DNA of 64,000 bases, from the NCBI GenBank assembly GCA_043732185.1, contig JAYTHY010000088.1, forward strand, positions 1 to 64,000, read 5' to 3'. The notes below the pieces were generated by a model. It saw nothing but the letters and a program-made list of their open reading frames with translations. It made no database searches and was not told where the DNA came from. Shown one piece after another: positions 1 to 64,000 of the stretch. Within the stretch, counting starts at the first letter, position 1; every line of letters begins with the position of its first letter. Source of the stretch: Fibrobacteria bacterium (GTDB lineage: Bacteria > Fibrobacterota > Fibrobacteria > UBA11236). The translations under genes were made by a program, and so were the position numbers.

Positions 1-159
1 AGGGCTCAAGGCCCAAGCAACAAAACCTCGAAGAAAACGAACCTGTCCTCGAAAGGTCCGGCAGCCTGTCACCAAGTGGCCACGACTCATCCAGAACGAA
101 TATCAAAAAGGGGAAATCCAATTCGAAATCAGGAGATCATGAGTTTCCGAAAGGCATTG
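1..159 (+). mobile_element. Right end of an IS4-family insertion sequence (transposase C-terminus plus terminal inverted repeat), cut by the window edge
   Basis: Frame 2 (2-142) reads GLKAQATKPRRKRTCPRKVRQPVTKWPRL...IRRS*, resembling the basic R-x-C-P-R-x-V C-terminus of IS4 transposases. It is followed directly by GTTTCCGAAAGGCATTG (143-159), whose reverse complement starts CAATGCC like IS4-subgroup IRs. Confidence 0.7.
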
Positions 160-238
160 CGCCTAATAAGGATTATAGTTAAAAGTCCTAGAATTATAAG
201 TGTTGTCAAATAGATTGTTTTGAGTTTAATATGCACCT

Positions 239-765
239 CTACTTGTAAATTTCCACGACAAGTGAATCAGTGGGAACTCTGCTCTTTAGAAAATTTTCGA
301 GGTCGGCTGGCATGAAAAGCTGTTGAGGCCATGCGACAAGTTTGGCAGCCGTTTTTTCTTTCCAGTTGAGCCCATTGCCTTCGATGTATTTTTTGGCATT
401 GGTATCAAGTCCCGGCAATGCTTGCCTTGCACCAGCCAGGCTTTCTGTAGTGCAGTGGCCTTTTCTCCGGTAATATATTTGGAAAAGTCAGTCCAGACCC
501 GTAGCATGCCTTCGCCTTCTGAATCTCCTGCTCCCCAGGTTTTGCCATACCTGCCAAAATCGTATGTCATGTCACTTTTGGAAATAGTCACTCGTATGGC
601 AACATGACCATAGGGCTGTATTTGGCCGTGTTTTTCATAGGGTCCGCCGACGAGAATTTCCATATGGGCAGGAAGCACAATTACTGTATGAGAACCCGTT
701 GAGACCTTTACACCGAATTTCTCTTCGATTCTGGTTATCTGGATTTTCTTGGTTTCGTCGGACAT
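239..765 (-). pseudogene. Frameshifted or internally deleted gene, probable permuted papain-like fold (GH...YDFGRY...CTT)
   Basis: The ORF from 765 has YGHVAIRV and YDFGRYG. Near 455 the protein-like sequence continues in another frame (CTTESLAGARQALPG...LFMPADLENFL...EIYK*, stop 239-241). Confidence 0.55.
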
Positions 766-1301
766 CTTCGATTCGCCCTTTTTCCAATTAGAAAATATAT
801 ATCTCGATTAAGCTTTCCTATGCTTGAGATCTTCAAATGGAGCTTAGGTAAATCGAAGTCCTTTTCCAAGTTATCCGCCCATTACTACGGTTCCACGCTC
901 CACCCAAATCCATTTCTTGTTTAAGATTCAATGAAGAAACCACGCCGATAAAATATTGAGCACACAAATAGCACTTTTGCGCAGGCTCAGGCTGGTGAAC
1001 CACACTTAAGGAGCTGTTTAAGCTCCTGGGTTAAAAAATTAGGTAGGTAGTTTCCAGAATCCGAGTCCGTCCAGATTCGTTATAATCTGGGAAAATACTC
1101 TTGGAAGACTTAGTAGAGGGCCGCCTTTCCAGGTTCACGGCGGGCTAAGTTATGGTGGGTAATTGATCGATGCGTTGCTAAACCCAATGCGAAATTGGCC
1201 ACGGCCAACGCTTCCACCATGGAGCTTGGACGGCGGCGCGTTGCGCGGAGTGTTAGGAAATATGATTACGATAACAAGATAATTGAAGATTTCTCCTCGA
1301 T

Positions 1302-1607
1302 TTAGCCCTTCTTATACGTGATCTTTTTGGATCCGCCTTCGCAACTTCCTACAATCTTTGCGTCTTTAACATCGGCCTTGGAAACGATATCCAAAGAAAA
1401 GGTTTTGACGCCTTTGGCCTTGATCTTGGTGTCGATTTCAGTTTTTAAATCGTCACAGGTTTTTTTGTTTGCCGTTGCTGGAGCGGCTTTTTCTGTGGCT
1501 GCAGTCGGTGTGGGAGTCGCGGCCTTGGCAGTTTCCGAAAAAGCATTCTGACCAAGAAGGAGTCCGAAAACGAATGGAATCAATTGATATATGGATTTCG
1601 ATGACAT
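1302..1607 (-). CDS. DUF1161 (YnfD-like) exported small protein
   Basis: Signal peptide, Ala/Thr/Pro linker, then CDDLKTEIDTKIKAKGV...VGSCEGGSKKITY. AAAGGGG precedes the ATG at 1607. Confidence 0.8.
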   Translation of the reverse strand: MSSKSIYQLIPFVFGLLLGQNAFSETAKAATPTPTAATEKAAPATANKKTCDDLKTEIDTKIKAKGVKTFSLDIVSKADVKDAKIVGSCEGGSKKITYKKG

Positions 1608-2023
1608 AAAATCCCCTTTCAATGAGTTGGGCATAGTTTACAATTATATGGAATAGCAAATCGAATTTAACCTTGACCATTGCAGCCTACAAGGGTTTAT
1701 TGAGTATTCTTTTACTCCAGTGTTACCGAGTTTCTGGTAAAAAGCTCAATCAAAACGATGTTGTTTTGAGCCCAGCATATACGGTAACGTCCACAACGGA
1801 TTGCCCTGGTAGACTTCTAAAAAACGTATAGGTCATTTGTTGCTTCTGGGGTCGATTTTGGACACGCACCTCGCCTGCACCCAGTCCGTCTCTGCTTGCG
1901 CAATACCGCGGTATTAATACAGGCGCAAAAGCCTATTTTGCTTGGATTGGAAATACGTGGTCCCTCACCAGCCACGATTGCGTCACCAAGGTATTCTCGC
2001 ATGGAATAATCTATAGTCGGGCA

Positions 2024-2248
2024 TTGCGTGTCGATTATTTCGATAGGCTAAAAGCCAACGATGCCACTGGCCTTACCTACTGGCTGCATAGAAGTGAGGT
2101 AATTGAATTGATGCTCTCCAATGGCAACCAATTCTTTGTTGATGGCGATGATGGTACGCGTTCGGAGGTGATGATTGAGGGTCATTATGTGCGAACCCGT
2201 TCAGACTGGTCCAAGCGAGATATTCTTTTATCCTTGCCAGTTTTTTAG
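2024..2248 (+). CDS. DUF3892-like domain, possibly the remnant 3' end of a longer gene
   Basis: The C-terminus YVRTRSDWSKRDILLSLPVF resembles DUF3892. The frame is open back to about 1832 with no ATG upstream of 2024. Confidence 0.45.
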   Translation: MRVDYFDRLKANDATGLTYWLHRSEVIELMLSNGNQFFVDGDDGTRSEVMIEGHYVRTRSDWSKRDILLSLPVF

Positions 2249-2274
2249 TCCATTACTCGGATTTAAATAGAGAA

Positions 2275-3615
2275 TTATGGAATTCTTCCTACAAGGGAAT
2301 ATTCGATAGCGACGGCGGCTACAGACCGCGTCCAAGCAACCTTGATTGATCCTGATTTTCCGAAAACAATTCGAGCGGGAATATGTTGCACGCCCAACTT
2401 ATGCGATGCAATTCCTACTCCCAAGGCGCCCACCATTCCAAGCTCGGCATGAGTCAAGGATTCCCAGGCCATATGATGGTCAACTCCGGAGGGCCGCAAC
2501 ATTGTTTCTATAAGGGCTTTTGAAACGGGGAGGGGCATTCCCAGTCGGTTATGATAGTGATTATAGCCGGTTTCCCAAGTCGGATTTAAACTGGAATTTA
2601 TTGTTCCCCCGCATAACCAATTCGGTACAGTTTTTCCGGTAATATAGTCGGCATGAAATTCCATGGCCGCGACGAGACGTTTTGATTGCTCACCATAAAG
2701 GTCAATGCCTTGTAAATAAGCGGTTTCCGCTACATTGAGGACGGCGGCCAAACCATATTGGGTATGGCCAAAATCGCGACAGGTTTCTTGAGCCAAGCCA
2801 TTTTCGAATTGGGTTTGATCATACCAGTATTTTATTAAGGAAACGGAATCGGTGTGATTGCCGGAAGGTGGTGCAATGGGAAGGTGTCCGTCTTCCTTTA
2901 AATAGAAGTAGGCGGGCACCCGTTTTCGCCACATGGAAACGGCTTTTTCGAATACGGTATGGTCATCCAAAAAAACGGCGATAGCTAGGGTGGCATCGAT
3001 CATGGAGAGCTCCCAGTTTCCATTTGACCCGCTGCCATTCACGATTAATGGGAGGTAAACATTTTTTAGCATATTCGAAAACTGGGTCATCTCGCCTGCG
3101 GGCCATCCCGTATAGGTATAGCGGATAAGTTCTCCAGCTCGTGGGAACTCGGAAGCCACCCAGGCGGATTGTAATGGGGCATTACTTAAAGTATGGGTTT
3201 TTAAAATCGCCGACCAGGCATTCATGATTTCAATGGATTTTTTGGCATACGCTTCTTTACCCGTGAAATACCAAAGTAAAGCTTGAGTATAGGCGGCGAT
3301 GGCATCTCGTTTTTCATCTGAGCAGCCAATATCGGGATTGGAAAAAGAACCGCAATCAACGGAAGCTCGCGGGTTAGCAGTATAGGTTAACGATGCATAT
3401 GGGCTGGAATTCATATTGTCAAAAGCGGCCTTCCACGGAGCCGTTCCGGATTTGATCTTGTCCTTGATGAAATCTAACTGGGCTTGATTATTGATAATGC
3501 CTGGATGTACGAAAGCAGCACCCTTAATGCTTAGGGGAAGCAAGATGCCAATGACTAATACGGCAGGAAAATATTTAGCTTGAGACTGAAAATACCTTTT
3601 TACAAAGACTATCAT
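2275..3615 (-). CDS. Secreted alginate lyase family protein
   Basis: Signal peptide, then FVHPGI, NGNWELSM and QETCRDFGHTQYG motifs; short C-terminal YSLVGR tail. Confidence 0.8.
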   Translation of the reverse strand: MIVFVKRYFQSQAKYFPAVLVIGILLPLSIKGAAFVHPGIINNQAQLDFIKDKIKSGTAPWKAAFDNMNSSPYASLTYTANPRASVDCGSFSNPDIGCSDEKRDAIAAYTQALLWYFTGKEAYAKKSIEIMNAWSAILKTHTLSNAPLQSAWVASEFPRAGELIRYTYTGWPAGEMTQFSNMLKNVYLPLIVNGSGSNGNWELSMIDATLAIAVFLDDHTVFEKAVSMWRKRVPAYFYLKEDGHLPIAPPSGNHTDSVSLIKYWYDQTQFENGLAQETCRDFGHTQYGLAAVLNVAETAYLQGIDLYGEQSKRLVAAMEFHADYITGKTVPNWLCGGTINSSLNPTWETGYNHYHNRLGMPLPVSKALIETMLRPSGVDHHMAWESLTHAELGMVGALGVGIASHKLGVQHIPARIVFGKSGSIKVAWTRSVAAVAIEYSLVGRIP

Positions 3616-3651
3616 GATTTACCCCTAGAGTGCTGCATCATGAACCACAGG

Positions 3652-5073
3652 TCAGCACTCAGCCACGTTCACGGGGATATTCAAAGCCAGACCACCTTCC
3701 GACGTTTCTTTATATTTCGAATTCATGTCCAGCGCCGTTTCCCACATGGATTTTATGACAGTGTCTAGAGTCACCTTGGCTTTAGCAGGATTGCCTTCTA
3801 GGGCCAGGTGGCAGGCGGTGATGGCCTTAATCGCTCCCATGGTATTTCTTTCAATGCACGGAATCTGAACCAATCCTCCAACGGGATCGCAAGTTAAACC
3901 GAGATGATGTTCCATGGCAATTTCCGCCGCCATCAATACCTTATGAATGTCTCCGCCCTGGCTTTGGGTCAAGGCGGCCGCGGCCATGGCGCTGGATACC
4001 CCAATCTCAGCTTGGCAACCACCCATGGCGGCTGAAAGCGTGGACCCTTTTTTAAACAAGCTGCCTATTTCACCGGCCGTGAGCAAAAAATCTTCTATCC
4101 CGGTTTCGTTACCATTGCAAAAGCAGATATAGTACATGAGCACGGCGGGAATCACGCCAGCGGCGCCATTGGTTGGAGCGGTAACGACTCTACCGAAGGA
4201 TGCGTTTTGTTCATTGACTGCTAGGGCAAAGCAGCTAACCCATTTTAGAATGTCTTGAAAACTTCCTCCTTGCTTTCGAATAGCATCCAGCCAAGCATCC
4301 GCATCAGCATAGGTTGCGCCTTTCAGCAAATCGCGCTGCATGGCCGGTGCCCGGCGAGTTACCTCTAATCCTCCCGGAAGGATTCCACTTGTATGACATC
4401 CCAAGTAAATGCATTGTTTCATGGTTTCCCAAATGAGACCCAATTCCTTTTTTATGGATGCGTCCGTTCTCCAAGCTCTTTCATTTTGAAGAATGACTTC
4501 AGGTGCACGGAGACCTTGGCTTAGGCAATGCTTAAGAAGATCGTCGGCTTTCTCAATGGGAAACGGTAACGGTAGGGCGCGGCTATTTCTTATGGGAGTA
4601 AGTTCTTGAGCTATGAATCCGCCACCTATGGAGAAGTAGGTTTCCGAATAGACGGCGCCGTCCATTAATTGAGCCGTACATTTCATGCCATTGGGATGAA
4701 AGGGTAGGGAAATGTGTTTGTGAAAGATTATCCCCGTTACCGGAATAAAGACTATGGATTTTCCGGGTAGCAGGAAGAGTTGGTTCGACTCATTTAGGTT
4801 ATGGATTTTTTCCGGGATGGTAGCGATATCGCAATGTGCGGGATCTTCACCCAATAGGCCCATCATTACGGCTATATCGGTGCCATGACCCTTTCCCGTT
4901 TTAGCTAACGAGCCGTATAACTCTATCTGCAATTCCACAATATGTTCGAGCATCCCCAATTCGCGACAAGTTTGCACAAATTGCTGCGTAGCCCTCCAAG
5001 GGCCCATGGTATGCGAACTGGATGGTCCCACGCCAATTTTGAAGATATCGAAAACGCTAATGGATTCGTGCAT
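3652..5073 (-). CDS. sdaA: L-serine ammonia-lyase (Fe-S, single chain)
   Basis: [71 protein letters not shown]. Confidence 0.97.
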
Positions 5074-5330
5074 AGACTTTGTTAATGGCAAGGTGCTTAA
5101 TTCCTACATTTCTGGCAATTCCGCTTGGGTCACGTAAAAATGTTCGCTTAACCTCACCTAAATAGGGGTGAAGGAACGGACATAATGAGGCAGAAATGTC
5201 ATAATCGAATAGCAATCGTGCTTGGGTAGTAAAGCATCGAACATGTTTTAGCATGGGTCTGAGATTTGATGGACTTCGAATAACGCGTAAATATTCAATT
5301 GCCCCTCAGGAGGATTCTTTTTGAATTTGC

Positions 5331-5359
5331 GAAACGTATCGGGTGTAGGAACAGACTCA
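5331..5359 (+). promoter_or_regulatory. Putative ECF sigma promoter, copy 1 (GAAACGT-N15-AGACTCA)
   Basis: The same motif and spacing occur at 6250-6278 (+) and 9117-9145 (-). The ATG starts 10 nt after the last base of AGAC. Confidence 0.7.
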
Positions 5360-5365
5360 TGCCCT

Positions 5366-6199
5366 ATGAGAATTTCCCATCTGTTCTTATTCCTCTTAGC
5401 CCTCAGTTTTCCGGTCTCTCCACTTGGCGCTCCAATCTCTACATCGTGGGAGAAGTGGGCCGCGTATCAGGACTCAAGTCAAAAGCAGCTGAACTATGGC
5501 CCATGGAAGGTTTTTCTTGCAACTTACCTTGACACAACCTCCAAAGACCAGATAAATCGACTCCGATATGGCAAAGTATCGAAACGGGATCGGGCTGTTT
5601 TGGAATCCTTTCTTGAGGTATTGCAAGGAGAGACAATACGTACTTTGAACAGGCAGGAGCAAAAAGCCTTTTGGATGAATCTATACAATGCGATGACGGT
5701 TGCCGTGGTTCTTCGGGCCTATCCCATCGGCAGCATTCGCGAGATCGAACTTCCCAACAGCGTATCCAAAGCTGGTCCATGGGATGCTAAAATCATGCGC
5801 GTCGAAGGCGTCGAACTCTCACTCAATGATATCGAACATCAAATTTTGCGACCCCTTTGGAAAGACAATCGGGTCCATTTCGCTTTGAATTGCGCCAGCC
5901 TGGGTTGCCCCAATCTGGCTCCTGTTCCCTTCACAGCAGCGAACTCGCAAGCCTTACTGAATAGAGGCACCAAATATTTTATTCAATCTGAACGCGGTTC
6001 TTCTTTTGACGGCAAGACTCTGGTCCTCTCCAGTATTTTCGATTGGTACAAGGAAGATTTTGGATCCGATCGCGACAAGGTGGTCGAATTCATCTCCCTA
6101 TATTCCGATCCTGTGATTCGGAAAAAGCTTGAGGATTTCAAAGGTGGAATGAAGTACCAGTATGATTGGAAGCTGAACGATGCCGTGCCTCGGCCCTGA
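5366..6199 (+). CDS. DUF547 domain secreted protein
   Basis: Signal peptide; AFWMNLYNA, LSLNDIEHQILR, RVHFALNCASLGCPNL, LSSIFDWYKEDF, YDWKLND. Confidence 0.92.
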   Translation: MRISHLFLFLLALSFPVSPLGAPISTSWEKWAAYQDSSQKQLNYGPWKVFLATYLDTTSKDQINRLRYGKVSKRDRAVLESFLEVLQGETIRTLNRQEQKAFWMNLYNAMTVAVVLRAYPIGSIREIELPNSVSKAGPWDAKIMRVEGVELSLNDIEHQILRPLWKDNRVHFALNCASLGCPNLAPVPFTAANSQALLNRGTKYFIQSERGSSFDGKTLVLSSIFDWYKEDFGSDRDKVVEFISLYSDPVIRKKLEDFKGGMKYQYDWKLNDAVPRP

Positions 6200-6249
6200 G
6201 TAGGTTTGGGTCCCCGTCCATGGGGATGCGTCGATGTTCGTTTTTTCTT

Positions 6250-6278
6250 GAAACGTTTCGCTGAATGTCAGAGACTCA
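6250..6278 (+). promoter_or_regulatory. Putative ECF sigma promoter, copy 2 (GAAACGT-N15-AGACTCA)
   Basis: Identical boxes and spacing to copy 1. The ATG (6285) again starts 10 nt after AGAC. Confidence 0.7.
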
Positions 6279-6284
6279 GGGAGC

Positions 6285-7112
6285 ATGAATAAAGTTCCGC
6301 AATGCTTCCTATTCCTTTTCGCCGGATTGTTTTCATTCACACGGACCCAGGGTGAAAGCTTTCGAATTTCCGGACTGGCCGTGGGTATTGGAGACTGGAT
6401 AAACGTCTCGGACCGGGATTGGAGCACACGGGAGGATTACGGAACCTTGCCTGCAGCCTCCTTGTATTGGGCTGGGTGGGGCTGGAACGGCAGCTTGGGC
6501 GTCCCATTGAAATCCTCATTCAAACGGATTGGGCATAAGACACGCTACTCGCTAGGTGACGGTGAAATATCGGTGGGGAAGCGAATCGGCGCGTGGTCTC
6601 CCAGGATGTCCCTGAAATTCCCTGCCTATGATTGGTCCGTGGCGCATCCGGGAGTGAACGAACTGTATATCGGAAGTGGCACCTGGGATTTGGCTGTAGG
6701 GTTGGGCGGACGCATTCCAAATAGCTTTCTCTCCAAGCGGCTTACCCTTCAATTCGACATCGAGGGGTCCACGGTTCTGGCGACCGGATTGGCTGACTAC
6801 GGTTCGTACAAAGGCCTTGGTGCCTTCCAGGCTTCGTATGCTTTGGGCAGCCGTTGGAAGGCAGGGATGACCACACTCTTTCTTTTCGATCACTGGATCT
6901 GGATCCCGAATTATTGGGATCAGGAGGGAGAAACCAAATTTTCCATTGTACCCGGAGCCGTCGTAGGAGTCAGGATTTTCCAATCCACCTATTTGGATGC
7001 TAAAGCCGGTTGGGGCTTGTATGAATACAAGAAGTTGATCCGTCCAAAGTATGCGACTCTAAGCCAGGACTCATATCACTTCGGCATCTCCATTTATCAA
7101 GCTTTCAAATGA
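6285..7112 (+). CDS. Putative outer-membrane beta-barrel protein (unknown family)
   Basis: Signal peptide; alternating Gly/aromatic-rich strands, LGDGEI and GSGTWD motifs reminiscent of MetA-pathway-type barrels, C-terminal FGISIYQAFK. Confidence 0.55.
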   Translation: MNKVPQCFLFLFAGLFSFTRTQGESFRISGLAVGIGDWINVSDRDWSTREDYGTLPAASLYWAGWGWNGSLGVPLKSSFKRIGHKTRYSLGDGEISVGKRIGAWSPRMSLKFPAYDWSVAHPGVNELYIGSGTWDLAVGLGGRIPNSFLSKRLTLQFDIEGSTVLATGLADYGSYKGLGAFQASYALGSRWKAGMTTLFLFDHWIWIPNYWDQEGETKFSIVPGAVVGVRIFQSTYLDAKAGWGLYEYKKLIRPKYATLSQDSYHFGISIYQAFK

Positions 7113-7889
7113 AGGCTGCTCGAACCATTTTAGGCGCGTCCAGGTTTCGAACCAAGAGGGAATCTTGGACATCAAAGAGTTTACCTCCGGGGAATCAAGA
7201 TTTTCGGCCACAGCTTCACATGCCAAACCCAGGGGCTGGCCCGCGCGTAGCCTGTTCAACAGGTGGAATGGAATCGGATCCAGTTCTTTCCACTCTACAT
7301 CATTCCCATTTCTAAAAACCGCCCAATAACCCTTCCTGTCCAGGACAATCGGAACTTCATTCTTTTTTTCCTCCAAGGCCGTGCGGCATTCCATCAGGTT
7401 CCAGTCCTCTTCCAGCAGGGAAAAACATGGCTGAAAAACCAGGGAAGTGTCGGCCAGTATTTCCAATTCTCGTGGGGAGAGTTTGCTCGGGTCCAAGGGG
7501 AAAACAACAGGTGCATGAAAGGCATTCAGCATGGCTATTTCCAGGGCAGCGATTTGTATGAGTTGGGGTGTATTGTAAATCACACTGGTTTTTAAAAATT
7601 CCACGAACCCATTGGGCAAGTTTTGGAGATAGGGCGAGCGGGAAGGATGCTGATCCAGAAAGGCCGTTGCAAGTTGATTGAATTTCCAAAGGCCCATGGT
7701 CCCGGCCAGCAGGGGAAAATCCTGTTGGAGAACTGTCATTAGGCGATACCAATATTGCTCATTGTATACCACTAGTCGATCTATTCTGGATTGGAATCGG
7801 CCGGTGGAAAAGGAGAATGGCGTTCGGATCAATTTACCGAATTGTTCCTGGATTAGAACCAGTTCGAGTGGTGGGATCCTTTTTTCCAT
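7071..7889 (-). CDS. DUF2063 / HvfC-BufC-like MNIO partner protein
   Basis: RLVVYNEQYWYRL...QQDFP...FLDQHPSRSPYL...IAALE; lies directly downstream of DUF692. Confidence 0.85.
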   Translation of the reverse strand: MEKRIPPLELVLIQEQFGKLIRTPFSFSTGRFQSRIDRLVVYNEQYWYRLMTVLQQDFPLLAGTMGLWKFNQLATAFLDQHPSRSPYLQNLPNGFVEFLKTSVIYNTPQLIQIAALEIAMLNAFHAPVVFPLDPSKLSPRELEILADTSLVFQPCFSLLEEDWNLMECRTALEEKKNEVPIVLDRKGYWAVFRNGNDVEWKELDPIPFHLLNRLRAGQPLGLACEAVAENLDSPEVNSLMSKIPSWFETWTRLKWFEQPSFESLINGDAEVI

Positions 7890-7891
7890 TT

Positions 7892-8713
7892 TCAACAGGC
7901 CACCTGGTAGTCGCGGGCCCGCAGCGCTTCGGCATGCAGCTCTGGAAATGGGGGGATTTTATCATCCCGTTCCAGCAAGGTCGGAAATCCGCCGGAAATA
8001 TTCCATGCATGTCCATACAATTCCCAAACCTCGCGGCGCACTTTTTCCTCATGGGTGTCGAGGAGGGTGCCATCCTGTTTTTCAGTGTGACCGGCGATAT
8101 GGCATTGTAAAACTTTGTCCCAGCGAATGGAATCCAGATACCTTCGGGCGTCAAACCCATGATTCACGGAAGAGACGAATACGTTATTGATATCCAGCAT
8201 GTACCCACATCCGGAAAGTTCCACCACTCGATTGTAAAAATCCGATTCTTCCATTTCGCTTTCCTTGAAGCTCGCGTAACTCGATAGATTCTCCAATCCG
8301 AAAGGAATGCCGATGAAATCCTGAACTTCGGAAATCCGTTCTGCTATGTACCGCGCATTTTCCTCCGTGTACGGTACAGGAAGGAGGTCGTGGTGATGGA
8401 TTCCATGGGTGGAAGTCCAGCAAAGGTGATCGGTGAAATATGGTGTTGCAGTCATTACGGTGAGAGCTTTCAAACGATCCAAATAGGAATAATCCAAAGG
8501 ATCAGTTGAAGCGATGCCCAAGCTGACACCGTGGAGCACGACAGGATAGGTGGAAAGAATTCGCTCAAGATTCCGTTTTGGAAGCGGCGCATCGCCCATG
8601 AAGTTTTCCGATACAATTTCGAAAAATTCCACTTTCGGCCATTCGGAAAAGATGTGGCGGTAATGCGGCAATCGCAAGCCTAGTCCTATAGCGTTTCGTG
8701 GAATTCTGTTCAT
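7892..8713 (-). CDS. DUF692 multinuclear non-heme iron-dependent oxidative enzyme (MNIO)
   Basis: GLGLRLPH, FEIVSENFM, HGVSLGI, TDHLCWT, HDLLP, LENLSSY, LDINNVFVSSVNH, HIAGH, DTH, LLERD. Confidence 0.96.
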   Translation of the reverse strand: MNRIPRNAIGLGLRLPHYRHIFSEWPKVEFFEIVSENFMGDAPLPKRNLERILSTYPVVLHGVSLGIASTDPLDYSYLDRLKALTVMTATPYFTDHLCWTSTHGIHHHDLLPVPYTEENARYIAERISEVQDFIGIPFGLENLSSYASFKESEMEESDFYNRVVELSGCGYMLDINNVFVSSVNHGFDARRYLDSIRWDKVLQCHIAGHTEKQDGTLLDTHEEKVRREVWELYGHAWNISGGFPTLLERDDKIPPFPELHAEALRARDYQVAC

Positions 8714-8727
8714 GGAGTTTTCAATAC

Positions 8728-8769
8728 GGCTCCTCCGCTTTACCGCTATCGGATTTAAGCGGAGGAGCC
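8728..8769 (-). other. Intergenic 13-bp stem-loop between precursor and MNIO genes
   Basis: GGCTCCTCCGCTT (8728-8740) pairs perfectly with AAGCGGAGGAGCC (8757-8769) around a 16-nt loop. Confidence 0.8.
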
Positions 8770-8775
8770 ATTGGT

Positions 8776-9075
8776 TCAGGACTCGATACAGCTCCCGCCC
8801 TTGCAGGCGGAATGGCCTTTGCACTCGTGTTGCGCAACGCCCTTTCCTTCCTGGTAGCTGTGGCCTTTGCACTCATTCAGGGACTGGCACTCATGGGTCT
8901 TGAAGGTGCCCCCCAATTTGGTACACTCCGTTTGGAAGTCGGCCAGGGTCTTGGCTGCGACGATGCCGTTCATAGTCGCTGGCGCGCTGGAAGTACTGTT
9001 TTCGCATGCCGTAAAAGTAAAGCTGCCAGCCATCATTCCTGCGATGGCGAGACGGGTTAGTGATCGCTTATCCAT
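8776..9075 (-). CDS. Cys-rich MNIO precursor (bufferin/BufA2-like CKG repeats) with lipoprotein signal peptide
   Basis: Strong RBS (TAAGGAG), lipobox FTAC at Cys24, repeats HECQSLNECKGHS and HECKGHSACKGGSC; immediately upstream of DUF692. Confidence 0.85.
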   Translation of the reverse strand: MDKRSLTRLAIAGMMAGSFTFTACENSTSSAPATMNGIVAAKTLADFQTECTKLGGTFKTHECQSLNECKGHSYQEGKGVAQHECKGHSACKGGSCIES

Positions 9076-9116
9076 TCTTAATCTCCTTATCAGGAACCCG
9101 GAATTGGGTTCGCCAA

Positions 9117-9145
9117 TGTGTCTTTGTCGTTACGCAAAATGTTTC
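9117..9145 (-). promoter_or_regulatory. Putative ECF sigma promoter, copy 3 (GAAACAT-N15-AGACACA)
   Basis: Same bipartite motif, on the minus strand about 40 nt upstream of the precursor ATG. Confidence 0.7.
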
Positions 9146-9168
9146 AAACAAAATGATCGACTCCTTCA

Positions 9169-9816
9169 TCAAAAAGTATTTTCCATGATCGCCTGCGGAA
9201 ACTGAGACCGGATTTTTTCGACGATCAAACATCTGGCTCGATGCAGTCTCACCCGGACCAGGGATTTGGTAATGCCCAGTTCGAGTGAGGTTTCTTCACC
9301 GCTGAGTCCCTCGAAATCCCTGAGGTAATGGACGTCACGGTATTTCCTATCTAATTTTGCCGCGGCAAATTCCACCATCCGCACCAGCTCCAATTGCATG
9401 AGGACGCTGTCAGGCAAGGGATCTTTCGATTCAATATTTTCAAGGACATGGGATTGGGTAGTGGGCGAATTTACCTTACGGTATTTTTCGGCCAACTTGT
9501 CGCAAATCTTATGGTAGGCCAGGGAAAAAATCCAGGTGGACAACTTACACCGGCCTTCGAATCCGGGAAGCCCTCGATGCACGGCAATGTAGGTTTCTTG
9601 CAGGATCTCCTCTACGGCGCATGAGTCTGGAAAATATCGATGCACATAGGAGGACAATGGGGCATAGGTTTGGTTGAAAAGGTGGCTGAATGCTCTTTCG
9701 CATCCAGGGGTCTCGGAGCGCACCTCATTCAGGAAAGATGCCGTATTGATCTCCAGGAAAGGTTCGCTCGGTTCGCGAAATTTTTTCCCGGACGCGAAAG
9801 ATTTGGGTACTACCAC
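9169..9816 (-). CDS. ECF (sigma-24) RNA polymerase sigma factor; start uncertain
   Basis: EEILQETYIAV...FEGRCKLSTWIF (region 2) and LRDFEGLSGEETSLELGITKSLVRVRLHRAR (region 4). Confidence 0.92.
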   Translation of the reverse strand: MVVPKSFASGKKFREPSEPFLEINTASFLNEVRSETPGCERAFSHLFNQTYAPLSSYVHRYFPDSCAVEEILQETYIAVHRGLPGFEGRCKLSTWIFSLAYHKICDKLAEKYRKVNSPTTQSHVLENIESKDPLPDSVLMQLELVRMVEFAAAKLDRKYRDVHYLRDFEGLSGEETSLELGITKSLVRVRLHRARCLIVEKIRSQFPQAIMENTF

Positions 9817-10041
9817 AAGCTGTTCCTCGGAATTGGATCCGCATCCCTATTGAAACTATTGAAACTATCTCAATGCCTTTGCATAAGATATCTTTCATAG
9901 AAATGCGATTCTTCCATTTCCATGCAATATCCGTATTCAAATGTTAACGGCAGTTCCGACGGCCCTATAGCCTTACCTCCACTTGGCGGTTATACTTATC
10001 GGGTGCCTTCGAACCAAAGGTAGGGACAGGAAAATGCAGTT

Positions 10042-10881
10042 ATGAGTCCTTCTACGGTCGAGCCGGATGTCCTCCATTACTCGGATTACCGGACCTTTCT
10101 CCGAGATCTTTATGATTTCAGAAAGTCCCGGCAACCTTCGTTCTCCTACCGGTATTTTGCCCAAAAGGCTGGCATCGGCAGTCCCAACTACCTGAAGCTG
10201 GTCATGGACGGAGAGCGAAATCTGACCAAAAAAAGCCTGGTGAAATTCCAATCCGCCTTGGGCCTCAAAAGCAGAAGGGCGGAATTCTTCGAGAATTTGG
10301 TATTTTTCAACCAGGCTACCACAATTTCGGAGCGGAATATCTACTATGAAAACATCCTCAAGGTGCGCACCCGGTCGGGTCTTAGAAAGCTTGAGGAAAA
10401 CCAGTTCCAATTGTTTACGGACTGGCGACATATCGTGATTCGAGAGATGGTGGCGCTTAAGGGGTTTCGGCCGGATCCCCACTGGATACTTCGGAAGTTA
10501 GGCAAGGGATTCACAGTGAAGCAGATTGAAGAATCACTGGCTCTCCTTTCCAATATGGGGCTCCTCAAACGGACGGCCAACGGTGTCGCCCAAAGTGACG
10601 TCAACATTACCACCTCCGATGAAGTACGTTCTCTACTGATCAAGAACTATCACCGGCAGATGATGCAAAAGGCTCTCACCGTGCTGGATACTCTGCCCGC
10701 CTCCCAAAGAGACATTTCCAGCATCACCATCCCAATCCATGCCCGGGATTTCATCAAGGTCAAGGAACTCATCCAGCTTATGCGCAAGGAGTTGTTGAAT
10801 CTGGGTGCTGATTCCGGTGAGGGCGGAGAAGTGGTGCATATCAATATTCAGCTTTTCCCTCTGACGGGCATGCAGGATTGA
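10042..10881 (+). CDS. TIGR02147 family (DUF4423) putative regulator
   Basis: YSDYRTFLRDLY...FSYRYFAQKAGIGSPNYLKLVMDGERNL; W-x-H-x-x-IRE; YHRQMM; RDISSIT; NIQLFPLT. Confidence 0.92.
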   Translation: MSPSTVEPDVLHYSDYRTFLRDLYDFRKSRQPSFSYRYFAQKAGIGSPNYLKLVMDGERNLTKKSLVKFQSALGLKSRRAEFFENLVFFNQATTISERNIYYENILKVRTRSGLRKLEENQFQLFTDWRHIVIREMVALKGFRPDPHWILRKLGKGFTVKQIEESLALLSNMGLLKRTANGVAQSDVNITTSDEVRSLLIKNYHRQMMQKALTVLDTLPASQRDISSITIPIHARDFIKVKELIQLMRKELLNLGADSGEGGEVVHINIQLFPLTGMQD

Positions 10882-10882
10882 C

Positions 10883-11593
10883 GTGATGCGTTATCGCTTA
10901 GTCTGGATGCTCTTCGCAGGCCTGCTTTCAGGATGCCTATTCGAAAGGCTGGCCGGGACGGAAGTGGGTAACCCTGAAGTTACCGTTTCCGCCCGTTTCG
11001 GATTCATTGGAGCGGACAGTCTTGCCCTTATCTCCAGTATGGATATGATGGTCATGAAAATGGAATATCGCATGCCCGATAGTTCCCGGGACTCGATCTG
11101 GAATTACCCGGCCGGTATGGAGGTGGATCTGGCTTCACCTGTAACCGCGTTGAACCTGCCATCGGTGAAAGTCGCAAGTGCCGGATGGACTTCCGCAGAG
11201 TTGATGCTCGTTGCCAGCTACGGTGACTCGACGTTACCTGATTCGATAGCCTATAAAGACTATTCCAATCCAAGATTTATAAAGCTCATTAAAAAAATGA
11301 ACGGGGACTCGATCCGTTTTCTTTTTGAGCTGCCAGAGGGAATGCATATGAAGCTCCAATTCGATTCGAGCAGGTTGCAAAGGTGGCAAACTGGAAACAA
11401 AGTTTCCGTTGAGATCCTCTTCGACTGTGCAAAATGGACTTCGGCGATTTCCGCTCAAGCCTACCAGATTCGTTTGGATGGGGCGGGGAAGCCCTACGTA
11501 CTGGTCAGCCCCAGCGAAAACGTAGGACTCCATACGCTCCTGAAATCCCTGTTTCCGCAGTGCTTCCTAGCGGACGGCGCGCAGTTTATGTGA
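10883..11593 (+). CDS. Hypothetical lipoprotein
   Basis: Lipobox LSGC followed by AGTEVGNP; starts 2 nt after the TIGR02147 stop. Confidence 0.75.
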   Translation: MMRYRLVWMLFAGLLSGCLFERLAGTEVGNPEVTVSARFGFIGADSLALISSMDMMVMKMEYRMPDSSRDSIWNYPAGMEVDLASPVTALNLPSVKVASAGWTSAELMLVASYGDSTLPDSIAYKDYSNPRFIKLIKKMNGDSIRFLFELPEGMHMKLQFDSSRLQRWQTGNKVSVEILFDCAKWTSAISAQAYQIRLDGAGKPYVLVSPSENVGLHTLLKSLFPQCFLADGAQFM

Positions 11594-11626
11594 AGGTTTC
11601 TTACTCGCCAGACCGTTCTTTTGGGT

Positions 11627-12958
11627 TTAGTTCAGGAACCAGGGAATCCGCAAAATATCCTGGAACGTGACAAATAGGAAAAGCAGTAAGAAAAAACTGA
11701 AACCCACCCGATTTATCATATGCTGTGTGCTGAGAGCCAAGGGCTTCTTACGAATCCACTCCAGAAACAAAAACATCACCACACCGCCATCCGTAATCGC
11801 CAAGGGCAGGATATTAAGTACCGCCAGGTTGGTATTGAGCAATGCCATGAATTCCAAAAACTTCTGCACGCTTTGACGCAAACTTCCGGCGATCATTTGC
11901 ACAATCCCGATGGGCCCGGACAAGGCTTTGAGTTTTATTTTTCCAAGAATGATGCCGGAAAGGGTTTTGAAAACCAAGGTGGCGGACTCGGCATTCTTCT
12001 CCACGCTTTTATTCATTGCGCCCAGTACACCGCGTTTGACCAGAATAGTTGGTACTGAAAGACCGGGATAAATTCCCACTACATACCGCTTGCTACTTTC
12101 ATCCATGACGGGTCGAATGGGAATTTCCAATTTCTGATTGTCGCGTACCACGCTGATGGTGATGGACTCTCCTTTGGAACCGTTAACCATTTCAATCAAC
12201 GCGGTGGCAGACGGAATCCGGATTCCGTCCACGGCCATGATTTTGTCGCCTAATTTCAGGCCGGCCGCCTCCGCGGGTTTGCCAGGCATGACTTTAGCAA
12301 CCACAACCTCGGCTTCACCTGTTATTCCAGATAAAGCGATTCCGAACTTGGCATTTATTTCAGGTACCATGGTTAGAGTTAGGGACTGTTCGGAGCGGCG
12401 AATTTCAAGTGGGATAGGATGGCCGCCTTCCATGGCCACATCTTGCATAAACGATTCCCAGCCTGTCACGGGCTTGCCATTCAGTTTGAGAACTTCATCC
12501 CCGCGTTGTAGGCCCGCTTTCTCCCCGGGGGAGCCTACGTCTACTTCACCCACTTTCATAGAATGTTTGGGCTCTTGAACACCGTTCAAATAAAGTCCGA
12601 AAAGAATTAAAAAGGCAAAGACAACATTTGCAGCGGGACCCGCAATGGCGATTAGAAAACGCACCCAAATAGGTTTCACGCGGAATTCATCGGCATTGCC
12701 ATAACCGCCGTCTTCCGGGCTCTCTCCGGCCATGGCTACATATCCGCCAAAGGGTATGGCGGATATAGCGTATTCCGTTTCCCCACGCTTCCAGGTGATT
12801 AATTTTTTTCCAAATCCAATGGAAAAGGTATGCACCTTTACGCCTAGTTTTTTGGCGACAAAGAAATGACCGAACTCATGGATGAAAACCATAAAGCTCA
12901 AACCAATGAGTCCCACCGGAACCTGGTATATCAGTGACCAATAGCCGACCAAATTCAT
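11627..12958 (-). CDS. rseP: RIP metalloprotease RseP (two PDZ domains)
   Basis: HEFGH, FSIGFG, AGPAAN, SGPIGI, NILPLAITDGG. Confidence 0.96.
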   Translation of the reverse strand: MNLVGYWSLIYQVPVGLIGLSFMVFIHEFGHFFVAKKLGVKVHTFSIGFGKKLITWKRGETEYAISAIPFGGYVAMAGESPEDGGYGNADEFRVKPIWVRFLIAIAGPAANVVFAFLILFGLYLNGVQEPKHSMKVGEVDVGSPGEKAGLQRGDEVLKLNGKPVTGWESFMQDVAMEGGHPIPLEIRRSEQSLTLTMVPEINAKFGIALSGITGEAEVVVAKVMPGKPAEAAGLKLGDKIMAVDGIRIPSATALIEMVNGSKGESITISVVRDNQKLEIPIRPVMDESSKRYVVGIYPGLSVPTILVKRGVLGAMNKSVEKNAESATLVFKTLSGIILGKIKLKALSGPIGIVQMIAGSLRQSVQKFLEFMALLNTNLAVLNILPLAITDGGVVMFLFLEWIRKKPLALSTQHMINRVGFSFFLLLFLFVTFQDILRIPWFLN

Positions 12959-14130
12959 GCGATACCTGCTTTCACTTCAATCTCATCCATTATACTTATC
13001 GCAGCCTGGCGTGCCCAACTATCCGCGCTAAGTACGTCTTTAATATCCGGATTTTGTTTCACACTGGCTGCGTCAAGGACGGCTGACAGAATCACTGGAA
13101 TATCGGTGAAACCAACCTTTTCTTCCAGAAAACGGGCTACAACGGCCTCATTGGCGGCATTGAGGATGGCCGGACCAGTACCTCCCAAATGACCAGCGCG
13201 ATAGGCCAAGCCTAAACAAGGGAACTTGTCGAGGTCGGGCGCGAAGAATTCCAGTTTGGCCAGCTTGGCCATGTTCAGTCTTTCCACGTTCAAGGGCCAA
13301 CGCTCCGGATAGGAAAGGGCATACTGAATCGGCAGTTGCATATCCGGGCAGCCAAGTTGCGCCATCAAAGATCCATCTTGGAATTGAACGAAGGAATGAA
13401 TAATGGATGTTGGATGAATGGTCACTTTGATTTTAGCGAATTCCACCCCAAACAAATAATGGGCTTCAATGACCTCCAAGCCTTTGTTCATCAGTGTGGC
13501 AGAATCAATCGTGATTTTTTCGCCCATCACCCAAGTGGGATGTTTTAAGGCGTCGGATTTGCGAATGGATGCGAAGGTATCTTTCGGTCTTTCGCGAAAT
13601 GGGCCACCGGAAGCCGTAAGCTCAATGTGTTCGACTTCGGAAATGGGTCGTCCTGCCATACATTGAAAAATCGCGGAATGTTCCGAATCAATGGGAATCA
13701 ATTGACTGGCCGGATGGCTTCGCAAAGCTGAATTGATAATTTCGCCCGCCATCACCATGGTCTCTTTATTTGCCAGTCCAACATGTTTGCCCCGGCGGAT
13801 GGCCTCAAGAGTCGGCTGGCAACCGATTGCGCCCACCAGCCCGTTGAGGACATAATCCACTTCGGTTAGGGAAACCAGTTCCAATAATCCGTCCATTCCC
13901 TCCAAAACTCTAATCGAAGTCTTCTGGCGCATTCGCGCAGCCGCATCCGCATCAAAGACACAGACAATCTTGATTTTGAATTCGTCGATGATGGGCAATA
14001 ACTTTTCCCATTGCCGCCCAACCGCCACACCTACCAACCGGAAGCGGTCGGGATGCTGGCGGAAAACCTTGAGGGCATTCATACCAATGGAACCGGTAGC
14101 GCCCAGCAAGGCGATATTCTTCTTATGCAT
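12955..14130 (-). CDS. dxr: 1-deoxy-D-xylulose-5-phosphate reductoisomerase
   Basis: LLGATGSIG, LANKE, PIDSEHSAIFQ, LTASGGPF, HPTWVMGEKITIDSATLMNKGLE. Confidence 0.98.
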   Translation of the reverse strand: MHKKNIALLGATGSIGMNALKVFRQHPDRFRLVGVAVGRQWEKLLPIIDEFKIKIVCVFDADAAARMRQKTSIRVLEGMDGLLELVSLTEVDYVLNGLVGAIGCQPTLEAIRRGKHVGLANKETMVMAGEIINSALRSHPASQLIPIDSEHSAIFQCMAGRPISEVEHIELTASGGPFRERPKDTFASIRKSDALKHPTWVMGEKITIDSATLMNKGLEVIEAHYLFGVEFAKIKVTIHPTSIIHSFVQFQDGSLMAQLGCPDMQLPIQYALSYPERWPLNVERLNMAKLAKLEFFAPDLDKFPCLGLAYRAGHLGGTGPAILNAANEAVVARFLEEKVGFTDIPVILSAVLDAASVKQNPDIKDVLSADSWARQAAISIMDEIEVKAGIA

Positions 14131-14310
14131 GGTGATTCAATATAAAAAATGCCATGAATCGAATTATAGCAAGCCTACCTCAGAATTCCCCCAAAAGACA
14201 CAAAACGCGTCCTACCCATCCCATTCATTACCTGCGGATCACGCTTGCCTATTTTTTTTGCCAGGTGCTAGTGTGAGAGTGTCAGGTAATTCGGGAAGGA
14301 AGCTTAACCT

Positions 14311-14796
14311 ATGCTGTATTCTAGCACCAAACTTAGCTGGACCTTGGCGATTGGATTGTTCTTGTCCGCCTGCGATTTGACGCAATTGACGAAATCAAGT
14401 TCGACGGACACCGTAGCGCAGCCCAAAACTGAAGCCACCGTAATTGGCATTTGGAGGGCCAATATTCCCGTTTCCGCCACCCCTCCTACCGACATCAAAG
14501 TGACTATGGATATTGGAAGCGACCATACCATGTTGTTGTCCTATCGGGTGGCAACGGGTAAACCGTCCCCGTATGATTATCTGGAGATAAAAAAGGAATA
14601 CTCGACGTGGACAGTGTCCGATGGTAATTTATCCAGCGTTAAAACCCATTGTGAGTATAAAGATCAGACCACCGGTTTGGCGACGGCGGAAGTGGACTGC
14701 CGGGCACCCATAGAAGAATCCCATGATATCAATGTCAAAGGCGGAGCATGGACCCTCATAATAGAGGGCGCGCCGCTAGTTTTCAATAAACGATGA
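14311..14796 (+). CDS. Hypothetical lipoprotein (lipocalin-like beta fold possible)
   Basis: Lipobox LSAC, IGIW motif, one further Cys pair; fills the gap between cdsA and dxr on the opposite strand. Confidence 0.7.
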   Translation: MLYSSTKLSWTLAIGLFLSACDLTQLTKSSSTDTVAQPKTEATVIGIWRANIPVSATPPTDIKVTMDIGSDHTMLLSYRVATGKPSPYDYLEIKKEYSTWTVSDGNLSSVKTHCEYKDQTTGLATAEVDCRAPIEESHDINVKGGAWTLIIEGAPLVFNKR

Positions 14797-14817
14797 AAAT
14801 ATGTTGCACTTACTTTG

Positions 14818-15648
14818 TCAATGCGCGACGCTAAATAGCGACAAGTAGAAGGCTGCCACAGGCGCACTGAAAAAGAGGGCGTCGAATCGATCCAACACTC
14901 CACCATGCCCGGGAATTAAGTTGGAGGAGTCTTTTGCACCTGCATGCCGTTTAAGAATGGATATAAAGAGGTCGCCGAGTATTGCTGTGCTGGATAGCAC
15001 AAGTCCCAAACCAAGGTTTACCATGCCGCTGGTCTTCAGTAAGATAGGACCAATGGCCATAACCAGAACCGTGGTTAGGATAGCGCCACCGACGGCACCT
15101 TCCACCGTTTTACCGGAACTGATAGAGGGCGCGAGCTTGCGTTTTCCAAAAGCCCGTCCCGTCACATAGGCGCCCGTATCGGCAGTGGCAATGGCGAGCT
15201 GCACCAGTAAGAGTGGGAAGATGCCGTGCCAACCGGTTTCCGGACGGACTAACGCGTATATACCTGCGGCATACCATCCGAAATATCCGCATCCGAAAAG
15301 CTGCAAATAAATCCAGGGGGCCATGACTGAAATATTTAGGTAGCGGAAACCAAGCAATGTGAAAGCAAGGACCCCCGTAACTGCCAAACCCCAAGCCAGA
15401 GTTTCCGGCGGAAGAGCGGAAAAACCGGGAAGATGCGCTAGCGTACTAAGGAGCACCACGAGGGCCGGAAACCAGGCTATATGGGGTCCAGAAAAGCTTT
15501 TGGAAACCATGCGGGAATATTCCCAAGCACCCAAGGTAAGCATCAAGGCCATCACCGCCCAGCGGGTGTTCACGTTGAGCACAAGGGCGGAAAATCCCAG
15601 CAGGCCCATGACAACTGCTGATACGATGCGAACAGCTAGATTTGACAG
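14818..15648 (-). CDS. cdsA: Phosphatidate cytidylyltransferase (probable CTG start)
   Basis: DTGAYVTGRAFG, SSGKTVEG, GDLFISILKR, KDSSNLIPGHGGVLDRFD. The frame extends to CTG at 15648, giving (M)SNLAVRIVSAVV. Confidence 0.93.
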   Translation of the reverse strand: MSNLAVRIVSAVVMGLLGFSALVLNVNTRWAVMALMLTLGAWEYSRMVSKSFSGPHIAWFPALVVLLSTLAHLPGFSALPPETLAWGLAVTGVLAFTLLGFRYLNISVMAPWIYLQLFGCGYFGWYAAGIYALVRPETGWHGIFPLLLVQLAIATADTGAYVTGRAFGKRKLAPSISSGKTVEGAVGGAILTTVLVMAIGPILLKTSGMVNLGLGLVLSSTAILGDLFISILKRHAGAKDSSNLIPGHGGVLDRFDALFFSAPVAAFYLSLFSVAH

Positions 15649-15651
15649 GGC

Positions 15652-16362
15652 TTAGCCTTCGAACACTTTGCCGAAACGACGTTGGCGGGAATGGTATTCC
15701 TCGATGGCTTCTACCAGACCGTCGCGATCAAAATCCGGCCATAACGTTGGCGTTACGTACAATTCCGTATAGGCAATTTGCCATAGCAGGTAGTTGGATA
15801 TGCGCTGGTCGCCGCCGGTTCGAATCAAAAGCTCCGGATCGGGAACTTCGCTTTGGTACATGTGTGCACGAAACACTTGGTCATCGATATCAGCGGGCTC
15901 GATTTCTCCACGACGGGCTTTTTCGGCCAGTGCGCGGCAGGCATCCAGGATTTCTTCTCTGCCACCGTAAGAAACCGCCAAGTTAAGCTGAAGACCGGTA
16001 TTTTCCCGGGTACGTTCCATGCCCCATTCCAGTTCCTTGCGTGTTACGTCGGGAAGGCGGGATAAATTTCCCAGGGCACAGAGCCGGACATTATTGTCCA
16101 TTAAATCCTGAATTTCTTGTCGGATCATGTCGACCAGAAGGTGCATGAGGGCATCGACTTCCGGAAGCGGTCGTTCCCAGTTTTCGGAGGAGAAGACGTA
16201 TATGGTAAGGTATTTGACACCTAATTCGCCGGCTGCTTTAACGATTCGCTTAGTCGCTTTTGTGCCTTCTTTATGGCCTACAACTCGAGGTAAAAAACGT
16301 TTTTTTGCCCAGCGGCCATTTCCGTCCATGATGACGGCAATATGTTGTAGAGGCTCACGCAT
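15652..16362 (-). CDS. uppS: Undecaprenyl diphosphate synthase
   Basis: HIAVIMDGNGRWA, FSSENWER, YGGREEI, IRTGGDQRISNYLLWQ. Confidence 0.97.
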   Translation of the reverse strand: MREPLQHIAVIMDGNGRWAKKRFLPRVVGHKEGTKATKRIVKAAGELGVKYLTIYVFSSENWERPLPEVDALMHLLVDMIRQEIQDLMDNNVRLCALGNLSRLPDVTRKELEWGMERTRENTGLQLNLAVSYGGREEILDACRALAEKARRGEIEPADIDDQVFRAHMYQSEVPDPELLIRTGGDQRISNYLLWQIAYTELYVTPTLWPDFDRDGLVEAIEEYHSRQRRFGKVFEG

Positions 16363-16379
16363 GGTAGGGCGAACCGGAC

Positions 16380-16931
16380 TCAAACGGTGAGGATGTCCTT
16401 TTCCTTTTCAACGATCACTTTATCCACTTCTGCAATGTATTTGTCTGTAATGGTCTGGACTTTTTCCATCTCATGTTTGAGGTCGTCTTCTGGGCCACCG
16501 GAATCTTTGGCCGCTTTTTTCAAGTGTTCGTTTTCATCACGACGAATATTACGAATGGCCACTTTGCCTTCTTCGCCCACATGCTTGGCCACTTTGGCCA
16601 GTTCCTTGCGGCGTTCACCGGTTAAAACGGGCATATTCAAACGAATGAAAGTTCCATCGTTAACTGGATTGATGCCAATGTTGCTGGTCTGGATGGCTTT
16701 TTCGATGGCTTGCATCAAACTTTTGTCCCAGGGTTTAATAGCCAGACAGCGCGGTTCCGGTATGGAGATGGCCGCCGCCTGAGGGATGGGTGTTTTGGTG
16801 CCGTAATAGTCGATGTAGATATTGTCCAGAATAGATGGAGATGCGATTCCGGTGCGAATCTTGGCCAACTCGCGGTGGACCGTGTCCACGGTTTTCTGCA
16901 TACGGTCTTTAAGTGATTTCTCGTCGAACAT
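16380..16931 (-). CDS. frr: Ribosome recycling factor
   Basis: IRTGIASPSIL, YYG, IGINPVNDG, LTGERRKEL, AIRNIRRD. Confidence 0.97.
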   Translation of the reverse strand: MFDEKSLKDRMQKTVDTVHRELAKIRTGIASPSILDNIYIDYYGTKTPIPQAAAISIPEPRCLAIKPWDKSLMQAIEKAIQTSNIGINPVNDGTFIRLNMPVLTGERRKELAKVAKHVGEEGKVAIRNIRRDENEHLKKAAKDSGGPEDDLKHEMEKVQTITDKYIAEVDKVIVEKEKDILTV

Positions 16932-16935
16932 GCTT

Positions 16936-17658
16936 TTACTCCCCGCCGTTCACCAAGGTTCCAATCTTTTCCCCTTTAGCCGCTTTGACCAAATTACCAG
17001 GAACGGTCATGTCGAAAACCAAAATGGGAATATTGTTCTCACGACACAAGGCGAAAGCCGAAGTATCCATAACCTTGAGCTGCCGATTGATGGCCTCAGT
17101 ATAGGTAATGCTATCGTACTTAACCGCATCTTTGTGCTTGTTGGGATCCTTATCATAAATACCATCTACATTGGTGGCCTTCATGATCACGTCACAGTTT
17201 GTTTCAATGGCCCGCAATGTGGCTGCGCTATCCGTTGTAAAGTAAGGGTTACCCGTTCCGGCCGCGAATAGGGCGATGCGTCCTTTTTCCAGATGGCGGA
17301 CTGCCCGGCGGCGGATATAAAACTCGGCGATGGTAGACATTTTGATTGCGCTCATCACACGGGTAAATATGCCCAGTTTTTCCAGGGCGTCTTGCATAGC
17401 CAGGCAATTGATGACTGTTGCCAACATTCCCATCTGGTCTGCGGAAACGCGGTCGAAACCGAATTTACTCAGCGTAGAGCCTCGAACAATATTGCCCCCG
17501 CCAATAACAATTCCTAATTGTATGCCGCTTTGATAGACTTGGGCAACTTCTTCGGCGATAGCGCGGATAGTATCCGGGTCTATGCCACTTTCCTGGTCGC
17601 CTGCGAAAGTCTCCCCACTAAGTTTGAGAAGAATTCGCTTGTACCTTAGGTCGGGCAC
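16936..17658 (-). CDS. pyrH: UMP kinase
   Basis: [30 protein letters not shown]. Confidence 0.98.
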
Positions 17659-17662
17659 TGGG

Positions 17663-18529
17663 CTATTGACCCAATTGAAGTCGGTGGAAACCGAGCACCT
17701 TTACGGACTCGAGCCCTTGCGACTTGGCAGTATTGGCCAGCAATTTGTCGACAGTGAGTTTGCTGTCTTTGATGTAGACCTGGCTGATCAAACAATTCTC
17801 TTTGTAGAATTTGGTAACCTTGCCCTCGACGATTTTTTCAAGCATGTCGCCGGTCTTGCCCTCTTTCAAAGTCAATTCCCTGGCGATTTCGCGCTCTTTA
17901 TCCACTAAGGCAGTGGGGACGTCTTTTGGCTCAACGGCAATGGGCATGCTAGCGGCAACCTGCATGGCCAAGTCTTTGGCCAATGTAGATAAGCCCGCCT
18001 TGTCATTAGGTGTTCCGGCAAATCCCAGCTTTAGGATGACGCCGATTTTCCCTTGCATGTGGGAGTAGGTTTCCGCGATTTCACCGGTGCCGATTTTTTC
18101 CAAGGCGAAACGACGTATGGAAATCATTTCTCCGATTTTGGCGATAACGGCCGTATTCGCTTCACCTACCGTAGTGGCATCCATGGGAAGAACTTTGAGG
18201 GCTTCGATATCAGCAGGCTTTTTATCCAGAATAACCTGGGCGGTTTTGCCGGCAAAAGCGTTGAAGTCATCGGACGCAGATACGAAGTCGGTTTCGCAAT
18301 TGATTTCAACCGCTGCAACGGCATCTCCACTGGCAGCAAGAACAACCTTGCCTTCTTTAGTTTCCTTGCCTACCCGTTTAGCGGCAACAGCAGCACCTTG
18401 TTTGCGAAGGTACTCGATGGCTTTTTCCAAGTCACCGGACGATTCCGTAAGGGCTTTTTTACATTGAAGAATGCCGAGACCGGTTTTTTCACGGAGTTCG
18501 GCAACAGCTTGGGCGGTAACTTCCGCCAT
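17663..18529 (-). CDS. tsf: Elongation factor Ts
   Basis: [26 protein letters not shown]. Confidence 0.98.
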
Positions 18530-19275
18530 TATTCTGCTCCCTCGAGGACTTCAGCTAGCTTAGGCGCAGCATCCGTCTTTTCCTCCTGAGCAACCGGGGC
18601 CTTGATGGCAACAATTGCATCTGAGAATACGCGCGTCAACAAACCCACGGATTTGATGGCATCGTCGTTACCGGGAATTGGGTAAGTAATCTTATCCGGG
18701 TCGCTATTTGTATCGACAATGGCGAAGACGGGAATGCGCAGCCGGTTGGCCTCGTGAACGGCGATTTCCTCATGCTCGGAATCGACCACGAATAGGGCAC
18801 CAGGAAGGCTCTTCATATCGCGGATACCGCTGAAAATGCCTTCGAGCTTGGCGCGTTCCTTGTTTAAGCTTAAAACTTCTTTTTTGGTGATTTCCTTGAA
18901 AAGACCGTCCGCTTCCATTTTCTCGATTTCTTCGAGACGTTTAATGGATTTTTTAACGGTGGAGAAGTTGGTGAGCATTCCGCCCAACCAGCGCTCGGTG
19001 ACATAATACATGCCGCAGCGCACGGCTTCTTCCTTCATACAATCTTTGATGGTCTTTTTGGTACCCACAAAGAGAACGGACTTGCCAGAGTGGCGGATTC
19101 TCTTGACGGCTTCGATGGCCTTCGTCAGACATTCTTGAGTCTTAGCCAAATCAATGACATAGATGCCATTTTTTTCGGTAAGGATAAACTTGCGCATCTT
19201 GGGATTCCACCGCTTGGTGAGATGACCAAAATGAACTCCGGCTTCCAACATCTCTTTGATTTCGGGTACTGACAT
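18529..19275 (-). CDS. rpsB: 30S ribosomal protein S2
   Basis: MLEAGVHFGH...WNPKM, RWLGGMLTN, PGNDDAI. Confidence 0.98.
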   Translation of the reverse strand: MSVPEIKEMLEAGVHFGHLTKRWNPKMRKFILTEKNGIYVIDLAKTQECLTKAIEAVKRIRHSGKSVLFVGTKKTIKDCMKEEAVRCGMYYVTERWLGGMLTNFSTVKKSIKRLEEIEKMEADGLFKEITKKEVLSLNKERAKLEGIFSGIRDMKSLPGALFVVDSEHEEIAVHEANRLRIPVFAIVDTNSDPDKITYPIPGNDDAIKSVGLLTRVFSDAIVAIKAPVAQEEKTDAAPKLAEVLEGAE

Positions 19276-19311
19276 TCTGATTCCTTGGTTCTTTCTCGTA
19301 CTCTTCCGGTT

Positions 19312-19707
19312 CTAGCGCTTGGAGAACTGGAAGCTGCGGCGTGCGCCGGCTTTACCATACTTCTTACGTTCCACTGCGCGCGAATCACGCGTCAGCAAAC
19401 CATGCTCGCGCAAAGCGGCGCGGTATTCTTCTTTATAAGCAAGCAATGCACGAGCGATGCCCAGGCGCACTGCACCAGCCTGGCCATTGACTCCGCCGCC
19501 AACGGAAGTCACAATGACATCCCATTGCTTGTTGACATTGAGTATGGTCAGCGGCTGTTCTACAATCATCTCACGAATGGCATTGGCAAAAAAATCTGTG
19601 AAGGTGCGCTCGTTGATGGTGCGCTTGCCTGTGCCGGGTTTGATCATAACCCTGGCGATGGCGGTCTTTCTTCTTCCGGTGGCCCGGTAAACTTCCTGGG
19701 TAGCGAT
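19312..19707 (-). CDS. rpsI: 30S ribosomal protein S9 (apparent ATC start)
   Basis: [12 protein letters not shown]...[10 protein letters not shown]...[25 protein letters not shown] lies 5 nt before ATC at 19707. Confidence 0.95.
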
Positions 19708-19746
19708 AAAATCCTCCTGTTACAGCTAATAAATCTTGGAAATGTT

Positions 19747-20178
19747 TTACTTCAGGGAAAGCACTTCGGGCTTTTGGGCCTCGTGTGGATGCTTGACACC
19801 GTCGTAAACGTGAAGTTTGCTCGACATGTGCTTGCCCAAAATCGTGTGGGGAAGCATGCCCTTAATGGCGTGGCGGATCGGGAATCCGGGACGCGAAGCT
19901 TGAACCTGTTCAACAGTCAAGTTGCGCCATCCACCGGGATGGGTGGAGTGATTGAAATAACGCATGGATTCGCGTTTATTCCCTGTCAAAGCAACTTTTT
20001 CCGCATTGATGATAATGACATGATCGCCAAGGTCTTGATTCGGAGACCAAGCTGGCTTGTGTTTGCCCATGATCAAACCGGCGGCTTTGCTTGCCAGACG
20101 GCCGAGTACAACGTCTTGTGCGTCGATAATGAACCATTTTTCTGTAATGGTCGAGGGATTGACCGTAACCGTTTTCAT
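19747..20178 (-). CDS. rplM: 50S ribosomal protein L13
   Basis: WFIIDA...LGRLAS...GKHKP...GDHVIIINAEK...KGMLP...HPHEAQKP. Confidence 0.97.
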   Translation of the reverse strand: MKTVTVNPSTITEKWFIIDAQDVVLGRLASKAAGLIMGKHKPAWSPNQDLGDHVIIINAEKVALTGNKRESMRYFNHSTHPGGWRNLTVEQVQASRPGFPIRHAIKGMLPHTILGKHMSSKLHVYDGVKHPHEAQKPEVLSLK

Positions 20179-20204
20179 TCTGACCCTGTTTATTAAAAAA
20201 ATTA

Positions 20205-20242
20205 GACAGCCAAAGTTAGTTAAGACCGTTGCTCCAGTCAAG
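20205..20242 (-). promoter_or_regulatory. Putative sigma-70 promoter of the rplM operon
   Basis: The minus strand reads TTGACT-N17-TAACTT upstream of rplM. Confidence 0.55.
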
Positions 20243-20410
20243 CGGCAGAAGCCACAATTATAGCCAAATTAAGGAGTCGGAGCCATTGATGGATGCGGCC
20301 GGCTAGTAAGAACGTGCCCAAAATGGACCCAAGAATTGGTTTTGGGCAGTTTTCGCTTAAAAAACCAAAATTTCCTAATATGATCACTCAAATGATAAAA
20401 TGATAGTCCA

Positions 20411-22159
20411 GTGAGAAACCCATTCACCAAAGGCTCTTTTTTTAACCTCCGTTTTGACTCGGCTAACCGAACTTTGCCTCGCACTGCATTACGTCCCAAA
20501 ATCATCACGACCCTGAAGGGGTACAAAAAGCAAGATTTTTTCAACGATTTGATGGCCGGGTCCATTGTAGGCATTGTGGCTCTACCCCTGGCGATAGCCT
20601 TTGCAATCGCTTCCGGTGTCTCGCCAGAAAAAGGATTGGTCACGGCGGTTGTGGCAGGGTTTCTGATTTCTCTACTCAGCGGCAGCCGTGTTCAAATTGG
20701 AGGTCCAACCGGTGCCTTTGTCGTCATTGTTTTTGGCATCATCCAGAAACACGGCGTGGATGGATTGATGTTGGCCACTATCATGGCCGGGATCATGCTG
20801 GTGCTAATGGGGCTGGCAGGCTTCGGCTCCTTCATCAAATTCATTCCACATCCAGTGACAGTGGGATTTACCAGTGGCATTGCAGTTATCATTTTCAGCT
20901 CACAGGTGCGGGATTTTTTCGGCTTAAACATGAACAACGTGCCTGCAGGTTTTTTTTCAAAATGGGCCGCTTTTGCCGGTCACGCCGCCAGTTTCAATAT
21001 ATGGGCATTGGCCATTGGAAGCGCGAGTTTAGTATTCATTATCTTCTGGCCTAAAGTAACTCGTAAGATACCTGGTTCACTCATAACCTTGGTCGGTGCC
21101 ACCGTGTTGGTTTGGGCATTCAAGATTCCGGTGGAAACTATTGGATCGAGATTTGGTTCTGTACCGTCAAGCATTCCCTTTCCATCCCTCCCGCATTTCC
21201 AGTGGGCAGCCTTGCCAGAATTGGTACGCCCGGCTATCACAATCGCTATGCTGGCCGGCATCGAGAGCCTGTTAAGTGCAACTGTTGCGGACGGAATGAT
21301 TGGCGGTCGTCACCGTTCCAACATGGAGTTGGTGGCTCAAGGCATTGGCAATATTGTTACTCCCTTGTTCGGCGGGATTCCGGCTACAGGTGCCATTGCA
21401 AGAACGGCCACCAATGTGCGGAATGGGGGGAGGACACCCGTGGCTGGCATGGTACATTCCATAGTGCTACTGCTGATCATGCTTTTGTTTGGAAGGATGG
21501 CGGTCTTTATCCCCTTATGTGTATTGGCTGCGATTCTGTTAATGGTCGCCTACAATATGTCCGAATGGCGGACCTTCAAAGTCTTGCTGAAAAGTCCACG
21601 TACTGATGTTATTGTTCTGCTCGCTACTTTCTTGCTTACAGTTATTGTTGACTTAACCGTTGCCATTGAAGTGGGGATGGGGCTGGCCATACTTTTCTTT
21701 ATGCGCAATATGTCTGAATCCGTATTAGTCAGCCCCATGGGAGCCGCCGTAGCCGCGGAACAGAGGGCTAATTCGGAACCAGATGTCCTAGTCAAGGGGC
21801 AATTTCCCAAAGGGGTCGAAGTATTTGAAGTGCAAGGGCCGCTTTTCTTTGGAGCCGCACAATGCTTCGAGGAATCCATTCTTATCCAAGGTCAAGCACC
21901 CAAAACCCTGATTCTGCTCATTCAAGAGGTTCGGCATATCGATGCCACGGGCCTGCATGCGTTGGAACAAATCAGTGACCATTGTCGGTTACGCGGCACG
22001 CGTTTCTTGTTGGCGGGCGTGCATGCGCAGCCAAGGCAGGCGATGGAAAAGTCGGGGCTGGCCGAAAAAATCGGTGAAAAGGGCCTGCAGGCTTCTTTGG
22101 ATTCCGCCTTGGCATTGATTGAAAGCCAGGACCATTCAGTTAAAATAAATCCAGTTTGA
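20411..22159 (+). CDS. SulP family anion transporter with STAS domain
   Basis: DLMAGSIVGIVALPLAIAFAIASG, QIGGPTGAF, PATGAIARTATN, GPLFFGAA, IDATG. Confidence 0.95.
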   Translation: MRNPFTKGSFFNLRFDSANRTLPRTALRPKIITTLKGYKKQDFFNDLMAGSIVGIVALPLAIAFAIASGVSPEKGLVTAVVAGFLISLLSGSRVQIGGPTGAFVVIVFGIIQKHGVDGLMLATIMAGIMLVLMGLAGFGSFIKFIPHPVTVGFTSGIAVIIFSSQVRDFFGLNMNNVPAGFFSKWAAFAGHAASFNIWALAIGSASLVFIIFWPKVTRKIPGSLITLVGATVLVWAFKIPVETIGSRFGSVPSSIPFPSLPHFQWAALPELVRPAITIAMLAGIESLLSATVADGMIGGRHRSNMELVAQGIGNIVTPLFGGIPATGAIARTATNVRNGGRTPVAGMVHSIVLLLIMLLFGRMAVFIPLCVLAAILLMVAYNMSEWRTFKVLLKSPRTDVIVLLATFLLTVIVDLTVAIEVGMGLAILFFMRNMSESVLVSPMGAAVAAEQRANSEPDVLVKGQFPKGVEVFEVQGPLFFGAAQCFEESILIQGQAPKTLILLIQEVRHIDATGLHALEQISDHCRLRGTRFLLAGVHAQPRQAMEKSGLAEKIGEKGLQASLDSALALIESQDHSVKINPV

Positions 22160-22205
22160 AAGCCGTCTTTAAGGGACTATTTTTAATTCAGAAGTTGGAT
22201 CAAGT

Positions 22206-22997
22206 ATGCTAGCAAAAACGAAGTTAAAACCCTCTTGGGACTTCACTGCCCCTGGGGTGACTTCCGCCTTCCTGGCAATTTTTGAGCGTATGCCGGATGT
22301 TTTCCTTTTTGCCAAAGATCTGGATGGTCGCTTTACCATGGCGAATTCCATTTTTGTTGAAAAGTGTGGGCTCAGGAATGAACGCGAGCTGCTGGGGCTT
22401 ACTGATTTTGATGTGTTTCCCAGGCATTTAGCCGAGAAATATACCGACGATGACAAGCAGGTTTTACAACAGGGTGAAGCGCTGGTTAATATTGTTGAAC
22501 TGGTTATTCATATCGGAAAAGCTACGGACTGGTATTCGAGCACAAAAGTCCCTGTGCGAGATGCCGCGGGTCGGATCATCGGGCTGGTGGGTTTTACCAG
22601 GGACATCAAAAAAATGGAAACCGGTGCCCGCCATTTCATGGAAATGGGCGAAGTATTCGACTATGTAATGGGCCATTATACGGAAACCATCGACATGGCC
22701 AAATTGGCGTCCCTGGTATGTATTTCCGTCAGTCAATTCGAGCGGCGATTCAAGTCCTTATTTAAAATCTCGCCTTTGAAATATATCACTATGGTCCGCA
22801 TTCACTCCGCGTGCCAAGCTTTGGCGGAGAGCAATGATCGCATCTCGGATATAGCCCTCAATAACGGGTTCTACGATCTCAGCCATTTCAATCGTCAGTT
22901 TAAACGCCAAATGGGCATGTCGCCAAGCGCCTACCGCAAGAAATATACTGGCGCTAAAATCGCCCCTCACCCATGGCTGATTGCCGATGGAGACTAG
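22206..22997 (+). CDS. AraC family regulator with N-terminal PAS domain
   Basis: FAKDLDGRF...GLTDFDVFP (PAS_4); SVSQFERRFK...GFYDLSHFNRQFK (AraC HTH). Confidence 0.92.
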   Translation: MLAKTKLKPSWDFTAPGVTSAFLAIFERMPDVFLFAKDLDGRFTMANSIFVEKCGLRNERELLGLTDFDVFPRHLAEKYTDDDKQVLQQGEALVNIVELVIHIGKATDWYSSTKVPVRDAAGRIIGLVGFTRDIKKMETGARHFMEMGEVFDYVMGHYTETIDMAKLASLVCISVSQFERRFKSLFKISPLKYITMVRIHSACQALAESNDRISDIALNNGFYDLSHFNRQFKRQMGMSPSAYRKKYTGAKIAPHPWLIADGD

Positions 22998-23020
22998 CCG
23001 CGACCAAAAGAAATAATTGC

Positions 23021-23773
23021 TTACGTGCCATGGACGGCATGCGCGAACTCTTTAATCAAAGACTCATTCTGAGTGCCTTCGAAATGGTTTCCAACCACGA
23101 TTACGTGGGCACCTGCTTCTACCCTTTCACGCGCCTGTTGTGGAGTGCGGATGCCGCCTCCAACAATCACTTTCAAATCCACAGCCGCGCGTACCATGGA
23201 TATCATGGGCGCGGGCACGGCGTTTAAAGCACCGCTGCCGGCTTCCAGATAGATCCAGCGCTGTCCCATCAGTTCAGCAGCCATGGCATGGGCCGCGGCG
23301 ATAGCGGCCTTATCGGCAGGGATGGGGCGCGTATTGCTGATGAATTCAACTGCTGTGGTGCGCCCTGATTCTATCAGCATGTAGGCCGTTGGAAAGGCTT
23401 CCATTTTAAGCCCGCGCACCAGCACGGCACCTTTCACCTGTTCGTCAATCAAATACTGGGGATTGCGTCCGCTAATGAGAGTGGTGAATAGAATAGCGTC
23501 CGGACCCGGGGTAACATGCGAGCAACCTCCGGGGAAAAGAATGATGGGGATTTGTGTTTCCTTTTTGAGACCCGCGGCAATTTTAGTGAAGTTGGGATTG
23601 CCAATGAACGAGCCTCCCAGTAGGAGAGCGTCCGCACCCTGTTTGGCCGCCCGCAAGCCGGACTCGATAATGGATTCGGCGCTGGCAGAATCGGGATCGA
23701 GCAGTACGAAAAAAAGAGCCCGGACTTTTTCCAAAGATTGGATGAGACGCGTTTCGATTGGACCCTGAACCAT
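23021..23773 (-). CDS. Geranylgeranylglyceryl phosphate synthase family (PcrB-like, group II type)
   Basis: LLDPD, LLGGS, ILFPG, LISGRNPQYLI, IYLEAGSGA, VGGGIR, VVGN. The ATG overlaps the alaS stop (TAATG). Confidence 0.92.
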   Translation of the reverse strand: MVQGPIETRLIQSLEKVRALFFVLLDPDSASAESIIESGLRAAKQGADALLLGGSFIGNPNFTKIAAGLKKETQIPIILFPGGCSHVTPGPDAILFTTLISGRNPQYLIDEQVKGAVLVRGLKMEAFPTAYMLIESGRTTAVEFISNTRPIPADKAAIAAAHAMAAELMGQRWIYLEAGSGALNAVPAPMISMVRAAVDLKVIVGGGIRTPQQARERVEAGAHVIVVGNHFEGTQNESLIKEFAHAVHGT

Positions 23774-26520
23774 TATCCCCCCAACGTTTGCAAAGTTTGC
23801 AACATTTGATTTAGCCATTTTTCTGCTTCGGCCAAAACTAGACCGAATTTTTCCGGACTCTTGGAACCAGCCTGGGCCCGGTCGGGCTTGCCGCCCCCGC
23901 GGGCATCAGCCACTGCACCCACTGCCTTGACCAAATCACCCGCCTTGACTTTAGCCTGGGCTTCCTTGCCGCAGACGGCATAGATGGACAGGGTGTCATG
24001 GGTCGTGTAGGTCAGCAAGGCTATGCCATTGCGTAGACACGCAGCCAAGCCTTCTATCAATGCGGCTACGTTTTCTTTCGGAACTGTTTTTTCATCAAGG
24101 TTCTCGATAAGGCAAGTGGTCCCATGGAGAAGCTTACCGTGTTCAGCCACTAACGACACGGCCTGCAAGCGTGCTTGCGCGAGCCTGAGATCGAGGACTT
24201 CCTTTTCCAGCACTTTGATGCGTGCAGCGGATTCGAGCGCTTTTTCTGCTTCCTGTCCGGGCTTGGCTTTAAAAACCTTGGAAATTTCTGCCAAGGTTTG
24301 GAATTGACTTTGCATCAATTCCAGCGCACCCAAACCGCTTATGGCTTCCACACGGCGGACTCCGGACGCAATGGAGCTTTCGGAAAGAATTTTTAGAATG
24401 CCGATTTCACCAGTTGCCGAAGCATGGGTTCCCCCACACAGCTCCATACTGAACTCACCCATTTGAATGACGCGAACGCGGTCGCCGTACTTTTCGCCGA
24501 ACAGGGCCATCGCACCCATTTTCTTGGCCTCTTCAATGCCGTGAACGGACACATCGATGGCGCTGTTTCCCTGAATATTTAAATTGACAAGCCGTTCAAC
24601 TTTGTGGATTTCCTCTGGAGTCAAAGCTTGAAAGTGCGTGAAGTCAAAGCGGAATCCGTCCGGACCTACGCGCGAACCCTGCTGTTGAACATGGTTACCG
24701 AGTACTTGGCGCAAAGCGGCGTGCAAAAGATGTGTGGCACTATGGTTGCGCACAATTTTGAACCGGTGGGTGGCGTCTACTTCTGCTCTAAGCCCTTTCA
24801 GTGTTTCGGCACTTAGAATTCCGCCAAGCAAGTCGCATTTGTGCACAATCATATCGAATATTTTAATCGTGTCCAGTACTCTTAAATGGACCGATGGTGT
24901 GCCAGCAGGACCGGGCTGCCCGATTAAGCTGCCTATATCGCCAACTTGACCACCCGCTTCCGCATAGAAGGGTGTGCGATCCAATACCACTAAAATCTGA
25001 TCATTGACTTCGCGATAACGATGGACGTTTACTTCGGTAGCCAGAGTTGTGTAACCGACAAACTCGGTTTCAATGGACGACGACAGCAGTGTCCAGCCTT
25101 CATCGCTGGCAAAGCTCCCATCGAATTTAGCCGCCCCGCGGGCGCGTTCGCGCTGCTCTTCCATGTATTTTGTATAGCCGGCCTCGTCTATGGTCAAGCC
25201 TTTTTCTTCGGCCAGTACCCGCGTGAGATCGGTCGGGAAGCCATAGGTATCGTACAGGGTAAATACATCTGCGCCTGGAATCACCAAAGTATTGCGTCCA
25301 ATGACCTCGGTGGCGATTTTCGCAAAGCGATCGAGACCGAGATCCAAGGTGCGCATAAAGCGTTCTTCCTCGGCGCGGATGACTTGTTCAATATAATCCC
25401 TACGCTGCTGCAGTTCGGGATAAGCCTGGCCCATGGTATCGGCGACGACGCTGACCAACCGGCATAAAAAGGGTTGGGTTTGACCTAAATTCCGGGCGAA
25501 GCGACTGCCTCGACGCAGAATGCGGCGGAGGACATAACCGCGGCCGTCATTGCCAGGCGTGGCTCCATCGGCAATGGCAAAGGACAAAGCGCGCACATGG
25601 TCTGCCATAACTCGGTGCGGGGTTCCTTCCGGTCCCTGGGAATAGGCAACTCCCGAGAGTTCCGCGATGCGGGCAATAATCGGCGCGAAAACATCGGTTT
25701 CATAATTGGACCCGGTGCCCTGGATGACGGATACAATGCGCTCAAAACCCATGCCGGTATCGACATTCTGGCTTTTGAGCGGTTTGAGCTGTCCGCCGGA
25801 TAGCCGTTCGGACTGCATGAACACATTATTCCAAAGTTCAATATATCTGGCATTGGTTCCGTTGACGCCAGCCACCGGATCTTGAAATGTCTCCGCTTGT
25901 GTGGCCAAATCACCCATGTCGAAATGGATTTCCGAACAGGGACCGCAGGGACCGACATCACCCATTTCCCAGAAATTGGATTTTTCTCCGAACCGCATAA
26001 TCCGGTCATGGGAAATATCGGTTTCGGATTTCCAAAGTCCTTCGGCCTCCTCATCATCTTTGTATACAGTTACGAACAATCGATTTTTGGGGAGCTTCCA
26101 AACCTCGGTAAGCAGCTCCCAAGACCAACGAATGGCTTCCTTTTTATAATACTCACCAAAGGACCAGTTTCCGAGCATTTCGAAAAAGGTGTGGTGGTAC
26201 GTGTCCCGGCCCACTTCATCTAGATCGTTGTGCTTACCTGATACGCGGATGCATTTTTGTGAATTGACGACGCGCCGATAGCCTTCGCGATTGTCGCCGA
26301 GCAGGGCGGATTTAAATTGATTCATACCTGCATTGATAAAAAGCAAAGTGGGATCGTCATGCGGGACCACGGGTGAAGATGGCACGTATTGGTGCCCTTT
26401 TCCGATGAAAAAATCGATAAAGCCTTGCCGGACTTCTTGGCCGGTTAAGTAAGGAATACCAAATCCTTTGGAATTGTTGAATAAGGAAGGTGAACTACTC
26501 ATTTTTCGAACTTCTTTCAT
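23773..26520 (-). CDS. alaS: Alanine--tRNA ligase (exact start uncertain)
   Basis: DPTLLFINAGMNQFK, HHTFFEMLGNWSFG, GPCGPCSEI, DTGMGFER, NHSATHLLH, ELCGGTH, RGGGKP. Confidence 0.98.
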   Translation of the reverse strand: MKEVRKMSSSPSLFNNSKGFGIPYLTGQEVRQGFIDFFIGKGHQYVPSSPVVPHDDPTLLFINAGMNQFKSALLGDNREGYRRVVNSQKCIRVSGKHNDLDEVGRDTYHHTFFEMLGNWSFGEYYKKEAIRWSWELLTEVWKLPKNRLFVTVYKDDEEAEGLWKSETDISHDRIMRFGEKSNFWEMGDVGPCGPCSEIHFDMGDLATQAETFQDPVAGVNGTNARYIELWNNVFMQSERLSGGQLKPLKSQNVDTGMGFERIVSVIQGTGSNYETDVFAPIIARIAELSGVAYSQGPEGTPHRVMADHVRALSFAIADGATPGNDGRGYVLRRILRRGSRFARNLGQTQPFLCRLVSVVADTMGQAYPELQQRRDYIEQVIRAEEERFMRTLDLGLDRFAKIATEVIGRNTLVIPGADVFTLYDTYGFPTDLTRVLAEEKGLTIDEAGYTKYMEEQRERARGAAKFDGSFASDEGWTLLSSSIETEFVGYTTLATEVNVHRYREVNDQILVVLDRTPFYAEAGGQVGDIGSLIGQPGPAGTPSVHLRVLDTIKIFDMIVHKCDLLGGILSAETLKGLRAEVDATHRFKIVRNHSATHLLHAALRQVLGNHVQQQGSRVGPDGFRFDFTHFQALTPEEIHKVERLVNLNIQGNSAIDVSVHGIEEAKKMGAMALFGEKYGDRVRVIQMGEFSMELCGGTHASATGEIGILKILSESSIASGVRRVEAISGLGALELMQSQFQTLAEISKVFKAKPGQEAEKALESAARIKVLEKEVLDLRLAQARLQAVSLVAEHGKLLHGTTCLIENLDEKTVPKENVAALIEGLAACLRNGIALLTYTTHDTLSIYAVCGKEAQAKVKAGDLVKAVGAVADARGGGKPDRAQAGSKSPEKFGLVLAEAEKWLNQMLQTLQTLGG

Positions 26521-26699
26521 CGCAATTTTCTCAAGGTACCCAATTTTCGGATACCAACCCAGGCAGACATCGGGTTTAAATGAAACAATCGGTACTCTAA
26601 AGGAGGGAATTTAATTAAAAACCGGGGTTCGGTGGACAAATCAGGTGCCTACCCCTATAATCGACTCAAAGTTTACAACGAAATCAAGGCCTAAAGAAG

Positions 26700-27509
26700 G
26701 TGAAAAATAAAGTCAGGTCTTCCAATCTGGGCATGACTCTCATTGAGGTTGTGGTTGCTATGGTAATTGGTACTGCAATTTCTTTGCTTGCCTATCGGTT
26801 CTATCAAAAATTTGTGCAAGGGTTGGCTCAGCAAAAACAAATATCTTCTCTCCAAGATGGCATTCGCAACGCTTCGGACTGTATCAACCGGTTCTTAATC
26901 GCTGGGGGTGTATCGGGTGATTCACTTTTTTTTGATCCGCATAAAAAATTATCAGCTGACTTTGTAAATGGAGGCCATCGCGTGTTCGATGTAAACGCGG
27001 ATTCATCCACCTTAAGCGTTTATGGAAATTTCTCTGGTAGCGCTGCCAGCCTGGTAAGTCCGGTAGTTGATAAAACAATTCGCTCGGTTAAAACCGACAA
27101 GCCCTGGCTCTTTAAGGCCGGCGGGTATGCCTATATTTATGCCGGCAGCGCCCAAGAGGTTGCCAATATTCTTTCCATATCCGATTCCACCTTAAATCTA
27201 GCCGATGATTTTTTTGCGCCGTATCCAAAAGGCACGCTCATTTTTCCATTGGAAAGAATTAGCGTGCGCTTGGTTAACACAAAGACTCTGCGCGTTTCCA
27301 GGGAAAGTCCAAATGGAGTAGCGTCATTTGTCCGGGATTTCACGCCTACCGAGCATATCGGTGATTCTCTGAATTTTAAAGTAAAAACGGTGGATAAAAA
27401 GGCCGGCCAAATTTCGTACGCGCTCGCTTTCACGGCAAAAACAGGGGCGCCGCCGCACATGGTTTTAGCCCGCCAATCTGACCAAACTGTTTTTGTCAGA
27501 GGATTCTAA
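26700..27509 (+). CDS. Prepilin-type N-terminal cleavage protein (PilW/GspJ-like)
   Basis: Class III signal G|MTLIEVVVAMVI. Confidence 0.85.
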   Translation: MKNKVRSSNLGMTLIEVVVAMVIGTAISLLAYRFYQKFVQGLAQQKQISSLQDGIRNASDCINRFLIAGGVSGDSLFFDPHKKLSADFVNGGHRVFDVNADSSTLSVYGNFSGSAASLVSPVVDKTIRSVKTDKPWLFKAGGYAYIYAGSAQEVANILSISDSTLNLADDFFAPYPKGTLIFPLERISVRLVNTKTLRVSRESPNGVASFVRDFTPTEHIGDSLNFKVKTVDKKAGQISYALAFTAKTGAPPHMVLARQSDQTVFVRGF

Positions 27510-29338
27510 TGAATCCAAAGACGCAATTGAGGACAAACGAGACAGAAAACCAAAAGGGTGCGGTGCTATTTGTGGTGTTGATTCTGGGCATAGTGATGGC
27601 TTTGGTTCTTTTTGTTGTGATGGGGCGTAGCGCCCGGAATAGAATTGACACCGCAAAGAATCTGAAGGGCACCCAGGAATTTTATTTGGCGGACGCGGGA
27701 TTCAACTTTATCAAGACAAAGGTCACGGCGCTTAACATTGAAGGCGGTTCCAAAAAAGTGCAGGCCTTTCTGGATGGTCAAGTGGCAAATGGTTGGCAAA
27801 AATTGGCGTTCAATACCACCGACCAGGGATATTTTCGACTACAGAAATTTAAAATCATACCTGTCCCTCTTTCCATTGAGTTTACGGTTCAAGGGGCCAA
27901 GGACCCGACCCAATTCGCGCTCAGATGGGAAAGCGCCCAAGGGGTATTGAGAGTCCCAAGTTTGGCACGGTATGCCCGGTACGTAGAGGGCAATAGTACA
28001 TTAACCTATACGGGCGGTACCACCGTGGACGGGGAAATTTTGGTGGCCGGCGACATAAATCTTTCCAGCTCTACAGTTAAATTCACCCGCTTAGTGGGTA
28101 CAGGTTCTGACATTATCAACCCGAATTTTGGCCAGTATGATTTTGGATTTCGTTTGAAGCAAGTTGACATTCCCACCTTGAATAATGTGCATGTAAATGA
28201 ATGGGACAATTATATGTACGATGCCAGCAAATACACCCAAACTTTCCAATACTTTGCCAAGAACGGAGGCATCGCCTTCATGGATCAAGATGCGTCTCCC
28301 TTGAACCCGGCTTGGAACAATAAAAACACCACGGGTGCCTGCGCAGACACGGGGCCATGCGACACACTCTTTGCCGGATGTTATGATACACTTAGCGTTT
28401 CTCGCCGCAGTCCGGTGATAGTAGCCGGCAGCGCCGTTGCCGTAGATCTGTCGAGAATTGCCATAGTGGGAGATTCCGTAGTGGTTTTTGTTAGCCCCGT
28501 TGTTTACGATGCCGGTGGGGACGGGATGGACTGGATCGCGCTTGGCCAACCGGAGCGGCGTTACTCCAGACTGCTCGCCACTTTTAAGGACAATGCCGTG
28601 CTCTATTTTCCCGGTGATATTTATTTGACGGGTCAGCTCAAAAATATTCCCATCACCGTTGCATCAGGAGACGATGTCTTTTTGTATGGAAGTTTTATCG
28701 GACCTCTCAAAAGCGAGGTGGATGCCTCCGGGATGCCGGTAACCTTGGGGGTTGTGGCTCAGGATAGGATCTATATCCATGAAAGTTCCTCCCGTGAGTT
28801 AACGATTCGCGCTGCTGTTATAGCTGAAAATGATGAACTGATTTACGATGATGCTTTAGGCGTTGCAGGCTGGCGCTATGGATATGTTTGCCACCGGGAA
28901 ATCTTTGATCCAATGAATCTGCCGGTTAAAGGCAGCCCAGTCCAGTTCTCTAAATATTTCCAGAACAATTATATCTGGGACGATGGTCGTATCAAGCAAT
29001 CTGGATTTGGACGTGAGCCGGAAGAGGAATGCCGGGCGGATGGCACCTGCCCCAACAAAATCATGGAAAGCTACGGCTTCGCAGTATTAGGTTATGCACG
29101 AACCGGTGGCAGTGCATGGAAATTTAAATTTGAAGGGTCTTTAATTACGCGCAACCCAGGTTCCAAAGGCCCTAAAAATGATTGTGGCAGAGGATGGGAT
29201 TGCGATACGGAACCTGGCCGCGTGACCTGGAGCTATGACGATAATTTAGGCGTTGCTTATCCTCCAAAATTTCCAGCGCCGGTGGTGGATGATCGCAATC
29301 CTTCCCAAGTTATCGGATTCAAAAGGAAAAGCTTTTGA
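27509..29338 (+). CDS. PilX-like minor pilin with large C-terminal domain
   Basis: KG|AVLFVVLIL (no E5), FYLADAG; beta-rich C-terminus ending WSYDDNL...PPKFP. Confidence 0.8.
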   Translation: MNPKTQLRTNETENQKGAVLFVVLILGIVMALVLFVVMGRSARNRIDTAKNLKGTQEFYLADAGFNFIKTKVTALNIEGGSKKVQAFLDGQVANGWQKLAFNTTDQGYFRLQKFKIIPVPLSIEFTVQGAKDPTQFALRWESAQGVLRVPSLARYARYVEGNSTLTYTGGTTVDGEILVAGDINLSSSTVKFTRLVGTGSDIINPNFGQYDFGFRLKQVDIPTLNNVHVNEWDNYMYDASKYTQTFQYFAKNGGIAFMDQDASPLNPAWNNKNTTGACADTGPCDTLFAGCYDTLSVSRRSPVIVAGSAVAVDLSRIAIVGDSVVVFVSPVVYDAGGDGMDWIALGQPERRYSRLLATFKDNAVLYFPGDIYLTGQLKNIPITVASGDDVFLYGSFIGPLKSEVDASGMPVTLGVVAQDRIYIHESSSRELTIRAAVIAENDELIYDDALGVAGWRYGYVCHREIFDPMNLPVKGSPVQFSKYFQNNYIWDDGRIKQSGFGREPEEECRADGTCPNKIMESYGFAVLGYARTGGSAWKFKFEGSLITRNPGSKGPKNDCGRGWDCDTEPGRVTWSYDDNLGVAYPPKFPAPVVDDRNPSQVIGFKRKSF

Positions 29339-29378
29339 ACCGCGTACAACTGCAATGGAACTTCCAAGGTGGTAGGAC

Positions 29379-30923
29379 ATGACTGCTAAATTCAAATCAA
29401 ACGGACAATCCGGCTTTGGGCTACTGGAGTCGATTACCGGACTCTTGGTTTTTGTGCTGCTCGCCTTTGTCGGCACCAAAGCGTTTAAGCATGTGGTGGC
29501 CAATCATAAAGAAGCGGCTCAGGTAAAAATATTGGTGGATGCCGTTACGGAAACCGCAGAAAAACTGAGCATGTTAAGCGTAGCCGCTCTCAGTGATCCC
29601 TCCGCCGGCTATTTGAATTGGAGTCAGACGCAATCCGTAGGCAAGGGTGAATACGTTTATCGTTATCGAATCATTCCTCGTCCCGCAATATCCGGAGCCC
29701 AGGACTCCACTTTGGTTGGGCTGGAAGTGGAAACGGGAACGCTTGTTCAGAATGTGTTTACGGTAGTTCGGCGTTTTGCCACTTTGATTGCGCCGCATCT
29801 TTCGTCTAAGGATGGTCTGGGCCAAGTTTCCACTCAGAAGGAACGCGATGCCGAAGCGAGCTTTTATGCTTCTTTGCGGCAACGCATAGCAGGCTTGACG
29901 CAGGATGTTGTCCCGCTCAATCAAGTGAAGTTGAACTCATATACCTGTTATGATAAAGGACAATGTTGCGGTTTTATGAAAGAGTTTTTCAAAGACCCAC
30001 TGGTGAATCCCGCGGATGGACTTAAGGAGAAATGTTTGTACCGCTGTGCGCTTACTGGCGGCGTTTCTATGACCGACTGGCAAAATTCCTGTGGAACTGA
30101 TTTTTGTGGCTTGGCACCCTGGAAAACCAAAGACGATTGCTGTAAGGCGATCAGCTCTGGAAATTGTCTACAGGGTAGCGTCTGCGCGAGCGTCTGTTAT
30201 GACTGTGTTCACGAAGATGGCAGTGGATGCGCCGCGCCGATCTGTGATGGCGGTTGGTGGAATGACATTTTTGACTGCGCTAATGGTACCTACTGTGACG
30301 GAACGCCTTTGCCGGACGGGGATGTGCCCGGTTGGGGCAATGTTAAGAACTTATGCAAATTGCCGCAATGCGGAACCATCCACGAGGAATGCAGTCAGAA
30401 ACTTGATGTATGCTGCAACAGTTATTGGGTGAAATTGGCCAGAGGAGAAACTCCGGATCCACGCGCGATGGTTTGTGCGACTATTAGTAAGAAAGAGGAA
30501 TGTTGCGACAGAAACACGCATGTAGGAAATTTTGGCTTCGTATGCACAACTTCGGGAACCGTCGAACATGTCATTTACCATGATACCGCCTTTTGTCCTG
30601 CGGATGTATTCAAATCCAGCCAGGACAATTACTGCGCCATTTATCAGGGCTGTTCCGGGGCATACGGCGGAACCGACAAGACCGGTGGTCCTCCGGGCTG
30701 TCCGGCGTGGCCTGGCAGCTATCCAAAGCTCGATGATCCCTGGCAGAATCCAATTCCGCCTCCACCCGCTCCTCCGACTGCTCAACCACCCTATCAGCCA
30801 CCGGCACAACTGCCGTCTCCTCCGCAGTTGACGCCTCCCGTTATCGCGCCTCCTACCGGGGATAAGCGCGTAGCACCGGTACGTGGAGGATCAGGAAAGG
30901 GTTCAGCGGGTGGACAGGAATAA
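29379..30923 (+). CDS. PilV-like prepilin fused to a cysteine-rich domain and proline-rich tail
   Basis: SG|FGLLESITGLLV; 30 Cys in the C-terminal half; PPPPAPPTAQPP tail. Confidence 0.75.
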   Translation: MTAKFKSNGQSGFGLLESITGLLVFVLLAFVGTKAFKHVVANHKEAAQVKILVDAVTETAEKLSMLSVAALSDPSAGYLNWSQTQSVGKGEYVYRYRIIPRPAISGAQDSTLVGLEVETGTLVQNVFTVVRRFATLIAPHLSSKDGLGQVSTQKERDAEASFYASLRQRIAGLTQDVVPLNQVKLNSYTCYDKGQCCGFMKEFFKDPLVNPADGLKEKCLYRCALTGGVSMTDWQNSCGTDFCGLAPWKTKDDCCKAISSGNCLQGSVCASVCYDCVHEDGSGCAAPICDGGWWNDIFDCANGTYCDGTPLPDGDVPGWGNVKNLCKLPQCGTIHEECSQKLDVCCNSYWVKLARGETPDPRAMVCATISKKEECCDRNTHVGNFGFVCTTSGTVEHVIYHDTAFCPADVFKSSQDNYCAIYQGCSGAYGGTDKTGGPPGCPAWPGSYPKLDDPWQNPIPPPPAPPTAQPPYQPPAQLPSPPQLTPPVIAPPTGDKRVAPVRGGSGKGSAGGQE

Positions 30924-30942
30924 TCCGTCATTAATGCCGACT

Positions 30943-32028
30943 TTATTCGGGTATAAGCTGAAGGGGATGCTCCCATGCTCCTGGTGCACCATAGCCATAT
31001 AAATGCATGGACACGGTATTTTTCGAATGGGTTTCATTTTGGCTCTGATGCCACTCCAGGTGGGCGGGCACATGATCGGTTTGCCTTGGCCAAGGTCGCA
31101 CAACATCGCTCCCAATTAAGGCTAGCAATTTATTTGTATTCATGCTGACATTTCCGGCGCGCGGGGGCATGGGGCCCGCTGCCGCCCGCATGCAGCCCAT
31201 TAACAACTCCGGCGGATAATTTCCAAGTTTGTTGATCACCTGTGCAATTTGGTACAGACTTAATGGTTTGGGTCCACCCAAATGAAATATCCCGTTCGCG
31301 TCATTGTCGAGGAATAATGCAATCACTCGGTTTAAATCTTGAACATAGAGGTTGCTCCGCACTTCATCGAAATAAAGCGTAGCCGGACGTCCTTTTCGAA
31401 ATCGAGATTCAATCCAATCGATGGCACCGGCATGCCCATTCAAGGATGGGCCCATAGGCAAAGCAATTCGTAAAATAGCAGCCTCTGGATATTCCTCCAG
31501 GATGCGGTTTTCCGATTCCACCATCAGCTTTCCATAAACGGTCACCGGTGACACGGGCCAGTCCTCCAGGTAATCGCCGAAAACGGTTTTACCCTCGCGC
31601 TCATATGGATTCCCGTCAAAAACTAAATCGGTAGACAAGCGAATGAGCCTGGCCTGGTGGCTTTTGGCGGCACGCATTAGATTGAGGCCGATATCCACAT
31701 TGAGCCGGCGACCCAAGGTCGGATCGAGTTCGCAAGGCTTCAGCGCGCACCAACCCGATGCGTCCACAATGGTGTGAATAGGGAAATCCGTCCAAAGCCG
31801 ATCCAATTCCTCTGGATTTTCAGCGTCCACACCCATCAGGCCGTGGTCTATGCCTTTAAATTGGCCTAAAGCCTCAGGTAGGGCAATTCCCACCACCTGG
31901 CCGGGGAAAAGTTTCCGAAGGAAGTAAAAAGCATTGTAACCCGGTACCCCAGTCAATCCCGCAACCAGTATATACCCGGCTACGCTATATTCAGGTAGAG
32001 CTGGGTCGTTTGCAGGGGATGGAGACAT
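30943..32028 (-). CDS. RmlD-like NAD(P)-dependent oxidoreductase (extended SDR)
   Basis: AGLTGVPG, LSTDLVFDG, PVTVYGKLM (YxxxM rather than YxxxK), LYFDEVRS. Confidence 0.8.
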   Translation of the reverse strand: MSPSPANDPALPEYSVAGYILVAGLTGVPGYNAFYFLRKLFPGQVVGIALPEALGQFKGIDHGLMGVDAENPEELDRLWTDFPIHTIVDASGWCALKPCELDPTLGRRLNVDIGLNLMRAAKSHQARLIRLSTDLVFDGNPYEREGKTVFGDYLEDWPVSPVTVYGKLMVESENRILEEYPEAAILRIALPMGPSLNGHAGAIDWIESRFRKGRPATLYFDEVRSNLYVQDLNRVIALFLDNDANGIFHLGGPKPLSLYQIAQVINKLGNYPPELLMGCMRAAAGPMPPRAGNVSMNTNKLLALIGSDVVRPWPRQTDHVPAHLEWHQSQNETHSKNTVSMHLYGYGAPGAWEHPLQLIPE

Positions 32029-32307
32029 GGGCCGAAAACCTACTTCCAGGGCGCGGTTTGGTCTAAAGCAAATCCCTAAAAATGCCGAAAAAATTCAAGT
32101 TGCATGCCTTACTTGAGGAATGGCATAATGGCCAACATAAAGAAGCAGATACATTTTCCGATGATGGCAGGAGGCACCGGATTGTTGGCAGTAAGGCCCC
32201 CCAGGTCCTCGATCGAAAATTTTTTAAATATCGATGGAATCCCATCTTCCCTGGGGAATGCGGCCAATGATGGGTATTATTTGCCTCGAATAGCTTTGGC
32301 ACCCTTA

Positions 32308-34110
32308 ATGCAATCCACACTCCGCGACATTATCCTGCAAGTTAAAGAAAACGCGGATATCGTTCAGATCATTGGCCAGTATGTGCCCCTTAAAAAATCC
32401 GGGGCCCGGTATTTGGGACTTTGCCCCTTCCATCACGATCGAAGCCCCAGTTTAAACGTGACTCCGCAAATGGGCATTTACAAATGCTTTGCTTGCGGGG
32501 CTGGCGGAGATGTCCTCAAGTTTGTGCAGGAATACGAGAAGCTGGATTTTATCGATGCCTTGCGGGCCGTGGCTGTGCGCGCAGGCGTGACTATTCCCGA
32601 GCATCTTCATTTTTCCAAGGATGAAGAGGACAAAGGAAAGGCCAGCCAAGCCCTGGCAGCCAATCAACTTGCCTGTCAACTGTACCAAGAGGAATTGGAA
32701 AACAATTCGGAAGTCCTTGCCTATTTGGACGGACGCGGTATTCATGCGGAAACCCGCAAACATTTCCAATTGGGATTGGCTCCGCTTTCTACCGATAAGA
32801 TTTTAAAAAAAGCGGATGCTAAAAAGGTACCTGTCCAGGCTTTTATTGAGGCTGGTATACTGGGAGAAGCGCCTGGTGGCCGCGTTTATGATCGATTTGC
32901 CGGTCGACTCATTTTCCCTATTTGGAACTTAAGCGGACATGTGATCGGGTTTGGTGGCCGGGTGTTGCCTTCGAATGATCCGGCCATTCCCGTTCATCCT
33001 GCCAAGTATGTCAATTCTCCGGAGTCGCCGTTTTACCATAAAAGCAAAGTGCTGTATGGACTCAATTTCGCTCGGAATGCCATAGACAAATTGGGTGAAG
33101 CCGTAATTGTAGAAGGCTATATGGATATGTTGGCGTTGTGGCAAGCCGGCATTCATAACACCGTCGCGGTTTCGGGAACGGCATTGACCAAGGACCATGT
33201 GCAAATCTTGGCTCGCTTTGCCCGTAAGATTTATCTGTTTCTAGATGGAGATGCCGCTGGGCGCAAGGCGGTGCGGAGAAGCTTGGAACCGCTCCTCGTT
33301 ATGGGATTGGAAGTTAAGGTACCCGTGCTCCCATCCGAAGAAGATCCGGACAGCTACGCAAAAAAATTTGGCGGAGAGAAAATCAAAGAGCTCTTTTCCC
33401 GCAGCGAAGATATTGTGGCCTTCCTGCTAAGAAATGCAGGCAAACCGATTGAGGCCATGAGTCCGGAAGAAAAGGACGAATTGCTTAAGGAATGTTTGGG
33501 GCTATTGCAAACCATGCCTTCTCCTAATGTTCGCGACCAATACCTGGATGAGGTGCGCCGAAAGCTGGGGCTCAAAGGCATTCGGCTTCAAATGGCCCGG
33601 ACGCAAGGGCCCGCTTCCTTTGCAGTGGTCTCCGCCGCGGGTCAAGGTACGGAAAATACGGATATGATTGCCGTTTTCGCCGGTGCTATTCCGGGGGGAC
33701 GTCCCAAGGATGAAGCTTTGGCCGAATGGCAATTGCTACAACTGCTATTGTCTTCCGGTGAGGCCTGTGGCTGGGCCCTGGACAAGCTTCGCTTGGAATG
33801 GCTGCTTGTCGACACAGTGAGAAATCTTACCGATTTACTGTTGGCTTTTTACGAAGAACGGGGCGGATTGGACATTAAGGTCTTTCTCGATCGCTTGTCC
33901 CAGCAGGATCAAGACACCATCTCCGGCATGCGCTTCATTGAAGGCATGGATCAGGAACAATTAAAAAAGCATTTTTCCGGAATCCTTTTTGCTTTGGAAA
34001 TCCGTTCTCTGCAAAAGCAAAAGGCCATGGAAGAGGATTTGATCAAATACGCTGACATCGTAAAACGTTTGAAAGTTCTCCAATCGAAAACCAAAGGCGG
34101 GTCCCCATGA
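32308..34110 (+). CDS. dnaG: DNA primase
   Basis: [10 protein letters not shown]...CFACG zinc finger, FGGRVL, KYVNSPE, VEGYMD, DGDAAG; followed by rpoD. Confidence 0.97.
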
Positions 34111-35606
34111 ATGAACTCGATGGCCAAATTCTAAGAAGACTGCAAAAGCAGGCCAAGCTGCAAGGCTTCATCGCTGAGAACCAGATTCGGGCCCTGTCCA
34201 AATCGGACGATGAATATGTGGTGCTCCGACAATTCTTTGTCGATTCAAGCGTGCAAGTTTCCGAATTTGCCGTCAAGGCACGAAAACCCACCAAGCCTGA
34301 TGCCCTAAAAAAGATTACGCGCTACAACGACCCTACCTGGGTGTATCTCAACTCCGTCGGCAAGGTGCCACTGCTTTCCAGGCAGGAAGAAATCGACATT
34401 GCCAAGCGCATCGAAGAAGTGCAGAAACGCATCGGTGCCATCATTTTCCGATCTAAAAGCATGGTGGCGGTGGTGTTGGATCTGGGACGCCAGGTGCTTG
34501 AAGAAGATCTCCGTATCGAGGAAATTCTGCAAATCGATAATGATGCCTGGACCGATCCCAAGGTGTACGATTCGGAAAAAGAGAAAGCCACGGCTGCCAT
34601 TATGCGGCTGCGTAAAAATTACACCAAGCTCGAAGATTTAGGCGAGCAATACCAGTTGGCAAAGGGAACGGGCGAGGATCAGCAGGCGTTGGCTTCTGAA
34701 ATCGAAAACTTGGAAATGCGCCTGGTCAATGATTGCGTGGCGTTTAAGCTCAACCACAAACAAATCGATCGCTTAGTCGGCAAATACAAGGAAGAGCAAG
34801 GGACTTCCGAACAGGAGCTGGAGCGTCTGCGCCGCATCAAGCAATGGGAAGTGGTCCGTGACCGCGCCAAGGAAGAAATCGTTGAAGCCAATGTGCGCCT
34901 GGTGGTTTCGATAGCCAAGCGCTACACCTCCAAAGGCTTGGAACTTATCGACCTCATTCAAGAAGGCAACAGCGGGCTTATCCGCGCTGTGGAAAATTTT
35001 GATTATACCAAGGGGTATAAGTTTTCAACCTACGCCACCTGGTGGATCAAACAATCCATCACCCGTGCCATTGCCGATAAGGCCAAGACGGTGCGCGTGC
35101 CAGCCAATATGCTGGATATCGTCCGTAAAGTCATGCGGGTTTGTCGGGAGCTGCAGCAAACCACGGGAAAAGATCCCAATCCTGAGGAAGTAGCTACCAA
35201 GGTCGGCTGCTCCATCAAAAAGGTTCAGCTGGCCATGGACGTGTCCCAGGACCCCATCTCCCTCGACGATTATGTTTCGGGTGATCAGAACAATACCTTT
35301 TCCGAGTTCATTGAAGACAAGTCCGCCGAAAAGCCCTCTCAAAGCGTCAATATGCGCATGCTGAGAAAGCAAATCGACGGAGTTCTTTCTTCCTTGGATG
35401 CTAAAGAACAGGCCATTGTGCGTATGCGATTTGGCCTGGATGACGGTTTGGTGAAAACGCTAAAAGAAATCGGCGACAAATATCGGATTTCACGGGAACG
35501 CGTGCGTCAAATCGAGTCCAAAGCGTTGGCCAAGTTACAACACCCCAGTCGGATTAAACAGCTGGAAGGTTGGGGCACGGATATCGAGGATATCTGTCTG
35601 GGATGA
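34107..35606 (+). CDS. rpoD: Primary-type sigma-70 factor
   Basis: [42 protein letters not shown]; downstream of dnaG. Confidence 0.85.
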
Positions 35607-35611
35607 CGCCT

Positions 35612-35648
35612 GGCCATTTCTGCCATCCCGGTTGAAATGGCCCTTTTT
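35612..35648 (+). terminator. Possible intrinsic terminator after rpoD
   Basis: GGCCATTTC...GAAATGGCC stem followed by CTTTTT. Confidence 0.5.
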
Positions 35649-35733
35649 CCCATAAAATCGTGGATCTTGTGCACTGATGGTGCTATGTTAAAGGCATCAT
35701 GAGCCTCGGCTCCTGCCGTGGTGGGCACAAGTT

Positions 35734-38055
35734 ATGGAAAACGAGGAAAAAGCCGGAGATAAAAAGGTAGGGCCGGCAAGCCGAGCGCCTAAGCTACGCG
35801 AAGTCAAGTTGCACGATTCCCTGATGGATTCCAAGCAAGTTGATGTGCCCGGTACAGGTGCGGATGCCCAGGATTATGAGGACGTAGAAATCAAGGCGCC
35901 GGAAATCGAGCGCAGCCTTGATCGGGCCAAAGAAAATTTGCTCGCCTACATTGGTGAACGAAATCCGAATTTCAATAAGGAATTGATCCAAAGAGCCATC
36001 GACTTTACCATGTTGGCGCATAAAAATCAGTTCCGCCGATCCGGAATGCCCTATGCGGAGCATCCTTTTGAAGTGGCCAAGCTGCTGGCGGATTTGAACA
36101 TGGACAGCGTCACCATCGCCGCTGGTCTTTTGCATGACGTGGTGGAAGACACCAGCCATTCCACCCAGGAAGTTAAAGAAGTCTTTGGCGAAGAAGTTGC
36201 CTTTTTAGTGGAAGCGGTTACCAAAATTTCCGCCATCAAGTCCAAGTCCCGGGCCGATCAGCAAGCGGAAACGTTCCGAAAAATGCTCATCTCCATGGCC
36301 AAGGATATTCGCGTCATCATGATCAAGTTTGCAGATCGGCTCCACAATATGCGCACTCTCTCCTATATGCAGGAGGATCGGAAAAAGGCCATCGCGGCGG
36401 AAACCGTTGAAGTGTACGCGCCCCTGGCGCATCGGTTCGGGCTCGCCAAAATCAAATGGGAATTGGAGGATTTGGCCTTCAAACATTTGAATTCCGATGC
36501 CTACAAGAACTTGGTTAAAAAGGTTGTGGAAAAGCGGCAAGAGCGCGAGGAATATATTCGTGGAATTCTGGCCCCGGTCAAGGAAGCTTTAAAGAATGCC
36601 GAATTGGAAGGCAAGGTATACGGCCGTCCCAAACATTTGTTCAGCATTTGGCACAAGATGCAAGCGCGACAATGCCAATTCGAGGACATCTACGATCTTT
36701 ACGCTTTGCGCATCATCGTGAATTCCATTTCCGACTGTTATGCGGTATTGGGACTGGTCCACTCCATTTGGACGCCGTTGCAATCCCGCTTCAAGGATTA
36801 TATCGCCACACCCAAATCCAATATGTATCAAAGCCTACACACCACTTTAATTGGTCCAGGCGGAAAACCCATCGAAATCCAGATCCGCACGGAAGAAATG
36901 GACATTATCGCGGAACAGGGCATTGCCGCGCATTGGGGCTACAAGGAGGGCGTTTCCCCTAAAAACATCGGCCTGGAAAACAAATGGCTCACCCAGTTCC
37001 TGGAATGGCAGCAGGATCTAACCGATTCACACGAGTTCATGGAATACTTCCGGGGTGATTTGGTTACTGGAGAGATCTTTCTGTTCACGCCGCAGGGTGA
37101 CTTGATTCAATTGCCCAAAGGGGCTACGGCACTTGACTTTGCCTTTGCCCTGCATTCCGCCATCGGTCTGCATTGCATCGGCGCCAAAGTCGATGGCAAT
37201 GTGGTTCCTTTGCATCGAGAGCTGAGAACCGGTGAGCGCGTCGAAATTCTGAAGTCGGATTCACAGCGGCCCTCTAAAGACTGGCTGTCCGTGGTCGTGT
37301 CCACTAAAGCTAAAAGCGCTATCCGGCGTTGGATGCGCACGGAAGAAGTGGCGCACAGCATGCAGCTAGGCAAGGAAATGCTAGAACGTGAATTCCGGCA
37401 AGGCCATATTCCGCCGGTTGTGCAGGCTGACCTCAAGCCTTTTGCGACCAAGTTTTCAGTTACGAGCTGGGAAATGCTATGGGAGAAAATCGGTCACGGA
37501 GAAATCACACTAGGCGCGATTTCCGCCTTTGTCCAAGACCTCAATCCCAATCGCAAAAAACCCAGTATGCTGGACCGGCTGACTTTCAAAAGACCGGCCA
37601 AGTCCAATGACTCCGTACTCGTAAGCGGCTTGCAGAATATGTTGATCCGGTATGCGACTTGTTGCCATCCCGTGCCGGGCGACAAAATAATCGGCTATGT
37701 GACGCGTGGCCGCGGCGTATCCATCCATCGCAGCAATTGTCCCGAAGGCAAATTGCTCATGAAGGATCAAGAGCGAATCATCCCGGTGGAATGGAAAACG
37801 GATGCGGGACAAATGTTTGAAGTGGTGGTGGAAATTTCCGGACGGGATCGGCCTGATCTGCTCAATGACATCACCAATCTTTTTTCGAAATCGCGCATTA
37901 ATGTCCAAAGGGCTTCTATCGTAACCTTGAGGGATCAGGTTCGCAATCGCTTCCGGATTCAGGTTTCCGACCTGGAGCAATTGGAGTCGACCTTGGTTAA
38001 GCTGCGAAAACTGAAAGGCATTACCAGTGTGCTGCGACGTCAGTCGGGTGTTTAA
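35734..38055 (+). CDS. Bifunctional (p)ppGpp synthetase/hydrolase (Rel/SpoT)
   Basis: LHDVVED (intact HD), KFADRLHNMRTL, RFKDYIATPK, EIQIRT, TGS, CCHPVPGD, ACT. Confidence 0.97.
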   Translation: MENEEKAGDKKVGPASRAPKLREVKLHDSLMDSKQVDVPGTGADAQDYEDVEIKAPEIERSLDRAKENLLAYIGERNPNFNKELIQRAIDFTMLAHKNQFRRSGMPYAEHPFEVAKLLADLNMDSVTIAAGLLHDVVEDTSHSTQEVKEVFGEEVAFLVEAVTKISAIKSKSRADQQAETFRKMLISMAKDIRVIMIKFADRLHNMRTLSYMQEDRKKAIAAETVEVYAPLAHRFGLAKIKWELEDLAFKHLNSDAYKNLVKKVVEKRQEREEYIRGILAPVKEALKNAELEGKVYGRPKHLFSIWHKMQARQCQFEDIYDLYALRIIVNSISDCYAVLGLVHSIWTPLQSRFKDYIATPKSNMYQSLHTTLIGPGGKPIEIQIRTEEMDIIAEQGIAAHWGYKEGVSPKNIGLENKWLTQFLEWQQDLTDSHEFMEYFRGDLVTGEIFLFTPQGDLIQLPKGATALDFAFALHSAIGLHCIGAKVDGNVVPLHRELRTGERVEILKSDSQRPSKDWLSVVVSTKAKSAIRRWMRTEEVAHSMQLGKEMLEREFRQGHIPPVVQADLKPFATKFSVTSWEMLWEKIGHGEITLGAISAFVQDLNPNRKKPSMLDRLTFKRPAKSNDSVLVSGLQNMLIRYATCCHPVPGDKIIGYVTRGRGVSIHRSNCPEGKLLMKDQERIIPVEWKTDAGQMFEVVVEISGRDRPDLLNDITNLFSKSRINVQRASIVTLRDQVRNRFRIQVSDLEQLESTLVKLRKLKGITSVLRRQSGV

Positions 38056-38583
38056 ATGGACATGAATGCACTATTAATCATTGGAGGGGGAGCGCTGGCC
38101 TCTCTGTGCCTGGTGATCGTTGTCTGGAAACGCAAACTGCTGATTCCAAAATCCGCACGCAATTTAAGCGTCAACATGGTCGAACGGCTAACGGAAAAGT
38201 TTCCGACTATTCGCCGCACGGAATTGACTCCTGGCACCAAGGGCGCTCCCGCACGGGAAGGAGTGCAGGGAAATTTGGCCCAGACTCACCTTCACGATTT
38301 GCTTCAATATTTGGCATTGGGCAGCAAATCAGGGATCATGGAAATCAGTTGTGGGCGACGCAGTGGCCGATTAACGCTTTGCGAGGGTCGGGTGGTACAA
38401 GTTGTGTATCGCGGTAAAGATGGATTGGAAGCACTTTTCATGTTGATGGACGTTGTGGAAGGCGATTTTGAATTCAACGAACAGTTTGTGGAACAGACTG
38501 TTGGCACTGAAAATTGGGAAGTTGTGGACATCATCATGCTGTGGATGAATAGAAAATCCAAGAAAAAACAGTCGGTTGGTTAA
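38056..38583 (+). CDS. Membrane-anchored DUF4388 (PATAN-like) protein
   Basis: N-terminal TM helix; QGNLAQTHLHDLLQYLALGSKSG...EGRVV...GLEAL...EGDFEF. Confidence 0.8.
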   Translation: MDMNALLIIGGGALASLCLVIVVWKRKLLIPKSARNLSVNMVERLTEKFPTIRRTELTPGTKGAPAREGVQGNLAQTHLHDLLQYLALGSKSGIMEISCGRRSGRLTLCEGRVVQVVYRGKDGLEALFMLMDVVEGDFEFNEQFVEQTVGTENWEVVDIIMLWMNRKSKKKQSVG

Positions 38584-38591
38584 GGAGAGCT

Positions 38592-39155
38592 ATGTACGCG
38601 AACATCTTCATAAAAAACCGTCCCTTTTTTGGGAAGATGCGGAACCAGAATTATCAAAAAACCTATGACCTGTTCAAAAAGCTCCAAAATTTGGCTGGAG
38701 GTAAACTCTTTCAACCTAAGGAAATGATTCGAAGTTTGGACGAGTACATCAGTCAGTTGGAAGTGACCTTGCAGCATGCTTCCGATGCAACACGCGGGCT
38801 GAAACGGCGTAAAGTGGCCATGTACCGAATCGACAAGATTTTCGGAGTGTTGGAAGAAGAAATCGTACTCTGCTATTTTTTGGAAGAAATGATCAGCAGT
38901 TCCCAATTGCTTAAAAAACGACTGGAAACGGACGGTAAAATCCGAATTTACCGCGAACGCCTCAAACGTTTTCAAATGCAAAGTCCCGGTGGTAGCGGTT
39001 TTTTGGCCAATATTCTGGAATCTTTGGAAGCGATGACCCAGACGGAATTCATAGAAATCGAGAAGCTCTTTCAAATTATGGACGAACGGTACCACATTGG
39101 CAATAAGCTTTTTGATATCATTCTCAACAAGGGCGCCAAGGCCTCGGCACCTTGA
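38592..39155 (+). CDS. Hypothetical protein (predicted helical)
   Basis: AAGGAG RBS, 187-aa ORF co-oriented between DUF4388 and fusA. Confidence 0.7.
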   Translation: MYANIFIKNRPFFGKMRNQNYQKTYDLFKKLQNLAGGKLFQPKEMIRSLDEYISQLEVTLQHASDATRGLKRRKVAMYRIDKIFGVLEEEIVLCYFLEEMISSSQLLKKRLETDGKIRIYRERLKRFQMQSPGGSGFLANILESLEAMTQTEFIEIEKLFQIMDERYHIGNKLFDIILNKGAKASAP

Positions 39156-39240
39156 ACAAACGGGCAGGATTGATTACTTTCACATCTCCTTTGTAAAAAA
39201 AGACTAATCGTCCATTCCTTCAATTTTCGGAAAAAAAGCC

Positions 39241-41388
39241 ATGAGACCTCTGGATAACTTGCGTAATATCGGAATCAGTGCCCATATCGATTCGGGCAAA
39301 ACCACACTTACGGAACGCATACTCTTTTACACCGGCATCATTCATCAAATCCATGAAGTAAAAGGAAAAGATGGCGTCGGTGCTACCATGGACTCGATGG
39401 ATCTGGAGCGCGAACGCGGCATCACCATTCAGTCTGCTTGCACGCGTGTACAATGGGGCAAGCACCCATATTACTTGGCGGATTCAGAAGTAAACGAAAC
39501 CAATATCAATATCATCGACACACCTGGGCATGTGGATTTTACCATTGAAGTGGAACGTTCCTTGCGCGTGCTCGACGGTGCCATTCTGGTTTTATGCGGC
39601 GTGTCCGGCGTACAGTCCCAATCCATTACGGTCGATCGCCAGATGCGCAGGTACAATGTTCCGCGCGTGGCTTTCATCAATAAGCTGGATCGCTCCGGAG
39701 CCAACCCCTACAAGGTCATTGACCAATTGCGCGAAAAGCTCAATCACAATGCCGTAGCTGTACAGATTCCTATCGGCTTGGAAGACAAGCATGATGGGCT
39801 TGTTGATTTGCTCACTATGAAAGCCTATCGATTCTCAGGGGCCAACGGTGAAATCAAAACCGAGGTTCCGATTCCGGAGGATATTGCTGAAACGGCAAAG
39901 GAACGCCGGGTCACACTTCTGGATGCACTTTCCATTTTCTCCGACGAGCTTATGGAATTGGTTCTGGAAGAAAAGGAAATCCCTCTCAACCTTTTGAAAG
40001 ACGTGATTCGCGCTGCAACCATCCGCATGGAGCTGACTCCCGTGTTCATGGGTTCCGCTTTTAAAAACAAGGGTGTACAACTGCTTCTGGACGGCGTTGT
40101 GGACTTTCTTCCAAGCCCGTACGATGTTAAAAATTATGCCCTCGACATCACCACCAAAAGCGAAGAGAAAGTGGAAATCATTTCCGATTCCACCTTGCCA
40201 TTCGTTGGTTATGCCTTCAAACTGGAAGAAGGCCGTTTCGGTCAGTTGACGTACCTGCGTATTTATCAGGGCCGTGTGGACAAGGGCAAACCTATTTTCA
40301 ATATGAGCACCAAGAAGAAGCATAACGTCGGCCGTTTGGTTCGTATGCATGCCAATGAAATGGGCGAAATCCAAAGTGCAGAATCCGGCGATATCGTCGC
40401 CTTGTTCGGCATCGATTGCGCAACGGGTACCACCTTTACGGATGGCAATGTTGAAGTCAATATGACTTCCATGCATGTACCCAACGCAGTTATTGATTTG
40501 GTGATCGAAGCCAAAAACCGCGACCATCTTGCCAATCTTTCCAAAGCGCTCAATCGATTTACAAAAGAAGACCCTACCTTCCGCGTCAAACTGGACGAGG
40601 AAAGTGGTCAGACCATTATTTCTGGTATGGGTGAGCTTCATCTCGAAGTGTATATCGAGCGCATGCGCCGAGAATACGGCGTGGATTTGACGACTGGGCG
40701 CCCTCAAGTAGCCTATCGCGAAACCATCAACCAACGTGCCGATTTCAATTACACCCATAAAAAGCAGACCGGTGGCTCTGGCCAATACGCCAAAGTAGCT
40801 GGTTATATTGAACCCATTTTGGCCACGGAAGAAGTTCCTGAACCGCCGGACTATGAATTTGTCGATGATATCGTCGGTGGCTCTATCCCACGCGAATTCA
40901 TCCCTTCCTGTGACAAAGGATTCCGGGCCTGTTTGACTTTTGGTGCCATCATCGGCTTCCCGATTGTGAACGTACGCGCGGTCATCAATGACGGGGCCAT
41001 GCATCCGGTTGATTCCAGCGATATCGCTTTCCAATTGGCAGCCCGTGGAGGCTTCCGTGAAGCCTATTCCCGTGCCAAGCCACAAGTTCTTGAGCCGATC
41101 ATGAAGCTGGAAGTCTCCACCCCGACCGAGTTCCAAGGCTCGGTAGTGGGTCAGATCAACCAGAAGCGCGGCGTCATTACTGGATCTACAGAGGAACAAA
41201 ACTTTACCATCGTATCGGCAGAAGTGCCCTTGGCGGAAATGTTTGGCTATGCCACTCAAATCCGCTCTTTGACGCAAGGTAAAGCCGAGTTTACGATGGA
41301 ATTCTTGAAGTACTCTCCCGTGCCTAAGAACGTGGGTGAAGAGTTGATCAAGAAGTACAGCTCCAACGCGTCCAAGCGTCTGGAGTAA
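39241..41388 (+). CDS. fusA: Elongation factor G
   Basis: [46 protein letters not shown]. Confidence 0.97.
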
Positions 41389-41403
41389 GTGGCTAACCTC
41401 GCG

Positions 41404-42483
41404 TTAGCCCTTTCGGAACCATTCGTTCAGATCCATTCCTTTGGGAGGCGCAAGCCTCCTTACATCTACGCCATGAGCTTTTAGAATCTCCATGGTTTTA
41501 AGGGCACCGGACTCTCCAGGTGCGTCCGGATCGTAAGCAACGTGCACGGTTTTGTTTGCGAATAAATCAGCCCAATGCGGTTTGAAAATAGCCGCTCCAG
41601 GAACTCCCACGGCAGGAAACCCTTGTTCAATCAGGGTAAGCGTGTCAATGATGCCTTCGCATAGGTAGATTTGGCCGGGCACTCCATCGAGTACGCGGCA
41701 GTTATATGGCAAGGGAATATGTCCGGACATGGAGAGTTCCTTGGGGCGCACATCGGCATCGATAGCGCGCGCTTGCATATACACCGGTTGCCCAGACTGA
41801 TTGTAATACGGAAAAAGCAATGGATGTCGATAGTAGCGTAGGTGACCGGCTGCATTGAAGAATCCCGTGCGCTCCAAATCGGCTAGGCTGAAATCTGCCT
41901 CCAATTTGCGACTCACTTCGGAATAATTTTGGATCATTCGCAATCCTTGCCTGTCCCAAGTGCGTTTGAAAATGCGCCGTTTTACCAGGTACTGGCCCAC
42001 TCTTCCGCTTAAAGGTGTACATGCGACTAGCAACGCTTTCAAAATTGCGTGACGCAGCAACTCATCCTGGGACTCCACGGGAACTGGCGCACGGGATGAC
42101 GCCACGGAACCGGATTCATTTAGTACAGGGTGCGGCATGACCAGGGGCAAGATGGGCTCGGTTAAATCCGTTTCGTTATAGATAGCGATTGGATGAACGA
42201 TGCCTGGATGTTTTCTTTTTAAGAAGACCAAGGCTTCTGGAAAAGTACAGCCCCGTGCCAATCGAACCAGATCAATGCTGTCGCCTTTCACATCCGGACA
42301 CACCCAACACTTGAAGCTGCCACGTTCGGGCCAGATGGTTACGGAAGGGCTTTTATCTCCATGGGAGTGGTTTTCCGGACGTAGACAGCGGATACGGTTA
42401 TTGAGTACCGGTATTCCCAAATCGTGCAGGACCTCAAGAATCGGGTAGTCCGCCTTCAGCTTATCAATATCGGCCTTGTCCAT
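41404..42483 (-). CDS. Small primase-like protein (CHC2-type zinc finger plus TOPRIM)
   Basis: CLRPENH...DKSPS...CWVC; LLFPYY...YMQAR; CEGIIDTL...GVPGA...YDPDAPG...DLNEW. Confidence 0.85.
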   Translation of the reverse strand: MDKADIDKLKADYPILEVLHDLGIPVLNNRIRCLRPENHSHGDKSPSVTIWPERGSFKCWVCPDVKGDSIDLVRLARGCTFPEALVFLKRKHPGIVHPIAIYNETDLTEPILPLVMPHPVLNESGSVASSRAPVPVESQDELLRHAILKALLVACTPLSGRVGQYLVKRRIFKRTWDRQGLRMIQNYSEVSRKLEADFSLADLERTGFFNAAGHLRYYRHPLLFPYYNQSGQPVYMQARAIDADVRPKELSMSGHIPLPYNCRVLDGVPGQIYLCEGIIDTLTLIEQGFPAVGVPGAAIFKPHWADLFANKTVHVAYDPDAPGESGALKTMEILKAHGVDVRRLAPPKGMDLNEWFRKG

Positions 42484-42534
42484 GGGGATCAAAAGATAAA
42501 AATCGACATCTGATTGCTACTTTTCCCCGCTGCC

Positions 42535-43422
42535 ATGTCCATTGTTATCCGTGAATATGTTCCCTTGGCGGACTATATCTCCTTTAAGGTGGGAGGGCCC
42601 GCGCGCTTTTTCTGTGAGCCCGGCACATCTGCAGAATTCTGCGAAGCCCTAGTTTGGGCCCAGCAAAAAAACCTGGACGTGTACATTCTGGGAAAAGGCA
42701 CCAATTTGGTTTTTTCGGACCTTGGATATCCAGGTCTCATTCTCTATACGGGCAAATCGTTTCAAGAGATCGCGTGGGTGGAAAATCGCGTGACCGTGCA
42801 AGCCGGTGCGTTATTGCATACTGTTGTCACGCAAAGTGTCCATCGCGGATTGGCAGGCATCCAACATTTGGCGGGCATACCCGGCACCATGGGCGGTGGG
42901 ACCTATATCAACGCCGGGGCCTTTGGGCAGGAGCTCAAAGAATCCATTGTGTCCGTAACTTCGGTGACACTGAAAGGAAAGCGGATGGAACGATCCAATG
43001 CCGAATGCGGATTTGGTTATCGGCACTCTCGTTTTTTTGATTTCGAAGAAATCATTCTTGAGACCGTATTGGAATTGAAGTCCGGTGACGCAGCAGCATT
43101 GCACAGTGAAATGCTGGAAACCCTCCGCCGTCGTAAGGACAAACAGCCCCTGCAATTACCCAATGCCGGCAGCATGTTCAAGCGCCCGCCGGGGCAATAC
43201 GCCGGGGTGCTTATCGAACAAGCCGGGCTCAAGGGCCTGCGCTTGGGCGGCGCCATGATTTCCGAAAAGCACGCTAATTTTACGGTGAATGCCGGGGGCG
43301 CTACGGCCCAAGATATTTTCGATTTGACTGAACAAGTTATCGGCCAGGTGCGAGACCATTCCGGAACGACTTTGGAACGCGAAGTCATTTTTATCGGCGA
43401 CTTTTTGCCGTGGCCCAGATGA
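42535..43422 (+). CDS. murB: UDP-N-acetylmuramate dehydrogenase
   Basis: KVGGPA, GKGTN, GIPGTMGG, NAGAFG, FGYRHS, NAGSMFK, KHANF. Confidence 0.96.
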   Translation: MSIVIREYVPLADYISFKVGGPARFFCEPGTSAEFCEALVWAQQKNLDVYILGKGTNLVFSDLGYPGLILYTGKSFQEIAWVENRVTVQAGALLHTVVTQSVHRGLAGIQHLAGIPGTMGGGTYINAGAFGQELKESIVSVTSVTLKGKRMERSNAECGFGYRHSRFFDFEEIILETVLELKSGDAAALHSEMLETLRRRKDKQPLQLPNAGSMFKRPPGQYAGVLIEQAGLKGLRLGGAMISEKHANFTVNAGGATAQDIFDLTEQVIGQVRDHSGTTLEREVIFIGDFLPWPR

Positions 43423-44039
43423 GACGCTACTGGATTTTGACCGGCGCGATGCTGGCGTTTTTCTTGGCCACCTTCGGCATCATGGAAGCCATGCATGTAT
43501 CCTTCCTGCAAGATCCCACCCAGTGGATGCAAGGCTATGGGGGATGGGGCGCGGCGGCTTTGGGTGTCGGGCTGCTCATCGCGGATGTTTTCTTACCTGT
43601 ACCTTCCAGTTTGGTTATGATAGCCCATGGGGCCTTGTTTGGAATTCCTATCGGCACGGCTCTCTCCCTAGTGGGTAGCGTTGGCGCCGCCTGGTTGGGA
43701 TTTGGAGTCGGCCGCCGCGGTGGACCCATGTTGGCTCGCATGGTTACACCATCGGAAATGGTCAAAGCCGACGGATTACTTAAAAAATGGGGAGCGATGG
43801 CCATCGTCATCACACGGCCTATTCCATTGCTTGCGGAAACCGTTTCCATATTAGCCGGGGCTTCGCCGATGAGTTGGGGAAAGTTGACCTTGGCCAGTGT
43901 GGCGGGTTCATTGCCGGCAGCGCTTTTATACGCCTTGACGGGAGCAACCGCAAAAGGATTTGCCAATAGCATTCTCATGTTTGGTGTAGTCATTTTGATC
44001 GCGGGGATTTTTTGGCTGGTAGGCAAAAGGATATCGTAA
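43419..44039 (+). CDS. VTT/TVP38 (DedA superfamily) membrane protein
   Basis: LPVPSSLVM...GALFG...TRPIPLLAE; multiple TM segments; ATGA overlap with murB. Confidence 0.85.
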   Translation: MRRYWILTGAMLAFFLATFGIMEAMHVSFLQDPTQWMQGYGGWGAAALGVGLLIADVFLPVPSSLVMIAHGALFGIPIGTALSLVGSVGAAWLGFGVGRRGGPMLARMVTPSEMVKADGLLKKWGAMAIVITRPIPLLAETVSILAGASPMSWGKLTLASVAGSLPAALLYALTGATAKGFANSILMFGVVILIAGIFWLVGKRIS

Positions 44040-44050
44040 AGGGAAATCAA

Positions 44051-44947
44051 ATGGCAATAAGCATTAAAAAGATTGAATTCAATGGATTGGAAGCGATGGA
44101 GGTGACAACCTCCAAAGCCCGTCTGGTTGTGATCACCTCCATGGGACCGCGTATAGCGTATTTCGGAACACGGCAGGGCCGCAATTTGCTGTTTTGGGAT
44201 TATCCGGGAAAGTATCACCGAGGACAATGGCGCCTGATGGGCGGCCATCGCATTTGGGCAACCCGGCCCATGGCGGATGAAAGCGAAGAATCCTACGCGG
44301 ATGACAATGGCCCATGCAAGGTACGCGTAAGCGCTCGCGGGCTGGAGGTACAAGGCCAAAGCCACCCCATTTTCAAAATCCACAAGTCCATGGGTATCAA
44401 GGTTAACGCGGATGATACCTTTACAATCGAGAATCGAATCACGAATGATTCTGAAATGGTATGGTCGGGAGGGATTTGGAGTCTGACCTGTACGCTACCA
44501 AAAGCGAATACCTCATACGGCATTCCTTTGGGACGAGCGGGGGAGTGGGATATCTTTTCCATTGTCATTCCAAGACGCTGGGCCGGAGCGCAGTCCACTA
44601 AAGTGAATGACAATGCCCTGCGCTATACGGAGGACTGCCTTATTTTACGTCCCAAGGGGATTATCAGCAAGCGCATGGTGCAAGCCCCGCAGGGCATTAT
44701 GGGCATGACGGATCCGAGTGAAAAAATTTCCTTCATCAAACACTCACCGTTTTTGGAAGGAGCCAATTATCCCTGGAATTGTAATATCGCTTACTATTCC
44801 GGCAAGGGAAATTTCATGGTCGAGATGGAGAATATGGGCCCGGACCAAGGGGTGCTGCCGGGCGGCACCATCAGCAGTAAGGAAACTTGGATGTTACGTA
44901 AGCCGGTGGATTGGGGCCGACTAAAAGGGGTTTTTACGGTCAAATGA
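44051..44947 (+). CDS. Hypothetical galactose-mutarotase-like (DUF4380-type) protein
   Basis: GPRI...NLLF...GGHRIWATRP...YADDN; C-terminal EMENMGP...LPG...ETW. Confidence 0.7.
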   Translation: MAISIKKIEFNGLEAMEVTTSKARLVVITSMGPRIAYFGTRQGRNLLFWDYPGKYHRGQWRLMGGHRIWATRPMADESEESYADDNGPCKVRVSARGLEVQGQSHPIFKIHKSMGIKVNADDTFTIENRITNDSEMVWSGGIWSLTCTLPKANTSYGIPLGRAGEWDIFSIVIPRRWAGAQSTKVNDNALRYTEDCLILRPKGIISKRMVQAPQGIMGMTDPSEKISFIKHSPFLEGANYPWNCNIAYYSGKGNFMVEMENMGPDQGVLPGGTISSKETWMLRKPVDWGRLKGVFTVK

Positions 44948-45239
44948 TAATGGGGCTACCGGGCAGCGTCACGGGCTGGAAACCTGCTCGACCAGCGGGA
45001 AGTTCCAGTTTGCTTCGATCGATTTTTACCACTACCCATTGTCCATTGCGGCGTTCAATTTCCGTATAGACGGATTTGAATGGGCCGGTTCCTCCATCCC
45101 CACCATAGCCGAAGCGACTGCCTTCCCAGGCTATCTCCGGAATATTCCTGGCGAGTAGAAAGGCTTCTCCCATGCGCGCTATATCGGCTGGCTGCGTATG
45201 ATCACAGGCTCCCTCGGCTGGTTTTTTTCCGGGCTCCAT
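44940..45239 (-). CDS. Hypothetical small protein
   Basis: AAGGAG RBS before ATG 45239; globular-looking 99-aa product. Confidence 0.6.
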   Translation of the reverse strand: MEPGKKPAEGACDHTQPADIARMGEAFLLARNIPEIAWEGSRFGYGGDGGTGPFKSVYTEIERRNGQWVVVKIDRSKLELPAGRAGFQPVTLPGSPIII

Positions 45240-45337
45240 AGGTCTGCTCCTTTGTGTCTCAAAACTAACCATTATTGGCTACTATTGTTGTGGTTCTGGC
45301 GCTGGCTAGCGGGCATTGAGGGGAAGGGGAGTGGTGC

Positions 45338-46933
45338 ATGGGATTGGGAATGTGGACAGACCTGCTGCAAGGAAAAGGCCGGGAATTCCTGGAGCAAACT
45401 GTGTTCCTGGACAGCCTGCCTCGTTGCCGGTGGTTTGGGGGTAAGAGCCGGTCCATTCACAACGTGCTCATTCAAGACTGGATATTGCCTTATGAAACTT
45501 CTGATTGGATCTGGCTCATCCTTCGAATTGATTTTAGGGAAGGGGGTCCGGAAATCTATTCCCTGCCTTTGACCCAAGCGCAACTTTCAAGTTCGGCCGC
45601 CCAAAACATGCGAATGCAAAATCCTTCGGCAATTTTGGCGGAAGTTGGAATAGCAGAGGGGCAAGCACTAAACTTGCAGCCGGTTATTTTATACGAGGCG
45701 GCATTTGATCCCGATTTTAGAAGTCGAATTTTAGAGTGCATTACTTCACGTAGTACATGGCAAGGCCATTTGGGTACTTTGCAAGGGCACGGCCTTCCCG
45801 ATTTATTCCTTGAACCCCTAAGCGAAGTTCAAAAGACATCGCATGTACTCAAAGTGGAACAGAGCAATACCGCACTCATTTATCCAGGGAGGATTTTTTT
45901 CAAAATCTTGAGACGCTTGGAAGCAGGTGAACATCCTGAATTGGAAATCCTCCGCTTTCTCAATGAAAAGACAACCTTTCGCCATGCCCCGCCCTTATTG
46001 GGTTGGCTTGAATACACGATTGTCGGACAACCAGCTTACATATTCGGCATTGCCGAGGGCCTGGTACCCCATCAGCAGGGCGCTTGGGATTTTGCGTTAG
46101 CATCAGCCAACCGGTATATCGATAGTTTACTGATTCATCGAACCCATTTGGAGGCGATGCCTAAGTCGGAGGCTATTTTGCCGCTGGAATTTGCCCGTCT
46201 CCTGGGCCGCCGGACTGCGGAATTGCATCACGCCTTGGCTTCTCATCCTGAGCACCCAGGATTTTCTGTAGAATTTTACTCACCTCAAGATAAAGCACTT
46301 TGGCTACAAAACCTCAAAGTAAAAGTGGCGAGGGTATTGGATGATCTGGGCAAGGTGCTGCCAACCCATTCTGAAGAAAGCGCGGAATTGGGCCGTGCCG
46401 TATTGAATTCCCGAGTCCGGATTTTGGAAGCCATTGCGGAACTTGAGAATGATCCCATTGAAATTCCAAAAACTCGAGTTCACGGAGACTTCCATTTGGG
46501 CCAAGTCCTTTGTACGGATCATGATGTAGTGATTCTGGATTTTGAGGGTGAGCCAGCGCGATCCCTACTGGAAAGAACCGGCCTGCGGTCACCTTGGTGT
46601 GATGTAGCTGGTATGATCCGGTCCTTCGACTACGCGATTCATTCCGCCTGGCCTGGGGGCCGAATAAACGGGGCCACAGAAGACAAAGATTTGTTTTTGG
46701 TTTTAGAACCTTGGGTTGAGCTCTGGCCAAAGCAATTGGCCGCTGCGTTTCTTGAGGCCTATTCGAAGACTTTGGGAAATTCCGCATCTTTTCCGATGAC
46801 ACAACAAAGAGAGGTTCTGCTGCGCACATTTTTACTCGAAAAGGCTGTTTATGAACTGGAGTATGAACTGAACAATCGGCCTACATGGACGCATATACCC
46901 ATGCTGGGAATTCTCAATTTACTCTCCACCTGA
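45338..46933 (+). CDS. Putative maltokinase (Pep2/Mak family)
   Basis: RWFGGKSR, EQSNT, RVHGDFHLGQVL, DFEGEP, DVAGMIRSFDY, EKAVYELEYELNNRPTW. Confidence 0.9.
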   Translation: MGLGMWTDLLQGKGREFLEQTVFLDSLPRCRWFGGKSRSIHNVLIQDWILPYETSDWIWLILRIDFREGGPEIYSLPLTQAQLSSSAAQNMRMQNPSAILAEVGIAEGQALNLQPVILYEAAFDPDFRSRILECITSRSTWQGHLGTLQGHGLPDLFLEPLSEVQKTSHVLKVEQSNTALIYPGRIFFKILRRLEAGEHPELEILRFLNEKTTFRHAPPLLGWLEYTIVGQPAYIFGIAEGLVPHQQGAWDFALASANRYIDSLLIHRTHLEAMPKSEAILPLEFARLLGRRTAELHHALASHPEHPGFSVEFYSPQDKALWLQNLKVKVARVLDDLGKVLPTHSEESAELGRAVLNSRVRILEAIAELENDPIEIPKTRVHGDFHLGQVLCTDHDVVILDFEGEPARSLLERTGLRSPWCDVAGMIRSFDYAIHSAWPGGRINGATEDKDLFLVLEPWVELWPKQLAAAFLEAYSKTLGNSASFPMTQQREVLLRTFLLEKAVYELEYELNNRPTWTHIPMLGILNLLST

Positions 46934-47105
46934 TATTCAAGGGTGAAAAACTCCAAGCAAACTCCATGCTCCCAAGTTTCGCCAGCTCCATTGCCACAGC
47001 CGCTGCGAGCCCTGTGAGCAACCTCACAACCTGATACATCGCTTTAAGTTTTTCTTTCAGTTCTCACATTCCTGTCCGATAATGATAAGGAACAGGGAGA
47101 ACACA

Positions 47106-47969
47106 ATGCACAACTTGAAAATCAGCCTCGCAAAAACATTCATCACTTTCCTCACCCCGGCCTTGTTCGTCAATTGCGGCCAAAGCCCTGCGGCAGTAGC
47201 CGACCGAGCCGATTCCCAGGAAAACTTCGGTGTTGTCAAATCTTCCGTCATGCTGGGAAAAATAGGAGCCTTGGGTAAAGGTTCAGCCATCAATTTGCAG
47301 AAGTTGATATTGACTGCGGTTTCCAGTGCTACTCCCGCGGACACTGTGCGGGATACGGCAACCATCTCAGGTAACGATGCAGTAACGGTGCTTCGTACGT
47401 TAACACTAAAACCATTGCGCAATTGGGTCGTCAGCGCCAAGAGTCTGGACACTAAAGATTCCGTCATCCACTCTGGTTCCACTGCATCGTTTTTCGTGAA
47501 GCCGGCGGATACGTCCGGAGTAACCTTGAATCTCACCTCGCGCTTTTCAATGTATCAAGCTAATTTCAACAGCCTTCCCGACAGCATCAGCTCTTCCACA
47601 TCCGGTACCGGCAAGGACAAACTGAAATTGAACCGGGTACTTCTTAAAGTGGATGGCGTTATTATGAGCGATTCGGTTTTGGCTTCAGGATTCTATGCAG
47701 CGGGTCAGAACGTCAGCGTCTTTTTTGACTACATCACGCCAGGCACGCATAGCGTAACCTTGGAAGCCTATGGCGTTCTAAATACCTACTCCGGTATATT
47801 GTACAGTGGTGCTTCTTCCTTCACCGTGGCTGCCGGCATCGATGATACCAAGGCCGTGACCCTGAATTGGATGGGACCTACTACTGGAACGGGTAAACTG
47901 ACGGTTGTCATCGGCAAAGTCGGAAAAGTCATCGTGAACGGTACCTTGCCGGGTACTATACTCAACTAA
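47106..47969 (+). CDS. Hypothetical Ser/Thr-rich beta-sandwich lipoprotein
   Basis: AGGGAG RBS; signal ending LFVNC; two Ig-like beta-rich halves. Confidence 0.7.
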   Translation: MHNLKISLAKTFITFLTPALFVNCGQSPAAVADRADSQENFGVVKSSVMLGKIGALGKGSAINLQKLILTAVSSATPADTVRDTATISGNDAVTVLRTLTLKPLRNWVVSAKSLDTKDSVIHSGSTASFFVKPADTSGVTLNLTSRFSMYQANFNSLPDSISSSTSGTGKDKLKLNRVLLKVDGVIMSDSVLASGFYAAGQNVSVFFDYITPGTHSVTLEAYGVLNTYSGILYSGASSFTVAAGIDDTKAVTLNWMGPTTGTGKLTVVIGKVGKVIVNGTLPGTILN

Positions 47970-47979
47970 ATAGACGCAA

Positions 47980-48429
47980 CTAAATTTTTGATTGCTTGGA
48001 TAGCCCGAACAGTTGGATTTTATAACGGTTGATGCGGAAGCCCTCTTTACGGGCTAAAGCAGTTAATACCTCGTCCAGTTTCGGGCTATTTACTTCTTTC
48101 ACATCTCCCGTGTCGGTGCAAATGAGATGCACATGGGGCTTGCTTCCCAGGCTTATCTCGTAGTGGGTGTGCCCATGGCCGAAGTCCGACTCGGAGAGTA
48201 TGCCTGCCTCTACCATCTGATTGAGAGACCGGTATAGAGTAGCGCGAGAAACCTTCACTTCCTGCTTCTTCATTTCAAAGACGAGTTCATCCGCACTGAA
48301 ATGCCCGTCCTGCGCGAAGATAAAATCCAGGAGGTGTGTTCGTTCCTTGGTAAAGAACATTTTCTTTTTTTTCAGATAGGCGGAATAAAGCTCGCGGGCA
48401 TCGGAAAGGGTTTTCGCTTTGGATTCCAC
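47980..48429 (-). CDS. Fur family transcriptional regulator (GTG start inferred)
   Basis: TKER..LLD, GHFSADEL, VSRATLYRSL, PHVHLICTDTG. Confidence 0.9.
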   Translation of the reverse strand: MESKAKTLSDARELYSAYLKKKKMFFTKERTHLLDFIFAQDGHFSADELVFEMKKQEVKVSRATLYRSLNQMVEAGILSESDFGHGHTHYEISLGSKPHVHLICTDTGDVKEVNSPKLDEVLTALARKEGFRINRYKIQLFGLSKQSKI

Positions 48430-48487
48430 AGGAGCAAAGATAGGAATGTGGACTACGGGATTGTGGATTCTTTTTGGAGGGATGTCA

Positions 48488-50746
48488 TCAAATTGTGGGC
48501 GGTAAAAATTCGAAAAACAGGACACCGGCGCATTTTCCCTTACGAAGATCCAGGTAGTCTTTAAATGGCATAGTAGTCACTTTGTTTTTCAACTGGCTTG
48601 CATTGCGAAGTTGGGGAACACCTTTGTCGTCCACTACTAAAAACCCGGTATGGGTAACATCCAATCCAGGCAGGTCGGTTACAAAAGCAACGCCCAGGAA
48701 CTTATCGCCGTATGTCCAATGGGCCATTAAATCCAGGGCCTTAGCATAGGGTAGAAATGCGATGTCGCAGATGGGATTGCTGGCAGGGGGCGGTAGTTTT
48801 TTGGATTGGAAGAACTTGATCTTGTCGATAGGCTTGTGGATTAAAGTATCGCCGGGAAAACGATAAACCCGGGTCAGGGACGCATTCTTTTTCAGCCAAT
48901 CCTGGACAAAATAATGGTTGCGCGTCGAAAATTCCACCGTGTCCGATTTGTAGCGCAGTTTCATAAGCCAGGGCAGAACATCCCGGGTTTCCCGCGACAA
49001 GGCCAATGACATTACGGTTTCAATATAGGTGACACAATCAAATCGATTAAGATCCAGAATCGGAGCAGATTCCAAGTTTCCAAAGCGGCCTTCGCCTGAG
49101 GGCCCCAGGAAATAGGGTTTTTCTTCCAGTGCACGCGAAAAATACTTCAAACGTTCGATATATCCGGAAGGGACATCGCTGCGGGCCAATAGATGATGGG
49201 CTTCAATCAGGGCGGGCCGTTCCTTGTTGTACCAAAGCGCCACGCGCATGAGTAGCGAGTCAAGTAAGTGCTGGGCGGCCTCAGGAGATCCTTGGAACTC
49301 GTTGATGAACAAAGTAGTGGCTAGAGTGTCTCCGTCGATGCCGAAGACGTATCCACACAATCCTTGAACGCCACTTATCGATCCAGTTTTAAAGCGGACC
49401 AAGTTGGTTTTCATATAAGGCCGCAGACGCCTACCGGTAGCGCCGTCCATACCGGGTGCGGCGAGCGAACTGATATAATCCTTGGAATATTTGTGTCGGG
49501 CCATTTTGGCCAACAGCTGTGCCATGGCCCGCGGCTTGATGTGATTCTGGGACGATAACCCGCAGCCATCAAAAAGCTGAAAGTCCGCGGTATCCAGTCC
49601 CAGCCTGGATAGAAACTCCTTTTCGGCAAGTATTCCCGCATGGGAAGTCCCGTCACCTTTTACGAATTTCCCCAGCTGTCGCAAGGTCATCTCCGCATGC
49701 AGATTCTGGCTGCGCTGATTGATTTCTTCCACCACATCGATTTGTGGTGCGGTGGTAAATCGGTACGTAGCCAAGAGCGGCGGACCCACCCGCGGTGGAC
49801 TGGGCTGGTAGACTAATCCTTGGGACGCCAAAGTTTTTAGAAAGGATGCGCGAAAATATTGGGTGGGATTGCGAACAGGCAAAATCATCTGAAAGCCTGG
49901 GGCCTTGGTGCCGATGATTCCTGTTAAGGTAATGACGGTTGAATCAGGATTTTGCAGGGGTACAATGCGCCGTTTTTTCCCCACAGCGGTTCTGGATTTG
50001 TTGATGACGCGCACATAGCCAACATCAGGTGTTACGGCGTATACCGCAGGCGCACCGGGTTTGGCGGCCGGCAATACGGTTAAGGTAAAGGTATTGTCGT
50101 TATAGGAAAGTGCGGAAACTTCCGCGCCATACCAGGTGTTGAAATGGTGTTGTTTCCAGGCTTCCGGACGACGCGGTCCTGTGAAAAAGGTATCGGTGAC
50201 TTCAATATTTCCGCGTATGGTATCGATTCCCAGACTGCACAAGCTGTCGATGAATGGTTCCAATGGGCTTAGAGCGTCAGGGAAAAAGCGATCGGATACA
50301 TTGGGGTCCCCTTGTCCGGAAATGCGGATGGTGCCGGTCAATACGTGATTCTCAACTTTTCCCAGAACTTCCATAACCGTGGATGGAAAGAAATTAATGG
50401 GGAAGGTATCCAGCGCAGCGGCGGTAACGATGAGTTTGAGGCAGCTGGCCGGTGTAAACCAATCGGTGTCATTGAACGACGCTTCGATGCGCCCGTATTT
50501 AGTAGAGTACACGCTAATGGCTAGGCGACCACGGAGGCGACTGTGTTTGTAAAATGCTTCCAATTCCTGATTCAAAAAGGGTGACGGTCCGGTTACATAT
50601 GTTCCCCGGTTGGGAATAAAAGCCTCTTGAGGAGGGCCAATAAACCCTACGGGAATTGAATCCAGGGGTGCGACAGGTCCCAGTTCAAGTTGCGCGGAAT
50701 AAACCAAGTTGGCTGCCAAGGTTAAAATCAGGAGCAACAATTTCAT
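48488..50746 (-). CDS. dacB: PBP4/DacB D-Ala-D-Ala carboxy/endopeptidase fused to a DUF1460 (AmiA-like) domain
   Basis: PASCLK (SxxK), SQN (SxN), DGCGLS, KTGS; C-terminal DCVTYIE...LRY...RNHYF..DW...GLDVTHTG...RNAS. Confidence 0.88.
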   Translation of the reverse strand: MKLLLLILTLAANLVYSAQLELGPVAPLDSIPVGFIGPPQEAFIPNRGTYVTGPSPFLNQELEAFYKHSRLRGRLAISVYSTKYGRIEASFNDTDWFTPASCLKLIVTAAALDTFPINFFPSTVMEVLGKVENHVLTGTIRISGQGDPNVSDRFFPDALSPLEPFIDSLCSLGIDTIRGNIEVTDTFFTGPRRPEAWKQHHFNTWYGAEVSALSYNDNTFTLTVLPAAKPGAPAVYAVTPDVGYVRVINKSRTAVGKKRRIVPLQNPDSTVITLTGIIGTKAPGFQMILPVRNPTQYFRASFLKTLASQGLVYQPSPPRVGPPLLATYRFTTAPQIDVVEEINQRSQNLHAEMTLRQLGKFVKGDGTSHAGILAEKEFLSRLGLDTADFQLFDGCGLSSQNHIKPRAMAQLLAKMARHKYSKDYISSLAAPGMDGATGRRLRPYMKTNLVRFKTGSISGVQGLCGYVFGIDGDTLATTLFINEFQGSPEAAQHLLDSLLMRVALWYNKERPALIEAHHLLARSDVPSGYIERLKYFSRALEEKPYFLGPSGEGRFGNLESAPILDLNRFDCVTYIETVMSLALSRETRDVLPWLMKLRYKSDTVEFSTRNHYFVQDWLKKNASLTRVYRFPGDTLIHKPIDKIKFFQSKKLPPPASNPICDIAFLPYAKALDLMAHWTYGDKFLGVAFVTDLPGLDVTHTGFLVVDDKGVPQLRNASQLKNKVTTMPFKDYLDLRKGKCAGVLFFEFLPPTI

Positions 50747-52056
50747 GGTTTGCCTGTTTCTCCTGTACCAGATCGGGATCCGGAAACAATGGACTTAAAA
50801 GCTTCAAAGTATCCAGGAAACGTTTTGCGCGTGCAGTCTGGATTGCGGATGGTAATGGGCACGCCACCCAAGGAGGCGAGGGAAAAGCACATAGCCATGC
50901 GATGATCCTCATACGTATCGATTTCTGCACTGGCTATCGATTGGGGAGGGTGGACTTTCAGCCAATCCGATCCCTCTTCAACCTGGGCTCCGAGCTTACG
51001 CAGTTCCGTGGCCATAGCCTGAATGCGATCGGTTTCCTTAACCCGCCAATTTCCGATATTGCGAATCGTTGTGGGTCCCTCGGCAAATAAAGCCGTTATC
51101 GCTAATGTCATTCCCGTGTCGGACATCAAATCCATATCTACGTCAATGCCGCGCAAGTGTCCTTTGGAAGCCTTAATCCCAGTGTCGGTATATTCTACCC
51201 TGGCTCCCATCTTGGCCAATACTTCAGCAAACTTTGCTTCGCCTTGCAGACTATGCTTGCCTATTCCGCGCACTTGTACGTCGCCGGCAATGGCGCCTGC
51301 CGCAAGGAAATAGGATGCCGAGGAGGCGTCCGGCTCAATGGCGTATTGGCCTGGTGAACGGTAACCTCTGGGTTCAGCCAATAGGAACCGTTGGAAATTT
51401 TGGTTTTCGATTTGTACGCCAAAAGCTTCCATGATGCGCAAAGTCAAATCCACATAAGGGGCGGAAACCAGAACGCCATCCACTTCCACAATAACTGGTT
51501 CGCGGCACAATGGCAGTGAAAGTAAAAGCCCGGTTAAAAACTGGCTGGATACATTTCCTTTGATCTGTGTTTTGCCACCCTGTAAGCCATGGGCCGAAAT
51601 TCGCAAGGGAGGAAATCCTGACTGACCACCATATGCGACCAAGGTGTTTCCCGCGATGGGACGCAGAGCATTGATGAGATCGGCAATGGGGCGCTCACGC
51701 ATGCGTGCAATACCATCCACTCCGAATTCTCCATGCCCGGCGCACAAGAGTGCCGTCAAGATCCGTGTGGCCGTTCCGGAATTTCCCAAAAAAAGATCCA
51801 CCGGTGCTTTACTGACAATGGGCCCACCCCGGCCCTGCACAGTGAGCGCTCCATCTTCTTGCGAAAGGGCAAAACCCAGATGACGCAAGGCTTGACACAT
51901 GAGTTCTACATCATCACCATCGGGAAGATTGGACAACCAGGTTGTTCCCATTGCCAAGGCCGCCAAAGGCAATACTCGATTGCTAATGCTCTTGGAACCG
52001 GGAGGTTCTACGGATCCGAAAGCGCGTCCGGCAGGCGGCAAAGTAAGGGAAATCAT
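50743..52056 (-). CDS. aroA: 3-phosphoshikimate 1-carboxyvinyltransferase
   Basis: PGSKSISNR, LGNSGTATR, SSQFLT, RVKETDRI, DHRMAM. Confidence 0.97.
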   Translation of the reverse strand: MISLTLPPAGRAFGSVEPPGSKSISNRVLPLAALAMGTTWLSNLPDGDDVELMCQALRHLGFALSQEDGALTVQGRGGPIVSKAPVDLFLGNSGTATRILTALLCAGHGEFGVDGIARMRERPIADLINALRPIAGNTLVAYGGQSGFPPLRISAHGLQGGKTQIKGNVSSQFLTGLLLSLPLCREPVIVEVDGVLVSAPYVDLTLRIMEAFGVQIENQNFQRFLLAEPRGYRSPGQYAIEPDASSASYFLAAGAIAGDVQVRGIGKHSLQGEAKFAEVLAKMGARVEYTDTGIKASKGHLRGIDVDMDLMSDTGMTLAITALFAEGPTTIRNIGNWRVKETDRIQAMATELRKLGAQVEEGSDWLKVHPPQSIASAEIDTYEDHRMAMCFSLASLGGVPITIRNPDCTRKTFPGYFEAFKSIVSGSRSGTGETGKP

Positions 52057-52140
52057 CTCTCGGAAAACTATAAAATTTGCAAGCCCCTATCGTACTTGCG
52101 GGCCCAGAGGCAGGTGAAATTCGAACGACTCTTTCAGTAC

Positions 52141-52695
52141 TTATTCAGCCAGCTTTACAGCAGTGCCCACTGCCGAGCACAGACACACAATGGCGTCGAA
52201 TTGGGAAAACTGGAGCGTCATTCCAACTATGCCATCAGCGCCCATGGAGCGAGCCCGTTGGGATAGTTCCTCCAGCGCAATGACTTTTACTCTTTGCAGT
52301 TCGTCTTCCGCCGCCTTGAGTCGATGCAAATCTCCATGGGGGGCTGGATTTCGGAACAGCACGTCCTTGGGTACGACAATTTCAATCGAGACCATTCCCA
52401 AATATTCCTGAATGGTAAATCCCTCGACCGTAGGCGTTGTGGTGAGAAAGAATTCGGGCTTGTTTAAGTTGCCCATATCGCTTATGGCCAGTATTTGTGA
52501 TTTGCGTGCATTGGCTGAAGCAGAGGAAGATTGCGAAGGGGTTGCTCCAAAGGAGGGCGAAGCCGGCAAGCCGGCAGCGGCAATCGGTGAGAGGTCGACG
52601 GGAGCGGATGCCGGCGGCACTTGCGAATTGCGGTTCGAACCCTGGTACGGAGCTAGAAATGGATTTTGAGCTTCGGGTGAATTTGGGTTTGGCAT
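52141..52695 (-). CDS. YbjQ-like heavy-metal-binding domain protein with disordered N-terminus
   Basis: TTTPTVEGFTIQEYLGMV...ARSMGADGIVG...AVGTAVK; AAGGA RBS. Confidence 0.8.
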   Translation of the reverse strand: MPNPNSPEAQNPFLAPYQGSNRNSQVPPASAPVDLSPIAAAGLPASPSFGATPSQSSSASANARKSQILAISDMGNLNKPEFFLTTTPTVEGFTIQEYLGMVSIEIVVPKDVLFRNPAPHGDLHRLKAAEDELQRVKVIALEELSQRARSMGADGIVGMTLQFSQFDAIVCLCSAVGTAVKLAE

Positions 52696-52844
52696 GGAAT
52701 GTCCTTAGTTGTATCCTATTTTAAGGGTAGGCTATGGGTTTTTGACGAGTATTTTTTCCGGCATTGCTTCTTGGAACACTATTGGACCCTAATCAACACC
52801 TTTTCGAGCCCTTATTGACCACTTATCGACCCCTGGAAAGCGAC

Positions 52845-53531
52845 TCAAATGAAGTCACGGTTCACAAGTGCGCCACGATTAAGCATCAGTCGACGATAAG
52901 GCATGGAATTGATAAGGCCATAGTCATGGGTTGCCATAAGTACCGCAGTTCCGGACGCGTTGATGTTTTGGAAGATTTTGACAATTTCTTTTGACGTTTG
53001 GGGGTCGAGGTTTCCAGTCGGCTCATCGGCGAGGATGATATAAGGCTCATTGGCCATAGCCCGGGCAATGGAAACCCGCTGCTGTTCGCCACCGGAAAGC
53101 TGATGGGGTAAATTCCGGGCCTTATGAGAGATGCCGGTCAAAGTAAGGACTTCATAAACACGATGCTTGATGCGGCGATTGGAATATCCGGCGATTCTCA
53201 AGGCGAAGGCCACATTTTCGAATACGTTCCGATCGGGTAGCAACTTAAAGTCTTGGAATACGATTCCGAGACGACGGCGCAGCAACTGAATGGTGCCTCG
53301 CGAAGTTTCCGTGGAGCGATAGGTAAGGTCTTTGTTGAATGAAATCAAAACCTCGCCTACATCTGGTTTCTCATCCATGTAAATCAGTTTGAGAACAGTG
53401 GTCTTGCCCGCGCCGCTCGGTCCAGTCAAAAAAACAAATTCACCGCGGTCGAGGCGAAAGTGCATGTCTTGCAACGCCGTCCAATCCTTTTCATACCGTT
53501 TGGAAACATGGCTGAAAGAAATGAGCGTCAT
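52845..53531 (-). CDS. ftsE: Cell division ATP-binding protein FtsE
   Basis: GPSGAGKT, LRRRLGIVFQDFKLL, LSGGEQQRV, ADEPTGNLDP, MATHD. Confidence 0.88.
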   Translation of the reverse strand: MTLISFSHVSKRYEKDWTALQDMHFRLDRGEFVFLTGPSGAGKTTVLKLIYMDEKPDVGEVLISFNKDLTYRSTETSRGTIQLLRRRLGIVFQDFKLLPDRNVFENVAFALRIAGYSNRRIKHRVYEVLTLTGISHKARNLPHQLSGGEQQRVSIARAMANEPYIILADEPTGNLDPQTSKEIVKIFQNINASGTAVLMATHDYGLINSMPYRRLMLNRGALVNRDFI

Positions 53532-53535
53532 GGCT

Positions 53536-54291
53536 TCATGGTTTCCTTAAGACAAAGTGTATCCGCTCGGAAGCGTCTCGTCCAGTTCGGAATGTAAATC
53601 CTTCGAATACCCCAGCGATTAGGAATCCGGCATTTTCAGCGCAGGCGCGCAAAATATCGATTTTGTAAATGCGCTGTTGGTGGCTCTCCTTAATTTTTTG
53701 CCAGCAGTCGCGCTTGCCCTCCACGAAAAAGATGAAATCATTGGTTTGCAATTGGGCCTCGCGGTCAAATCCACTTTCTCGAAAATAGGTGCAGCCGGCC
53801 ATCTCCCCAAAATCAACGGCTTGATGAAAGTGCCTCCGAGAATTTTCCTCGGTGGTGATGTCGAAGATGAACAATCCATTTGGGCTCAGAATGCGGAACG
53901 CTTCCTCTAAACAGCGCGTAACATCCTCTTCTTCCATCAAATAATTGATGGCATCGTAGATCATGACGCAGAGTTGGAAGGGCCCCCGGAACGGTAGGGC
54001 AAGGGCATTGGCTGCCACTCGCTTGTTGGCGGCAACATCGTGGGCTTGCGCGAGCATGAACTGGGACAGATCGGAATAATAGACTCGAGCCTCAGCCGGG
54101 TATATTTCGCGACGGGCGAACGGGCATGTGCCGGCTCCGATTTCCAGAACGGTTTTCGGATCCTGTCCGAACTTGCGCCACAATTTTACAAGGTAGCGGC
54201 CCCAGGCGTCATAATCGACATGGGCCATAATCCAATCATAATAAGGGGCGATGATTCTGTATGAGGTTTCGTCCCGCATGGATGCATTCAA
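53536..54291 (-). CDS. Class I SAM-dependent methyltransferase
   Basis: YDWIMAHVDY, LEIGAGT, DLSQFML, YDAINYL, GLFIFD, ESHQQRIY. Confidence 0.9.
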   Translation of the reverse strand: MNASMRDETSYRIIAPYYDWIMAHVDYDAWGRYLVKLWRKFGQDPKTVLEIGAGTCPFARREIYPAEARVYYSDLSQFMLAQAHDVAANKRVAANALALPFRGPFQLCVMIYDAINYLMEEEDVTRCLEEAFRILSPNGLFIFDITTEENSRRHFHQAVDFGEMAGCTYFRESGFDREAQLQTNDFIFFVEGKRDCWQKIKESHQQRIYKIDILRACAENAGFLIAGVFEGFTFRTGRDASERIHFVLRKP

Positions 54292-55694
54292 TTCCTAAGC
54301 GGAATGCCGCCGGGAAGCCCCTCTGAATCGGATGTCTCACCCTGGCCGCCGGTTCCGTCATCGTCCCTGGAAGCCAGTCCCTTGTACTGCGCCAATCGGT
54401 CCTCGATATGCACTGTTTCACGCCACTTTTTTATAAAAGTGGAAAGTTTTTGACTGAGGAAATAATTTCGAGCAATCTGGCTGATTTCCAAAAAGTCTTC
54501 CTCGATATTCATTTTTCTTTCAGGTGCTTTGCCGTCTAGGCGGAAAATATGGTAGGAGTCGCCGATAGAAACAGGACCGCTGATACCGCCCACTGAAAGG
54601 CTGTCTACAGCCGCCAAATATCGTGTGTCCAATTTATCCTTCGTGAACCAGCCCAAGCTGCCACCCTGGTCCTTAGTCTTTTTGTCTTCGGAAAAACGGG
54701 TTGCCAAAGTTGCAAAGTCCCCGGTGCGCAAGGCTGTTGCGCGTAGCGAATCCAAGAAAGTACGGGTGCGGGCGCTATCGGCGGCTTCCGGAATCAGGCG
54801 GACTAAAATATGCGACGTGCGGATCTCATTATCTTTTTTCCCCGTAACTTTGATGATATGGTAACCAAATCGAGAGTGAATGGGAAACTTGGTATACTCG
54901 CCGGCATCAAGTGCAAATGCGGCCCGTTCATAATCGGGATCCAATGTCCCCCGTTTGGTATATCCGATATCTCCGCCTTCCTTGCTGGAAAAATCGTCAG
55001 AATATTTTTTAGCTAGATCCACAAAGGCTTCACCCTTGTCAAGCCGTTTGATTAATGAATCGATTTTCAGAAATGCGGCTCTGTCCAAGATTCCGCTGGG
55101 TTTGGTTTTGATCTGGACATGCGAGAGTCGCAGACTGTTCTGTTGCAATGGCAAACTATCCTTATACATTTTGAAAAAATCCCGCACTTGCAAGTTCGAG
55201 GGTTCATGATCGCCGACGTACTTGAACTGCAGCTTTTGACGGTAGCTCTGTTCCAGATATTGCTGGTTCAACCGGGCTCGGAACTGGGTGAGATTCATGC
55301 CGTTGGTTTGCTTCAGCAACATTTCAAACTTTTTTTCGCCTCCTTGCTGTTCTACATAATGCGCAATGGCATCTTCCACGCGGGGGGCAATATCCTTTTC
55401 TGAAACGCGGATATTGGTGTCTAATTTGGCCTTGACCAGGACCACCTTGTCGTCAATGAGCCGGTTTAAAAGCTCGCGCCGTTGAGCGTCAATAGGTAAA
55501 TGGGACATGCCCGGCTGCTGTTCGGCGGCCACTTGACGTAGCTCTTCCACTTCAGACAGCAGGATGATTTGATCATCTACAAGGGCAACAATGCCATCAA
55601 AAGGTTGACGAGTGGCATTACCAATCCAAACGGTGGAGAGGATAAGTCCACTGACTAAGGAAAGAGCGGGGATATTCATTTGTTTATTTGCCAT
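54288..55694 (-). CDS. surA: SurA-like peptidyl-prolyl isomerase/chaperone (two parvulin domains)
   Basis: DGIVALVDDQIILLSE; FVDLAKKYSDD..GGDIG..FGYHIIK; second FSED..GGSLG..YHIFR. Confidence 0.85.
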   Translation of the reverse strand: MANKQMNIPALSLVSGLILSTVWIGNATRQPFDGIVALVDDQIILLSEVEELRQVAAEQQPGMSHLPIDAQRRELLNRLIDDKVVLVKAKLDTNIRVSEKDIAPRVEDAIAHYVEQQGGEKKFEMLLKQTNGMNLTQFRARLNQQYLEQSYRQKLQFKYVGDHEPSNLQVRDFFKMYKDSLPLQQNSLRLSHVQIKTKPSGILDRAAFLKIDSLIKRLDKGEAFVDLAKKYSDDFSSKEGGDIGYTKRGTLDPDYERAAFALDAGEYTKFPIHSRFGYHIIKVTGKKDNEIRTSHILVRLIPEAADSARTRTFLDSLRATALRTGDFATLATRFSEDKKTKDQGGSLGWFTKDKLDTRYLAAVDSLSVGGISGPVSIGDSYHIFRLDGKAPERKMNIEEDFLEISQIARNYFLSQKLSTFIKKWRETVHIEDRLAQYKGLASRDDDGTGGQGETSDSEGLPGGIPLRN

Positions 55695-56853
55695 TGGGAT
55701 TCTCTTCTACTGCGGGCCTGGGGTCGGCGGTATTTGGGGGAAGGGGTTCAGTTGGTATAGAGGGTGCGGATTCGTTATCACTCGGTTTGGATTGGGACGT
55801 TGCGGAAGTGTTTGGCGAAGCAATGGTTCTGGGGCGTTTTGACTTGGCAACTTTAGGGACGACGGGCTTGGCCGATTTCGTCTCTTGAGTTGGGACAGTT
55901 GGAGCTGTTGACACTGCTGGGACCGAATCTTTGGCGATGGACATGGGCTTGGGTGCTTCAATTTGACCAGGGATTTGATCCATATTATAGCCGATGTTCA
56001 AACCTTCCTTATACTTGGCTATGCGCGCTTCGGTGATTTTATCCTTGCGGCCAATGACGAGAAGGCTTCTGATTTCTTCTTTGGTATCCGCAAAGGGTAT
56101 ATACGTACCTGGTTCTTGTTTTTCTAAAACCTTCACCAGATAAACCCCATCTGGGCAATCAATAGGCAAGGTCACGGCATTGACTGGAGTATTGGGTATG
56201 GCCTGGGTCAGGCAGGTGGGGATGCCATCGAGTTTCTTGAATGCAATGGAAGCATAAGCTTCCGGTGTTGGGTCGAGCGAGTTGGCAGCGGCTATTTCTA
56301 GGAAGTCCCCACGATTTATTTTTGCCCTGAGTTCAGAAGCTTGTTTGGCAGAGCGCACGCGGAGGTGGGCTATTTTAAATTCCGTGACATTGCGACGAAA
56401 ATCCTCTTTGTGCATTTCATAATATTGGTTCATGGTCATTTCGTCCGGCTCGAATGCATCCGTTCCGTTTTCACGGGCGAGAAATTCTTCAATGACAAGC
56501 TTTCGACTCAACTTTGCAAGCTTTCTAGCCACTACCGAGTCCTTGGCAAAGCCAACCTTTTCAGCGTGTTGGTAAATGACTTCATCATCGATCCAGCGTT
56601 TGATGAAATCCAGGTACTGTTGACGGCGGATAACTTGTTCGAATTCAATCGGGAAGCTTTCCCGTAGGTCCGCTAAAGTGAGGGTAGCAGTGCCCACTTG
56701 GGCCAAAACCAATTCTTTCTCCTTTTCCTTTTGGCAGCCGCCTAAAAGGGTCAATGCCGTGAAAAAGAGCAAAAAAAGTCGATTTATAGAAGCGTTCTGC
56801 ATGTCCTTGGCTACCAACAGGGAAGGTTCTAATGTACTTAAAAACCCCTGCAA
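55684..56853 (-). CDS. PpiC/PrsA-type lipoprotein chaperone with Pro/Ser-rich tail (start uncertain)
   Basis: Lipobox LGGC, LAQVG, YYEMHKEDF, degenerate parvulin domain. Confidence 0.75.
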   Translation of the reverse strand: MQGFLSTLEPSLLVAKDMQNASINRLFLLFFTALTLLGGCQKEKEKELVLAQVGTATLTLADLRESFPIEFEQVIRRQQYLDFIKRWIDDEVIYQHAEKVGFAKDSVVARKLAKLSRKLVIEEFLARENGTDAFEPDEMTMNQYYEMHKEDFRRNVTEFKIAHLRVRSAKQASELRAKINRGDFLEIAAANSLDPTPEAYASIAFKKLDGIPTCLTQAIPNTPVNAVTLPIDCPDGVYLVKVLEKQEPGTYIPFADTKEEIRSLLVIGRKDKITEARIAKYKEGLNIGYNMDQIPGQIEAPKPMSIAKDSVPAVSTAPTVPTQETKSAKPVVPKVAKSKRPRTIASPNTSATSQSKPSDNESAPSIPTEPLPPNTADPRPAVEENPNGK

Positions 56854-56913
56854 AGCCTATTCTAGGATTGCAGTTTGGGCACAGGTGAGCAGTGGAGACT
56901 GTTGCGTTTCCGG

Positions 56914-58512
56914 CTAAGGTCCGTTCACGAGGAATCGAAAAATACGGCAGGCGTTGCCCAGGCTTGCTGAGTTCTTGACGGTGGAAGTTACGATTTTTAG
57001 TTCGTGCTGCCGCCTCGGCAGATCCACGTTGAATAAAATCGTCCAAGGCAGATTCAATCCAGCGCTCCATTGTGTGAATTGATCCCTGGTACCCATAAAC
57101 TGATTGTCGATATAATAATCGAGCATGCCCACATCCGGGCCTGCCGGAATGACTATTCCAACTGCCGTTCCTGTGAATACAAACTTTAAGGTGTCTCGTG
57201 CCGTTAAGGCCTCTAAGACTGGAACGTTCACAAACCCATCTCGTGTGCCGCCCGAGGTAGGCGTCCACGAGGCTACGGATTTCCAGCCATTGACCAGTTG
57301 CGCGGCTTGTATGCTGTCCATATGGCCATTGGCAAAACACAGCGTGTCCAGCATTTTAACCGGTTGAAAATGTGGTATGGGCTGCGTTACTACCGAAGCT
57401 GTATCGCTCCAAGCCGTGCTTAACAGGCGGGTGATGGCATCGGCGTAGATTTGTGTGCCGAATGCTCCCGGGTGTACGTCATTGCCGAACTGCGACCATG
57501 TAAAATGTTCGGCGACATATTGCGCCAAGTTGATGGAAGATACAGCATATTGCCAAGCCGATTTTTCGTAATCGGTGACAAGGGGAATGGGTTGTCCTGC
57601 TTTTACGTAGGCATAAAATAAGTCGTGGGCGAAATACATATAGGCTACGTCGATATTCGGGTTATGCCGAATCGCTTGGCGAATAATACCTTCATAGGCT
57701 CGGGTTCTTTCGATGGAGGTTACTCCATTGGATGTGTCGTTCACCGCAGATTCAACGAAAAGCAAGTCCACTTTCCCTCGGAAGAAAACATCCTTTTGGA
57801 GACGGAAGGCGTGCATTTTAATGTCTGCGCTGGGGATTCCAGCATTGATGAAGTCAAAAGTGGTCAGGGGATATTTCCGACGCAGATACGCCATGACGCT
57901 ATCGCGCCAACCCGGATTGAAGGTGATGGAACCGCCTAGAAAGGCCACGCGACCTTGCCGGGTTACTTCGAATCGATTGCGGCAGTTGGCAAAATTATCC
58001 CGGAGAATGGATCGCGAGCTGTCCCAGAGGTCGATATGCTTGAGTTGAAAATCCCGAGTATCGCCATCATTGAAGGAAAGGTTTCTGGTCTTCAAGGGAT
58101 AAATACTCTTCCCATAAATCGTCACATGATAGAGACGGGCTGCTGCGGGTTTGGCAAGCGCCATCCCTGCGTAAGCTGTGAGCCCAGGTTGGAAGGCTTC
58201 TACGCGGCGTCCAAGCAGAGTATAACGACTCTGCGCGAGCCATCCCTTGCTGCCAATCGAGTTTCGACTTTCCGGATGGATGGTCCTGAATGGACTAATG
58301 CCGACTGCTCCAGGCAGCGGTATCACGTAGTGGCCAACGGCATCTGTATACGTGTTGACTGAGAAGCTCGAATCAGCGGCATCCACAAAACGAACAAAAA
58401 CATTGGGCATGGGGACGTTTAAATTATCGCGAATGGTACCTGACACCGTAGCGTTACCTGATGTGGATAGCGCAAAAAGAGCGAGGAGAGACACCGCGAA
58501 ATTTTTAATCAT
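56914..58512 (-). CDS. Secreted SGNH/GDSL hydrolase with N-terminal carboxypeptidase-regulatory-like domain
   Basis: AFLGGSIT, NAGI, ESAVND, DVHP; signal peptide. Confidence 0.88.
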   Translation of the reverse strand: MIKNFAVSLLALFALSTSGNATVSGTIRDNLNVPMPNVFVRFVDAADSSFSVNTYTDAVGHYVIPLPGAVGISPFRTIHPESRNSIGSKGWLAQSRYTLLGRRVEAFQPGLTAYAGMALAKPAAARLYHVTIYGKSIYPLKTRNLSFNDGDTRDFQLKHIDLWDSSRSILRDNFANCRNRFEVTRQGRVAFLGGSITFNPGWRDSVMAYLRRKYPLTTFDFINAGIPSADIKMHAFRLQKDVFFRGKVDLLFVESAVNDTSNGVTSIERTRAYEGIIRQAIRHNPNIDVAYMYFAHDLFYAYVKAGQPIPLVTDYEKSAWQYAVSSINLAQYVAEHFTWSQFGNDVHPGAFGTQIYADAITRLLSTAWSDTASVVTQPIPHFQPVKMLDTLCFANGHMDSIQAAQLVNGWKSVASWTPTSGGTRDGFVNVPVLEALTARDTLKFVFTGTAVGIVIPAGPDVGMLDYYIDNQFMGTRDQFTQWSAGLNLPWTILFNVDLPRRQHELKIVTSTVKNSASLGNACRIFRFLVNGP

Positions 58513-58638
58513 ACCAACCTCAACCGTAAAAGCCCTGGAATACCTAGCGAATAAAATTAGCCAATTTTGCCGGAATTAGGGCTGAGTGAGGGGGCTGTTC
58601 AAATCTCCGTAAACTAGGTGGCCAGGGCCGAACCCAGG

Positions 58639-59949
58639 TCAATGTTTCTGGCTTTTCCTATCGATGATATACCCTGGCGTAAAACCAACAGATTGACCAT
58701 GTGGTCGGTTTTTTCCAAGAGCATCTACAGTCGGATCTTGTCCTGGCCCATTCTGGCTTGCGCTGGCCAAGACAGGCTTCCCGTATCTGATTGTCGCGGT
58801 TTGATTGACAGTGATCTTCCAACTGATATCCTGTTGCAACAAATCCATTTTTCTCCTGACCCAATCCAAGCTATCAGATGGAAAGGAACCGGGCACACCC
58901 AGGGAATCCTTGCCGCGATCCGAATAGGCTTTTGTCAGAACAAAATCGTACGCATGGGCTCTTAGGGTATAGTCCCCGACTTTTGCAATGTATTTGGCAG
59001 GTATAAAAGTTCCTCCGGCATTTTTGGCTACCAATACGGAATTTAGGTACCAGTCCACCTTGATGACATTGGAATCGACCACATCCACTTTGATTTGAAC
59101 CGGGTTGACCAAGGTGGTTGTATTGGGTGTCCAATTGTCCAATGGGTCGGTCAAAGCATAAATATCCCAAACCACTTTTTCTCTACCGATGGGATCATGC
59201 GCCACCACAGGCTTCGCGCAGTAAACATCCGCCATCATTTCGCAATGCGTATTCAAAGGGCGGAAATAGATTGAGTTCTCGATTGGGTAAGCGCCTACCT
59301 TCAATTTATAGTAAGGCTCCGTATACCCAAGCCAATCGTCCCATTTGGATCCTGAGGCATCCGATGTGGCATTGGGCCAGGAGTTGCCACCGGCATTGGC
59401 GTAAACATCACCCAATCTATGCCAGCCATGGCCCATTTCGTGCGTGCCGATGGCCTCCGGTTCAGTATCCATAGTTAGACCTAATTTTTCGGAAGCTAGG
59501 CCGACATTGCCGCCTTCACCAGATCCATTTTCTGTTGCAGCATTGTGTGACACAATATATTTCGGTTCCACTTGCGGCACGAGCTGCGTGATGGTATTGA
59601 TATAGTATTCAAAATTCGTTCTATTCTGCAAGTTGTCGGTAGGCAAGGCACGGTAGTGGTTGACTCTGTAGATATTGAAGAATTTTCGATATCGAGAATA
59701 TTCGGGAACTTTGAAAAAAGCATTGATATGGTTTTGGATGGTGGTTTTCATGGCCGTCGCTTCAGAGGCCAACCAGCCGTCCCCAAGAAAAACGATGTCG
59801 ACCCGATTGGAGGATGGCCCGGAAAACTGAATGGTATCGACAGTAGGGCTTTGTGCGTGAAGGACGGCAGCGGACCAAAAGAGAAAGATTCCAATGCAAT
59901 TGACATTGATTCCCATGCAATTGTTTCGGCGTGAATTGAGTCTATGCAT
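58639..59949 (-). CDS. Secreted M64-family (IgA peptidase-like) metallopeptidase
   Basis: GPSSNRVDIVFLGDG, YSRYRKFFNIYRV, HEMGH...LGDVY, FRP...CEM. Confidence 0.8.
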   Translation of the reverse strand: MHRLNSRRNNCMGINVNCIGIFLFWSAAVLHAQSPTVDTIQFSGPSSNRVDIVFLGDGWLASEATAMKTTIQNHINAFFKVPEYSRYRKFFNIYRVNHYRALPTDNLQNRTNFEYYINTITQLVPQVEPKYIVSHNAATENGSGEGGNVGLASEKLGLTMDTEPEAIGTHEMGHGWHRLGDVYANAGGNSWPNATSDASGSKWDDWLGYTEPYYKLKVGAYPIENSIYFRPLNTHCEMMADVYCAKPVVAHDPIGREKVVWDIYALTDPLDNWTPNTTTLVNPVQIKVDVVDSNVIKVDWYLNSVLVAKNAGGTFIPAKYIAKVGDYTLRAHAYDFVLTKAYSDRGKDSLGVPGSFPSDSLDWVRRKMDLLQQDISWKITVNQTATIRYGKPVLASASQNGPGQDPTVDALGKNRPHGQSVGFTPGYIIDRKSQKH

Positions 59950-60044
59950 GGTTAGAGAATAAGGCCAATACCAGTCAAGTGCAGGAGGCCATTTAAAAAT
60001 AGGGTTACCAAAATGGAAACCCTTTGTACCGATAGTATTCGGTT

Positions 60045-62303
60045 TTATCGCATATTTATAAACGAGTACCTATGGATTTTACCGCTGCTTTGAACACGTA
60101 GGATGCATACTCCAATGGGAAGCTTTTCAAACTCAACTGTACAGACGCCCTGGGACGAAGCAATCCAGTGGCTGGGTATACTTTGCCCTTGAACTCCTAA
60201 AACCTCAATATTCTGAATTGAACCCATCCCGGCCACGTTGAGTTCAATACTGTTACCCATAATTCGGTTGATATGAGTTGTTTTTATGCGTTCGGTATTC
60301 CGGAGCGATACAGGTGTGGGTAGTTTTTTGAGTACCAGATAGTCCAAGCCAAACATGTGTTTCTTGACGGCGTTGGCGTTTGAGCCTTTAATCACAGCCT
60401 TGAAATAGTGTAGTCCTGCGGTCAAAGTTTTTTCGCCCAACGATACCTCCGGGGTGAAAAGGACGGTTGGCGAGTAGCAGTCAAAATCTTTTTTTAAAGC
60501 CACGCTGTCCAAGTACAAGTCAAATATTCCATAATCGTCTGCTTGCGTAAATTTACCTGCCAGAGAATAGGCGCCATTTTCAGGTACCATGATTTCCAGG
60601 GAAAGGGTATCGCCTGTCGTGCCGTCCATCCACCAGCGCTGGGCGCCAGCAGACCAGGGAAAGCTCCAGTTGCGTTGGACTTGGAGTTTGCCACCCGTGT
60701 TCTTTGCTTCCAAATCTTCCCCTTCGAAATAGGAATCGGTATCTGGCATGGCATACCAGAAATTATTTACAGCAAAATCGATGTCGCCAGTGGACCAGTC
60801 CAATATTTCAAGATTGAAATCCAAGGTATTATTAAAAGGAACTCCATCCAAATTCCTCGTTCTCCAATTCACCGTGTGACCGGCAGCGTTGTTGCCTGCT
60901 GCCAAGGGCTGGCCATGGAAAGGCGAAGTGAACGCATCAGGTTGGCCCCACGCATATCCAAAGTAATCCTCACTGCCGGTACCAAAAGTGGATGGAAAGG
61001 TTTCTTTGTCGACGAAGATTTTTTCATCACCTTCGCCCCACCAGCCGGTGTTCCTATTGTTAATAGTGAGAACATCGCCGGCATAAACACCCTTGCGGTT
61101 GCGTAAAAACAGATAATTCCATTCCACAGCATTGGCCCCGATTACGGGTATGTTCAACTCTTCCTTCCAACGCGAGTGGAAATACATGGAACGGTCCGTG
61201 TTCCAGGTCCATGGGCAAGTCAATAATTCCTCGATGGATGCCGTGACTTGACCGACGCCACGATACGACAATTCAAGCCGAAAGGCATTCTTGAACGGCA
61301 TAATCCAATAGCAAGTCAACGTGCCGTTGGCGGCAACCTCCGAATACCAGCCGCTTGTCACATTGAGGCCAAGGCCCGATGCGAAGAAATCACCTACTGG
61401 CACATCGGTAACCGTTATGCGGTTGTCGAAAAAAATCCGCAAGCGCGTGGACCTGAGCGCGTCTTGCATGTTAGGAGATTGCAGTTTGATCACCATTTTG
61501 CATACTGCTCCCGGGCCTGGTATATCGAGAGTTATTGGACCGCTCGAAGGGGTAAGCAATTTGTTCTGCATCCCGTGAGAGGTTGTGGCTGCAGGAATGG
61601 AGCTGGCGGGATTTTTCAGCGTCTGGTTCGCCTTGCTAATTTCAGTCTGGTACGTATTCAAATCCTGGAGAGAAAAAGTCTTAACTGTGGTGCTATCGGG
61701 GTATTCGCGGTAATTGATGTTGTACCAGAAGTTGATATTCGTAGCCTTTTCGCAGGTGATTTTGCACCCGCGTGCAAAGGGCATAGCCAAAGCATTGTTT
61801 TTACCGCGAGCGGTGATTTCCGAAAGCGGTTTTCCGGCCAGTCCGCTGACGAAAAAACTATCGATGGGCATGGTGATCGCTGGTGTTGCGGAGCCATCGA
61901 AATACACCCTTAGCGTTCCAGTCATCGGCTCTGCGCCACCGCACCACATCCGTACCAGCGCTCCGGGATGAGTCGTTTCCAGCATCACATTCTCAATGCG
62001 GCCGTTTGTTGTATCTGTCCGTATAAATTGACTCCAATCGTTGTTTGCATGCCACCCTGGGCCATTCCGCACCGTGGATATTCGGTCATAGCTGGAAGCC
62101 TGTAGGGAATTGAAAGCAGGCTGAGGAAAACTGGCAAGGGATCGATGGTCCGTCATTTCGTTCAGAAGGGTCGATAGGGTTATTTGTGCGGAGCTCGAAT
62201 TTTGAGTCAAGAACAGCAATACAAGTGTGGCTAAGTATGGGTAGATTCTTCTACCGGTTGGAAGGAACTTTTCCCTCCTGCCGGTGAATATTGGATATTG
62301 CAT
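60045..62303 (-). CDS. Secreted GH172 (DUF2961) glycoside hydrolase with C-terminal CBM-like and T9SS-CTD-like domains
   Basis: SSYDR, PGALVRMW, PVGDFF, WWGEGDEKIFVD, FGTGSEDYFGYAW; FEGE...GLDYL module; CTD-like tail. Confidence 0.88.
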   Translation of the reverse strand: MQYPIFTGRREKFLPTGRRIYPYLATLVLLFLTQNSSSAQITLSTLLNEMTDHRSLASFPQPAFNSLQASSYDRISTVRNGPGWHANNDWSQFIRTDTTNGRIENVMLETTHPGALVRMWCGGAEPMTGTLRVYFDGSATPAITMPIDSFFVSGLAGKPLSEITARGKNNALAMPFARGCKITCEKATNINFWYNINYREYPDSTTVKTFSLQDLNTYQTEISKANQTLKNPASSIPAATTSHGMQNKLLTPSSGPITLDIPGPGAVCKMVIKLQSPNMQDALRSTRLRIFFDNRITVTDVPVGDFFASGLGLNVTSGWYSEVAANGTLTCYWIMPFKNAFRLELSYRGVGQVTASIEELLTCPWTWNTDRSMYFHSRWKEELNIPVIGANAVEWNYLFLRNRKGVYAGDVLTINNRNTGWWGEGDEKIFVDKETFPSTFGTGSEDYFGYAWGQPDAFTSPFHGQPLAAGNNAAGHTVNWRTRNLDGVPFNNTLDFNLEILDWSTGDIDFAVNNFWYAMPDTDSYFEGEDLEAKNTGGKLQVQRNWSFPWSAGAQRWWMDGTTGDTLSLEIMVPENGAYSLAGKFTQADDYGIFDLYLDSVALKKDFDCYSPTVLFTPEVSLGEKTLTAGLHYFKAVIKGSNANAVKKHMFGLDYLVLKKLPTPVSLRNTERIKTTHINRIMGNSIELNVAGMGSIQNIEVLGVQGQSIPSHWIASSQGVCTVEFEKLPIGVCILRVQSSGKIHRYSFINMR

Positions 62304-62439
62304 GCTAACCCCTTTCTGCTGCCTTCAATTTAAGTCGGTCGGAGCTTTTGCTACTTCATTTTACGCATATAGCGTTCCGATTACACGGAACGGGTGAAGC
62401 GAGATCTCGAGTATTGATGTGAATGCTATATTTCCGGGC

Positions 62440-63618
62440 GTGAACAAACCACTCAGCTATGAAGATCGAGGTGCCTCAGCCGACAAGGGGGATGTGCATA
62501 AAGCCATTGCGGATGAGCATCCTGGACTGCATCCTGGTGCCTTTTGTAAAACCCTCCCGGATACCTTAACCGGCAGCCCAGAACATTGCCTAATCATCCA
62601 TGCCGATGGGGCAGGGACAAAGTCCATTCTGGCTTATTTGCATTGGAAGGAAACCGGGGATGTGTCGGCTTTCCGGGGTCTAGCCCAGGATTCCTTGATC
62701 ATGAATGTCGATGACCTTGCCTGCGTGGGCGCCTTTGGTCCGATGCTGCTTTCCAATACCATTGGACGAAATGCCAAGCTCATTCCCGGTGAGGCAATAA
62801 AGGAAATCATCACCGGATACCGGGATTGCATCGCCATGCTCAGCGCGAATGGTATTCATGTTGTGAGTGGGGGAGGAGAAACCGCCGATCTCGGGGATGT
62901 GGTCCGTACCTTGGTAGTCGATTCCACCTTGGTCGCCAGAGCTAAACGCAGCGACATTGTCAGTGGTGTAAAATTACGGCCAGGAATGTCCATTGTCGGT
63001 TTGTATTCAGGCGGGCGCGCCAGCTATGAGTCCAAGGAGAATTCCGGCCTCGGCAGCAATGGCTATACCATGCTTCGCCACGAATTTTTGTCGCCGCATT
63101 ACAAAGCCACCTATCCCGAAGTTTTTGCGCCGGAAATCGCCGCGCTAGCCTATATGGGCAAGTACCGACTGGGCGATTCCTTACCCGGTGGTTCCGGCAT
63201 GACCGTGGGAGAAGCCTTATTGTCCCCGACGCGGACCTATGCGCCGATACTCAAAAAAGTTATGGAAACCGTTGGCCCGAGGGTAGCGGCTATTTTCCAC
63301 AATAGTGGCGGGGGCCAGACCAAATGTTTGCGTTTTGGCAAGGGGTTGACCTATATCAAAGACTCGCTCTTTGCGCCCACGCCCGTTTTCAAAATACTTC
63401 GCGAGAATCCGGCGCTGTCCCCGCGTGAATTGTACCGCACACTTAATATGGGACATCGCATGGAGGTTGTGTGTGAGCCTGATGCTGTTGGTGCGGTCAT
63501 TGCCGCTTCGCAGTCTTTTGGCATTGATGCCAAAGTGGTTGGCCGCACCGAAGCTGCTTCTGGCGCCAATCGACTTGTGTTGCACGATGGGCAAGCGGAA
63601 TACACGTATACGCTTTAG
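62440..63618 (+). CDS. purM: Phosphoribosylformylglycinamidine cyclo-ligase (Bacteroidota-like type)
   Basis: RGASADKGDVH, HADGAGTKS, MNVDDL, GGETAD, GSNG, SPTRTYAP, HNSGGG, NMGHRME. Confidence 0.9.
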   Translation: MNKPLSYEDRGASADKGDVHKAIADEHPGLHPGAFCKTLPDTLTGSPEHCLIIHADGAGTKSILAYLHWKETGDVSAFRGLAQDSLIMNVDDLACVGAFGPMLLSNTIGRNAKLIPGEAIKEIITGYRDCIAMLSANGIHVVSGGGETADLGDVVRTLVVDSTLVARAKRSDIVSGVKLRPGMSIVGLYSGGRASYESKENSGLGSNGYTMLRHEFLSPHYKATYPEVFAPEIAALAYMGKYRLGDSLPGGSGMTVGEALLSPTRTYAPILKKVMETVGPRVAAIFHNSGGGQTKCLRFGKGLTYIKDSLFAPTPVFKILRENPALSPRELYRTLNMGHRMEVVCEPDAVGAVIAASQSFGIDAKVVGRTEAASGANRLVLHDGQAEYTYTL

Positions 63619-64000
63619 TTGCGTCTTGCCTCGGTGGATTCGGTGGTAGAAGGGAATAGATTCCATCTAAAAAGGTCCGGGAGAAAACGGCGACCAAGTA
63701 CATCGACACCGTTGGTTTTTTTAATGGGATGAGGAAACTCGGAGCTGATCCGTACCACTGTACTGATGCGCATGCGTCCGGGGATTTTAAGTTGGATCGA
63801 ATACAAGCCCCCGTCCCCGGTCATATACAGGATTGTATTAGCGGGTCCTCCGAACACACAGTTGTCGGCATTGCCTGTGGCTCCGGATCTTTTATCATAC
63901 ATACCGCTGGCAAAACTCAATCGGATGAATCCTAAGGAATCCCCGTTGGCGTTGAATACTTGGACCTCCCCTTTTTGATAGCTGGCGACATAATGGTTGC
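63615..64000 (-). CDS. SMP-30/gluconolactonase family protein, 3' part (runs off window)
   Basis: Frame open to the window end: NHYVASY...VQVFNANG..LGFI...NCVFGG...LYMT...LYSIQLKIPG, then a VDVLGRR tail. Confidence 0.8.
   Translation of the reverse strand, partial: NHYVASYQKGEVQVFNANGDSLGFIRLSFASGMYDKRSGATGNADNCVFGGPANTILYMTGDGGLYSIQLKIPGRMRISTVVRISSEFPHPIKKTNGVDVLGRRFLPDLFRWNLFPSTTESTEARRN

Follow-up and report, generated by a model that had tools for sequence, protein, structure and literature searches.

Sequence comparison supported the view that three ECF-type promoters, P1 to P3, tie a DUF547 gene, an outer-membrane beta-barrel gene and an MNIO operon into one regulon. They lie in a 64,000-nucleotide stretch of DNA from a Fibrobacteria bacterium, the whole of which we analysed and call the window. 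We consider the three promoters part of a wider metal/oxidation stress circuit of uncultured Fibrobacteria. The reading towards which we lean, as the best explanation of the whole, is that an ancestral regulon of one ECF sigma factor clade (clade A) is now read by a duplicate belonging to its sister clade (clade B). Circuits of this type have been described before, in Neisseria (sigmaE-MseR) and Caulobacter (SigF); new here are the promoter, the extra regulon members and an apparent handover between sigma factors.

Promoters P1 to P3 and the genes behind them

The motif GAAAC(G/A)T-N15-AGAC(T/A)CA was found at the three promoter positions given in Table 1, as reported earlier in a sequence-only reading of this DNA, which had noted it with the same spacing before three neighbouring units. 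When the window was shuffled 100 times with dinucleotides preserved, no match occurred. Because the motif had been picked post hoc, random triples of upstream regions were drawn from a pool of 3,486 crude 100-nt upstream windows, and a common gapped word of 5+4 letters with a spacer of 14-20 was shared by 6 of 20,000 triples. A genome scan and a check of conservation, both called for by the same reading, bore the motif out: the strict form matched only three times in 4,460,883 bases, every time at the window locus, and it is kept in relatives. The word GAAAC-N17-AGAC alone was rejected as an enriched signal, with 25 genome hits against 21 for N16 and 29 for N18.

Table 1. Promoters, genes and other features of the locus (positions in the window).
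Feature	Position	Strand	Basis or remark
ECF promoter P1	5331..5359	+	-35 GAAAC, 17-nt spacer, -10 AGAC; DUF547 ATG starts 10 nt past the -10 box
DUF547 protein	5366..6199	+	PF04784, E 7.5e-25
ECF promoter P2	6250..6278	+	motif match; before barrel gene
Outer-membrane beta-barrel, FapF/COG4313-like fold	6285..7112	+	predicted model, fold match
DUF2063 MNIO partner, BufC/HvfC-like	7071..7895	-	PF09836, E 2.7e-16; NF050145, 63 bits (cut-off 142)
MNIO (DUF692) bufferin-type maturase	7892..8713	-	PF05114, E 2.5e-97; best model NF050167, 308.8 bits (cut-off 310)
Strong RNA hairpin, precursor/MNIO intergenic	8726..8770	-	-35.5 kcal/mol, z -5.7
Buf2-like precursor	8776..9075	-	lipobox-like Cys24, six invariant core Cys
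ECF promoter P3 of the precursor-MNIO-DUF2063 operon	9117..9145	-	ATG 45 nt past the -10 box
Orphan ECF sigma factor, clade B	9169..9816	-	profile match and clade tree
Sigma70-type -10-like hexamer for the sigma gene	9885..9890	-	42 nt from palindrome; position kept at 16/16 clade B loci
16-bp conserved palindrome	9933..9948		consensus GTTAAC-N4-GTATAC; lies midway between two -10-like hexamers that point apart
-10-like hexamer for the divergent TIGR02147 gene	9991..9996	+	42 nt from palindrome
TIGR02147/DUF4423 gene	10042..10881	+	commonly found divergent to clade B sigmas

Profile matches confirmed the gene identities proposed earlier for DUF547, DUF2063, MNIO and the ECF sigma; in the assignment of the sigmas to a group the best NCBIfam model was PRK11922, with 95-103 bits at a cut-off of 204. 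The DUF547 mRNA is probably leaderless, because the ATG begins so shortly after the -10 box of P1, and the barrel ATG lies 10 nt past the -10 box of P2 in 6/9 orthologues. The DUF547 protein has a signal-peptide-like N-terminus and a CxxxxC pair (C176/C181) that was invariant in an alignment of 12. The barrel model found its best fold match in FapF/COG4313 (PDB 5o65, Z 21.4; 4rl8, Z 21.2; rmsd 2.8-3.0 over 225-228 residues; Foldseek E 1.4e-8), and the next family in the VIA comparison reached Z 17.9. The fold is thus alike, but identity to the FapF/COG4313 barrels is 8-11%, and neither PF13557 nor any other Pfam family matched in the 16 members of the barrel family. PF13557 is carried by 74% of the members of a neighbouring Atlas cluster, and the named homologues of the barrel come from Fibrobacterota.

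The precursor is a predicted six-cysteine Buf2-like lipoprotein. C51, C63, C69, C85, C91 and C96 were invariant in 15 aligned rows, and the lipobox-like C24 was present in at least 90% of them (signal peptide judged by eye). The DUF2063 partner lies downstream of the MNIO gene, as Bufferin 2 (BUF_6/12Cys) requires. Against the BufA2 profile NF050166 the precursor scored 16.7 bits, below the cut-off of 60, and its single-sequence structure model (pLDDT 50.8) was unusable. The hairpin behind the precursor gene probably raises precursor mRNA above that of the downstream genes.

Two sigma clades and the reach of the regulon

A looser form of the motif, G(T/A)AAC-N16/17-(A/C/G)GAC, was settled on MNIO loci before any look at clade A upstream regions. 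It stood directly upstream of 20/21 clade A sigmas, versus 1/16 in clade B, at a background rate of 0.8% per 280 nt, and by this comparison it is the predicted autoregulatory promoter of the Fibrobacterales ECF clade A. At 20 clade A loci the gene at +1 encodes a zf-HC2 zinc anti-sigma, and in 8 genomes DUF547 comes third in the clade A operon. Clade B, the paralogous sister clade that holds the window's sigma, has no anti-sigma, and a conserved palindrome lies upstream at all 16 loci. Clade B sigmas mostly do not adjoin MNIO genes; their usual partner is TIGR02147, and at 9/14 loci neither an MNIO nor a barrel nor a DUF547 gene follows (one of the nine is cut off by a contig edge). The two oddities remarked on earlier, no motif before the sigma gene and no adjacent anti-sigma, were both found again: the window's sigma has no such motif within 300 nt upstream, and the genome's sole zf-HC2 hit above the cut-off lies on contig C36, not beside this sigma. 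Judged across the loci compared, both are general traits of clade B. A matrix trained on clade A gave no enrichment genome-wide (17 hits of at least 16 bits, where two shuffled genomes gave 20 and 25) and scored P1 below 13; its high-scoring hits C50:27201 and C6:92863 were discarded, as no gene lies in their direction. At a second MNIO locus, on contig C50, the motif was absent before all four genes tested.

The regulon extends beyond the window. This genome holds at least three further conserved sites on other contigs, in front of msrAB, an arsM-like methyltransferase gene and a flavoprotein gene; these were chosen by eye among intergenic hits. The motif is kept before 13/18 flavoprotein orthologues, before 8/27 msrAB orthologues (with GCAAC at the same place in 5 more) and before 5/12 orthologues of the arsM-like methyltransferase. 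The earlier placing of DUF547, barrel and MNIO genes in one ECF-type regulon stood, but its model of a self-contained local module of six genes, with three promoters and a dedicated neighbouring sigma, is very unlikely in our view. All three strict matches are indeed local and share GAAAC-N17-AGAC, and a clade B sigma adjoins the MNIO operon in four genomes (G000, G008, G011 and G014), a DUF2063 remnant in G007 and the barrel and DUF547 genes in G002. Against it stand the distant sites and the presence of the identical GAAAC-N17-AGAC variant in G018 and G021, where the motif precedes precursor and barrel and clade A was the only one of the two clades found.

Decay of the clade A copy and the probable handover

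The clade A sigma on contig C36 sits on a long branch and lacks query residues 111-146, a linker deletion of about 36 residues. It has no promoter motif upstream, is changed at otherwise invariant positions of regions 2 and 4, and scored 23 bits against TIGR02937, below the cut-off of 42.9. Compared by eye, clades A and B have in common the equivalents of the specificity-setting RpoE residues Asn84, Arg171 and Ser172 (PMC7776599, in excerpt), two of which are changed in the short copy. Its dN/dS was 0.29-0.67 versus 0.08-0.11 for clade B, from three pairs only and with low dS at the clade A locus. Across G000, G002 and G008, which carry the short copy, none of 54 box columns varied versus 13 of 100 spacer columns (Fisher p 0.003, for six promoters, three of them invariant throughout, in kin that are not independent). 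With about 36 linker residues and the promoter gone from the clade A copy, and the boxes still conserved, the clade B sigma probably inherited the regulon in this lineage. The adjacent sigma, proposed as reader from its position, is still the likeliest one in this genome since the clade A copy is degenerate, but adjacency itself fell as evidence with the distribution of the motif over the two clades.

It is unlikely that the promoters are relics or weakly read, with clade A decayed, clade B reading a different motif and the MNIO adjacency due to rearrangement. The rarity of motif-based autoregulation in clade B and its usual tie to TIGR02147 rather than MNIO genes would agree with this, but boxes that stay invariant while spacers drift, and persisting purifying selection on the DUF547 and barrel genes (dN/dS 0.10-0.24), argue against it. 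We regard it as quite unlikely that the short clade A sigma is still the functional cognate factor under its zinc anti-sigma. Its frame is open over 183 codons in the three genomes, its dN/dS is below 1, and the anti-sigma is intact, has an HxxxCxxC and is identical between G000 and G008; the deletion, the altered invariant positions, the low profile score and the lost promoter speak against it, and in E. coli sigmaE a linker deletion abolished full-length transcripts (PMC6648896, in excerpt). The excerpt of PMC6372665 holds nothing on linker length. That the sites are read by some other, unrelated ECF is highly improbable: the genome has six others and AAC-type -35 boxes are common across ECF groups (PMC7826278, in excerpt), but none of the six has the motif upstream and all fall outside the A/B clade.

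Under the preferred reading, handover to clade B, the ancestral Fibrobacterales regulon would have answered thiol-reactive stress (metal, oxidant, perhaps arsenite), the clade A ECF being held by the small zinc anti-sigma encoded just downstream. Upon zinc release the freed sigma would transcribe its own operon along with the genes for the lipid-anchored Buf2-like bufferin and the MNIO/DUF2063 maturase of that bufferin, for DUF547, the FapF-like barrel and msrAB, and for the arsM-like methyltransferase and the flavoprotein, which is YpdA/TrxB-like. In the lineage of G000, G002 and G008 the clade A sigma would have decayed and the promoters would be read by the window's orphan duplicate, switched on through its own transcription via the palindromic site. 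We suggest tentatively, as a possibility we ourselves doubt, a still more detailed course: that control passed with the regulon from a zinc finger to a palindromic activator site shared with the divergent TIGR02147 gene, and that the bufferin with its lipid anchor, or else the metal bound to it, crosses the outer membrane through the co-regulated barrel. TIGR02147, a large paralogous family, may supply the regulator at the palindrome. As a general TIGR02147 operator the palindrome was rejected, since none of its seven genome hits lay before the other 23 paralogues. It is unlike what we take to be the CRP consensus, and the genome has two CRP-family genes. A sigma70 scan gave three sites, below shuffle counts, and missed both -10-like hexamers.

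For an ECF family of a phylum that has received little study, these results define a promoter and a regulon. They also offer a natural setting in which to test whether a regulon can change both its sigma factor and the way it is controlled. DUF547, which occurs in plants too, and a Fibrobacteria barrel are placed in a metal/thiol stress response alongside msrAB and bufferin. The palindrome gives a first handle on the TIGR02147 family, and an adjacent sigma should not be assumed to be cognate.

Relation to known systems

Neisseria sigmaE (Ecf)-MseR belongs to group ECF293 (PMC2893595, PMC2954202 and PMC7826278, in excerpt). As in clade A, the gene at +1 encodes a zinc anti-sigma that is small and soluble, which the window's sigma lacks, and as here the ECF controls a DUF692 and DUF2063 operon plus a distant msrAB. 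The promoter layout is similar (GTMAG...CGTCTAA in Neisseria, G(T/A)AAC...VGACTAA here), but our -10 core is GAC. Unlike Neisseria, the Fibrobacteria system has no DoxX, includes DUF547, the FapF-like barrel, the arsM-like gene and the flavoprotein as extra members, and has, in this genome, a degenerate paired sigma with an orphan paralogue adjoining the operon. Clade A also lacks the three sigma4 cysteines of most ECF293 subgroups; read from the alignment, it mostly has none and clade B mostly one.

None of the papers listed for Fibrobacter, ECF sigma and regulon dealt with this system, no listed DUF547 title was about bacterial regulons, and a search for TIGR02147 found nothing. The main text of PMC12452194, a paper that reports sigma genes for clusters of Buf1 and none for those of Buf2, does not mention DUF547, barrel or Fibrobacter.

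Caulobacter SigF-NrsF (ECF16) with its buf1 and buf2 operons (PMC11626156, PMC3511200) resembles our case in an ECF-controlled bufferin operon with a GTAAC-type -35 and 16-nt spacer, and buf2 also in a six-Cys precursor, MNIO, DUF2063 and lack of DoxX. Here, unlike Caulobacter, the -10 is VGAC in place of CGAA/CGTA, the precursor, predicted to be a lipoprotein, falls far short of the BufA2 cut-off, and the clade A anti-sigma is a soluble zinc finger instead of the six-helix NrsF (DUF1109). The gene at +1 likewise differs from ECF16, being the precursor for the window's sigma and a zf-HC2 protein for clade A.

Promoter motif and the two sigma groups

The sequence-only reading had placed GAAAC(G/A)T-N15-AGAC(T/A)CA in front of the DUF547 gene, the barrel gene and the precursor-MNIO-DUF2063 operon. 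All three sites were recovered there, as the 3 matches in the window, against none in 100 shuffles, and a whole-genome scan found the motif absent from the rest of the 4.46 Mb genome. After correction for the post-hoc choice (any 5+4 gapped word was common to 6/20,000 random upstream-window triples) a chance origin was still unlikely. The genes at the locus encode DUF547, a family-less protein, DUF2063, MNIO, a small Cys-rich ORF and an ECF sigma; homologue names identified the organism as Fibrobacteria. Judged from sequence, the three sites are real promoters.

Conservation was sampled at the 13 closest and 7 paralogous MNIO loci. The looser core pattern G(T/A)AAC-N16/17-(A/C/G)GAC was drawn from these loci, so that counts there are not independent of it: it preceded 9/12 precursor genes and 7/9 full barrel orthologues (8/12 loci once three weak homologues were included). 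DUF547 had its own core-pattern site in 6/21 loci. The precursor misses were G014 and G002:C4 (precursor directly behind the sigma gene or the sigma's upstream palindrome) and G034, where the scored gene was the second of two tandem precursors. Leaderless mRNAs are suggested for the barrel and DUF547 genes, because 6 barrel orthologues and 3 DUF547 genes have their ATG exactly 10 nt past the -10 box. A possible shift in specificity concerns family f2 and G018, where the -10 element of several sites looks like (C/G)TAC, not VGAC (L182, L201, L163, L164, L169).

We searched 39 genomes with the window's sigma as query and fetched the matching loci. Two sigma groups emerged: clade B, which includes the window's sigma (support 100/98 in a 44-row tree), and clade A, the remainder of the 38-row family, which that tree did not resolve as a single clade. 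Clade A sigma genes are followed by a zf-HC2 anti-sigma gene, with DUF547 as third gene in 8 genomes. The motif stood directly upstream of 20/20 anti-sigma-linked clade A copies; the G025 sigma, a 21st copy by tree placement, was without it. One count gave 16/21, four windows having cut through the motif (shuffle mean 0.19), and this test was independent because the pattern had been fixed beforehand. Clade B was without anti-sigma and had the motif at 1/16 loci. In G018 and G021 (100% complete) the sigma search found clade A alone, yet the motif stands before their precursor and flavoprotein genes, also as the GAAAC-N17-AGAC variant. From these two genomes and the split of the motif between the clades we infer that the regulon ancestrally belongs to clade A. 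Because the genomes are related to one another and some are incomplete, all counts overstate independent support. Unpublished G011 supplied one site each for clade A, clade B, precursor, barrel, msrAB and flavoprotein, and one sigma-MNIO adjacency; no conclusion rests on it.

Probable sigma factor for the promoters in this genome

In the genome's own clade A copy the sigma2-sigma4 linker (query residues 111-146) is missing, a deletion common to G000 (this genome), G002 and G008. In all three this short copy lies directly behind an antiporter gene. It scored under the TIGR02937 cut-off, no motif was found upstream of it on C36, and its dN/dS was 0.29-0.67 versus 0.08-0.11 for clade B (three pairs each). 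According to PMC6648896, linker deletion in E. coli sigmaE abolished full-length transcripts. Across the three genomes variable columns numbered 0/54 in promoter boxes and 13/100 in spacers (p 0.003; six promoters, three of them unchanged throughout). The promoters are probably still read by some factor, because the boxes are invariant while the spacers vary.

Clade B is the sole intact member of the A/B family found in this genome. We mapped RpoE numbering onto both clades by an assumed one-residue offset. Compared by eye, the clades agreed at the equivalents of Asn84, Arg171 and Ser172, and the short copy departed at two of them. PMC7776599 (sections 5 and 6) names these residues as specificity determinants. 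On balance we lean towards a handover of the regulon from the clade A to the clade B sigma. Against this count that most clade B loci lie away from regulon genes, that clade B has no known target, and that the short clade A copy and its anti-sigma have been kept; the linker-deleted sigma may be a decoy, or a gene in decay. In the three species it and an intact zinc anti-sigma gene lie behind a Na/H antiporter-TrkA_C gene.

A 16-bp palindrome was found upstream of 16/16 clade B and 0/21 clade A genes, with a pattern fitted to those same 16 sites. All 16 clade B loci have a TAnnnT hexamer 42-43 nt from the palindrome towards the sigma gene, and 14/16 have an equidistant one on the opposite side. 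The window's palindrome was the best of 7 genome matches. Its centre is near -62.5 relative to both hexamers, presumably close to a class I activator position. In the window it is symmetric between divergent -10-like hexamers of the sigma and TIGR02147 genes; it is also retained at clade B loci that no longer have a TIGR02147 neighbour. The genome has 24 TIGR02147 paralogues, and our literature search did not meet this family name.

Extent of the regulon

A matrix trained on the 20 clade A sites alone placed the barrel and operon promoters within its top 17 genome matches; its matches were not enriched over shuffles, and the DUF547 promoter scored under 13 bits. Three extra targets were picked by eye from intergenic matches (table). 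At their orthologues the core pattern occurred at 13/18 flavoprotein loci (reverse strand 2; 19/27 loci entered the test, 1 left out at a contig end), 8/27 msrAB-like loci (GCAAC at the same place in 5 more; reverse strand 2; 3/30 loci left out) and 5/12 arsM-like loci (reverse strand 1). The clade A sigma gene has msrAB as its divergent partner in two genomes (G020, G022) and the flavoprotein gene in a third (G034). By sequence comparison the regulon extends beyond the window's three promoters. One G038 contig (C172) groups msrAB, arsM-like, DUF547 and flavoprotein genes (L113, L164, L184, L203).

Coordinates of promoters, sigma genes and related features
Feature	Location	Context
Promoter P1	window 5331	before DUF547
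Promoter P2	window 6250	before barrel gene
Promoter P3	window 9145	before precursor-MNIO-DUF2063 operon
Clade B sigma	window 9169..9816, -	
Palindrome	window 9933-9948	
Short clade A sigma	G000:C36:86609-87160	
Short clade A sigma and anti-sigma	L132:4350-7225 (G000:C36)	behind antiporter gene
Extra regulon site	C26	before msrAB; intergenic matrix match
Extra regulon site	C85	before arsM-like methyltransferase; intergenic matrix match
Extra regulon site	C45	before YpdA/TrxB-like flavoprotein with 4Fe-4S domains, then VTT protein; intergenic matrix match
Second MNIO gene	L133 (G000:C50:755-3418)	
Barrel-like gene	L041:11138-12040 (G037)	flanks MNIO operon
Barrel-like gene	L042:7447-8325 (G034)	flanks MNIO operon

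An ECF with zinc anti-sigma governing a DUF692/DUF2063 operon and msrAB has been published for Neisseria in PMC2893595, PMC2954202 and PMC7826278 with its supplement; likewise, PMC11626156 and PMC3511200 put Caulobacter buf1/buf2 under SigF control. The circuit type is known, and the Fibrobacterales version is a variant of it. Our literature search, covering supplements in part, found no account of this Fibrobacterales regulon, of DUF547 or a barrel as its members, or of the proposed paralogue swap.

Gene products and neighbouring loci

In the precursor six Cys are invariant and a further one is lipobox-like; according to PMC12452194, lipoproteins are predicted to make up about 16% of Buf2 precursors. 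Because the window's precursor missed the BufA2 profile cut-off, we label it only Buf2-like. The barrel model (pLDDT 74.7) matched FapF and COG4313 best, a predicted fold that by itself shows no function. The DUF547 protein has an invariant CxxxxC. Bufferin papers and regulon content suggest that copper may be bound, that the barrel may mediate export, and that the regulon may answer a stress signal.

The G002 locus is in two pieces (L078, L038): DUF547-barrel-sigma by rseP on one contig, and on the other TIGR02147, the palindrome and a precursor-MNIO operon that is more divergent and has no sigma gene. In G016:C45 (L221) the barrel and a 60%-identical precursor gene are convergent, with no MNIO in between. 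In both G037 and G034 the MNIO operon is likewise flanked by unclassified genes, barrel-like by eye and without Pfam match. At the second MNIO locus of this genome no ECF motif was found and no DUF2063 was seen nearby; there a PF13557-like barrel gene runs divergently from the MNIO gene, and two small secreted ORFs are convergent, one of them partially matching BufA2.
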